Below are positions 1 to 43,104 of a stretch of 43,104 nt of DNA, piece after piece. Location of the stretch: positions 1 to 43,104 of the forward strand of contig CAVYCN010000017.1 in NCBI GenBank assembly GCA_963767005.1. The letters are read 5' to 3'. Made by a program: the position numbers and the translations under genes. How positions within the stretch are numbered: position 1 is the stretch's first letter; the number at the start of each line of letters is the position of its first letter. Below the pieces are notes generated by a model, which was given only the letters and a program-made list of their open reading frames with translations, ran no database searches and was not told the DNA's origin. Source of the DNA: an uncultured Actinomycetes bacterium (GTDB taxonomy: Bacteria; Actinomycetota; Thermoleophilia; UBA2241).

Positions 1-53
1 TCAACAGCCCCCGCAACGTGCGCGGGCGCGAGAACTAAAGGACCGGTGCGCAC

Positions 54-2123
54 ATGCCCCTCCACGTCACCCTGCCCGACGGATCCCCGCTCGAACTCCC
101 CGATGGAGCGACCGCGCTCGACGCCGCGCAGGCGATCGGGCCGCGACTGGCGAAGGCGGCGGCAGCCGCCGCAGTCGCGGCGCGCGGCGGGCACTCAGAA
201 GCCGCTCGCCTTGTCGATCTGGCCCACCCGCTCGCCGACGGCGACCAGGTCGCCATCGTCACTCTCGACTCGCCCGATGGCCTCGATATCCTGCGCCACG
301 ACTGCTCGCACCTGCTGGCCCAGGCGGTCCTGCGCCTCTGGCCTCAGACCAAGTACTCGATCGGGCCGACCATCGAGAACGGCTTCTACTACGACTTCCA
401 GTTCCCCCAGCCGATCTCCGACGCCGACTTTCCGCGCATCGAAGAGGAGATGGCCAGGATCGTCGCCGAGAACCTGCCGGTCGCCCGCTACGAGCTGCCG
501 GTCGACGAGGCCATGCTCGTCTTCAGCCGGGTCGACATCGGTCCCTCAGATCAGGGCCTGCCCACCGGCCTCGACCAGCCCTTCAAGGTCGAGCTCGTGA
601 ACGACCTGGTGACCGCCGCCGAGGCGGCCGGCGAGCCGGTGCCGACCATCTCGGTCTACACCCAGGGCGAGTTCGTCGACCTCTGCCGCGGGCCGCACCT
701 GCCGAGCACCGGGCGCATCGGCAAGGGTACGTTCAAGCTGACCAGCCTGGCCGGCGCCTACTGGCGCGGCGACGAGCACAAGGCCCAGCTCACCCGCATC
801 TACGGCACCGCCTTCGCCAAGAAGGAGGAGCTCGCCGCACACCTCGAGGCGCTCGAGCTGGCTCGCCAGCGCGACCACCGCCGCATCGGCCGCGACCTCG
901 ATCTGTTCAGCTTCCACGACGAGGGCCCCGGCTTTCCCTTCTTCCACCCCAAGGGCATGCGCGTCTGGAACGCCATCATCGACTACTGGCGCGAGGAGCA
1001 CGTGAAGGCCGGCTACGAGGAGCTGCGCACCCCGCAGATCCTGCGCCGCGAGCTCTGGGAGCGCTCGGGCCACTGGGACCACTACCGCGACAACATGTAC
1101 TTCACCGAGATCGACGGCGCGCCCTTTGCCGTGAAGCCCATGAACTGCCCCGGCGGCCTGCTCGTCTACAAGAGCCGCCGGCGCAGCTACCGCGACCTGC
1201 CGATGCGCTGGGCCGAGCTCGGCCAGGTGCACCGTCACGAGATGAGCGGCGTGCTGCACGGCCTGTTCCGCGTGCGCTACTTCACCCAGGACGACGCCCA
1301 CATCTTCTGCACCCCCGAGCAGCTCGAAGACGAGGTGCGCGGCGTGCTGCGCTTCATGCTGCACATCTACGCCGACTTCGGCTTCTCCGACGTGCACATC
1401 GAGCTCTCGACCCGGCCCGACGGCTCGATAGGCACCGACGAGATGTGGGCCTCAGCCGAAGACGCCCTGCGCCACGTGCTCGAGGCCGAGCCCGAGCGCG
1501 GGCCCGACGGCGAGCCGCTGCGCGACGCGGCCGGCGCGGTCGTGCCGATGGCCTACCAGTTGAACCCCGGCGACGGCGCCTTCTACGGCCCCAAGATCGA
1601 CTTTCACATCCGCGACGTCATGGGCCGCAGCTGGCAGTGCGGCACCATCCAGGTCGACTTCGCCATGCCCGAGACCCTCGACATCACCTACACCGGCGCC
1701 GACAACGAGGAGCACCGCCCGGTCATGATCCACCGCGCCATGCTGGGCTCGATCGAGCGCTTCATGGGCATCCTGCTCGAGCACTACGGCGGCAACCTGC
1801 CGACCTGGCTCGCGCCGGTCCAGGCCCTGGTGCTGCCGGTGAGCGACCGCCACGCCGGCTATGCCACCGGCGTGATCGAGGCGCTGCGCGTCGCCGGCCT
1901 GCGCGCCGAGCTCGACGACCGCTCCGAGAGCGTGGGCAAGAGGATCAGGGACGGCCAGCTCCAGAAGGTGCCCTACCTGCTCGTCGTGGGCGACCGCGAG
2001 GAGCAGGCCCGCGCCGTCTCCGTGCGGGCGCGCGGCGAGGAGACCGGCTCGGTGCCGGTCGAGCAGTTCGTGAGCGAGATCAGCGCCGAGGTCGCCGAGC
2101 GGCGGTTGCCGAAGATCGAGTAG
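54..2123 (+). CDS. thrS: Threonine--tRNA ligase
   Basis: N-terminal TGS domain; editing motifs HDCSH and DLCRGPH; class II core KPMNCPG, RHEMSGVLHGLFRVR, GAFYGPKIDF; anticodon-binding C-terminus. Confidence 0.98.
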   Translation: MPLHVTLPDGSPLELPDGATALDAAQAIGPRLAKAAAAAAVAARGGHSEAARLVDLAHPLADGDQVAIVTLDSPDGLDILRHDCSHLLAQAVLRLWPQTKYSIGPTIENGFYYDFQFPQPISDADFPRIEEEMARIVAENLPVARYELPVDEAMLVFSRVDIGPSDQGLPTGLDQPFKVELVNDLVTAAEAAGEPVPTISVYTQGEFVDLCRGPHLPSTGRIGKGTFKLTSLAGAYWRGDEHKAQLTRIYGTAFAKKEELAAHLEALELARQRDHRRIGRDLDLFSFHDEGPGFPFFHPKGMRVWNAIIDYWREEHVKAGYEELRTPQILRRELWERSGHWDHYRDNMYFTEIDGAPFAVKPMNCPGGLLVYKSRRRSYRDLPMRWAELGQVHRHEMSGVLHGLFRVRYFTQDDAHIFCTPEQLEDEVRGVLRFMLHIYADFGFSDVHIELSTRPDGSIGTDEMWASAEDALRHVLEAEPERGPDGEPLRDAAGAVVPMAYQLNPGDGAFYGPKIDFHIRDVMGRSWQCGTIQVDFAMPETLDITYTGADNEEHRPVMIHRAMLGSIERFMGILLEHYGGNLPTWLAPVQALVLPVSDRHAGYATGVIEALRVAGLRAELDDRSESVGKRIRDGQLQKVPYLLVVGDREEQARAVSVRARGEETGSVPVEQFVSEISAEVAERRLPKIE

Positions 2124-2131
2124 GAGACGGT

Positions 2132-2177
2132 GGCGCGGGGGCGCGGCGGTCGCTCGCGACCGCCGCGCCCCCGCGCC
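2132..2177. terminator. Perfect 22-bp inverted repeat between convergent thrS and the J-domain gene; likely bidirectional terminator
   Basis: GGCGCGGGGGCGCGGCGGTCGC-tc-GCGACCGCCGCGCCCCCGCGCC. Confidence 0.75.
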
Positions 2178-2178
2178 C

Positions 2179-2529
2179 TTACGCTTCGCTCAGACCGGCG
2201 AGCACGTCGGCGAACTTCCCCATCTGAAAGACGCGGCTGCCCTGGTGGAAGAGGCGCTGGTCGAACTGCGTCGTAGCGGTGCGCGGTTGCGGGCGGCCGC
2301 TGCGAGCGTCGCGCAGGTGCAGGCGCTGGAGCGTGTCGTACTTGCGGCGTTTCTCGGGATCGGCGAGCGTCGCGTGGGCCTCGTTGATCTCGACGAACTT
2401 CGCCTCGCAGGTCGAGTCGCCCGGGTTGCGGTCGGGATGATACTGGCGCGCCAGCCTGCGATACGCCGTGCGGATCTCGCTCTCCGACGCCTGCTGCGCG
2501 ATGCCGAGGATCTGGTAGAAGTCGTTCAT
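2179..2529 (-). CDS. Small J-domain protein (type III, 116 aa)
   Basis: [10 protein letters not shown]...[20 protein letters not shown]...[21 protein letters not shown] with intact HPD; no G/F region or zinc finger; start reassigned to ATG 2529. Confidence 0.9.
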
Positions 2530-2537
2530 GCCAAGAA

Positions 2538-2566
2538 GAATCGGCAACCGTCTCGACCAAGTTGAC
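2538..2566 (-). promoter_or_regulatory. Candidate FliA/WhiG (sigma28)-type promoter for the J-domain gene
   Basis: Minus strand GTCAAC-N15-GCCGATTC ending 8 nt before the ATG; no SD. Confidence 0.35.
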
Positions 2567-2681
2567 GATTGCGCCCAAAGTCGGGGCGCAGTACCTAGAG
2601 CGACTGGGTGCGATGCCCATTGAGCGCCTGCCGCGAGATGCCGAAATACAGAGCAAGAGTGTCGTGGCAAGGAGCAGAACA

Positions 2682-3872
2682 ATGACCATGGTCGACGACT
2701 GCAGACCACTGAGCGCCGAACGTGAGTGTGAGAGGCTCAGGAGCGTCCCCGACGATCGTGACGGGCAGCGCCGGCACGTGGTCTTTGCGTTTCGCCGGCG
2801 CAGTCGCGCCGCCGCCCACGGCGACGGCAGAGGCACCCCCGGCGGCCGCACACAGAAGACCGAGCGTGCAGCGGCCCAGGACGGCAGCCTCGCCCAGCCG
2901 CACAGCGACCCCCACGGCGCGACGGCGGCCCGGAAGCTGGCACACCGCCTGGCGGCCGCGGGCCGCTACGCGGACGCCCTCGGCGCCTACGAGAACGCGC
3001 AAGCCCTTTACCTGCGCGCCGGCGCCGAGATCGAGGCGGCGCGCTGCGCGGCCGACCGGGCCAACGTGCTGGCGGCCACGGACCGCTTCGCGGAGGCCCT
3101 GGCCGGCTACGACGCCGCCCAGGGCGTTCTTGCCCGCCTTGGTTGCGAGGTCGACGCGGCGCGCTGCGTCATGAACCGCGCCGTCGCACTGGCCAATCTG
3201 GGTCGCTTCGACGACGCGCTCGCCGCCTACCAGAAGGCGGAGGAGGCTCTGGTGCGCCTCGGTGGCGAGGTCGACGCCGCGCGCTGCACGGCCAACCGGG
3301 CCAACGTGCTGGCGAATCTTGGACGTCTCTCCGAAGCGATGGCCGGGTACGACGCCGCCCAGGCGGTGCTCGAGCGTTGCGGCTGCGAGGCCGAGGCGGC
3401 TGCCTGTCTGGCCAATCGCGCCGTCGTTCACGCGGCGTTGGGACATTATCAGGACGCGCTGGCAGGCTACGAAGAGGCGCGCGCGATCTACGAGCGCCAC
3501 GGCCACGATAGCGGGCAAGCCCGCTGCACGGTCCAGCGCGCGAGCACCTTGGCCAGTCTCGGGCGTTTCGGCGAGGCCTCATCTCTCTTCGAGGAGGCCG
3601 AGGCCGTCTACCGGCGTCTCAGCCAGGACCTCGAAGTGGCCCGTTGCAAGCTGGGCAACGCCGACGCTCTGCGCAACCTCGGCCGCTCCACCGAGGCTCT
3701 GTCCGCCTACGAGGAGGCCCGCTCGCTCTACGAGCAGCACGACCAGAAGGTCGAGGCGGCTCGCTGCGTCATGAGCCGGGCCAAGGTGCTGTCCACCCTG
3801 GGCCGGACCGCCGAGGCCCGCGCCGATTTCGAGCAGGCCCGCGCCGTGTTCGCGCGCTTCTCCCAGACATGA
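2682..3872 (+). CDS. TPR protein with eight 40-aa TPR_12-like repeats
   Basis: 40-aa period ARCxxNRAxxLAxLGRxxEALAxYExA; AAGGAG SD 7 nt before ATG 2682. Confidence 0.9.
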
Positions 3873-3941
3873 CGCGGGGGCGGTCCATCGTGCTCCGTGG
3901 GTCGCCGACCGCCGCGACAAAGACCGCGGCGAGGTAGCGCG

Positions 3942-4574
3942 ATGACCTCGTGCGAGCCCTGGGCGGCGACGAGCGAGTTGCGCCAGGTCCTGGAGGAGGC
4001 GCTCGCCAGTTACGACACCGCCGAGGCAGGCGACGAGGACGCGGACGCTCCCCCCGTCCGAGAGGTCGAGCTCGACCGGTCGGCTGAGCCCGCTTGCTCG
4101 GTCCAGCCCGACCGGTCGGCTGAGCCCGCTTGCTCGGTCCAGCCCGACCGGTCGACCCCGGACTACCTCGACCAGCTCCTGCGCCTCAAGGCCGAGTTCG
4201 AGAACTATCGCAAGCGCGTGCAGCGCGACAACGAGGCCCTGGTGCTGCGCGCCGGCGAGGGCGTGATCGAGTCGCTGCTGCCGGTGCTCGACAACATGGC
4301 GCGCACGCTCGAGGCGGCGGAGCAGCACGAGGAAGGGCAACTGATCAAGGGCGTGGAGATCGTCTCCGGGCAGTTGCGCTCGGTGCTCGAGGGTCACGGC
4401 CTCGATGAGGTGCCGGCCGCCCCCGGCCTGCCGTTCGACCCCAACGTCCACGAGGCGGTCGTCGCCCAGGAGTCCGACGAGTACTCGGAGGGTGCGATCG
4501 TGGCCGTGCTCGAGGCGGGGTATCTGCTGCACGGCCGCCTGCTGCGGCCGGCCAGAGTGATCGTGGCGAGGTAG
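3942..4574 (+). CDS. grpE: Nucleotide exchange factor GrpE
   Basis: LLRLKAEFENYRKR, LLPVLDN, FDPNVHEAV, GYLLHGRLLRPARVIV; GAGG SD before ATG 3942. Confidence 0.93.
   Translation: MTSCEPWAATSELRQVLEEALASYDTAEAGDEDADAPPVREVELDRSAEPACSVQPDRSAEPACSVQPDRSTPDYLDQLLRLKAEFENYRKRVQRDNEALVLRAGEGVIESLLPVLDNMARTLEAAEQHEEGQLIKGVEIVSGQLRSVLEGHGLDEVPAAPGLPFDPNVHEAVVAQESDEYSEGAIVAVLEAGYLLHGRLLRPARVIVAR
4074..4154 (+). repeat. Exact 36-bp tandem repeat (2 copies plus 9 bp) within grpE
   Basis: GACCGGTCGGCTGAGCCCGCTTGCTCGGTCCAGCCC at 4074 and 4110, partial at 4146; encodes DRSAEPACSVQP x2. Confidence 0.95.
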
Positions 4575-4609
4575 GGCGGCCTCAGGGCGGCGCGGCGACC
4601 CGCGGCTCG

Positions 4610-4645
4610 TTGTCAACTTGACCATTTCTGGTCATACTGTGACCA
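4610..4645 (+). promoter_or_regulatory. sigmaA-type promoter of the TA operon (leaderless) with palindromic operator
   Basis: TTGTCA(4610)-17-CATACT(4633)-6 nt-ATG; TGACCA-N4-TGGTCA at 4619-4634 and TGGTCA-N5-TGACCA at 4629-4645. Confidence 0.7.
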
Positions 4646-4929
4646 TGGAACGCGTGACCGTCGCTCAGCTCAAGTCCAGGCTCAGTCACTACCTGCGCGA
4701 GGTGCGCGCGGGCAGGTCGTTCACGGTCGTGAGTCGGGACATCCCCGTGGCCACGCTCGGGCCGCACGACGTCTCCGGCGATGACGGTCTCCAGTCGATC
4801 CCGCCCGACCCGGCGGCGCCCCCGTTGTCTGCGCCGGTGTACGGTGGGCACGCCGACGCACCCGACGCCGTCGAGCTCATCCGCGAGGGGCGGGAAGACC
4901 GCAGCGACGCGAGCGACGCCGCCGGGTGA
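4645..4929 (+). CDS. Phd/YefM-family antitoxin
   Basis: MERVTVAQLKSRLSHYLREVRAGRSFTVVSRDIPVATL; GTGA overlap with the PIN gene. Confidence 0.88.
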   Translation: MERVTVAQLKSRLSHYLREVRAGRSFTVVSRDIPVATLGPHDVSGDDGLQSIPPDPAAPPLSAPVYGGHADAPDAVELIREGREDRSDASDAAG

Positions 4930-5342
4930 TCGCCTACGTCGACTCGTCGGTGTTTCTGCGCTTCGTGCTCGACCAGCCCGGCCAGCTCACCGATCTCGAC
5001 CGCTGCGATGGGCTGGTCACGTCGGTCCTGGCCGAAGCTGAGTGCCTGCGCGCCGTCGAGAACCTGCGACTGACCGGCCCCATGGGGCACGACGAGTACC
5101 TGGCTCGGCGCCGGGCCGTCTACGACAAGCTGCGGCGGGCCGAACGCGTCCTGATCACGCCCGAGATCCTCGAGCGCGCCGCGGGGCCGTTGCCTGCGCC
5201 GCTGCCCACGCTCGACGCCATCCACCTGGCGACCGCCCTGGAGTGGCGCGGACACCGTGAGCCTTCGCTCGCCTTCGCCACGCACGACACGAAGCTCGCC
5301 GGCGCGGCCGCAGCGCTCGGCTTCGACGTCATCGGGGTGTGA
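4926..5342 (+). CDS. VapC-family PIN-domain toxin
   Basis: IAYVDSS, EAECLRA, TLDAIHLATA, FATHD acidic PIN motifs. Confidence 0.9.
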   Translation: MIAYVDSSVFLRFVLDQPGQLTDLDRCDGLVTSVLAEAECLRAVENLRLTGPMGHDEYLARRRAVYDKLRRAERVLITPEILERAAGPLPAPLPTLDAIHLATALEWRGHREPSLAFATHDTKLAGAAAALGFDVIGV

Positions 5343-5412
5343 GTCCGCGTCTCATCTCGTCGCCCGGTATACACTGCCGAACGTTCGTGAACGACGGGGA
5401 GTGGAGGCGACG

Positions 5413-5985
5413 GTGAAGCTCTTGGCGATTGCGGGGAGCCCGCGCAGGAACGGCAACAGCACGGCACTCATGCGCCATGCCGTCGAGGGTGCCCAGGAGC
5501 GCGGCGCGACCGCCGAGGTCGTGGCGGCGCGCGACCTGAAGGTCGCCGGCTGTCTGGCCTGCGAATCGTGCAAGCGCGCCGCCGACGCGGTCTGCGTGCA
5601 AAAGGACGACATGCACGCCGTCTACGCCGCCATCCGCGACTGCGACGCGCTGCTGCTGGCGAGCCCCGTCTACTTCTACGGCCTCACGGCCCAGATCAAG
5701 GCGATCGTCGACCGCTGCTACGCGCTCATGCCCTTCGAGGGCGTGCCCGCCGGCGAGCAGCCCGTGCCGCGCATCGCCCCCGGCAAGCCGCTCTACGTGA
5801 TCACGACGCAGGCCGACACCCCGGTCTTCTTCGGCCTGCAGGTCTACTCGACGATCGCCTACGGCATGAGCTGGCTCGGCATGAAGCCGGCCGGCGAGCT
5901 CGTCGCCACCGGGCTGCAGGACGCCGGCGACTGGCAGGGCCGCGACGACCTGATCGCCGCGGCGCGGGCGCTCGTGAGGGTCTGA
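5413..5985 (+). CDS. Iron-sulfur flavoprotein / NADPH-dependent FMN reductase family
   Basis: GSPRRNGNS, CLACESC-x7-C-x3-DD, ASPVYFYG, KAIVDR; GGAGG SD before GTG 5413. Confidence 0.9.
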   Translation: MKLLAIAGSPRRNGNSTALMRHAVEGAQERGATAEVVAARDLKVAGCLACESCKRAADAVCVQKDDMHAVYAAIRDCDALLLASPVYFYGLTAQIKAIVDRCYALMPFEGVPAGEQPVPRIAPGKPLYVITTQADTPVFFGLQVYSTIAYGMSWLGMKPAGELVATGLQDAGDWQGRDDLIAAARALVRV

Positions 5986-5995
5986 GGCGCCGGAG

Positions 5996-6022
5996 GGCGG
6001 CCGGGCCTGCGGCCCGGCCGCC
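5996..6022 (+). terminator. GC hairpin after the flavoprotein gene
   Basis: GGCGGCCGGGCC-tgc-GGCCCGGCCGCC; 12-bp perfect stem, no U tract. Confidence 0.55.
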
Positions 6023-6052
6023 GGTCAGGGTCTGAGCCTCCGAGCCGACCCT

Positions 6053-6080
6053 TCAAGTCGCCGTGGCTCCGTGACGATAC
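6053..6080 (+). promoter_or_regulatory. Candidate sigma28-type promoter
   Basis: TCAAG-N15-GACGATAC upstream of the pilin-like gene. Confidence 0.35.
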
Positions 6081-6113
6081 GTGGGACGTCATACCATGCG
6101 ACTTGGGGGCACG

Positions 6114-6833
6114 GTGCGGCTGTCGCAACGAGACCTGCTGATCCTCGTGGTCGTCTGCCTGGCGATCGCCGCCGTCGCCATGGTCTTTGCCGTCAGACCG
6201 GCGAGCCGGCCGGCACCGGGCGGTCAGAGCGTTCACGACGCCGGACCAGGCGGCGCCTTCGTCGGGCGCTGGAAAGCCTTCGGCCCGCAGATGAACGCGT
6301 GGTACGAGGTCGACATCACGCGAAGCGGCTCCGAGTTCCTTGTAACGATCCCGGTCGCGATTGAGTCTGCCCGGTTCCTGCTGGCGAACGGCAAGCTCGT
6401 CGCGGCGAGCTCCGGGACCGGCGGGACCGGTGTCCTCTCACTGGAGCACGGCCACGTCGTGCTCACCGCTCCCAGCTCGACTGCCGGGGCGCCCGACGTG
6501 GTCGAGACCCTGAAGCCGATCCCGTCGTCGGCGCCGACGCCGACGCCCGACGCGAGCGCCTGCGCCGACCAGATCATGGCGGGGGTGCACGACATCCAGA
6601 TCGCCGTGCAGACGTGGGCCGTCAAGCATGAGGACGCCTACCCGCCGCCCTACATGGTCGTGCCGGGCGGCGACGTCGCGCAGTACGTCGAGCAGTGGCC
6701 GACCGACCCGTACACGGGGAAGGCCATGACGCCGGGCACCGGGCCGGGTCAGTACCAATACACGCTGCAGGGCAACGAGTTCAGCATCACCGCCTACGGC
6801 CCGAACGGGGCGGCGATCTTCACGGTGCCCTAG
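6114..6833 (+). CDS. Membrane-anchored protein with C-terminal pilin/GspG-like domain
   Basis: N-terminal hydrophobic helix (LLILVVVCLAIAAVAMVFAV), PTPTP linker, then DIQIAVQTWAV...YP...WPTDPYTG...YQY; start may be 6096 or 6114. Confidence 0.7.
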   Translation: MRLSQRDLLILVVVCLAIAAVAMVFAVRPASRPAPGGQSVHDAGPGGAFVGRWKAFGPQMNAWYEVDITRSGSEFLVTIPVAIESARFLLANGKLVAASSGTGGTGVLSLEHGHVVLTAPSSTAGAPDVVETLKPIPSSAPTPTPDASACADQIMAGVHDIQIAVQTWAVKHEDAYPPPYMVVPGGDVAQYVEQWPTDPYTGKAMTPGTGPGQYQYTLQGNEFSITAYGPNGAAIFTVP

Positions 6834-6969
6834 ACATGGCCAGAGCGCGCGTCAGGGCGTGGTCGCCGAGCTGCCGGGCTTCGAGGTGAGCGGTACCTGA
6901 CCGCCGCGCCGCCGTCGCCTGCCGAGCGAAACCTGCCCCATCGCAGCGCGAACCCTCGCGCATGGCTCC

Positions 6970-6998
6970 TCGACCAACTGCTTCGTGAGCCGTAGGCT
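6970..6998 (+). promoter_or_regulatory. Candidate sigmaA promoter
   Basis: TCGACC-17-TAGGCT upstream of the 7074 gene. Confidence 0.4.
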
Positions 6999-7073
6999 TG
7001 TCCCCGCAACCGAGGGCTTCGCCGTATCGTGGCCGTGAGTGGCGGCGGTCGGCGAGCCGAAAGGGGTGATCGC

Positions 7074-7508
7074 GTGATCACGGCGGCGATCCTCAGGCGC
7101 AGGCTGCGCGAGGGCAAGACCTACGACGACTTCCGCAGAGCCTGGTATCACACCACCGGCTTCGGCGTGTCCAACCGCATGCTCACCGTGCTGAACGCGG
7201 CCGACCCGCGCGAGGTGATCGTCATCGGCCTGACCGAGGCGTCGGCCGAGCAGGCGCGCCAGCTGCTGGCGATCGACGCCGCCGAGCGCGAGCACAACCC
7301 GCTCGACGACGTCGTCGAGCCGCCGGTCGAGCGGACCTTCGGCGTGCTGATCGCCGAGGACGACTTCTCGGCGAGCGGGCCGCTCGGGTACCGCCAGGCG
7401 GCGGTCGGCGGCGTCGAGACCGACGTCGCTGCGGTCGAGCGCGAGATCGCCGCGAACGCCGCGCTGCTCGCCCGCCTCATGCAGGGCAGCATCGCCGCAG
7501 ACCTGTAG
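7074..7508 (+). CDS. Hypothetical protein (possible dimeric alpha-beta barrel)
   Basis: RRRLREGKTYDDFRRAWY...NAADPREVIVIG; high-GC3 codon use; AAGGGG SD before GTG 7074. Confidence 0.7.
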   Translation: MITAAILRRRLREGKTYDDFRRAWYHTTGFGVSNRMLTVLNAADPREVIVIGLTEASAEQARQLLAIDAAEREHNPLDDVVEPPVERTFGVLIAEDDFSASGPLGYRQAAVGGVETDVAAVEREIAANAALLARLMQGSIAADL

Positions 7509-7567
7509 GCCGCGGTCAAGCGTCCGCAGCGGGCGCGGCCTTCGCCGACATCGACACTGGGGGACTC

Positions 7568-7789
7568 GTGAGCAAGGGGCCGCAGCAGACCACCGATACC
7601 TGCCTGCGCTGCCAGCAGCCGCTCTGGAGCTTTGGTCAGCAGGAGTTCCGCGTGGGCGGCACCACGGGCGGCTGGAAGATGATGTTCGGCGAGTTCGCCG
7701 AGCTCGGCGAAGACATGATCCCGCTCGAGATGCTCGCCTGCCGCGCCTGCGGCAAGGTCGAGCTGCGCGTGCCCGACGGGGGCAAGTGA
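7568..7789 (+). CDS. Small zinc-ribbon protein
   Basis: 73 aa with CLRC and CRACGKVE knuckles; GGGGGA SD. Confidence 0.75.
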   Translation: MSKGPQQTTDTCLRCQQPLWSFGQQEFRVGGTTGGWKMMFGEFAELGEDMIPLEMLACRACGKVELRVPDGGK

Positions 7790-7879
7790 CGTCGGAGTGG
7801 CCTGCCGGACGCCGTGGGCCGGGCGGTCGGCGGCCGCAGGTTGGTAGGATGTGGGGCAAGCGGAGCACGGAGGACGACG

Positions 7880-9298
7880 GTGGCTGGTGACGGGTGGGGC
7901 GGCGTGCAGGCGCCGCCGGTAGGGGCGCGGAGCTGGTGGCTCGACAGGGCGCTCGAAACCGACCCCGGTGCGCCCTGCCCGCCGCTCACGGGCACGGTCG
8001 ATGCCGACGTGTGCATCGTCGGTGGCGGCTTCGCCGGTCTGTGGACCGCCTGCGAGCTCACCGAGCGCGAGCCCAGCCTCTCCGTCGTGCTGCTCGAAGC
8101 CGCCGTCTGCGGCGCCGGCGGCAGCGGCGCCAACGGCGGCTTCTTCTCGTCGTCGTGGCTGAGCGTGGGCGAGATCTGCCGGCGCTTCGGCGACGAGGCC
8201 GGGCTGCGCTGGGCGACCGCCGTCGGCGACGCCGTCGACGAGCTCGGCGCCTGGTGCGAGCGCCACGGCGCCGACATCGAGCTCCACCACGAGGGCATCC
8301 TCTACGGCCAGGCCGGCGAGTGGCAGGCCGGACCCGACCGCGAGGCGATCGCCCTGCTCGAACGCCACGGCCTGGGCGAGCGCCTGCGGGCGCTCGACGC
8401 CGGCGCGGCGCGGCGCGTCGCAGACTCGCCGCGCTGGACCGCCGGCGCCTTCACCCCCGACCTCGCCACCGTGCAGCCGGCCAAGCTCGCCCGCGAGCTG
8501 CGTCGCGTGGCGCTCGAGCGCGGCGTGCACATCTGCGAGGGCTCGCGCATGGTGGCGCTGCGTCATGGCCGTCCGGCCGTGGTCGAGACCGCCGGCGGGT
8601 CGGTGCGCGCCGGCCAGGTCGTGCTGACCCACGGCGCCTGGGCCGTCGGCCAGCCCGACTTCGCCCGCGCCTTCGCGGTCGGCGTCGACTACATGGTCGT
8701 CACCGAACCCATCCCCGAGCTGCTCGAGAAGATCGGCTGGCACGGCAACGTCGGCCTCGCCGATCACCGCCAGATGCTCTACTACCTGCGCAAGACCGAG
8801 GACGGCCGCGTCGCGATCGGCGGTGGTGGCATGGCGCTCGCCTTCGGCTCCGGCATCGCCGGTCGGGTGCTCAGCTCGCAGCGCCTCGCCGACCGCGCGG
8901 CCGCGGGCCTCGGCTGGCTCTTCCCGGCCCTGGCCGGTGTGCGCTTCGAGCATGCCTGGAGCGGCCCCATGGACATGACCAGGTCGGGCCTGCCGTTCTT
9001 CTTCACGCTGCCGCAGGGCAACGTCCACGCCGGCCTGGGCTTCTCGGGTCACGGCCTGACCTCGACCAAGGTCGGCGGTCGCATCCTGGCGTCGCTCGTG
9101 CTCGGCACCGACGACGAGTACGTGCGCCTGCCGGTCGTGCGGCCGCCCGACCCGCTGCCGCCCGAGCCCCTGCGCTGGCCGATGGTGCGGATCGCCGAGT
9201 GGGCCTACGAGGCGAGCGACCGCGCCAGCGAGCGCGGCCGGCGCCGCCCGCCGCTGGTCGGCGCGGTCCTGTCGCTCGTCGAGCGCTACTCACGGTGA
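7880..9298 (+). CDS. FAD-dependent oxidoreductase, DAO/PuuB-OrdL-like
   Basis: DVCIVGGGFAGLWTA, GGSGANGG, VQPAKLA, AWSGPMD, GFSGHG; GGAGG SD before GTG 7880. Confidence 0.9.
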   Translation: MAGDGWGGVQAPPVGARSWWLDRALETDPGAPCPPLTGTVDADVCIVGGGFAGLWTACELTEREPSLSVVLLEAAVCGAGGSGANGGFFSSSWLSVGEICRRFGDEAGLRWATAVGDAVDELGAWCERHGADIELHHEGILYGQAGEWQAGPDREAIALLERHGLGERLRALDAGAARRVADSPRWTAGAFTPDLATVQPAKLARELRRVALERGVHICEGSRMVALRHGRPAVVETAGGSVRAGQVVLTHGAWAVGQPDFARAFAVGVDYMVVTEPIPELLEKIGWHGNVGLADHRQMLYYLRKTEDGRVAIGGGGMALAFGSGIAGRVLSSQRLADRAAAGLGWLFPALAGVRFEHAWSGPMDMTRSGLPFFFTLPQGNVHAGLGFSGHGLTSTKVGGRILASLVLGTDDEYVRLPVVRPPDPLPPEPLRWPMVRIAEWAYEASDRASERGRRRPPLVGAVLSLVERYSR

Positions 9299-9356
9299 GC
9301 GCGGCGGCGACAATGACCGCGCGCCTGCTCGAGCAGCCGGGTCGCGGGGTGGCGCG

Positions 9357-10007
9357 ATGACGCTGCGCCGGTTCGAGGATGCGGCGCTGGGGGTGCGGTT
9401 CGAGGTCGACGACGCCTTCGAGTCGGGGCCGCCGCCCGACCCACCGGGCGGCCTGCCGGGCAACGTCCGCGCCGCCTGTCTCGCGCGTCGCGACGACGCC
9501 GGCTCCGCGGTGCTGTCGATCGCGCGCGTCGAGGTGGGCTACGAGACCTCGCCTCAGGAGCTCGCCGAGCAGCTCGTGATTCACAACCGCTTCACCGCGC
9601 ACAGCGCCGAGCAGCGCGGCTGGACGCTCCACTCGCCCTGGAGGGCCGCGATGCTGGCCGGTTGCCCGGCGATGCACTGCGACTACGTCGTGCCGGCCGC
9701 CGACGCGGGAGCGCTCCCACACGGCGGGCCGGCGCCGGCGGCCGCGGGGGCCGGCTCGCCGCCACCGCCGCCGGCCGGCGCAGCGTCGCCTGTGCCGCCG
9801 GCCGTCCCAGCGCCCCCGGCGCTGCCGCTCGCCGGCGGCGACGTCGGGGCCGGTGCGCCCACTCACGTGCAGGCCTGGATCGTCTACGCGGGCCCGGTCA
9901 CCTGGCAGGTGATCCTGGGCGTCGACCCGCCCGGCGACCTCGACGCCAACCGCCGTGTGATGGATCAGGTCACGCGCTCGTTCGAGCTCTTCGAGCCGGC
10001 CGGGTAG
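9357..10007 (+). CDS. Hypothetical protein, PsbP/DcrB-like pattern with Pro/Ala insertion
   Basis: Coding-like codon use; FEDAALGVRFEV start, LAGCPA..DY, DQVTRSFEL end; fold is inferred. Confidence 0.6.
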   Translation: MTLRRFEDAALGVRFEVDDAFESGPPPDPPGGLPGNVRAACLARRDDAGSAVLSIARVEVGYETSPQELAEQLVIHNRFTAHSAEQRGWTLHSPWRAAMLAGCPAMHCDYVVPAADAGALPHGGPAPAAAGAGSPPPPPAGAASPVPPAVPAPPALPLAGGDVGAGAPTHVQAWIVYAGPVTWQVILGVDPPGDLDANRRVMDQVTRSFELFEPAG

Positions 10008-10020
10008 AGGCCGTCGCCTG

Positions 10021-10809
10021 GTGGGCCCCGATCCGGCCGAGGTCCCGCGGACTCCGATCCGCTACGAGCACCACGGCGCGACCTACGGCCGTACGCGGCG
10101 GCCCGACCCGCGCCTGGCGCGCTGGATCCGCGCCGGCCTGGGCAACGCGTGCAGCGTCCTGAACGTCGGTGCCGGGACGGGCTCGTACGAGCCCGACGAC
10201 CTCGAGGTGACGGCCGTCGAGCCGGCGGCCGAGATGATCGCGGCGCGGCCGCCCGCGGCCGCGCCGTGCGTGCGCGCCGCCGCCGAGTCGCTGCCGTTCC
10301 GCGACGACAGTTTCGACGCGGCCATGGGCGTGCTCACCATGCAGCACTGGGTCGACCTCGGCGCCGGCCTGCGCGAGCTGCGCCGCGTCGCCCGGCGGCG
10401 CGTCGTGCTGTTCACCTGGGTCCCCGAGATCGACGACGACCTCTGGCTCACGCGCGACTACCTGCCGGCCATCCGTGCGCGCGACCACGCCATCTTTCCG
10501 ACCATCCGGGCGATCGTCGAGGGCCTCGGGCCCTGCAGCCCGGTGGTCGAGACCGTGCCGGTGCCGCACGACTGCGTCGACGGTTTTCTGGGCGCCTACT
10601 GGCGCCGGCCCGAGGCCTACCTCGACCCGGTGGTGCAGAAGGGCATCTCGAGCTTCGTCGAGCTCGGCCGCGAGCTGCTCGACCCCGGCCTCGCGCGGCT
10701 GGCCACCGATCTCGAGAGCGGCGCCTGGCGGCGCCGCTACGCCGACCTGCTCGAGCTCGAGCAGATGGACCTCGCCTACCGGCTCATCACCGCGCACCTG
10801 ACGGACTGA
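10021..10809 (+). CDS. Class I SAM-dependent methyltransferase
   Basis: VLNVGAGTGSY, AVEP, AESLPFRDDSFDA, DGFLGAYWRRPEAYLD. Confidence 0.9.
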   Translation: MGPDPAEVPRTPIRYEHHGATYGRTRRPDPRLARWIRAGLGNACSVLNVGAGTGSYEPDDLEVTAVEPAAEMIAARPPAAAPCVRAAAESLPFRDDSFDAAMGVLTMQHWVDLGAGLRELRRVARRRVVLFTWVPEIDDDLWLTRDYLPAIRARDHAIFPTIRAIVEGLGPCSPVVETVPVPHDCVDGFLGAYWRRPEAYLDPVVQKGISSFVELGRELLDPGLARLATDLESGAWRRRYADLLELEQMDLAYRLITAHLTD

Positions 10810-10905
10810 GCGGCGAGCCCCCCACGACAGGCAGAGGCTCCCAGGCGCGAGGGCCTTGCCTTTGTTCGCAACGCACGGCGCCCGTTCGCCGGTACTGTCT
10901 TGTCC

Positions 10906-11022
10906 GTGCCGTTGCTTCTGCGAGAATCGACGCAACCCTGCCGCAGGGGAACCGACGTGTCCCCGCAGTGGAAAGCAACGATTCGCGAGCAGGTCGGGAC
11001 GAGGGAATCATCCGTACGATGA
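10906..11022 (+). CDS. Candidate leaderless uORF (38 codons) coupled to the GNAT gene
   Basis: TACTGT 7 nt upstream of GTG 10906; TGA overlaps the GNAT ATG (ATGA). Confidence 0.3.
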   Translation: MPLLLRESTQPCRRGTDVSPQWKATIREQVGTRESSVR

Positions 11023-11648
11023 ACGGACTGGGACGGGCGCCGGAGACCATAGGGACGGAGCGGCTCGTCGGCCGGCGCCTGACGCCGGCCGACGAGCCGC
11101 TCTTCCTCGACTTTCACCGCGACCCGCGCGTGGTCGCCTGGCTGGGTGGCGGCGAGGCCGAGGTCAGTGGCGAGGAGAACCGCGAGTGGCTCGACGACAA
11201 GCTGTGCCACTGGGACGAGCACGGCTTCGGGCTGTACGCGTTGTTCGAGCGTGATGCGAGCGGGTCGCCGGTCGGCGCGCCGGCGAACGGCTCGCCCGAG
11301 AGCGCGCCGCCGGCCTGCGCGCCGGCCGCCCGTCTCGTTGGTCGCGCCGGCCTGCAGCAGGTCGACGCCGACATCGGCGAGCTGATCGGCGATCCCGCCG
11401 CCGTCGAGCTCATGTACGCGCTGGCTTACGAGGCGTGGGGGAGAGGCTTCGCCACCGAGGTCGCCCGAGAGCTGGTGCGGGTGGCGCGCGACGATCTCGG
11501 CTGCGCCGAGATCGTCGCCGACACCGTGCCGCACAACGAGCGCTCGCGGCGCGTCATGGAGCGTCTCGGCTTTGCCTACGAGCGCGACATCTGGCACGAC
11601 GACCACGCCATGGTGCTCTACCGCAAGCGCCTCGTCGAGACCGGGTGA
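11019..11648 (+). CDS. GNAT acetyltransferase, RimJ/RimL family
   Basis: TERLVGRRL, HWDEHGFG, AWGRGFATE, HNERSRRVMERLGF. Confidence 0.9.
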   Translation: MNGLGRAPETIGTERLVGRRLTPADEPLFLDFHRDPRVVAWLGGGEAEVSGEENREWLDDKLCHWDEHGFGLYALFERDASGSPVGAPANGSPESAPPACAPAARLVGRAGLQQVDADIGELIGDPAAVELMYALAYEAWGRGFATEVARELVRVARDDLGCAEIVADTVPHNERSRRVMERLGFAYERDIWHDDHAMVLYRKRLVETG

Positions 11649-11664
11649 GGGTGAGGGGAGCGCG

Positions 11665-12138
11665 ATGCCCAGGGTCGTAAGCGCCGGACTGCTCATGTAC
11701 CGCCTGCGCGAGCAGGTCCTCGAGGTGCTGCTCGCGCACCCGGGCGGGCCGTTCTTCGAACGTCGCGACCTGGGCGTCTGGTCGATCCCCAAGGGCGAGC
11801 TCGGACCCGACGAGGACGCGCTCACCGCCGCCCGGCGCGAGTTCGCCGAGGAGACCGGACTCGAATCGTGGGGCCCCTACGTGCCGCTCGGCGCCGTCAA
11901 GTACAAGAACCACAAGGTCGTGCACGCCTGGGCTTTCGCGGGCGACTGGGACCCGGCCGTCCTGGTGAGCAACACGTTCGAGCTCGAGTGGCCGCGGCGG
12001 TCGGGCCGGACGCTGGTCGTGCCCGAGATCGACCGCGCCGCATGGTTCACGCTGGCCGAGGCGCAGGAGCGCATCCTGCCGGCGCAGCGGCGCTTTCTGT
12101 TCGATCTCGAGGCGGTGGTCGACGTGGCGCGTCGCTGA
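11665..12138 (+). CDS. NUDIX hydrolase
   Basis: SAGLLMYR, HPGGPF, WSIPKGE...AARREFAEETG Nudix box, PEIDRAAWF. Confidence 0.92.
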   Translation: MPRVVSAGLLMYRLREQVLEVLLAHPGGPFFERRDLGVWSIPKGELGPDEDALTAARREFAEETGLESWGPYVPLGAVKYKNHKVVHAWAFAGDWDPAVLVSNTFELEWPRRSGRTLVVPEIDRAAWFTLAEAQERILPAQRRFLFDLEAVVDVARR

Positions 12139-12195
12139 AAAGGGCGCCGCCGGCGCTCCATACCTACCGGCCCGCGCGCGTCGGCGCGAAGGCTT

Positions 12196-13065
12196 CTAGA
12201 CCGCGCGGTGCGCCGGCTGGGCGTCGCCGACGCCGGGTGGGCCGTCGAGCTCGGCGTCGGGGTCGACGTGGGGCATGTGCGGCTTGCCGGCGATCAGGTC
12301 GAAGAACGCGTGCCGGCCGGCCCGCACGTACGCCGCCAGGCGCTGGTCGCGGCGCAGCGCGCGCTTCTGCTTGACCGGTCCGTAGTGGCGAAACCAGGGC
12401 GAGTTCGGCTTGGCCAGGCGGGCCGCGCCGACCAGCGCGAGCAGCGGCACGAAGCAGCCGAGCACGCCGGTCCAGACCTTGCCCTTGAGAAAGCAGACGA
12501 CGGCGAGCGCCACGGTGGCGGTGATCAGGAGCGTGACCGCCCAGCCGCCGAGCCGGGTCAGCGTGCTGGCGCCGGCCAGGTTGAAGGGCTGCAGGCCGCC
12601 GAGGAACAGCAGGGCGACCGTGGTCGTGATGATCACGGCGTCGACCGACACCCGCCCCTGCTCGTACCAGTAGACGTCCTCGAGGTGCAGCAGCAGGGCG
12701 AACTCGTCGAGCGTGAGCGCCACGCCGCCGCCGAAGGCGACCGCGCCGGCGATACCCCAGAAGCCGTGCGGCTCCATGGCGATGGTGGCGAGGCCCGAGA
12801 CCACCATGATGACGACGCCCACGACCATGTGGTGGAGGTGCACGCCGCCGGGGTGCAGCTCGCGGAACCACCAGCGCACCTCGGCGCGGATCAGACGCGT
12901 GTTCATGCGGATGCCGAGGAAGGTGCAAAGCAGCCCGCCGGTGAAGGCGATCAGGTGGTTGCGACCGGCACTCGGCTCAAAGGAGCCGAGCAGCGAGATC
13001 AGGCTCGCGACAGACACGGGTGCTGGGAGGCTGGAGAGCGTTCCATCGTGTACAGAATAGCGCAT
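12196..13065 (-). CDS. Integral membrane protein (actinobacterial conserved type)
   Basis: Several TM helices; GGVHLHH, LTLDEFALLLHLEDVYW, RLAKPNSPW; start uncertain (13065 or 13017). Confidence 0.8.
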   Translation of the reverse strand: MRYSVHDGTLSSLPAPVSVASLISLLGSFEPSAGRNHLIAFTGGLLCTFLGIRMNTRLIRAEVRWWFRELHPGGVHLHHMVVGVVIMVVSGLATIAMEPHGFWGIAGAVAFGGGVALTLDEFALLLHLEDVYWYEQGRVSVDAVIITTTVALLFLGGLQPFNLAGASTLTRLGGWAVTLLITATVALAVVCFLKGKVWTGVLGCFVPLLALVGAARLAKPNSPWFRHYGPVKQKRALRRDQRLAAYVRAGRHAFFDLIAGKPHMPHVDPDAELDGPPGVGDAQPAHRAV

Positions 13066-13139
13066 CGCTTGCGGTGTCGCCGCTCCGCCGTTCGCCGACC
13101 TGGACAACCGGCAGGCCCGACTGGCGCCCTTTTCTTGGC

Positions 13140-13167
13140 TTGACATTCGCGACCCCTGTACTACCGT
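13140..13167 (+). promoter_or_regulatory. sigmaA promoter for the APC permease
   Basis: TTGACA-16-TACCGT. Confidence 0.55.
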
Positions 13168-13304
13168 CGGCCCACGTGCAGCCGCCACCCGGCGGCCGTT
13201 GTAGAAGGGGCTGTCGCCGCATTTCCACCGAGCTGGCGTCAGTGGCGGCGTGGCCGCCTACCTGGGGGAACGCGTCGGCTCCTGGCCGGCGGAAGGGAGG
13301 TACG

Positions 13305-14840
13305 GTGGACACAACGTCCGTCACGAGCGTCGAGCCCGTTGCCGGTCCGCCACAGGGTGGCGAGAGCGCCAAGGGTCTGAACTCGGGTGCCCTCGGACTC
13401 TTCGCCAGCGTGGTGATCGGCGTCGCTTCGGTGGCGCCGGCCTACAGCCTGGCGGCGACCGTCGGTCTGCTCGTCGCCATCAAGACTATCGGTCTGGCGT
13501 CGCCCTTCATCTTCATCGTGGGCTTCATCCCGATGGTGCTGGTGGCGTCGGGCTTCTACTACATGAACCAGGCCGACCCAGACTGCGGCGAGACCTTCAT
13601 CTGGACCTCGCGCGCCTTCGGGGCGCCGCTCGGCTGGATCATCGGCTTCGCCGCCGTGGCGTCGTCGGTCATCGTCATGTCCAACCTCGTGTACATCGCC
13701 GCCCAGTACATGTTCTACATGGTCGGCCTGAACAGCGCGGGCGACTCGACCCTCTGGACGACGGTCGGTGGCGTGGCCTGGATCGTGGTCGTCGGCGTGT
13801 TCGTGGCGATCGGCATCAAGGTCTCGGCCAAGGCACAGTACGTGCTCATGGGGCTGCAGATGATCCCCATGGTGATCTTCACCGCCTGGGCGCTGATCAA
13901 GGGCTACGCCACCCACCCCCAGGGCTTCGCTCCGCTGCGCCTGTCGTGGTTCTTCACCACGCACGTGTCGGCCCACGCGCTCGCCGCCGGGGTCGTGCTG
14001 GCCGTATTCCTGTACTGGGGCTGGGACACCGTGCTCGCCGTGAACGAAGAGAGCGAGGATTCGTCGCACATGCCGGGCGTCTCGGCTGTCCTCAACACGG
14101 TCATCCTCGTCCTGATGTACGTGATCATCACCGCCGCCATGCAGTGCTACCACGGCGCCGGGTTCCTGGCGAACAACTCCGACGACGTCTTCAGCCCGCT
14201 CGCCAGGGACGTCATGGGCGGCACGTGGGACCGCCTCGTCTTCCTCTGCCTGCTCACCTCGGGTGCCGCCTCGGCGCTCACGACGCTGCTGCCGCTCACC
14301 CGCCAGACCCTGTCGATGGCGGCTCACAAGTCATTGCCGGCCATCTTCGGTCGCATCCATCCCAAGTACCTCACTCCGTTCTGGGGCACGGTCATCCTCG
14401 CTGCGCTCTCGATCCTCTGGTACGTGCTCGTGACCATCTGGAACGCGAACGCCATCTGGGACGCGATCTCGGCGCTCGGCATCATGGTCTGCATCGCCTA
14501 TGGCGGCACCGGCCTTGCCTGCACGTTCTACTACCGCAAGGAGCTCCTGAAGAGCGCCAAGAACTTCCTCCTGATGGGTGTAGCGCCGACCGTCGGCGCG
14601 ATCATGTTCGGGGCGATCCTCGTGAAGGTGCTCTACGACGACTACAACCCCGTCAACAGCTACACGAGCTTCCACGGCATCGGCGGCATCTTCCTGATGG
14701 GCGTCGGCACCATGATCGTGGGCGTGATCCTCATGGCCATCATGTGGATCTACAAGCCCGAGTTCTTCCGCCGCGGGCCCGAGACCTGGCCGGGCGAGGG
14801 GCAGCCCATCCCGTACGCCGACGAGCGGGTGAGCGAGTAA
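13305..14840 (+). CDS. APC-family amino acid/polyamine permease
   Basis: About 12 TM helices; GVASVAPAYSLA, PDCGETF, FLYWGWD...VNEE; GGAGG SD before GTG 13305. Confidence 0.92.
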   Translation: MDTTSVTSVEPVAGPPQGGESAKGLNSGALGLFASVVIGVASVAPAYSLAATVGLLVAIKTIGLASPFIFIVGFIPMVLVASGFYYMNQADPDCGETFIWTSRAFGAPLGWIIGFAAVASSVIVMSNLVYIAAQYMFYMVGLNSAGDSTLWTTVGGVAWIVVVGVFVAIGIKVSAKAQYVLMGLQMIPMVIFTAWALIKGYATHPQGFAPLRLSWFFTTHVSAHALAAGVVLAVFLYWGWDTVLAVNEESEDSSHMPGVSAVLNTVILVLMYVIITAAMQCYHGAGFLANNSDDVFSPLARDVMGGTWDRLVFLCLLTSGAASALTTLLPLTRQTLSMAAHKSLPAIFGRIHPKYLTPFWGTVILAALSILWYVLVTIWNANAIWDAISALGIMVCIAYGGTGLACTFYYRKELLKSAKNFLLMGVAPTVGAIMFGAILVKVLYDDYNPVNSYTSFHGIGGIFLMGVGTMIVGVILMAIMWIYKPEFFRRGPETWPGEGQPIPYADERVSE

Positions 14841-14867
14841 CCCCCGCCGTCCACAAGGCCCCGCAGC

Positions 14868-14907
14868 CGTGCGCCGGACGTCGCCTGCAGGCGACGTCCG
14901 GCGCACG
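14868..14907. repeat. Perfect 40-bp palindrome; probable terminator hairpin
   Basis: CGTGCGCCGGACGTCGCCTG|CAGGCGACGTCCGGCGCACG. Confidence 0.85.
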
Positions 14908-15049
14908 CCATCTCAGGCGGCCGCCGGTGCGTGCGGTGTCCGGCGGCCCCGAGCTTGCCGGCGTGGCGCCGCCGCGTCCACGTGTCGGCGCGACAGCGCC
15001 TGGGTACCGTTGGGGCCATGACGGAGCCGGGGAGCCGCGGTGTCGGTTG

Positions 15050-15078
15050 TCGACGCTGCTTGCGGTGTCGTGTATACT
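15050..15078 (+). promoter_or_regulatory. sigmaA promoter of the infC operon
   Basis: TCGACG-17-TATACT. Confidence 0.7.
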
Positions 15079-15084
15079 GCCGAT

Positions 15085-15190
15085 TCGCGATATGAGCAGA
15101 AGCGACCGCTTCTCACCCTGCACCGCTTGGTCGACAGGGTCCACGAATAGGGAAGGAGACCGGTAGGGACGCTTCGGCGACCCTTTTTCT
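15085..15190 (+). ncRNA. L20 ribosomal leader (attenuator) upstream of infC-rpmI-rplT
   Basis: AGCAGAAGCGACCGCTTCTCACCCTG...CAGGGT resembles the Bacillus-type L20 leader; terminator AGGGACGC-TTCG-GCGACCCT-TTTT at 15165-15188. Confidence 0.75.
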
Positions 15191-15748
15191 ATGGGAAAGC
15201 CGTTCTACCCACGAGACAGGGATAGGCCCAAAGGGCCCGACACCCGTATCCGCATCAATGATGGTATCTACGCCGACCGTGTCCGGCTGATCGACGAAAA
15301 CGGCGCGCAGATGGGCATCAAGACCATCCGCGAGGCGCAGGACTATGCGGCCTCTCACAACCTCGACCTGGTCGAGGTCGCGCCGCAGGCCGATCCGCCC
15401 GTCTGCCGGATCATGAACTTCAGCAAGTACCGCTACGAGCTCGAGCTCAAGGCGAAGCAGGCGCGCAAGCATCAGAGCAACATCGTCATCAAGGAGATCA
15501 AGTTCCGGCCCAAGATCGACGCCCACGACTACGCCACCAAGAAGGGCCACGTCGTGCGGTTCCTCGAGCACAAGGACAAGGTGAAGGTGACGATCATGTT
15601 CCGCGGCCGCGAGCTGGTGCACCCCGAGCGGGGCGAGCAGCTCCTCATGCGGCTGGCCGAGGAGCTCAAGGAGCTCGCGACGATCGAGTCGATGCCGAAC
15701 CTCGACGGTCGCAACATGGTCATGATGCTGGCGCCCGTGAAGTCGTAA
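15191..15748 (+). CDS. infC: Translation initiation factor IF-3
   Basis: [47 protein letters not shown]. Confidence 0.97.
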
Positions 15749-15761
15749 GGAGAGGGTGCGC

Positions 15762-15959
15762 ATGCCGAAGATGAAGACCCATAGCGCGAGCAAGAAGCGC
15801 TTCCGCCTGACCGCGGGCGGCAAGGTCGTGCGCCGCAAGGCCTTCAAGAGCCACATCCTCGAAAAGAAGAGCCCCAAGCGCAAGCGCGGTTTTCGCAAGA
15901 ACGACATGGTCGGTCAGAGCGACCGGCGAGAAGTCCTCACGCTGCTCGGCAAGCGGTAA
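15762..15959 (+). CDS. rpmI: 50S ribosomal protein L35
   Basis: [17 protein letters not shown]...[12 protein letters not shown]. Confidence 0.97.
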
Positions 15960-16031
15960 GCAGCCCGTGAGGGAGCGGGGCGGCCGCCGGGCGGCGCCGG
16001 CCCACGCTGTAGCGATTCAAGGAGTACGGAC

Positions 16032-16406
16032 ATGCCTCGAGTAAAGCGAAGCGTCAACGCGCGCAAGAAGCGCCGCAAGGTCCTCGAGCAGGCCAAGGGA
16101 TACCGGGGCGCCAAGCACTCGAGCTACCGTCGCGCCAAGGAACAGGTCCAGCGCAGCCTCAAGTACGCCTACCGCGACCGCCGCGTGCGCAAGCGTGAGT
16201 TCCGCAAGCTGTGGATCGTGCGCATCAACGCCGGCGCTCGCGAGCACGGCCTCTCGTACAATGCCTTCATGCACGGCCTGAAGCTCGCCGAGATCGAGCT
16301 CGACCGCAAGGTCCTGGCCGACATGGCGGTGGCCGACCCGGCGTCCTTCGCCACCCTCGTCGAGCAGGCCCGCGCGGCCCTCGCCGCCGCGGCCGAAGCC
16401 GCCTGA
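16032..16406 (+). CDS. rplT: 50S ribosomal protein L20
   Basis: [40 protein letters not shown]. Confidence 0.98.
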
Positions 16407-16458
16407 GCCGCGGCCTCGGGCACGCGGCGCACGTGAGGCAGGTCGACGGCGTGGGGTT

Positions 16459-17463
16459 TTAGCCGCCCTCACCAGTCCCGATAACCCGCTCGTCAAACGA
16501 GCGGCGTCGCTGCACGTCCGCAAGTACCGGCGGCGCGAGGGCGTGTTCCTGGTCGAGGGCGACGATCTCGTCGCCGCGGGCCTCGCCGCCGGGCTTCGTC
16601 CCGAGGCCGTCTTCGTGCTGGGCGAGCTCGCCGACATCGAAGCCGACCTCGCCGAGTCGGGCCACCCGCTCGCCGGCGCGCCGGTGTACGTCGTCGACCG
16701 GCGCGTCGCCGCCCGCCTCACCACCCTCGAGACCCCGGCGCCGCTCATGGCCGTGTTCCCGCTGCCCGGCGCTCCGCCGCTCGGTGAGTTGCTGCCGGCG
16801 GTGGCTGCCGAGCGGCGCTCGCCCGGCCCTGCCGGTGCCGGCGCCGCGCCGGCCGCTGCGAGCAGCCCCGGCCCCGTCGTCTACGCCGACCGTCTGGCCG
16901 ACCCCGGCAACCTCGGCACGCTGGTGAGGGCGGCGGCGGCTTTCGCCGCCGCCGCCCTCGTCGCCTCGCCGGGCTCGGTCGACGTGTTCTCACCCAAGGT
17001 CGTGCGCGCCGGCATGGGCGCCGTCTTCGACCTGCCGCTGTACCATGAGGTGCCGCTGGACGAGGCCGTCGCCGCGCTCGGCGCGACCCGCGTCTACGGC
17101 CTCGTGGCGCACGGCGGCCGGCCGCTCGCCGACGTCGTCGATGAGCACGAGGCGGCGCCGGCCGGCTCGGGCGCGCCGCAGGTCGCTGCAGGGCCGGGCA
17201 TGCCGCCCGTCATGGCCTTCGGCGCGCCGGCCATCCTCGTGGTCGGGGCCGAGCGCGCCGGCCTGTCCGACGAGGTCCTCGCCGGCGTCACTGACCTCGT
17301 CACGATCCCGCTGCCGGGCGTGGTCGCGCCCGATGCCGACCGCTCCGGGCTTTCCGGCGCGGCCGGCGGCACGGTAGAGTCGCTCAACGCCGGCGTCGCC
17401 GGCGCCATCGCCCTGTACGAGCTTTCGCGTCGCCGCGACCGCGCGGCGCCGCCCGAGGAGTGA
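16459..17463 (+). CDS. TrmH/SpoU-family RNA methyltransferase (TsnR-like); start unresolved
   Basis: In-frame LTSPDNPLVK...RRREGVFLVEG, DPGNLGTLVR, VVGAERAGL, ESLNAGVA; first canonical in-frame start is only at 16543. Confidence 0.85.
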   Translation, partial: LAALTSPDNPLVKRAASLHVRKYRRREGVFLVEGDDLVAAGLAAGLRPEAVFVLGELADIEADLAESGHPLAGAPVYVVDRRVAARLTTLETPAPLMAVFPLPGAPPLGELLPAVAAERRSPGPAGAGAAPAAASSPGPVVYADRLADPGNLGTLVRAAAAFAAAALVASPGSVDVFSPKVVRAGMGAVFDLPLYHEVPLDEAVAALGATRVYGLVAHGGRPLADVVDEHEAAPAGSGAPQVAAGPGMPPVMAFGAPAILVVGAERAGLSDEVLAGVTDLVTIPLPGVVAPDADRSGLSGAAGGTVESLNAGVAGAIALYELSRRRDRAAPPEE

Positions 17464-17465
17464 CC

Positions 17466-18641
17466 ATGGACGACGCCCAGTTGAACGATCTGCGGGAACG
17501 CACGCCCGAGCTCGCGGACCTGTTCGGCGCGGCGGCGGCCGCGGCGGCTGCCGCGGCCGACGCCGCGGCGCTCGAGCAGGTCCGCGTCCACGCCCTGGGC
17601 CGCAAGAGCCGGCTCACCGAGATCCTGCGCTCGATCTCCACGCTGCCGCCCGAGCAGCGCCCCGTCGTCGGCAAGCTCGGCAACGTCGTGCGGGTCGAGC
17701 TCGAGAAGCTGATCGAGGAGCGCGAGGCGGCCCTGTCGAGCGCCTCGCTGCAGCAGGCCCTGGCCGGCGAGCGCGTCGACGTCACCCTGCCCGGCGTGCC
17801 GCTGCCGCTCGGCCACCAGCACCTGATCACGCGCACCATCCGCGAGGTCGAGGACATCTTCCTGGGCATGGGCTACAAGGTGGCCGAGGGCCCCGAGATC
17901 GAGCTCGAGTACTACAACTTCACCGCCCTGAACACGCCCGAGGACCACCCGGCGCGCTCGGTCGACGACACGTTCTTCATCGACGAGCGCACGGCGCTGC
18001 GCGCGGGCGGCGGGAGCGACGGCGCCGCCGGCACCGCCGGCAACGTCGACGCGCAGGGCGCTGCGTCGAGCGGCCACGATGCGTCGCTTCCGACCGGCCC
18101 GCCGCTGATCGGTAGCCTGCTGCTGCGCACGCAGACCTCGCCGGTGCAGGTGCGCACCATGGAATCGCAGCGGCCGCCCGTCTACATCATCTGTCCCGGC
18201 AAGGTCTACCGGCCCGATCTCGACGCCACGCACACGCCCATGTTCCACCAGGTCGAGGGCCTGGCCGTCGACCGCGGCATCACCCTGGCCGACCTCAAGG
18301 GCACGCTGCACGAGTTCGCCCGCGAGTTCTTCGGCGTCGACCGCGCCATCCGCCTGCGGCCCCACTTCTTCCCGTTCACCGAGCCGAGCGTCGAGCTCGA
18401 CGTCTCGTGCGGCCTGTGCGGCGGCGCCGGCTGCCGCTCGTGCAAGTGGTCGGGCTGGCTCGAGATCCTCGGCGCCGGTATGGTCGACCCCAACCTCTAC
18501 GGCTTCGTCGGCTACGACTCCGGCGAGGTGCAGGGCTTTGCTTTCGGCATGGGCGTCGAGCGCATGGCCATGCTCAAGCACGGCGTGCCCGACGCGCGCT
18601 CGTTCTTCGACAACGACCTTCGTTTCCTGGAGCAGTTCTGA
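17466..18641 (+). CDS. pheS: Phenylalanine--tRNA ligase alpha subunit
   Basis: NFTALN, HPAR, LLRTQTSPVQ, DATHTPMFHQVEG, FFPFTEPS, GFAFGMGVER. Confidence 0.97.
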   Translation: MDDAQLNDLRERTPELADLFGAAAAAAAAAADAAALEQVRVHALGRKSRLTEILRSISTLPPEQRPVVGKLGNVVRVELEKLIEEREAALSSASLQQALAGERVDVTLPGVPLPLGHQHLITRTIREVEDIFLGMGYKVAEGPEIELEYYNFTALNTPEDHPARSVDDTFFIDERTALRAGGGSDGAAGTAGNVDAQGAASSGHDASLPTGPPLIGSLLLRTQTSPVQVRTMESQRPPVYIICPGKVYRPDLDATHTPMFHQVEGLAVDRGITLADLKGTLHEFAREFFGVDRAIRLRPHFFPFTEPSVELDVSCGLCGGAGCRSCKWSGWLEILGAGMVDPNLYGFVGYDSGEVQGFAFGMGVERMAMLKHGVPDARSFFDNDLRFLEQF

Positions 18642-21139
18642 TGAGAGTGCCGCTTGACTGGTTGCGCGATTACGTCGCCTGGGACCGTTCCGTCGAGGAG
18701 CTCGCCGAGCTGCTCAGCATGAGCGGCTCCGAGGTCGAGGGCATCGACTGGGTGGGGGCGCCGCACGACGCGGCGAACCTCGAGCTGTTCCGCGTCGGCC
18801 GGGTGCTCACCAAGGAGCGCCACCCCAACGCCGACAAGCTCTGGCTCTGCACGGTCGACGTCGGCGCGGCCGGCGGCGGCGTGCACCAGATCGTCTGCGG
18901 CGCCCAGAACTTCGCCGCCGGCGACACGGTCGCCGTGTCGCTCGCCGGCGCGACGCTCGAGAACGGCCTCAAGCTGCGCAAGGCCAACCTGCGCGGCGTC
19001 GAGTCCGACGGCATGATGATGTCCGAGCAGGAGCTCGGCTACGAGCAAGCGAGCCCGGGCATCGTCGTGCTGCCCGCCGACTGGCGGGTGGGCGCGCCGC
19101 TCGCCGACTATCTGCCGGTCGCCGAGCCCGTGCTCGAGATCGAGGTCACGCCCAACCGACCCGACTGCCTGTCGGTCTACGGCGTGGCCCGCGAGGTGGC
19201 GGCGGCGGCAGGCCTGCCGCTGGCGCCGCCGCCCGTCGAGGAGCCGCCCACGAGCGGCGCCTCGGCGGCCGACGCGATCGCCGTCGAGATCGCCGACCCC
19301 GACCTCTGCGCGCGCTATGGCGCGCGCATCGTGCGCGGCCTCGCCGTGCGCGAGTCGCCGCCCTGGCTGAAGGCGCGCCTCACGCACGCCGGCATGCGGC
19401 CGATCAGCAACGTGGTCGACGTCACCAACTACGTGATGCTGGCCGTGGGCCAGCCGCTGCACGCCTTCGACGCCGCCAAGATCCGCGGCGGCAAGCTGAT
19501 CGCGCGCCGCGCCCGTGCCGGCGAGCACCTGGTCACGCTCGACGGCATCGAGCGCGCCCTGCGGCCCGACAACCTGGTGATCGCCGACGTCGAGCGCGGC
19601 CTCGTGATCGCCGGCATCTTCGGCGCGATCGACGCCGAGGTCGACGTGCAGACGAGCGACCTCGTGCTCGAGGCCGCCACCTTCAATGGCCCCAACATCA
19701 TGCGCACCTCCAAAGAGGTCGGCTGGCGCAGCGAGGCCAGCATGCGCTTCGAGAAGGGTCTCGACCCCTGGTACGTGCCGCTCGGCCTCGCCCTGGCGAG
19801 CCGCCTGTTCTGCGAGCTTTGCGGCGGCGCCGTAGCGCCCGGCGCGGTCGACGTGTGGGGGCAGCGGCCGGCCGATCCGCCCCGGCTCTGCTACCGCACC
19901 GACCTGGCCGACCGGCTGCTCGGCCTGCGGGTCGAGCCCGCTGAGCAGGCCGACATCCTCACCCGCCTCGACTGCGCGGTCGAGCCGGCGGCCGGCACGG
20001 CGCCGGGCGCCGAGGCCGACCTGCTCGTCACGCCGCCGCCGTTCCGCCGCGACCTCGAGCGCCCCGTCGACCTGGTCGAAGAGGTCGGTCGCATCCACGG
20101 GCTCGCCAACCTGCCCGAGACGCTGCCCCTGCGTGGCGACGCCATCGGCCTGCTCACCGCCGACCAGCAGGTGCGCCGCCGCCTGGCCGACGCGCTCACC
20201 GGCGCCGGCTTGGACGAGGTCGTCACCTGGTCGTTCGTGGCCGCCGAGGCTGCCGCGCCGCTCGGCCTGCCGGCCGGCGACCGGCGCGCTACGCCGATCG
20301 CCCTGGCCAACCCGATGAGCGTCGAGCAGGCCGTCATGCGCACTTCGCTGCTGCCCGGCCTGCTCGCCGTGGTCGCCGGCAACCTCGCCCACCAGGCCGA
20401 GCGGGTGACCGTGTTCGAGCAGGGCCGCGTCTACCTGCCGCGGGTCGGCCGCGCGCTGCCGGTGCCGGTGTCCGGACCCAAGCAGACGTGCCAGCCGCAT
20501 CCGGTCGACGAGCCCGAGATGCTCGGCATCGCGCTCTGCGGTCCGGCCGGCGCCGAAAGCTGGGCGGCCGCGGCTCGCCCGACCGACTTCTTCACGCTCA
20601 AGGGCTACGTCGAGCGCCTGCTCGCCGCGCTCGAGATCGGCGGTGCGACCTACGAGCGCTCGACCGAGCCGTACCTGCACCCGGGCAAGGCCGCCAGGCT
20701 CCTGCTGGACGGCGAGGTCGTGGGCTCGTTCGGCCTGCTGCGGCCCGACGTGGCGGCGCGCTGCGGCGTCGCGGGCGCCGAGGTCTGGGTGGCCGATCTC
20801 GCCGTGGCGCCGCTCGCCGCGCGCGGCCTGCAGACGGCCCTCTTCGAGGACCTGCTCAGCTACCCGGCGGCCACTCAGGACCTGGCGATCGTGCTCGACG
20901 CCGACGTGCCGGCGGCCACGGTGCTCGAGCTCGTGCGCCGGGCCGGCGGCAAGGTGCTGCGCGACGCCGTCGTGTTCGACGTCTACGAGGGCGACCAGGT
21001 GCCGCCCGGCAAGCGCTCGCTGGCCGTGCGCCTGGTCATGCGCGCGGCCGACCGCACGCTCACCGAGAAAGACATCGGCAGCGTGCGCCGCAAAGTGCTC
21101 GCCGTGCTCGAGCGCGAGCTCGCGGCGACGCTGCGGTAG
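18641..21139 (+). CDS. pheT: Phenylalanine--tRNA ligase beta subunit
   Basis: HPNADKL, IVCGAQN, RGVESDGM, TPNRPDCLS, DLVEEVGRIHG, FDVYEG; TGATG coupling to pheS. Confidence 0.97.
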   Translation: MRVPLDWLRDYVAWDRSVEELAELLSMSGSEVEGIDWVGAPHDAANLELFRVGRVLTKERHPNADKLWLCTVDVGAAGGGVHQIVCGAQNFAAGDTVAVSLAGATLENGLKLRKANLRGVESDGMMMSEQELGYEQASPGIVVLPADWRVGAPLADYLPVAEPVLEIEVTPNRPDCLSVYGVAREVAAAAGLPLAPPPVEEPPTSGASAADAIAVEIADPDLCARYGARIVRGLAVRESPPWLKARLTHAGMRPISNVVDVTNYVMLAVGQPLHAFDAAKIRGGKLIARRARAGEHLVTLDGIERALRPDNLVIADVERGLVIAGIFGAIDAEVDVQTSDLVLEAATFNGPNIMRTSKEVGWRSEASMRFEKGLDPWYVPLGLALASRLFCELCGGAVAPGAVDVWGQRPADPPRLCYRTDLADRLLGLRVEPAEQADILTRLDCAVEPAAGTAPGAEADLLVTPPPFRRDLERPVDLVEEVGRIHGLANLPETLPLRGDAIGLLTADQQVRRRLADALTGAGLDEVVTWSFVAAEAAAPLGLPAGDRRATPIALANPMSVEQAVMRTSLLPGLLAVVAGNLAHQAERVTVFEQGRVYLPRVGRALPVPVSGPKQTCQPHPVDEPEMLGIALCGPAGAESWAAAARPTDFFTLKGYVERLLAALEIGGATYERSTEPYLHPGKAARLLLDGEVVGSFGLLRPDVAARCGVAGAEVWVADLAVAPLAARGLQTALFEDLLSYPAATQDLAIVLDADVPAATVLELVRRAGGKVLRDAVVFDVYEGDQVPPGKRSLAVRLVMRAADRTLTEKDIGSVRRKVLAVLERELAATLR

Positions 21140-21247
21140 GGCAGAGGCGAACGGCACGCAGCGCGGGGCGTGCGGGGCCGGTCGCGCCGAGCCGCCGTCG
21201 CGCTCTGACTACCGCACGGCAAGTTCTCAGGTATTCGAGCGTGCTGG

Positions 21248-21276
21248 TTGCATGATTCTCGACGGTCGTGTAACGT
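21248..21276 (+). promoter_or_regulatory. sigmaA promoter of argCJB; the -35 overlaps an ARG-box-like half site
   Basis: TTGCAT-17-TAACGT. Confidence 0.6.
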
Positions 21277-21286
21277 TCCGCGGACC

Positions 21287-21403
21287 ATGAGCCGTCAGAG
21301 CGACATCATCCTTTGCTCGACGCGCCGCTCCCGCGGCGCCCTCGACGGCTGCTCGCGCCTTCGGTCTCGACGTGCACGACGCACGCCGGCCGGTGGTCGC
21401 TAG
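21287..21403 (+). CDS. Candidate Arg-rich leader peptide of the arg operon (38 aa)
   Basis: MSRQSDIILCSTRRSRGALDGCSRLRSRRARRTPAGGR*; ATG 10 nt after the -10; 11 Arg. Confidence 0.5.
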   Translation: MSRQSDIILCSTRRSRGALDGCSRLRSRRARRTPAGGR

Positions 21404-21509
21404 CGCCTGGTCTCGCCCTCGCTTCATCGCCTGAGACGCTCCTCGCGCCCCACCGTGCCGGCCGTCGCTGCCAGCCGCCGTCCCGCCACGAAAGGTCGCG
21501 AAGCCGCTC

Positions 21510-22588
<1,079 letters not shown>

Positions 22589-22592
<4 letters not shown>

Positions 22593-23968
22593 CGGTCGAG
22601 CAGAAGACGCCGCGCAGCTCGACGCCGGCCCCGCCGGCTCACGAGGCGGCGCGGCCGGCGTCGCCGCGCAAGCCGCACACCGCCCTCACCCTGCCGCTGC
22701 GCGACTGCGGGCCCACCGACCAGCTTCCGCCGAGCCGCTTCGTCGCACTGCCCGAGGGCGTCACGCAGGCGACCGGCTCGGTCACCCATCCGGCCGGCTT
22801 CCGCGCGGCCGGCCTGCACGCCGGCCTCAAGCGCAGCGGCCGGCCCGACCTGGCGCTGCTCGCCTCGGACGCGCCCTGCGTCTCGGCCGTGCTGTTCACC
22901 ACGAACGCCGCGGCGGCGGCGCCGGTGCGTCTCACGCGCAGCTCGTCGTCGTGCGACCGGCTGCGGGGCGCCGTAGTCAATTCTGGCAACGCCAACGCCT
23001 GCACCGGCAAGCGCGGGCTCGGCGACGCGGCGCAGATGCGCCGCGTCGCCGCCGACGAGCTGGGCCTGCACCCCGAAGAGGTCGCCGTCGCCTCGACCGG
23101 CGTGATCGGCGTGCCGCTGCCGATCGAGCGCATCGTGCGCGGCATCGCCGCCGCCGGCCGCGCGCTCTCGCCCGCCGGCGGTCCCGACTTCGCGGCGGCC
23201 ATCCGCACGACCGACCGCACCCCCAAGGCCGGCGCCCTGACCGTGCCGCTCGGCGAGGGAGAGGTGCGCATCGGCCTGGCCGCCAAGGGCGCCGGCATGA
23301 TCTCGCCGCGCCTGGCCACCACGCTGTCGTTCGTGACGACCGACGCGGCGATCTCGCAGCCGGCGCTCGACGATCTGCTGCGCCGCGTCGTGGCGCGCAC
23401 CTTCAACAGCGTCACGGTCGACGGCCAGCAGTCGACCAACGACATGGCGCTGTGCCTGGCCAACGGCGCCTCGGGCGTGAGCGTGAGCGGCCCCGACGTG
23501 GCCGTCTTCGAAGCGGCGCTCGAGGCCGGCATGCTGGCCCTGGCGGTCGCCCTGGTGGGCGACGGCGAGGGCGCCACCCACACCGTGCGGCTCACCGTGA
23601 CGGGCGCCTGGGACGACGCCGAGGCGGCCAGCGTGGCGCGCGCCATCGGCGACTCGCCGCTCGTGAAGGCGGCGTTCTTCGGCGCCGACCCCAACTGGGG
23701 CCGCATCGTGCAGGCCGCCGGCCAGGTGATCGACGCCGGCGGCGGCGCACGCCTGCGCGTCGAGGTGAGCTACGGCGACGTCGCGGTCGTGCGCGACGGC
23801 GAGCCCGTCGGCCTGCCGGCCGCTCGCCGTCGCGCCCTCGCGGCCGTCATGGCGGCGCCCGAGATCGACCTACGTGTCACGCTGCACCGCGGCCCCGGCA
23901 CGGCCACGGTCTACTTCAGCGACTTGAGCCACGAGTACGTGTCCGTCAATTCCGAGAGCACCACCTAG
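22589..23968 (+). CDS. argJ: Ornithine acetyltransferase ArgJ
   Basis: NSGNANACTG, STGVIG, IRTTD, KGAGMISPRLAT, DGEGAT, DPNWGRI; GTGA overlap with argC. Confidence 0.95.
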
Positions 23969-23981
23969 CGAGGTGACCGAC

Positions 23982-24857
23982 ATGACCGATGCCCACCAGC
24001 GGACGGTCCAGACCCTGGTCGAGGCCCTGCCGTACATCCGCCGCTTCCGCGGCACGACCATGGTCCTCAAGTACGGCGGCGCGGCGATGACCTCGCCGCA
24101 GCTCGCCGAGCAGTTCGCCAAGGACGTCGTGCTGCTCAAGCTCGTCGGCCTGCGGCCCATCATCGTGCACGGCGGCGGCCCCGAGATCACGCGGCAGATG
24201 AACCGGCTCGGCATGGAGGCGGTGTTCGTCGACGGCCAGCGCGTGACCGACGCCGCCACGCTCGAGGTGGCGAGCATGGTGCTGGTCGGCAAGGTCAACC
24301 GCGACATCGTCGGCCTGATCAACAGCCACGGCGGCACGGCGGTCGGCCTGTCGGGCCAGGACGGCCGCCTGATCCACGCCGAGGTCAAGGAGCACGTCGA
24401 CCTCGAGGGCAACGCCGTCGACCTGGGCTTCGTCGGCTCGGTCGCCGGCATCGACACGTCGGTGCTCGACCTGCTCGCCGACGACATGATCCCGGTCGTG
24501 GCGAGCGTCGGCGCCGACGACGGCGGCCAGGTCTACAACATCAACGCCGACACGGTGGCCGGCGACCTGGCCGCCGCGGTCAGGGCCGAGAAGCTCGTCT
24601 TTCTGACCGACGTCGGCGGCATCCTCGCAGAGGACGGCTTCGAGCAGAGCGTCGTGAGCGAGTGCGACCTGGCCCAGTTGGGCGCGCTGCAGGGCGCCGG
24701 CAAGATATCCGGCGGCATGCTGCCCAAGGTGGCGGCCGTGCGGCGCGCGCTCGAGGGCGGCGTGACGAGCGCTCACATCGTCGACGGCCGCGTGGCCCAC
24801 GCCGTGCTGCTCGAGGTGCTCACCGACGCCGGCTGCGGCACCAAGGTCGTGTCGTGA
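23982..24857 (+). CDS. argB: Acetylglutamate kinase
   Basis: LVEALPYI, KYGGAAM, VHGGGP, RVTD, YNINAD, GGMLPK; GAGGTG SD. Confidence 0.97.
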   Translation: MTDAHQRTVQTLVEALPYIRRFRGTTMVLKYGGAAMTSPQLAEQFAKDVVLLKLVGLRPIIVHGGGPEITRQMNRLGMEAVFVDGQRVTDAATLEVASMVLVGKVNRDIVGLINSHGGTAVGLSGQDGRLIHAEVKEHVDLEGNAVDLGFVGSVAGIDTSVLDLLADDMIPVVASVGADDGGQVYNINADTVAGDLAAAVRAEKLVFLTDVGGILAEDGFEQSVVSECDLAQLGALQGAGKISGGMLPKVAAVRRALEGGVTSAHIVDGRVAHAVLLEVLTDAGCGTKVVS

Positions 24858-24985
24858 GCGGCATCGCGGCGGGCGCCGCGGCGACCCCGGCGGCGGGGGG
24901 CGCGGCGACGGTCCCGGCGGCGGCGCCGGTGGTCGAGACGACCCCGGCGGCGGGCGACCGGCACGGCTCGTGCGGCGACGGGGCA

Positions 24986-25021
24986 TCGACGCGAGCGGGC
25001 GTCGTGTATAGTATGCACGAC
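24986..25021 (+). promoter_or_regulatory. Internal promoter for argR-argG-argH overlapped by an ARG-box-like inverted repeat
   Basis: TCGACG-17-TAGTAT; GTCGTGTAT-agt-ATGCACGAC at 25001-25021. Confidence 0.6.
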
Positions 25022-25078
25022 ATTCTTGTATCGAGGGGGACTCGGCGGCCGCGGGGCGGCCGTGGGCAGGTGGGGGCG

Positions 25079-25573
25079 ATGTCGGCATCTCTTGTCCGCT
25101 ACAGGCAGAAGGCGATGAGCAAGGCGGAGCGCCAGAGACTCATCCAGACGGTGATCACGCAGCGCGAGGTCGCGACGCAGCGCGAGCTCGTGCACGCGCT
25201 CGGCGCGCTCGGCTGCGAGGTCACCCAGGCGACCGTGTCGCGTGACATCCGCGAGCTCGACCTGCAGAAGGTGCGCACGCACCTGGGCCGCGCGCGCTAC
25301 GTGCTCTCGTCGCGCGAGCGGCCCAAAGACCCGGAGCAGGCCGCCGGCCACGTGCTGCGCGACTTCGCGCGCTCGACGGCCGTCGCCCAGAACATGGTCG
25401 TGGTGCGCTGCGAGATCGGCACGGCCTCGACCGTCGCCCGCCAGATCGACAACCTGAACCACACCGACGTCGTCGGCACGCTGGCCGGCGACGACACCTT
25501 CGTGATCATCCTCAAGGATCAGGCCACGGCCGTCGACATGCAGCGGTTCGTCGACCGCCTCCGAGAGGCCTAG
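25079..25573 (+). CDS. argR: Arginine repressor
   Basis: TQRELV, VTQATVSRDIREL, VVGTLAGDDT; start 25079 or 25115. Confidence 0.96.
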   Translation: MSASLVRYRQKAMSKAERQRLIQTVITQREVATQRELVHALGALGCEVTQATVSRDIRELDLQKVRTHLGRARYVLSSRERPKDPEQAAGHVLRDFARSTAVAQNMVVVRCEIGTASTVARQIDNLNHTDVVGTLAGDDTFVIILKDQATAVDMQRFVDRLREA

Positions 25574-25679
25574 CGCGCAGGCACCTCTCGCGCGCATGCC
25601 ATCGGCCGGCTGCCACGCTGCCGGCTTCTTCTCGCACCCCTCATCGACCGCGCGTCGCGGATCTCGAAAGGAACGACCA

Positions 25680-26933
25680 GTGACAGAGAACAAGACCGTC
25701 GTCCTCGCCTACTCCGGTGGCCTCGACACCTCGGCCCTGATCCCCTGGCTCAGAGAGAAGGACGGCTACGACGTGGTGGCCTGCCTCGTCGACCTGGGCC
25801 GCGTCAAGGACGTGCCCGGCATCATGGCGCGGGCCGAGGCAGCCGGCGCCGTCGCCGCCCTTGCGATCGACGCCAAGGACGAGTTCGCCGAGCACCACTG
25901 CCTGCCGGCGCTCATGGCCAACGCCCTCTACGAGGACAAGTACCCGCTCTCGACGGCGATCGGCCGGCCGCTGATCGCCAAGAAGCTCGTCGAGACGGCC
26001 CACAAGTACGGCGCCGCGGCCGTGGCCCACGGCTGCACCGGCAAGGGCAACGACCAGGTGCGCGTCGACATCGGCGTGCGTGCCCTCGACCCGAGCCTCG
26101 CCATCATCGCCCCCGCGCGCGGCGCCGACTGGCCGAGCCGCGAGGAGCTGATCGATTACGTCACGGCGCACGGCATCCCGATCAACCTCTCCAAGAAGAG
26201 CCCCTACTCGATCGACGAGAACCTCTGGGGACGCAGCAACGAGTGCGGCGTGCTCGAAGACCCATGGGTGGCGCCGCCCGAGGACGCCTTCCAGTTCGTC
26301 AAGTCGGTGGCCGACGCGCCCGACGAGCCCGAGCACGTCGTCGTGAGCTTCGAGAAGGGTAAGCCGGTCGCGCTCGATGGTGCGGCGATGAGCATGGTCG
26401 AGCTGATCGAGACGATCGACGGGATCGGCAACAGGCACGGCTTCGGCCGCGTCGACATGATCGAGAACCGCCTGGTCGGCATCAAGAGCCGCGAGGTCTA
26501 CGAGGTGGCCGGCTCGCTTGCGCTGATCACGGCGCACCGCGAGCTCGAGGACCTCGTGCTCACTCGCGACCTGCTGCACTTCAAGCGCACGATCGAGAGC
26601 AAGCTCTCCGACATGATCTACGAGGGTCAGTGGTTCGACCCGCTCACCGAGGCCTGCAAGGCGTTCCTGTTCCAGAGCCAGGAGCGTGTGACCGGCGACG
26701 TGCGGCTGCGCTTCCACAAGGGCGGCTGCGTGGCCGACGGCCGGCGCAGCGACTACTCGCTCTACAGCTACAAGCTCGCCACCTACACCGACGAGGATGA
26801 GTTCTCGCACGAGGCGGCGGCCGGCTTCATCACGCTCTGGGGCCTGCCGATCGAGGTCTGGGCGCGCATCGGCAAGGAGCACGACCTCATGCACGACCTG
26901 GACGTCGACGACGGGGCGGCCACGCCGGCGTGA
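25680..26933 (+). CDS. argG: Argininosuccinate synthase
   Basis: LAYSGGLDTS, HGCTGKGNDQVR, YSIDENLWG, ENRLVGIKSREVYE. Confidence 0.98.
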   Translation: MTENKTVVLAYSGGLDTSALIPWLREKDGYDVVACLVDLGRVKDVPGIMARAEAAGAVAALAIDAKDEFAEHHCLPALMANALYEDKYPLSTAIGRPLIAKKLVETAHKYGAAAVAHGCTGKGNDQVRVDIGVRALDPSLAIIAPARGADWPSREELIDYVTAHGIPINLSKKSPYSIDENLWGRSNECGVLEDPWVAPPEDAFQFVKSVADAPDEPEHVVVSFEKGKPVALDGAAMSMVELIETIDGIGNRHGFGRVDMIENRLVGIKSREVYEVAGSLALITAHRELEDLVLTRDLLHFKRTIESKLSDMIYEGQWFDPLTEACKAFLFQSQERVTGDVRLRFHKGGCVADGRRSDYSLYSYKLATYTDEDEFSHEAAAGFITLWGLPIEVWARIGKEHDLMHDLDVDDGAATPA

Positions 26934-26961
26934 GCGCCACGGGCACAGTGAGGGAGGGGCG

Positions 26962-28356
26962 ATGAGCACGGCACGGTCGGGCCGGTTCGCCGGCGAGCGC
27001 TCGGCGGCCTTCATCGCCCTGAACTCGTCGCTCGCCCTCGACTGGCGCCTGTGGCCCGAAGACATCGAGGGGTCGGCGGCTCACGCCCGCGCGCTCTGGC
27101 GCGCGGGCGTGCTCGCCGACCCCGAGCGGCGAGCGATCGAGGACGGCCTGGCCCGGGTGGCCGCCGAGATCGAGTCGGGCGCCTTCGTGCCGCGCGACGA
27201 CGACGAGGACGTCCACATGGCGCTCGAGCGCCGCCTGACCGAGCTCGTCGGCGCGCCGGGGGCGAAGCTCCACACGGCGCGCAGCCGCAACGACCAGGTG
27301 GTGACCGACGTGCGCCTGCACCTGCGCCGCGTGATCGAGGGACAGCGCGCCGCGCTGCGCGACCTGCAGGCGCTCCTGCTCGAGCTGGCCGAACCCCACG
27401 TCGAGACCGTCCTGCCGGCCTACACGCACCTGCAGCGCGCCCAGGTGACCTCGCTCGCCCACCACCTGCTCGCCTGGTTCTGGATGCTCGAGCGCGACCG
27501 CGACCGCTTCGCCGGCGCGCTCGACGCCTGCCTCGAGCTGCCGCTCGGCTCGGGCGCCGCCGTGGGCCTGAACCACGACCTCGATCGCGCGGCCCTGGCC
27601 GCCGACCTCGGCTTCGCGCGCATCGCGGCCAACTCGCTCGACGCCGTCGCCGACCGCGACTTCGTCGTCGACTACCTGGCCGCGGCGGCGGAGCTGGCCA
27701 TGCACCTGAGCCGTGTCGGCGCCGAGATCGTCCTGTGGGCGAGCGCCGAGTTTGGCTTCGTGGCGCTGCCCGACGAGGTCAGCGGCGGCTCCAGCATCAT
27801 GCCGCAGAAGCGCAACCCCGACGCCGCCGAGCTCATGCGCGCCGCCGGTCCGCGCCTCGCCGCCGACCTGCAGGGGATGCTGACCACGCTGCACGGCCTG
27901 CCGCTCGCCTACAACACCGACTTGCGCGAGGACAAGCGCTACCTGTTCGACACGGTCGACTGTCTCGACGCGCTCCTGCCGGTCGTGGGCGAGCTGCTCT
28001 TCGGCCTGCGCTTCGACGCCGCGCGCATGGCGGCCGCCTGCGATTCGCTGCTCATGGCCACCGATGTGGCCGACGAGCTCGTCGCGCGCGGCCTGCCGTT
28101 TCGCGAGGCGCACCATCTGACCGGCGCCCTCGTGCGCCGCTGCCTCGAGCTGGGCTGCGAGCTCGAGGGGCTGGCGCCCGCCGAGCTCGCAGCCCTCTCG
28201 CCGGCCCTCGCCGACCTCGGACCGGCGCTCGCCGCCGGGGCGGGCGGCCTGGCCGACCCGCGGCGCTCGCTCGCGGCCAAGATCAGTGCCGGCGGCTCGG
28301 CGCCGGCCCGCGTGCGCGAGGAGCTCGGCCGGGCCCGCGCGGCGCTCGGGGCGTAG
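26962..28356 (+). CDS. argH: Argininosuccinate lyase
   Basis: EDVH, LHTARSRNDQV, YTHLQRAQ, GSSIMPQKRNPD, PFREAH. Confidence 0.97.
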   Translation: MSTARSGRFAGERSAAFIALNSSLALDWRLWPEDIEGSAAHARALWRAGVLADPERRAIEDGLARVAAEIESGAFVPRDDDEDVHMALERRLTELVGAPGAKLHTARSRNDQVVTDVRLHLRRVIEGQRAALRDLQALLLELAEPHVETVLPAYTHLQRAQVTSLAHHLLAWFWMLERDRDRFAGALDACLELPLGSGAAVGLNHDLDRAALAADLGFARIAANSLDAVADRDFVVDYLAAAAELAMHLSRVGAEIVLWASAEFGFVALPDEVSGGSSIMPQKRNPDAAELMRAAGPRLAADLQGMLTTLHGLPLAYNTDLREDKRYLFDTVDCLDALLPVVGELLFGLRFDAARMAAACDSLLMATDVADELVARGLPFREAHHLTGALVRRCLELGCELEGLAPAELAALSPALADLGPALAAGAGGLADPRRSLAAKISAGGSAPARVREELGRARAALGA

Positions 28357-28399
28357 CGGGTAGGCTCGGCCGAGCCCGCGCGGCGCTCGGGGTGTAGCG
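28323..28399 (+). repeat. Direct duplication of the last 36 bp of argH
   Basis: Copies at 28323-28358 and 28364-28399, two mismatches. Confidence 0.85.
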
Positions 28400-28407
28400 C
28401 CCGAGCC

Positions 28408-29478
28408 TCAGTCTGCCGCGGGCGGGACCACGACGATCTTGCCGACCCGGCGTTTCTCGAGGAACGCCGTCTGGGCGGCCGCCATCTCGTCGAGCGCGAA
28501 GGTCGCCGCGACGGGTGGGCGCGCCGCGCCGCGCGCCGCCGCCGCGAGCACGGCGGGAAACACGGGCTCGTCCCAGGCCGTGCAGCCGATCACCGTGAGG
28601 TCGCGCAGATACAGCATCCGCTTGTCGAGCGTCACGAGGGGGCCCGCGACCGCGCCGGCGGTGGCGTAGCGGCCGCCGCGCCGGACGAGGCCGAGCAGCC
28701 GTCCGAACTGCGGCCCCGAGACGTTGTCGATCACCACGTCGATGGACTGGGGGTCGAGCTGCTCGGCGAGGTCGCGGTCACGCGTTGCGACCAGGTCGGC
28801 GCCCAAGGCTCGCACCGCGTCGGACTTGTCGGGGGACGTCACCGCGACCACTGTGGCGCCGCGCGCCGTGGCGAGCTGCACGACGGCCGCTCCGACCCCG
28901 CCGGAGGCGCCGGTCACCAGGACGCGCTCGCCGGCCGTCACGCCGGCCCTGCGCAGCAGGTTCTCGGCCGTGCCATAGGCGCACGGCAGCGCCGCAAGCT
29001 CGGCGTCGGCCAGGTCCGCATCGACAGGGAACACCTCCGACGCCGGCGCCTTCACGTACTGGGCGAAGGCGCCGTCGAGGTCGGACCCCAGCCACACGGT
29101 GCGCGGGTCGCCGAAGCCGGCCGGCCGCATGCACGGCCGGATCACGACGCGCCGGCCGCGCAGCTCGCCCGGCGCCCGCCCGCCCACGGCCGTCACGATC
29201 CCGCAGCAGTCGGCGCCCTGGATCAGGGGGAACGGAGTCGGCCCGTCCCAGCCGCCGCCGGCCTCCCGGCCGCGCTCGGGAGGCGCGGCGAGAAGATCGG
29301 CCGTGCCCGCCGCCACGCTTGCCGCATACCAGCCGAGCCGCGTGTTGACATCGACGTTGTTCAGGCCGGCGGCGAGCACGCGCACGAGGATGTCGCCCGG
29401 CCCGAGCGCCGGCATGGGCACGTCGCGATACTCGAGCTTCTCGAGGCCGCCGAGCCCCGTCGTCACCACGGCCTTCAT
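28408..29478 (-). CDS. MDR-superfamily alcohol dehydrogenase / quinone oxidoreductase-like
   Basis: MKAVVTTG, FPLIQGADCCG, DGAFAQY, VLVTGASGGVG, GKIVV. Confidence 0.9.
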   Translation of the reverse strand: MKAVVTTGLGGLEKLEYRDVPMPALGPGDILVRVLAAGLNNVDVNTRLGWYAASVAAGTADLLAAPPERGREAGGGWDGPTPFPLIQGADCCGIVTAVGGRAPGELRGRRVVIRPCMRPAGFGDPRTVWLGSDLDGAFAQYVKAPASEVFPVDADLADAELAALPCAYGTAENLLRRAGVTAGERVLVTGASGGVGAAVVQLATARGATVVAVTSPDKSDAVRALGADLVATRDRDLAEQLDPQSIDVVIDNVSGPQFGRLLGLVRRGGRYATAGAVAGPLVTLDKRMLYLRDLTVIGCTAWDEPVFPAVLAAAARGAARPPVAATFALDEMAAAQTAFLEKRRVGKIVVVPPAAD

Positions 29479-29584
29479 GAGCGTGCCGCCGGAGCGCGGC
29501 GCGAAGCGATCATCGCGCACGGTCATCTGCCACAGGGCGACGTCGACGGGGCCATGGCGCGACTGTACCGGATAGAATCGAGCC

Positions 29585-30295
29585 ATGACGAGCCCGCGCC
29601 CGACCGCCATTCTCTTCGACCTCTGGGGCACGCTCGTCGCGCCGGGCATCGAGCGCCGCGACGCCGTCTCGCGCCTGGTGGCGCGCGACCTCGGCGTCGA
29701 GCCCGCCGCCTTCATCGCGGCCGTGCCGGCGATGCACGCGGAGCGCTTCGTCGGCGCCACGGGCGCGCTCGTCGAGACGCTGCGCGCCCTCGCCCGGCGC
29801 TGCGGCGCCGAACCCGACGACGACGCCCTCGAGTGCGCCGCCGCCCGCCGCCTCGCCATGACCCGCGAGCTCCTGGTGGCCGACGACGAGACGCTCGCCG
29901 TGCTCGACGCGCTGCGCCAGCGGGGCCTCGTGCTCGGCCTCGTCACCGACTCCTCGATCGAGACGCCGACGGTCTGGCCCGGCAGCGCTCTCGCCGAGCG
30001 GTTCGCCGCGACCGCGTTCTCGTGCCTCGAGGGCCTGCGCAAGCCGCGGCCCGAGATCTACCTGGCCTGCACCGGACGGCTCGGTGTGGCGCCGGCGGCG
30101 TGTCTTTACGTCGGCGACGGCGACAGCCACGAGCTCTCGGGCGCGGTGGCCCTCGGCATGACCGCGCTGCGCTTTACGGGCTTCACCGGGCCCGACGGCA
30201 TGCACTACGACGGCGACGCCGACTTCGCCGGACCCGACATCGCTCGGCTGCGCGACCTGCTCGATCTGATCGACGGCACGGGGGTCGCGCGATGA
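29585..30295 (+). CDS. HAD-family hydrolase (leaderless)
   Basis: FDLWGTL, LVTDS, RKPRPEIY, YVGDG; TAGAAT 6 nt before the ATG. Confidence 0.9.
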   Translation: MTSPRPTAILFDLWGTLVAPGIERRDAVSRLVARDLGVEPAAFIAAVPAMHAERFVGATGALVETLRALARRCGAEPDDDALECAAARRLAMTRELLVADDETLAVLDALRQRGLVLGLVTDSSIETPTVWPGSALAERFAATAFSCLEGLRKPRPEIYLACTGRLGVAPAACLYVGDGDSHELSGAVALGMTALRFTGFTGPDGMHYDGDADFAGPDIARLRDLLDLIDGTGVAR

Positions 30296-30942
30296 GCGAC
30301 GGGCGGATCAGACCGGTCCCGGCCGAGCGGCCGCTGCCCTGCGCGTTCTTCGCGCGGCCGGTGCTCGAGGTCGCGCGCGACTTGATCGGCTGCACGTTCC
30401 TGTGCGACGGCGTGGGTGGCCGGCTCGTCGAGGTCGAGGCCTACCGGGCCGTCGACGATCCCGCCAGCCACGCCTATCGCGGCCGCACGACGCGCAACGC
30501 CGCCATGTTCGGACCGGCCGGTCGGCTGTACGTGTACTTCACGATGGGCCTGCACTTCTGCGTCAACGTGGTGTGCCAGGCCGAGGGCGAGGCCGCGGCC
30601 GTGCTGCTGCGCGCCCTCGAGCCGGCCGCCGGCCTCGAGCTCATGCGGGCGCGGCGCAGGCTCACCGACGCGCGGCAGCTGTGCAGCGGTCCGGCCAAGC
30701 TCACCCAGGCCCTCGCCATCACGCGCGCCGACTACGGCGCTCCTGCTTGCGAGCCGGGCGCCCGGTGCGGGTTCTCCGCACCGTACGCCGGTGGGCGAGA
30801 CGATGGGTCGCCGGCCCACGCTCCGCGCATTGTGACGACGCCGCGGATCGGCGTGGCCGCCGGCCAGGACACCCCGTGGCGCTTCGTCGACGCGGACAGC
30901 GCGTATCTGTCGCGGCCGCTGCCGCGCGCCCTGCGGCGATGA
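30292..30942 (+). CDS. mpg: DNA-3-methyladenine glycosylase
   Basis: VEVEAY, DPASH, MFGPAG, YVYFTMGLH, AVLLRALEP, GPAKL, PRIGV. Confidence 0.93.
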   Translation: MSDGRIRPVPAERPLPCAFFARPVLEVARDLIGCTFLCDGVGGRLVEVEAYRAVDDPASHAYRGRTTRNAAMFGPAGRLYVYFTMGLHFCVNVVCQAEGEAAAVLLRALEPAAGLELMRARRRLTDARQLCSGPAKLTQALAITRADYGAPACEPGARCGFSAPYAGGRDDGSPAHAPRIVTTPRIGVAAGQDTPWRFVDADSAYLSRPLPRALRR

Positions 30943-31078
30943 AAGCGGGCGGCTCGGCGGGAGCCGGCGCCGCGCCGCCGACCTCGATGACTACAACGTA
31001 TGCGGTTATAGAATGGCCACGGCTCGTCTCGCCGCGGCGCCCCGGATGCGCGCGGCGTCATCGCACGAAAGGACGCAC

Positions 31079-32053
31079 GTGAAGCTCGGAGACATGTACC
31101 AGACCGCGATCCGCATGGGCATGGACGCCGATCCCCGCGGTCGCGCGGCGGTCGAGCAGTCGCTCGCCGTGGCCAAGCGCCGCTTCGAGAACCTCCCCGA
31201 CTATCTGAAGGGCGTCTTCGACGCCGAGGAGCTCACCAACCCCTACGCCGACACGCGGATCTACGTGGGCGAGCGCGACGCCGACGTCGGCGCCCTGCTG
31301 GCCGGCATCGACATGAACGTGGGCGAGGTGCTGCTCGCCGACCGGCTGCGCGAGAAGGGCCGCCCCGTCGACGCGGTCTACACGCACCACCCCGAGGGTA
31401 TGGGGCTGACCAAGCTCGACCGCGTCATGGAGATGCAGGCCGAGATCTGGGAGTCGTGGGGCGTGCCGATCAACTTCGGCGAGTCGGTCATGGACGAGCG
31501 CCGGGTCGACGTGCGGCGGCGCTTCATGCCGATGAACGTCGACCAGGCGATCGACGCCGCGCGGCTGCTCGACGTGCCGTTCTTCTCGGCGCACACGCCG
31601 ACCGACAACCTGGTGACCTCGTTCCTCACGCGCTACCTGGCCGAGCGCGAGCCGCTGCTCGTCGACGACGTGCGCCGCGCCCTGTTCGACGTGCCCGAGT
31701 ACCGCGAGGCCGCGGTGCGCGGCGCCGGGCCGTACATCGTCGAAGAGAAGGCCGGCAAGCGCGCCGGCAGGATCTGGGTCGACATGACCGGCGGCACCGA
31801 AGGGCCCGTGCCGATCATGGAGAAGCTCGCCGATCACGGCGTGGGCACGATCGTCGGCATGCACATGAGCCCCGAACTGCGCAAGGTCGCCGACGAGAAC
31901 CACGTGCACGTCGTGATCGCCGGCCATATCTCGAGCGACTCGCTGGGCGTCAACCTGCTGCTCGACGAGTTCGAGCGGCGCGGCGTCGAGATCGTGCCGA
32001 CCTCGGGCCTCATCCGCGTGCGCCGTGACGCGGAGTGGAAGCTGACCGACTGA
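31079..32053 (+). CDS. NIF3 (NGG1p-interacting factor 3)-like metal-binding protein
   Basis: NPYADTRI, AGID, THHPEG, AHTPTDN, DMTGGT, VGMH, IAGHISSDSLG. Confidence 0.85.
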   Translation: MKLGDMYQTAIRMGMDADPRGRAAVEQSLAVAKRRFENLPDYLKGVFDAEELTNPYADTRIYVGERDADVGALLAGIDMNVGEVLLADRLREKGRPVDAVYTHHPEGMGLTKLDRVMEMQAEIWESWGVPINFGESVMDERRVDVRRRFMPMNVDQAIDAARLLDVPFFSAHTPTDNLVTSFLTRYLAEREPLLVDDVRRALFDVPEYREAAVRGAGPYIVEEKAGKRAGRIWVDMTGGTEGPVPIMEKLADHGVGTIVGMHMSPELRKVADENHVHVVIAGHISSDSLGVNLLLDEFERRGVEIVPTSGLIRVRRDAEWKLTD

Positions 32054-32085
32054 GCACGGCGGCGCAACGCCCGGTGGAGGGCGAC

Positions 32086-34524
32086 GTGCCGGCCCGGCGC
32101 CGGGTCGAGCTGCTGGCGCCGGCCGGGGGGCCGCCTGCGCTGCAGGCGGCCCTGTCGGCCGGCGCCGACGCCGTCTACCTGGGCCTCGACGACTGGAGCG
32201 CGCGCGCCTTCGCGGCCAACTTCGACGCGGCCGCGCTGCTCGCGGCGATCGACCGCGCCCACTTGTTCGGCGCGCGCGTCCACCTCGCCCTCAACGTGCT
32301 GCTCAAAGACGACGAGCTCGAGCCGGCGCTCGCCGCCCTGGCCGCCCCCTACGAGGCCGGGCTCGACGCGCTGATCGTGGCCGACCTCGGCTTCGCCGCC
32401 CTGGTGCGCGCGGCCTACCCGGCGCTCGCGCTGCACGCGAGCACGCAGCTCGACACGCACGCCAGCGCCCAGCTCGAGCGCCTCGCCGCGCTCGGTTTCT
32501 CGCGCGTGATCCTGGCCCGCGAGCTGTCGCTCGCCGAGATCGCCGCCCTGCAGCCGCACGGCCTCGCCCTCGAGGCCTTCGTCCACGGCGCGCTGTGCTA
32601 CGGCTACTCCGGCGCCTGCCTGCTGTCGAGCATGGCTTCGGGCCGCAGCGGCAACCGCGGGCGCTGCAGCCAGGCCTGCCGCATGCGCTACACGCTCGCG
32701 CCTGCCGCGGCGGGTCACGGGCGTCGCGCCGCCGCGCCGGCACACCGGGTGGGCGAGGCCGGACCCCAGCGCGGCGACGAGGCCGCCGGCGAGGCCCGCC
32801 GCGTGCTGTCGACCGCCGACCTCGCCGCGATCGGCGCCCTGCCGGGGTTGCTCGCGGCCGGCGTCACGTCACTGAAGATCGAGGGCCGCATGAAGGACGC
32901 CGGCTACGTCGCCGTGACGACGGCGGTCTACCGCGAGGCGCTCGACGCCGCGCTCGCCGACCCCGAGGGCTACGAGGTGAGGCCCGACTGGCTTGCGCGC
33001 CTCGAGCAGAGCTTCTCGCGCAGCTTCACGACGGCCCATCTCGAGGGCCGTCACGCCGCCGTGCGGTCCGGCGGCCGCGGCGGCCGCCGCGGCCTGCAGA
33101 TCGGGCGTGTCGAGGCGGTCGACGAGGCGCGCGGCCTCGCCACGGTACGCGTCGAGGCCGAGCTCCACGAAGGCGACGTGCTGCAGGTCTACACGAGCTG
33201 GGGGGCGACCCAGCCGGCGCCGCTCTCCGCGCTGCTCGCCGGCGAGCTCGGCGGCGCGCGCGTGGTGCTGCGCCTGAGCGAGCGCGTGGGGCTCAAGGAC
33301 CGCGTCTTTCGCACGAGCTCGGGCCGCGGCGCGGCCGTCGCCGCCGACGCCGTCGCCGGGCGCGTACTGGCGCGCCCCGTCGCGCTGGGCGCGAGTCTGC
33401 GGGCGCGCCGTGGCGAGCCCGCCCGGCTCACGGTCACGGCCGCCGGCTGCGAGGCGACGGTCGAGGGCGAGGCGCCGCTCGAGGCGGCGCGCACGGCCGG
33501 CCTGACGGCCGACAAGGCGCGGCGCGCGGTCGGCGCCCTGGGCGGCACGCCCTACGTGCTGGCCACGCTCGACTACGACGCCGACGACGGCGTGTTCCTC
33601 GGCGTCGGCGCCCTCAAGGAGCTGCGCCGCCGGGCGGTCGCGGAGCTCGACGGGCGGCGCCTGGCGGGCGGGCGGCGGGCGCAGCCCGCCGCCCGCCCGC
33701 CAGGCGCCGCGCCGCGCCCGGCCGCCGCGCACCCCCTATCGCCGCGCTCCGCCGGGGAGCGCGGTCCGCTGGTCGTTGTGCGGCTGCGCCCGGGCGAGCG
33801 CCCGGCCGCGGCCGCTCACACCGACGCCGTGTGCGTCGACCTGCGGGCCGGCGACGACCTCGACCTCGTGGCGGCTACGCGCGCCGCGGCGACCGCGGCC
33901 GGTCTCGCCGTGCGCGTGCGCTCGCCCGAGGTGCTGTTCGACGGCGACGCCTCCTGGGCGTCGGCGGTGGCGGGCATGGGCTGGGATGTCGTCTACGCCC
34001 GCCACGTCGGCGCGCTGGGCTGGGCGCCTGTCGCCTATCTCGAGTACCCGCTCCAGGGCCTGAACCCGCACGCCGCCGGCGTGCTCGGCGCCGCCGGTCT
34101 TGTCGCCTCGCCCGAGCTTACCCTCGAGGAGCTCGCGCGCTTCACGGCGCCCGGCGCCGGGCGACGGCCGGTCGTCGAGGCGCTCGTCTTCGGCCGCGAG
34201 CAGGTGCTCGTGAGCCGCGACGCGCTGGGGCTCGCCGAGGGCTTCGCCCCGCCGGCGCGGCTCATGCTCACCGACGCCCGTGGCTACGCGTTCCCCGTTC
34301 AGGTCGCCGGCGACGAGACCCGCATATTCAACGCGCGGGTGACCAATCTGTGCGGCCGCCTCTCAGACCTCGTGGCCGCCGGCGTCGACGGGGTGCACGT
34401 GGTGCAGGGCGACCTGCGCGCCGCGGAGAGGGCCGCCTTCGCGCGCTCGGGTCTCACGGGCCTCGCCGGCTTCGACGACCGCGAGCGCTTCACGACCGGT
34501 CACCTCTACCGGGGCGTGGCCTGA
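32086..34524 (+). CDS. U32-family protein (RlhA-like RNA hydroxylation protein, long C-terminal region)
   Basis: ELLAPAG, GADAVYLG, HASTQ, LARELSL, EAFVHGALCYGYSGAC, NRGRCSQACR, LKIEGRMK; GGAGG SD before GTG 32086. Confidence 0.88.
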   Translation: MPARRRVELLAPAGGPPALQAALSAGADAVYLGLDDWSARAFAANFDAAALLAAIDRAHLFGARVHLALNVLLKDDELEPALAALAAPYEAGLDALIVADLGFAALVRAAYPALALHASTQLDTHASAQLERLAALGFSRVILARELSLAEIAALQPHGLALEAFVHGALCYGYSGACLLSSMASGRSGNRGRCSQACRMRYTLAPAAAGHGRRAAAPAHRVGEAGPQRGDEAAGEARRVLSTADLAAIGALPGLLAAGVTSLKIEGRMKDAGYVAVTTAVYREALDAALADPEGYEVRPDWLARLEQSFSRSFTTAHLEGRHAAVRSGGRGGRRGLQIGRVEAVDEARGLATVRVEAELHEGDVLQVYTSWGATQPAPLSALLAGELGGARVVLRLSERVGLKDRVFRTSSGRGAAVAADAVAGRVLARPVALGASLRARRGEPARLTVTAAGCEATVEGEAPLEAARTAGLTADKARRAVGALGGTPYVLATLDYDADDGVFLGVGALKELRRRAVAELDGRRLAGGRRAQPAARPPGAAPRPAAAHPLSPRSAGERGPLVVVRLRPGERPAAAAHTDAVCVDLRAGDDLDLVAATRAAATAAGLAVRVRSPEVLFDGDASWASAVAGMGWDVVYARHVGALGWAPVAYLEYPLQGLNPHAAGVLGAAGLVASPELTLEELARFTAPGAGRRPVVEALVFGREQVLVSRDALGLAEGFAPPARLMLTDARGYAFPVQVAGDETRIFNARVTNLCGRLSDLVAAGVDGVHVVQGDLRAAERAAFARSGLTGLAGFDDRERFTTGHLYRGVA

Positions 34525-34605
34525 CGGCCGTCTCGAGGGTGGGCTGCGACGCTGCCGGAGCGGCAGCCTCGCGCCGGTGCGGCGCACGCCCCCGGCCGGG
34601 GCGCC

Positions 34606-37263
34606 TTACGGTATGAGCGCGGGCGACGCCTGCCCGTCGACCCCGAGCTGCACGATCGCGCCGATCTCGACGCTCGTACCCCCGGCGGGGCTCTGCGCCG
34701 TGACCGCGCTGCCGCTCGAGCCGGTCGGCAGGACGGCGCCGAGGCCGACTGCGGCCAGGGCTGCCTGCGCGGCGGCCGGCGCGAGCCCGACGACGTTGGG
34801 CACGGTCACTTGCCCGTCGGTGCCGTGCACCACGATCGTCACGGCGCCCTGCGTCGACGTGCCGCCGGCGGGGTCCTGCTGGGCCACGGTGCCGGCGCCC
34901 GCGCCCGTCGTGCCGTCGAACTGGACGGTCGCGCTGAAGCCGGCGGCCTCGATCGTCTGCTCGGCCGCGGCGCGGTAGAGGCCGACGACGTCGGGCACGA
35001 TCCGCAGGGGGCCGCTGTCGACCCGCAAGGTCACGACGCTGCCCTGCAGCGCGCTGTCGCCCGGGCCCGGCGACTGGCCGAGGACGATACCCTGCTGCGA
35101 CGGGTCGCCCGGCACGAACACGACCTGCCAGCCGAGCTTGAGGGTCCGCAGGCGGTGCTGCGCCACGCCCAGGTCGAGGCCGGTGAGGTCGGGCAGCTTC
35201 ACGTTCTGGGGCTTGTGGTAGGTGCAGGTCGCGGTCGGCGCCTGGCCGGCGAAGTAGTAGCAGAGCAGGCGCTCGGGACACCAGCGCGTAGCGAGGTCGC
35301 CGCTGCGGTTGCAGACGATGCACTTGACGACCGGCGGCGTCGTGAAGGCGGGAAAGCCGTGGGCCGGCACACCGTCGAGGGCGGCGCTTGCGAAGCGGTT
35401 CCAGATCTCGGCCGGGAACGTGCCGCCGGCGACCTCGATGCCGCGCACGATCATCGTGCGCCGGGCGTTCGGATAGCCCACCCAGACGGCCGCCGACAGG
35501 TCGGGGGTGTAGCCGCAGAACCAGGCGTCGGCGTAGTCGGTCGTCGTGCCGGTCTTGCCGGCCTGCGGCCGGCCGATGTTCGCGGCCACACCGGTGCCGC
35601 GCGCGACGACCTGCTGCAGGATGGACGTCTCCAGACCCGCCTGCCAGGGTTCGAGCACGCGCGAGCGCACGACGCTGTTGCGCACCAGCACCTGGCCCTG
35701 CGCGTCGGTGACCTTTCTGATCGAGATCGGCGCCGGCCCGTCGTCGTCGTCGAAGGCGTCGCCGTTCATGCGCTGGCCGTTCGCCGCGAGCGTGGCGTAG
35801 GCGTTGGCCATCTCGAGCGGGCTGACCCCGGTGTTGAGACCGCCGAGGGCGATCGCGGGGTTGTCGCCGATCGGCGTGGTGATGCCCATCTCCGCGGCCA
35901 TCGCGGCGATGTTGTCGGGGCCCACCATCATCGACAGGTCGGCGTAGACCGTGTTGTCGGACTCGACCGTCGCGTCGGCCAGGCTGATCTTGCCGGCGTA
36001 GCCGCCCGAGTAGGTGCTCACGTGCCACACCGAGCCGCCGCCCAGGTCGATGGCCTTGGGCTGCGAGATGAAGACGCTGCGCGGCGACATGCCCTGGCGG
36101 ATCGCCGCCGCCAGAGCGAACGGCTTGAAGGCGGAGCCGGGCTGGCGGCGGCCGTCGACCGCGACGTCGAACTGCTGCTGGGCGAAACTGCGACCGCCCA
36201 CCAGGGCTTCGACCTCGTCGGTGCGCGGATCGATGGCGACGATCGAGACGGTCGGGTCGCCGGGCCGGTCGAGCACCTCGGTCGCGGCGCGGTCGGCGTC
36301 GCGCTGCACGCTCGGGTCGAGCGTCGTGTAGACGCGCAGGCCGCCGCCGAAGGCGGTGGCCGCGCCGAACTGGCGCACCAGCTCCTGGATGACGTACTCG
36401 ACGAAGTAGGGGGCGCTGCGGCTCACCGGCAGGCGGTGCGGACGGCGCGGCAGCGGCGCGCGCGCCGCTGCCGCGCCGTCCGCCGCCGAGACCATCCCCT
36501 GGGCCACCATGGCGGCGAGCACCTCGCCGCGACGCGTGCGGGCCGCCGCCGGTGCCGTGAACGGGTCGTAGCGGGCGGGGTTCTGGACGATGCCGGCCAG
36601 CAGGGCCGCCTGGGGCAGGGTGAGGCGGCGCGCCGTCGTGCCGAAGAAGGTGCGCGCCGCCATCTCGATGCCGTAGGCGCTCTCGCCGAAGTAGATCGTG
36701 TTCAGGTAGTTGGTGAGGATCTCGTCCTTCGACCAGCGCTTTTCGAGCTGCCAGGCGAGCACGGCCTCGCGCAGCTTGCGCGAGAAGCTGTCGGCGGTGC
36801 GCTGGTCGGCGGGCAGGTAGGCGTTCTTGATGAACTGCTGGGTGATGGTCGAGCCGCCCTGCACGGTGTGGCCGGCCGTGACGTCGCTGAACAGGGCGCG
36901 AACGATGGAGTGATAGTCGATGCCCTGGTGGCTGTAGAAGCGCTTGTCCTCGATCGCCACGATCGCCTGCTTGAGCACGGGAGCGATGCGGTCCGAGCTC
37001 ACGATCACCCGGCTCTGGTCGCCGCGCAGCACGGCCAGCAGGTGGGGGTGGCGGGCGCCGTCGTAGATGTAGGTGTTCGTGGTGAGCGGCTGATGGGCGG
37101 CGATGTCGAGCTTCGGCAGGCTGGCGTCGACCGACGACACTGCCGCCCGCACCGTGACGCCGGCGACGGCCAGCACGGCGGACACGACGCCCAGGGTGAC
37201 CGCCGCCACCAGCGTGCGGTGGTCGCGGTGCCTGGTCCTCGCCTTGCGGAGCTGCACGGCCAT
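34606..37263 (-). CDS. Class A penicillin-binding protein with C-terminal PASTA repeats
   Basis: GT51 motifs EDKRF, GGSTITQQ, RKLRE; transpeptidase SAFK, SDN, KTGT; three PASTA-like units. Confidence 0.95.
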   Translation of the reverse strand: MAVQLRKARTRHRDHRTLVAAVTLGVVSAVLAVAGVTVRAAVSSVDASLPKLDIAAHQPLTTNTYIYDGARHPHLLAVLRGDQSRVIVSSDRIAPVLKQAIVAIEDKRFYSHQGIDYHSIVRALFSDVTAGHTVQGGSTITQQFIKNAYLPADQRTADSFSRKLREAVLAWQLEKRWSKDEILTNYLNTIYFGESAYGIEMAARTFFGTTARRLTLPQAALLAGIVQNPARYDPFTAPAAARTRRGEVLAAMVAQGMVSAADGAAAARAPLPRRPHRLPVSRSAPYFVEYVIQELVRQFGAATAFGGGLRVYTTLDPSVQRDADRAATEVLDRPGDPTVSIVAIDPRTDEVEALVGGRSFAQQQFDVAVDGRRQPGSAFKPFALAAAIRQGMSPRSVFISQPKAIDLGGGSVWHVSTYSGGYAGKISLADATVESDNTVYADLSMMVGPDNIAAMAAEMGITTPIGDNPAIALGGLNTGVSPLEMANAYATLAANGQRMNGDAFDDDDGPAPISIRKVTDAQGQVLVRNSVVRSRVLEPWQAGLETSILQQVVARGTGVAANIGRPQAGKTGTTTDYADAWFCGYTPDLSAAVWVGYPNARRTMIVRGIEVAGGTFPAEIWNRFASAALDGVPAHGFPAFTTPPVVKCIVCNRSGDLATRWCPERLLCYYFAGQAPTATCTYHKPQNVKLPDLTGLDLGVAQHRLRTLKLGWQVVFVPGDPSQQGIVLGQSPGPGDSALQGSVVTLRVDSGPLRIVPDVVGLYRAAAEQTIEAAGFSATVQFDGTTGAGAGTVAQQDPAGGTSTQGAVTIVVHGTDGQVTVPNVVGLAPAAAQAALAAVGLGAVLPTGSSGSAVTAQSPAGGTSVEIGAIVQLGVDGQASPALIP

Positions 37264-37345
37264 GGGACCTGTTTCGGCCGATTGGGGGCGCGACCGTAGC
37301 CCTATCTGGCGACGTCACCTGCGCGCGGGCGTCAAAAAGGGCCTG

Positions 37346-37354
37346 TGGTATCAT
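37346..37354 (+). promoter_or_regulatory. Extended -10 promoter of tyrS
   Basis: TG-g-TATCAT, 11 nt before the ATG; no SD. Confidence 0.5.
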
Positions 37355-37365
37355 CCGGCGGCGCC

Positions 37366-38592
37366 ATGGCAGACCGGGCCCTCATCGACGACCTCTCCGT
37401 CGGCACCGTCGACGTGCTGCCCGACGGCGTGCTCGCCGCCAAGCTCGACGCCGCCGCACGCGAGGGTCGCTGCCTGCGCATCAAGCTGGGCGTCGACCCG
37501 ACCGCTCCCGACCTTCACCTGGGCCACACGGTCGTGCTCAACAAGCTGCGCCAGTTCCAGGACGCGGGGCACGTCGCGGTGCTCATCATCGGCGACTACA
37601 CGGCCCGCATCGGCGACCCCTCGGGCCTGTCCAAGACGCGGCCCCGGCTCGACCCCGCCGTGATCGACGAGAACGCCCGCACCTATCAGGAGCAGGCCTT
37701 CCTGATCCTCGATCCCGACCCCGAACGGCTCGAGGTGCGCTTCAACGGCGAGTGGCTCGGGCCGCTCAGCATGGAGCAGCTCTTCGAGATCGCGGCGACG
37801 ACCACGGTGGCGCGCATCCTCGAGCGCGACGACTTCGAGAAGCGCTTCCACGCCCACCAGCCGATCTCGATGCTCGAGATGCTCTACCCGCTGGCGCAGG
37901 GCTACGACTCGGTCGCCGTGCGCTCCGACATCGAGCTCGGCGGCACCGAGCAGAAGTTCAACCTCTTCATGGGGCGCGACCTGCAGCAGTACTTCGGCCA
38001 GGAGCCCCAGGGCATCATGACGGTCGACATCCTGCCCGGCACCGACGGCGTCGAGCGCATGAGCAAGTCGCTCGGCAACTACGTCGGGGTGAGCGAGGAC
38101 CCGCGCGACGTCTACGGCAAGCTCATGAGCATCCCCGACGAGGGCATCCTCACCTACTTCCGGCTGCTCACGCCGCACCACGCGAGCGAGATCGCCGGCT
38201 TCGAGGCCGGCCTCTCGTCCGGCGAGATCAACCCGCGCGACCTCAAGGCGCGCCTTGCCCGCGAGATCATCGGGCGGCTGCGCGGCGAGGCCGCCGCGAC
38301 CGAGGCCGAGGAGCACTTCGACCGCGTCTTCCGGCGTCACGAGGCGGCCGCCGACGTGCAGACCCTCTCGCTCGAGCCGGCCGACGTCGCCGACGGCGCC
38401 GTCTTTCTGCCGGCCGTCATGGAACGCTGGTTCGGCATCACTCGCTCCGAGGCGCGGCGGCGCATCGTGCAGGGCGGCGTCACGTTGAACGGGGCGCCGG
38501 TGGGCGAGCTCTCGGTGCCGCTCGCCGACCTCGCCGGCGCGCACGTCAAGGCCGGCAAGTCGGCCGGCTTCCAGGGCGTCGTCGCGGGCTAG
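37366..38592 (+). CDS. tyrS: Tyrosine--tRNA ligase
   Basis: GVDPTAPDLHLGH, IGDPSG, YPLAQGYDS, RMSKS, S4-like C-terminus. Confidence 0.97.
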   Translation: MADRALIDDLSVGTVDVLPDGVLAAKLDAAAREGRCLRIKLGVDPTAPDLHLGHTVVLNKLRQFQDAGHVAVLIIGDYTARIGDPSGLSKTRPRLDPAVIDENARTYQEQAFLILDPDPERLEVRFNGEWLGPLSMEQLFEIAATTTVARILERDDFEKRFHAHQPISMLEMLYPLAQGYDSVAVRSDIELGGTEQKFNLFMGRDLQQYFGQEPQGIMTVDILPGTDGVERMSKSLGNYVGVSEDPRDVYGKLMSIPDEGILTYFRLLTPHHASEIAGFEAGLSSGEINPRDLKARLAREIIGRLRGEAAATEAEEHFDRVFRRHEAAADVQTLSLEPADVADGAVFLPAVMERWFGITRSEARRRIVQGGVTLNGAPVGELSVPLADLAGAHVKAGKSAGFQGVVAG

Positions 38593-38631
38593 ATTCGGCG
38601 CGCCGGCCGGTCAGCGAGGCGCGCCGGCGCC

Positions 38632-39627
38632 CTACAGGTTGTAGATGTCGGTCTTGTAGCCGGCCAGGCCGCGCTCGCGAAACCAGGCGACGGTGCGCGC
38701 CAGGCCGTCGTCGAGCGACACCTCGGGCGCCCAGCCGGTGAGCGAGCGCATGAGACTCGCGTCGCACAGCAGGCGCTCGACCTCGCTGCGCTCGGGGCGC
38801 AGGCGCTGCTCGTCGGTCGTGACACGGGCGGCGGGGTCGACCAGGGCGATCAGCCGCAGCGCGAGCTCGCCGATCGAGATCTCGGCCCCCGACCCCATGT
38901 TGACCTCGCGGCCCACGGCCGCGTCGCAGGCGGCGAGCGCCAGAAAGCCGCGGCAGGTGTCGGCCACGAAGGTGAGGTCGCGGGTGGGGGAGAGCGCGCC
39001 CAGGTGGATCTCGGTGCGGCCGGCCAGGAGCTGTGTGACGATCGTCGGGATGACGGCTCGCGCCGACTGGCGCGGGCCGTAGGTGTTGAACGGCCGGGCG
39101 ATCACGACCGGCAGCTCGAACGAGCGCGCGAAGGCCTCGGCCAGCCGGTCGGCCCCGATCTTGGTCGCCGAGTAGGGCGACTGACCCTGCATGGGGTGGG
39201 CCTCGTCGATCGGCACGTAGCGGGCGGTGCCGTAGACCTCGGAGGTCGAGGTGACGACGATGCGCGCGACGCGGGCGTCGCGCGCCGCCTGCAGCACGTT
39301 CAGCGTGCCGCGGACGTTGGTGTCGACGTACGAGTCGGGCGAGTGGTACGAGAAGGGGATGGCGATGAGCGCGGCCAGGTGAAAGACGACCTCGACGTCG
39401 CGCATCGCGGTGCGCACGCCGTTGGGGTCGCGCACGTCGCCGGCGAACACGTCGAGACGGGCGCGCACGTCGTCGGGCAGCGTGTCGAGCCAGCCCCACG
39501 AGTTGAACGAGTTGTAGAAGACGAAGGCGCGCACCGAGCAGCCGGCGGCGAGCAGCGCCTCGGTCAGATGACTGCCGATGAAGCCGTCCGCGCCGGTGAT
39601 CAGCACGCGCTTGCCGGTGAGCTCCAT
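38632..39627 (-). CDS. NAD-dependent nucleotide-sugar 4,6-dehydratase (LegB-like)
   Basis: TGADGFIGSH, YNSFNSWGWLD, HLAALIAIPFSY, TSTSEVYG, QSPYSATK, RPFNTYGPRQS. Confidence 0.92.
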   Translation of the reverse strand: MELTGKRVLITGADGFIGSHLTEALLAAGCSVRAFVFYNSFNSWGWLDTLPDDVRARLDVFAGDVRDPNGVRTAMRDVEVVFHLAALIAIPFSYHSPDSYVDTNVRGTLNVLQAARDARVARIVVTSTSEVYGTARYVPIDEAHPMQGQSPYSATKIGADRLAEAFARSFELPVVIARPFNTYGPRQSARAVIPTIVTQLLAGRTEIHLGALSPTRDLTFVADTCRGFLALAACDAAVGREVNMGSGAEISIGELALRLIALVDPAARVTTDEQRLRPERSEVERLLCDASLMRSLTGWAPEVSLDDGLARTVAWFRERGLAGYKTDIYNL

Positions 39628-39676
39628 GAGTCCCTCTTGGGTGGACGATGCGGCCGCTGGCCCCGACGGCTGCATT

Positions 39677-40801
39677 CTACGCGAAGCGCCGCCCGGCGCG
39701 TCCGCGCCGGGCGGCCGTCACCAGCATCGCCTCCCAGCGCGGCAGGTTGACGGCACGGTCGCCGCGCTCCTCGACGAGGCGGCGGTTGGGCTCGGCACAG
39801 GCGCCCTCGGCGGCGAGCCGCAGGCCGCGCGCGAGGCCGGCGGCCAGGCCTTCGGGCGAGACGTCGCCGACCAGCACGCCGCGTCCCTCGGCGATCCACT
39901 CGCGCATGCTGGGGATGTCGGCGGTCACCGGCAGGGCGCCGGCCGCCATCGCCTCGAGCAGCGACAGCGGCGCGCCGTCGCTCGGCGGGATCGACACCCA
40001 GACCGCGGCTTGGCGCAGGCGCTCGGCGAGCTCCTCGTCTGTCACGCGGCCGAGGAAGGCGACGCGGTCGGCCACCTCGAGCACCCCGGCGACGGCGCCC
40101 AGGCGGGCCGCCTCGGCCTGGTCGGCGCCGGTCAGCTCGAGCCGCGCGTCGGGCGCGGCGGCGAGCAGGTGGGGCAGGGCGCGCACCACGGTCTCGATGC
40201 GATAGAAGGCGCCCAGGCCGCGGGTCGAGATCACCACGACGCCGCGACGCGGCGCCGGCGCGAACGAGTAGAAGCCGACGTCGATGCCGTACTGGAAGGT
40301 CTGGATGACGGCCGGGTCGGCGCCCAGTCGCACGAGCTCGGCGGTCATCTGCTCCGAGACGGAGTGGATCGCCGCCGCGCGGGCCAGCACGCGCGGCATG
40401 AGCCGCCGTGCCCACCAGGAACGCTCCTCGAGGCGCAGCACGTCGGAGCCCCAGAAGTCGAGCACGAGAGGGCCGCGCCACAGCAGCGCGGCCAGCAGCC
40501 CGTCGGGGGTGACCTGCATGACGTCGAGCACGTCGAAGCGGCCGCGCGCCAGCGTCGCGGCGATGGTTGCGAGCTTGGGCAGCAGGCGCACGCCGCGCGG
40601 CAGCCGGGCCGCCAGGCGACGGTGCCGGGCGAAGTCGACGACGGCGACCGGCGCGTCGACCCGGGGCGCGTTGGTCAGGCAGGTCACGTGGTGGCCGCGT
40701 CCGGCCAGGAAGCGCACGTAGGTGAGATAGTGCACGCTCGTGGGCGTGAGCCCGAAGACGGCGACGCGCAGGGGCGTCGGGCTGCCGCCGGATGCGCTCA
40801 C
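39677..40801 (-). CDS. GT4-family glycosyltransferase
   Basis: FWGSDV, YGID, STRGL, FLGRV, SDGAPLSLLEAMAAG; start GTG 40801 inferred. Confidence 0.88.
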   Translation of the reverse strand: MSASGGSPTPLRVAVFGLTPTSVHYLTYVRFLAGRGHHVTCLTNAPRVDAPVAVVDFARHRRLAARLPRGVRLLPKLATIAATLARGRFDVLDVMQVTPDGLLAALLWRGPLVLDFWGSDVLRLEERSWWARRLMPRVLARAAAIHSVSEQMTAELVRLGADPAVIQTFQYGIDVGFYSFAPAPRRGVVVISTRGLGAFYRIETVVRALPHLLAAAPDARLELTGADQAEAARLGAVAGVLEVADRVAFLGRVTDEELAERLRQAAVWVSIPPSDGAPLSLLEAMAAGALPVTADIPSMREWIAEGRGVLVGDVSPEGLAAGLARGLRLAAEGACAEPNRRLVEERGDRAVNLPRWEAMLVTAARRGRAGRRFA

Positions 40802-40823
40802 GTCGCCGCTCGCGCCGGACGCG

Positions 40824-41738
40824 TCACGCGGCCGCTCCGGCGGTGCGCGCCAGGATGGCGTCGAGGTCGTAGGCCGGCCGCCACCCCAGCGCGCGCAGAC
40901 GGCCCGGGTCGCCAATCGACACGGTGCCGGCCGCCCGGGGCGCGGCGAGCTCGAGGTCGATGGGCCGGTCCCAGACGCGGGCGGCGCGCTCGACGAGCGT
41001 GGCGATCGCCACGCCCTCGCCGCGACAGACGTTGTAGACGCCGCCGCGGGCACCGGCGACGGCGAGTGTGACGAGCGCGCCGGCGACGTCGTCGACGTCG
41101 ACGAAGTCGCGCACCGAGGCGGTCTCCAGGAGCTGAACGCACGCCCGCGCGCGAGGCGGCACGGCGAGGATCTGCCGGGCGAGCTCGTAGGTCACGGAGC
41201 CCGGCGGCTCGCCGGGGCCGGCGACGTTGAAGGTGCGCGCCACGCAGACCGCCGGACCGTCGCCCGCGGCGAAGCCCAGGGCGACCTGCTCGGCGGCGAG
41301 CTTGGAGACACCGTAGTGAGAGGCTGGGGCGAGCGGCGCGTCCTCGGCGACGGGTGGTGGGGCGGCGCGGTCGTACACCGCGGCCGAGCTCACCAGGACG
41401 ACGCGCGCCGCGGGCGCGGCCAGGCGCGCCGCCTGCAGCACGCGCCAGACGGCGCCGACGTTGGCGTCGTAGAGCGTCTCGAGGTCGGGGGCGCCGGCGA
41501 AGCGGCCGTTGTGGCCGGCGCAGTGCACGATCGCGTCGGGCCGGGCGTCGGCGAGCGCGGCGGCCAGGCTGGCCGCGCTCGTCCAGTCGGCCTCGGCGAT
41601 CCGGGCGCCGGCCAGCGCCGGCCGCGGCTCGCAGGCGCGCACCAGGCCGACGACGTCGGCGCCGGCCTTCAGGCCGGCGCCGAGCACCCGCGAGCCCAGA
41701 AAGCCGGCGGCGCCGGTCACGACGAGCCTCTCAGCCAT
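40824..41738 (-). CDS. NAD-dependent epimerase/reductase (Rmd-like SDR)
   Basis: TGAAGFLG, VSSAAVY, YGVSK, RTFNVAGPG, RDFVDVDDVA. Confidence 0.88.
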   Translation of the reverse strand: MAERLVVTGAAGFLGSRVLGAGLKAGADVVGLVRACEPRPALAGARIAEADWTSAASLAAALADARPDAIVHCAGHNGRFAGAPDLETLYDANVGAVWRVLQAARLAAPAARVVLVSSAAVYDRAAPPPVAEDAPLAPASHYGVSKLAAEQVALGFAAGDGPAVCVARTFNVAGPGEPPGSVTYELARQILAVPPRARACVQLLETASVRDFVDVDDVAGALVTLAVAGARGGVYNVCRGEGVAIATLVERAARVWDRPIDLELAAPRAAGTVSIGDPGRLRALGWRPAYDLDAILARTAGAAA

Positions 41739-42459
41739 CTACGGGGGTGTCCTCGCCGAGGAACTCGGTGCGGTGCGCGGCGAACTCGGCGGCGGCCGCG
41801 GCAAAGTCGTCGTGACGGCCGACGTCGAGCCAGTAGCCGGCGAAGGGCGCCGCCCGCACGTGCTCGCCGGCGTGTACGAGGTCGAGCAGCAGGTCGGGCA
41901 TGTCGAGCCGCGCGCCCGGCGTGATGCGACCAAGGACGGCGGGGGAGAGAGCGTTCACGCCCATGCTGACCGAGTAGACGCGCTCGGGCTTTTCGAGGTA
42001 GTCGACCACCCGGTCGCCCTCGGTCTCGACGATGCCGAAGTCGACCGTGTGGCGGCGTTCGAAGGTCGCCACGGTGGCCGCGGCCCCCGAGGCGACGTGC
42101 TCGTCGAGGAAGCGGCCGTAGTCGAGCGTGGTGAGGATGTCGCCGTTCATCACGAGGAAGGGCTCGTCGAGGCCCTCGATCAGCGCGAGCGGGCCGGCCG
42201 TGCCGAGCGGGCCGTCCTCGCGCGAGTAGCGCAGGTTCAGGCCGAAGCGCTCGCCGTCGCCGCAGTACGACTCGATCAGCTCCGCGAGGTAGCCCACGGC
42301 CAGCGTGGCGTCGGCGAAGCCGCAGCGCGCGAGCTGACGCAGCACGATCTCGAGGATGGGCGTCTCGCCGAGCGGCATGAGCGGCTTGGGGAAGACCAGC
42401 GTGTACGGCGCGAGCCGGGTACCCCGGCCGCCGGCGAGGATGACGGCTTGTCGTGCCAC
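41731..42459 (-). CDS. Sugar-phosphate nucleotidyltransferase
   Basis: AVILAGGRGTRLAPYT, PKPL, PLGTAG, MNGDIL, EKP, WLDVG; GGGGGAG SD before GTG 42459. Confidence 0.93.
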   Translation of the reverse strand: MARQAVILAGGRGTRLAPYTLVFPKPLMPLGETPILEIVLRQLARCGFADATLAVGYLAELIESYCGDGERFGLNLRYSREDGPLGTAGPLALIEGLDEPFLVMNGDILTTLDYGRFLDEHVASGAAATVATFERRHTVDFGIVETEGDRVVDYLEKPERVYSVSMGVNALSPAVLGRITPGARLDMPDLLLDLVHAGEHVRAAPFAGYWLDVGRHDDFAAAAAEFAAHRTEFLGEDTPVDG

Positions 42460-42723
42460 GTGGCTCCCCCGTGTCGGTCGAGCGCCGCCGCCGGCGCTGC
42501 TCGGCCGCTGTCGTTGCCGGTCTCGTCCGCCTCTCGCGCGCGACACACGCCGTGAATGGGGCGTCGCGCGCTCGAGCGGGCATCGCGGCGGGCCTGCGGC
42601 CCGCCGCGTCGGCGCCCATGCTACACCATGGCGCGGGGCCTCGGACGAGGCTCGACGGACACGCGCCGAAGAACGGAGGCGGCGCTCCCGGCGGCGCAGG
42701 GCGACGGGTGCCCGATGGACCTC

Positions 42724-42819
42724 GCCGCCCCCTGCCGGACGGCCGCCGCCGCCCCCTGCCGGGCGGCCGCCGCCGCCCCCTACGGGACGACCGTCGCCGT
42801 CACGTACCGGACGGCTGCG
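42724..42819. repeat. Degenerate 24-bp tandem repeat (4 copies)
   Basis: GCCGCCCCCTGCCGGACGGCCGCC-like units at 42724, 42748, 42772, 42796 with increasing divergence. Confidence 0.75.
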
Positions 42820-42839
42820 GCCGCCCTCGGTTTCACAGG

Positions 42840-42953
42840 TTGACACCGGGCTCGAAGCGGGTATACTTCCGCTCCGCCCTTGACGTCCTCTGGCGCGCTG
42901 CGTCACGACAGGAGGGCAGGGTCGTTGACAGTGGACCTCGAGCGTCGTATCAT
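42840..42953 (+). promoter_or_regulatory. Tandem strong sigmaA promoters; probable rRNA operon P1/P2
   Basis: TTGACA(42840)-16-TATACT(42862) and TTGACA(42925)-17-TATCAT(42948); followed by hairpin-rich non-coding sequence to the window end. Confidence 0.75.
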
Positions 42954-43104
42954 CGACTGCCGCTCGAGGTCGTAAGCGGCCTCGACAACGCTCTCACCTT
43001 CCTTCGTGTGGCGTCGTTCGTGCCCCTCCTTCGTTGAGAGGTTCGGCGTTCGCCCGACGGGGAACCAGAGGCGTCGGGGCCCACGAGCGGCGACCTGCAC
43101 CAGT

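Follow-up and report, generated by a model that had tools for sequence, protein, structure and literature searches.

Arginine synthesis is textbook territory of a repressor, ArgR. The arginine cluster of an uncultured member of the Thermoleophilia raises the question of whether a second, translation-based layer of arginine sensing can be encoded in the short region upstream of argC. The stretch of DNA analysed here (the window, 43,104 nucleotides) is contig C17 of a 3.44-Mb genome with a G+C content of 71%. Within it, pheS-pheT are followed by a 370-nt gap and then by argC-argJ-argB-argR-argG-argH, with argR assigned at 128.4 bits, just below the cut-off of 130.45 bits. The initial annotation of the gap had described a promoter, an ATG lacking a Shine-Dalgarno (SD) sequence and a 38-codon open reading frame (ORF) with 11 Arg codons, six of them in codons 24-32, and all of these coordinates hold (Table 1).

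Table 1. Coordinates of features at the argC leader, numbered from the first letter of the window
Feature	Positions	Strand	Basis or detail
Degenerate palindromic operator-like box	21217-21229	+	comparison with relatives, many of which have the box 30-31 nt 5' of the -35 box
Sigma70-type promoter TTGCAT-17-TAACGT	21248-21276	+	motif; -35 box 21248-21253, -10 box 21271-21276
Leader ORF	21287-21403	+	38 codons (37 to 90 in relatives), 11 Arg
5' hairpin within the ORF	21322-21339	+	covaries in genus g10, 5 of 6 pairs changed on both sides
Putative anti-RBS strand, codons 20-26	21344-21363	+	predicted pairing with 21489-21509 if ribosome-free
Candidate Arg control-codon cluster	21356-21382	+	codons 24-32, six Arg; core CGA CGT GCA CGA at 21368-21379
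Core helix, 5' arm (last codons of the ORF)	21385-21396	+	pairing and complementarity
C-rich, G-poor spacer	21404-21509	+	no U-tailed terminator; candidate Rho-loading segment
Core helix, 3' arm (in the spacer)	21450-21462	+	pairing and complementarity
argC ribosome-binding region	21489-21509	+	GAAAGG 21490-21495, CGAAG 21499-21503; CGGAG in most relatives
Putatively regulated cluster argC-argJ-argB-argR-argG-argH	21510-28356	+	gene annotation

The argC leader and its conservation in the family

The promoter falls under the 9-of-12 threshold of our promoter scan and is hence not listed by it. Transcription probably starts at about 21283-21285, and the ORF, whose ATG stands 10 nt past the -10 box with no SD-like run before it, would be translated from a 5' leader of 1-4 nt, i.e. 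in a near-leaderless manner. Genome-wide, distances from the -10 box to the ATG peak at 6-7 nt and have a shoulder at 8-10 nt.

We collected argC loci from 89 family genomes blind to the leader; an order-level search gave the same 89. Of the 71 family loci analysed, we excluded four because they were truncated or wrongly placed (L034, L083, L084, L085); this leaves 67 informative loci, which share ancestry and do not count as independent observations. The positionally conserved, Arg-enriched upstream ORF that the initial annotation had suggested seeking in relatives is present: 61 of the 67 loci, in six genera, have a TTGCAT-like -35 box, a -10 box, an ATG 8-10 nt further on (9 nt in 45 leaders, 10 nt in 11, 8 nt in 5) and a short ORF ahead of this amino-acid biosynthesis operon. 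The leader is missing from six loci: in L012 the start of argC itself occupies this position, and the other five are argC copies that lie in different contexts. In the genomes of three of these copies the leader was located at a different argC start (L008, L210, L211). It was absent from all 13 loci of six other families of the same class. BLAST matches to the leader in G012 and G004 gave no match to the promoter pattern. An exact scan of the genome contigs with the 22-nt core gave 67 matches, 36 of them flanked by argC; the others, most of which lack the promoter, are read as chance. Most records with the leader core carry the label Thermoleophilia.

In 55 of the 61 leaders the distance from the ATG to the Arg core is divisible by three (78, 81, 87, 105, 165, 180 or 201 nt), which puts the core in frame; the cores of the three g7 leaders were placed by hand at the first CGA of the cluster. 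The gaps 5' of the core in an alignment of 33 g10 leaders are whole codons. Single-base slips put the core out of frame in the other six leaders; five of these are in assemblies with a split argC or pheT, the exception being G076. The first two thirds of the ORF are variable and the C-terminal Arg cluster is conserved; a Pfam search of the leader peptide gave no match. CGA-CCG (Arg-Pro) codon pairs recur in leaders of g6, g7 and g8 (L007-L013, L031-L079), three of them in L013. Judged from this conservation, a regulatory leader ahead of the arginine operon is a real, family-wide feature.

The initial annotation had proposed a comparison of the Arg content with shuffled sequence, and this check goes against the leader: the total count lies within the background, as 10.9% of 20,000 dinucleotide shuffles reached at least 11 Arg codons (p = 0.11). 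At least six Arg in nine codons occurred in 4.1% of the shuffles. Among 65,357 random stop-free 37-codon frames of the genome, 18.7% had at least 11 Arg codons and 9.4% a cluster of at least six in nine, and the reverse frame of the leader holds 14 Arg codons, more than the ORF itself. Because the Arg count is within chance, the evidence for the leader is its conservation and not this count.

The distribution and choice of Arg codons within the same ORFs are more telling. In the 55 in-frame leaders, Arg makes up 52% of the nine-codon cluster versus 14% of the N-terminal part, and CGA accounts for 130 of 258 Arg codons in the cluster versus 1 of 183 in the N-terminal part. CGA is indeed uncommon, as had been supposed, at 3.7% of Arg codons genome-wide (crude set of 2,094 genome ORFs). 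All 55 leaders contain at least one in-frame CGA and 51 at least two, and one cluster position is Arg in 32 of 33 g10 leaders by way of CGA, CGG and CGC. Codons for the end product of the pathway are clustered here with a synonymous bias, as is usual for the control codons of attenuators (PMC1183508). tRNA-Arg(ACG) is encoded by relatives and was not found by ARAGORN in the window's assembly; tRNA-Arg(TCG) was found in none of five genomes. In a Salmonella his-leader assay CGA was translated, by tRNA-Arg(ACG), more slowly than CGU or CGC (PMC4046918). ARAGORN also reported a CTA-anticodon tRNA (labelled Pyl) on contig C3 and a tRNA-SeC on contig C4 of the window's genome (G000).

When the genome was scanned blind for the start geometry, the arg ORF came up together with a Leu-run ORF upstream of leuA and, ahead of a TrpB-like gene, a Trp ORF. 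The Leu-run leader (G000, contig C6, minus strand, ATG at 185842; L089, L091-L112) occurs at 22 of 22 leuA loci across the class, with 9-nt spacing in 19, and in the window's genome pairing between its Leu run and the SD of leuA is predicted, as described for LEU elements (PMC1262725). The Trp leader (G000, contig C4, minus strand, ATG at 326754; L088, L113-L125) precedes trpB2 at 10 of 13 loci of the family and at none of nine outside it. Its peptide ends W-L-W-R-A and is followed by a C-rich spacer of about 150 nt with no obvious terminator; its folding under a simulated stall was inconsistent with simple induction. Because the Leu and Trp leaders share the spacing, we regard 8-10 nt as the usual start of leader peptides in this lineage. 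An ornithine carbamoyltransferase gene (G000, contig C3, plus strand, 78221; L090) is preceded by a 13-codon ORF with three Arg codons.

About half of the leader loci have a TGCATA/TGAATA palindrome at -29 to -33 relative to the -35 box, and a further half site of operator type covers part of the -35 box of the promoter; we read palindrome and half site as putative ArgR boxes. Because argR lies within the cluster, ArgR repression and the leader are likely to form two control layers. The idea of a second layer beside ArgR, put forward in the initial annotation, agrees with the ArgR-type palindromes that flank the promoter in relatives. Elsewhere in the cluster, the palindrome-like TGTATAGTATGCA at 25005-25017, between argB and argR, is similar to the boxes at the argC promoter and is a possible internal promoter or operator; TGTATAGTATGCA was missed by a stricter box pattern. 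The spacer between argR and argG (25574-25679) is C- and pyrimidine-rich, and the N-terminus of ArgC is a low-complexity extension of highly variable length in the family (21510-21590 in the window, and relatives).

Predicted folding of the leader transcript

The pairing that recurs in relatives joins the last codons of the ORF to the spacer (core helix). It exceeded shuffles (p < 0.05) in 27 of 33 leaders of g10, 9 of 9 of g6, 4 of 8 of g1 and the single leaders of g3 and g8 (1/1 each), and in none of three leaders of g7. The complementary sequences differ from genus to genus, and covariation was counted on the g10 alignment only because genera pair in different registers. In g10 the core helix is 91.5% paired and mostly invariant, and the 5' hairpins covary clearly; the hairpin within the ORF is possibly a polymerase pause hairpin. 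A different pairing had been proposed from the window alone, in which either copy of GTCTC (21364 and 21410) would pair with GAGAC (21433). These motifs are present, but only 2 of 62 loci of the leader set, those of the window's genome and of the relative closest to it, have the upstream GTCTC at that place, and 1 of 9 loci of the genus has GAGAC; this switch was rejected as not conserved, the conserved pairing being that of 21385-21396 with 21450-21462.

For folding in the presence of a ribosome, we assumed a footprint that reaches from 16 nt upstream of the A-site codon to 9 nt downstream of it. With a footprint of this size, the 5' arm of the core helix is covered by a terminating ribosome and free when a ribosome stands at the first CGA. 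The leader has, on prediction and complementarity, a conserved helix that depends on ribosome position.

In the predicted fold of the window, the core helix continues at its outer end up to a pairing between codons 20-26 and the argC ribosome-binding site (RBS). The stability of this long hairpin does not exceed that of shuffles (z = 0.01). Pairing of the SD with the Arg region in ribosome-free RNA is predicted at 59-86% (51 leaders, four genera) and is above region-shuffled controls in 42 of the 51 leaders; it is 0.92 in the window versus 0.16 in shuffles, of which 2 of 60 were equally high. In 43 of 51 leaders, a ribosome at the first CGA of the core is predicted to make opening of the RBS cheaper than a ribosome at the stop codon does, with a mean saving of 1.5-2.2 kcal/mol in the three large genera. 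A stalled ribosome raises the predicted accessibility of the SD from 0.19 to 0.45 in g1 (0.07 to 0.58 in the window) and from 0.13 to 0.31 in g6; no gain was obtained in g10 (0.15 versus 0.15; 13 of 33 leaders above the stop state) or g3. The isolated duplex of Arg region and RBS barely beats shuffles (mean z of -0.5, -0.6 and -1.9 in three genera; p = 0.09 in the window), just 9 of 55 leaders have the best-pairing segment for the SD 11-mer within the Arg region, and compensatory changes were found in 0 of 12 Arg:SD pairs in g10.

A switch between 1:2 and 2:3 pairings as in ermC was also tried and rejected: a hairpin of the Arg region with the helix arm is the main ribosome-free form in no more than 9 of 51 leaders. 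Predictions give this hairpin for g1 and g10 (mean z of the duplex -1.7 and -1.6) and not for g3, g6, g7 or g8, and it may be a side state. In g6 and g10 (L010, L031-L081), a direct repeat of the Arg-core sequence stands just before the argC SD; it can pair with the core or form a small hairpin with the linker, and is absent in the window's genus. Searches with Rfam 15 gave no match at gathering score in the window and none at E <= 5 in 21140-21560, T-box and riboswitches included.

A scan of 20800-21800 found no intrinsic terminator on the plus strand, in line with the missing U-tailed terminator of the initial annotation, and the longest T run is at most 3 in 58 of 61 leaders. T-rich stretches (at least 5 T in 8 nt) in 8 of 61 leaders, 6 of 9 in the window's genus, were considered as terminators and rejected; in the alignment they form a pyrimidine-rich loop after the stop codon and do not stand behind a strong hairpin.

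Probable arginine sensing and alternative readings

Because of the conservation, the CGA bias, the Leu and Trp leaders and the core helix, attenuation by ribosome stalling on the Arg codons, of some kind, is likely to sense arginine here. That masking of the argC RBS is the primary output of the stall is a reading we favour by a little. The full version, in which CGA, taken as the most slowly read Arg codon, is the sensor and the same Arg-codon RNA locks the argC RBS, with no terminator and stacked on ArgR repression, we hold at about even chances. With ample arginine, the ribosome would pass through the ORF and leave, and one long hairpin would form, nucleated by the core helix. Its base would pair codons 20-26 with the RBS, which would keep argC untranslated, and the naked C-rich transcript may then be ended by Rho. 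With little arginine or charged tRNA-Arg, the ribosome would be held on codons 24-32 and cover the anti-RBS strand, and argC would be translated. Repression by ArgR at the promoter would be a separate layer, to which this control is added.

The same Arg-codon sensor could have Rho-dependent termination as its main output, which we consider rather unlikely. A ribosome at the stop codon would sit on the 5' arm of the core helix, with the spacer left open for Rho, whereas a ribosome stalled on Arg codons would let the helix form and hide the site. The base composition of the spacer speaks for this reading. A recount confirmed the 44 C versus 23 G reported for 21404-21490, and the C>G skew of the window's spacer (0.29) is in the top 1% of genome windows, matched by 0.6% of 1,027 windows before SD sequences and 0.8% of 2,093 windows after stop codons. 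All 55 spacers are skewed in this direction (at least 0.13; genus means 0.13-0.33), also outside the helix arm. Alongside this C-rich segment after the ORF, the window's genome encodes a rho that passes the family cut-off. In all genera the helix arm begins just after the CGA cluster, 54 of 55 leaders are predicted to have more unpaired C in the spacer with a ribosome at the stop codon, and mgtL and speF provide precedents (PMC6386406). On the other hand, the gain amounts to just about 1-6 unpaired C and is partly explained by the smaller number of partners available, the spacers are short (62-133 nt), and neither the excess of SD pairing nor the repeat of the Arg core before the SD in two genera is accounted for. 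As a side observation, no rho above the family cut-off was found in five genomes sampled from three other families of the class, f2, f3 and f5 (97-100% complete).

Masking of the RBS appears somewhat better supported by the predicted folds than masking of a Rho site. The initial annotation had offered both a masked Rho-loading site and a switch of the RNA fold as consequences of the stall; Rho masking is possible and less supported than RBS masking. Nor do the two outputs exclude each other: a C-rich spacer followed by an argC that is not being translated would be an inviting target for Rho.

It is improbable that the leader is a structured RNA, as a protein-binding site or ligand switch, in which the ORF is incidental or constitutively translated. 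Such an RNA would fit the conservation of the core at the nucleotide level, which includes third positions of non-Arg codons, and the covariation of several helices, and a protein-binding role was proposed by the authors of the LEU element (PMC1262725). It would not explain why the position and frame of the ATG are kept over seven offsets, why changes among Arg codons are synonymous, or why Leu and Trp leaders of equal geometry hold their own cognate codons, and no Rfam family matched.

Slightly less probable again is sensing of free arginine or ornithine by the nascent chain, which would then be an arrest peptide like SpeFL or the fungal AAP, or the use of the CGA codons as a constitutive brake and not as a sensor of charged tRNA. 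The C-terminal motif R-R-A-R-x-x-P-x-G-G is near-invariant in g1, g3 and g10, and the recurrence of CGA-CCG pairs in g6, g7 and g8 would suit this reading as well; the peptide nevertheless differs among genera, its N-terminal part varies freely, and the fixed codon choice points to constraints on tRNA and RNA rather than on residues. The Arg count within the shuffle background and the ordinary overall folding energy would also allow an ORF that arose by chance in GC-rich sequence upstream of an operon under ArgR control alone. This is very improbable, and the fact that start, frame, CGA cluster and helix are conserved in six genera largely refutes it.

Relation to known leaders and implications

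Several known systems come close to the arg leader. The LEU element of actinobacterial leuA (PMC1262725) resembles it in having a leader ORF with cognate codons and no terminator; the base stem of the LEU element between control-codon region and SD has a possible counterpart in the arg leader, on which the predictions are divided. The arg leader differs in using Arg and not Leu, in its dispersed cluster of rare codons instead of a run and in its position before argC rather than leuA; of the marks of the LEU element family, a Leu run, a position before leuA and a conserved pseudoknot, the first two are absent from it. The LEU study noted no conserved structures upstream of arginine operons in its Actinobacteria, and mutations of the Leu codons in LEU elements reportedly deviated from the predictions of classical attenuation (PMC1262725). 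The mycobacterial leaderless poly-Cys attenuator Ms5788A (10.1101/834739) combines an upstream ORF, a spacer of about 100 nt and a single long duplex that joins its control codons to the SD of the gene behind it, and stalling frees this SD; the arg leader may fold in a similar way. It is unlike Ms5788A in preceding an Arg operon, in an ATG that is probably 1-4 nt inside the transcript and in its ArgR-type boxes.

Arg codons in the orf34/speFL leader of Salmonella speF, a subject also of 10.1101/604074, sense arginine and steer folding with the involvement of Rho (PMC6386406). That leader is SD-led, controls ornithine decarboxylase and has an output that includes RNase G (PMC6386406), unlike the arg leader. 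Classical trp, his, leu, thr and ilv attenuators (PMC1183508) place biased cognate codons just before a switchable helix arm, an arrangement shared by the arg leader, which in contrast to classical transcription attenuators is without a terminator of hairpin and U-tract. E. coli argL-argF (10.1101/511675) is alike in that a small ORF affects a gene of the arginine pathway; argL overlaps argF, blocking argL raises argF, and the passages at hand from that report show no arginine sensing. No attenuator of arginine biosynthesis was found in the literature searched, which included few subscription journals and no supplements.

The arg leader would represent an Arg version of leader-peptide attenuation in its terminator-less form, with the output step less certain than the sensing. 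The surprise is limited, as the logic is known and the organisms are known from assembled genomes alone. Arginine would join the amino acids that are sensed by stalled ribosomes in biosynthetic operons, and the leader would provide a second natural system, beside the LEU and poly-Cys leaders, for gene switching without a terminator. If true, the near-leaderless Arg, Leu and Trp leaders would form a set in one family of the Thermoleophilia, and leader-peptide control of arginine synthesis would have arisen in the Actinomycetota in a translational form.
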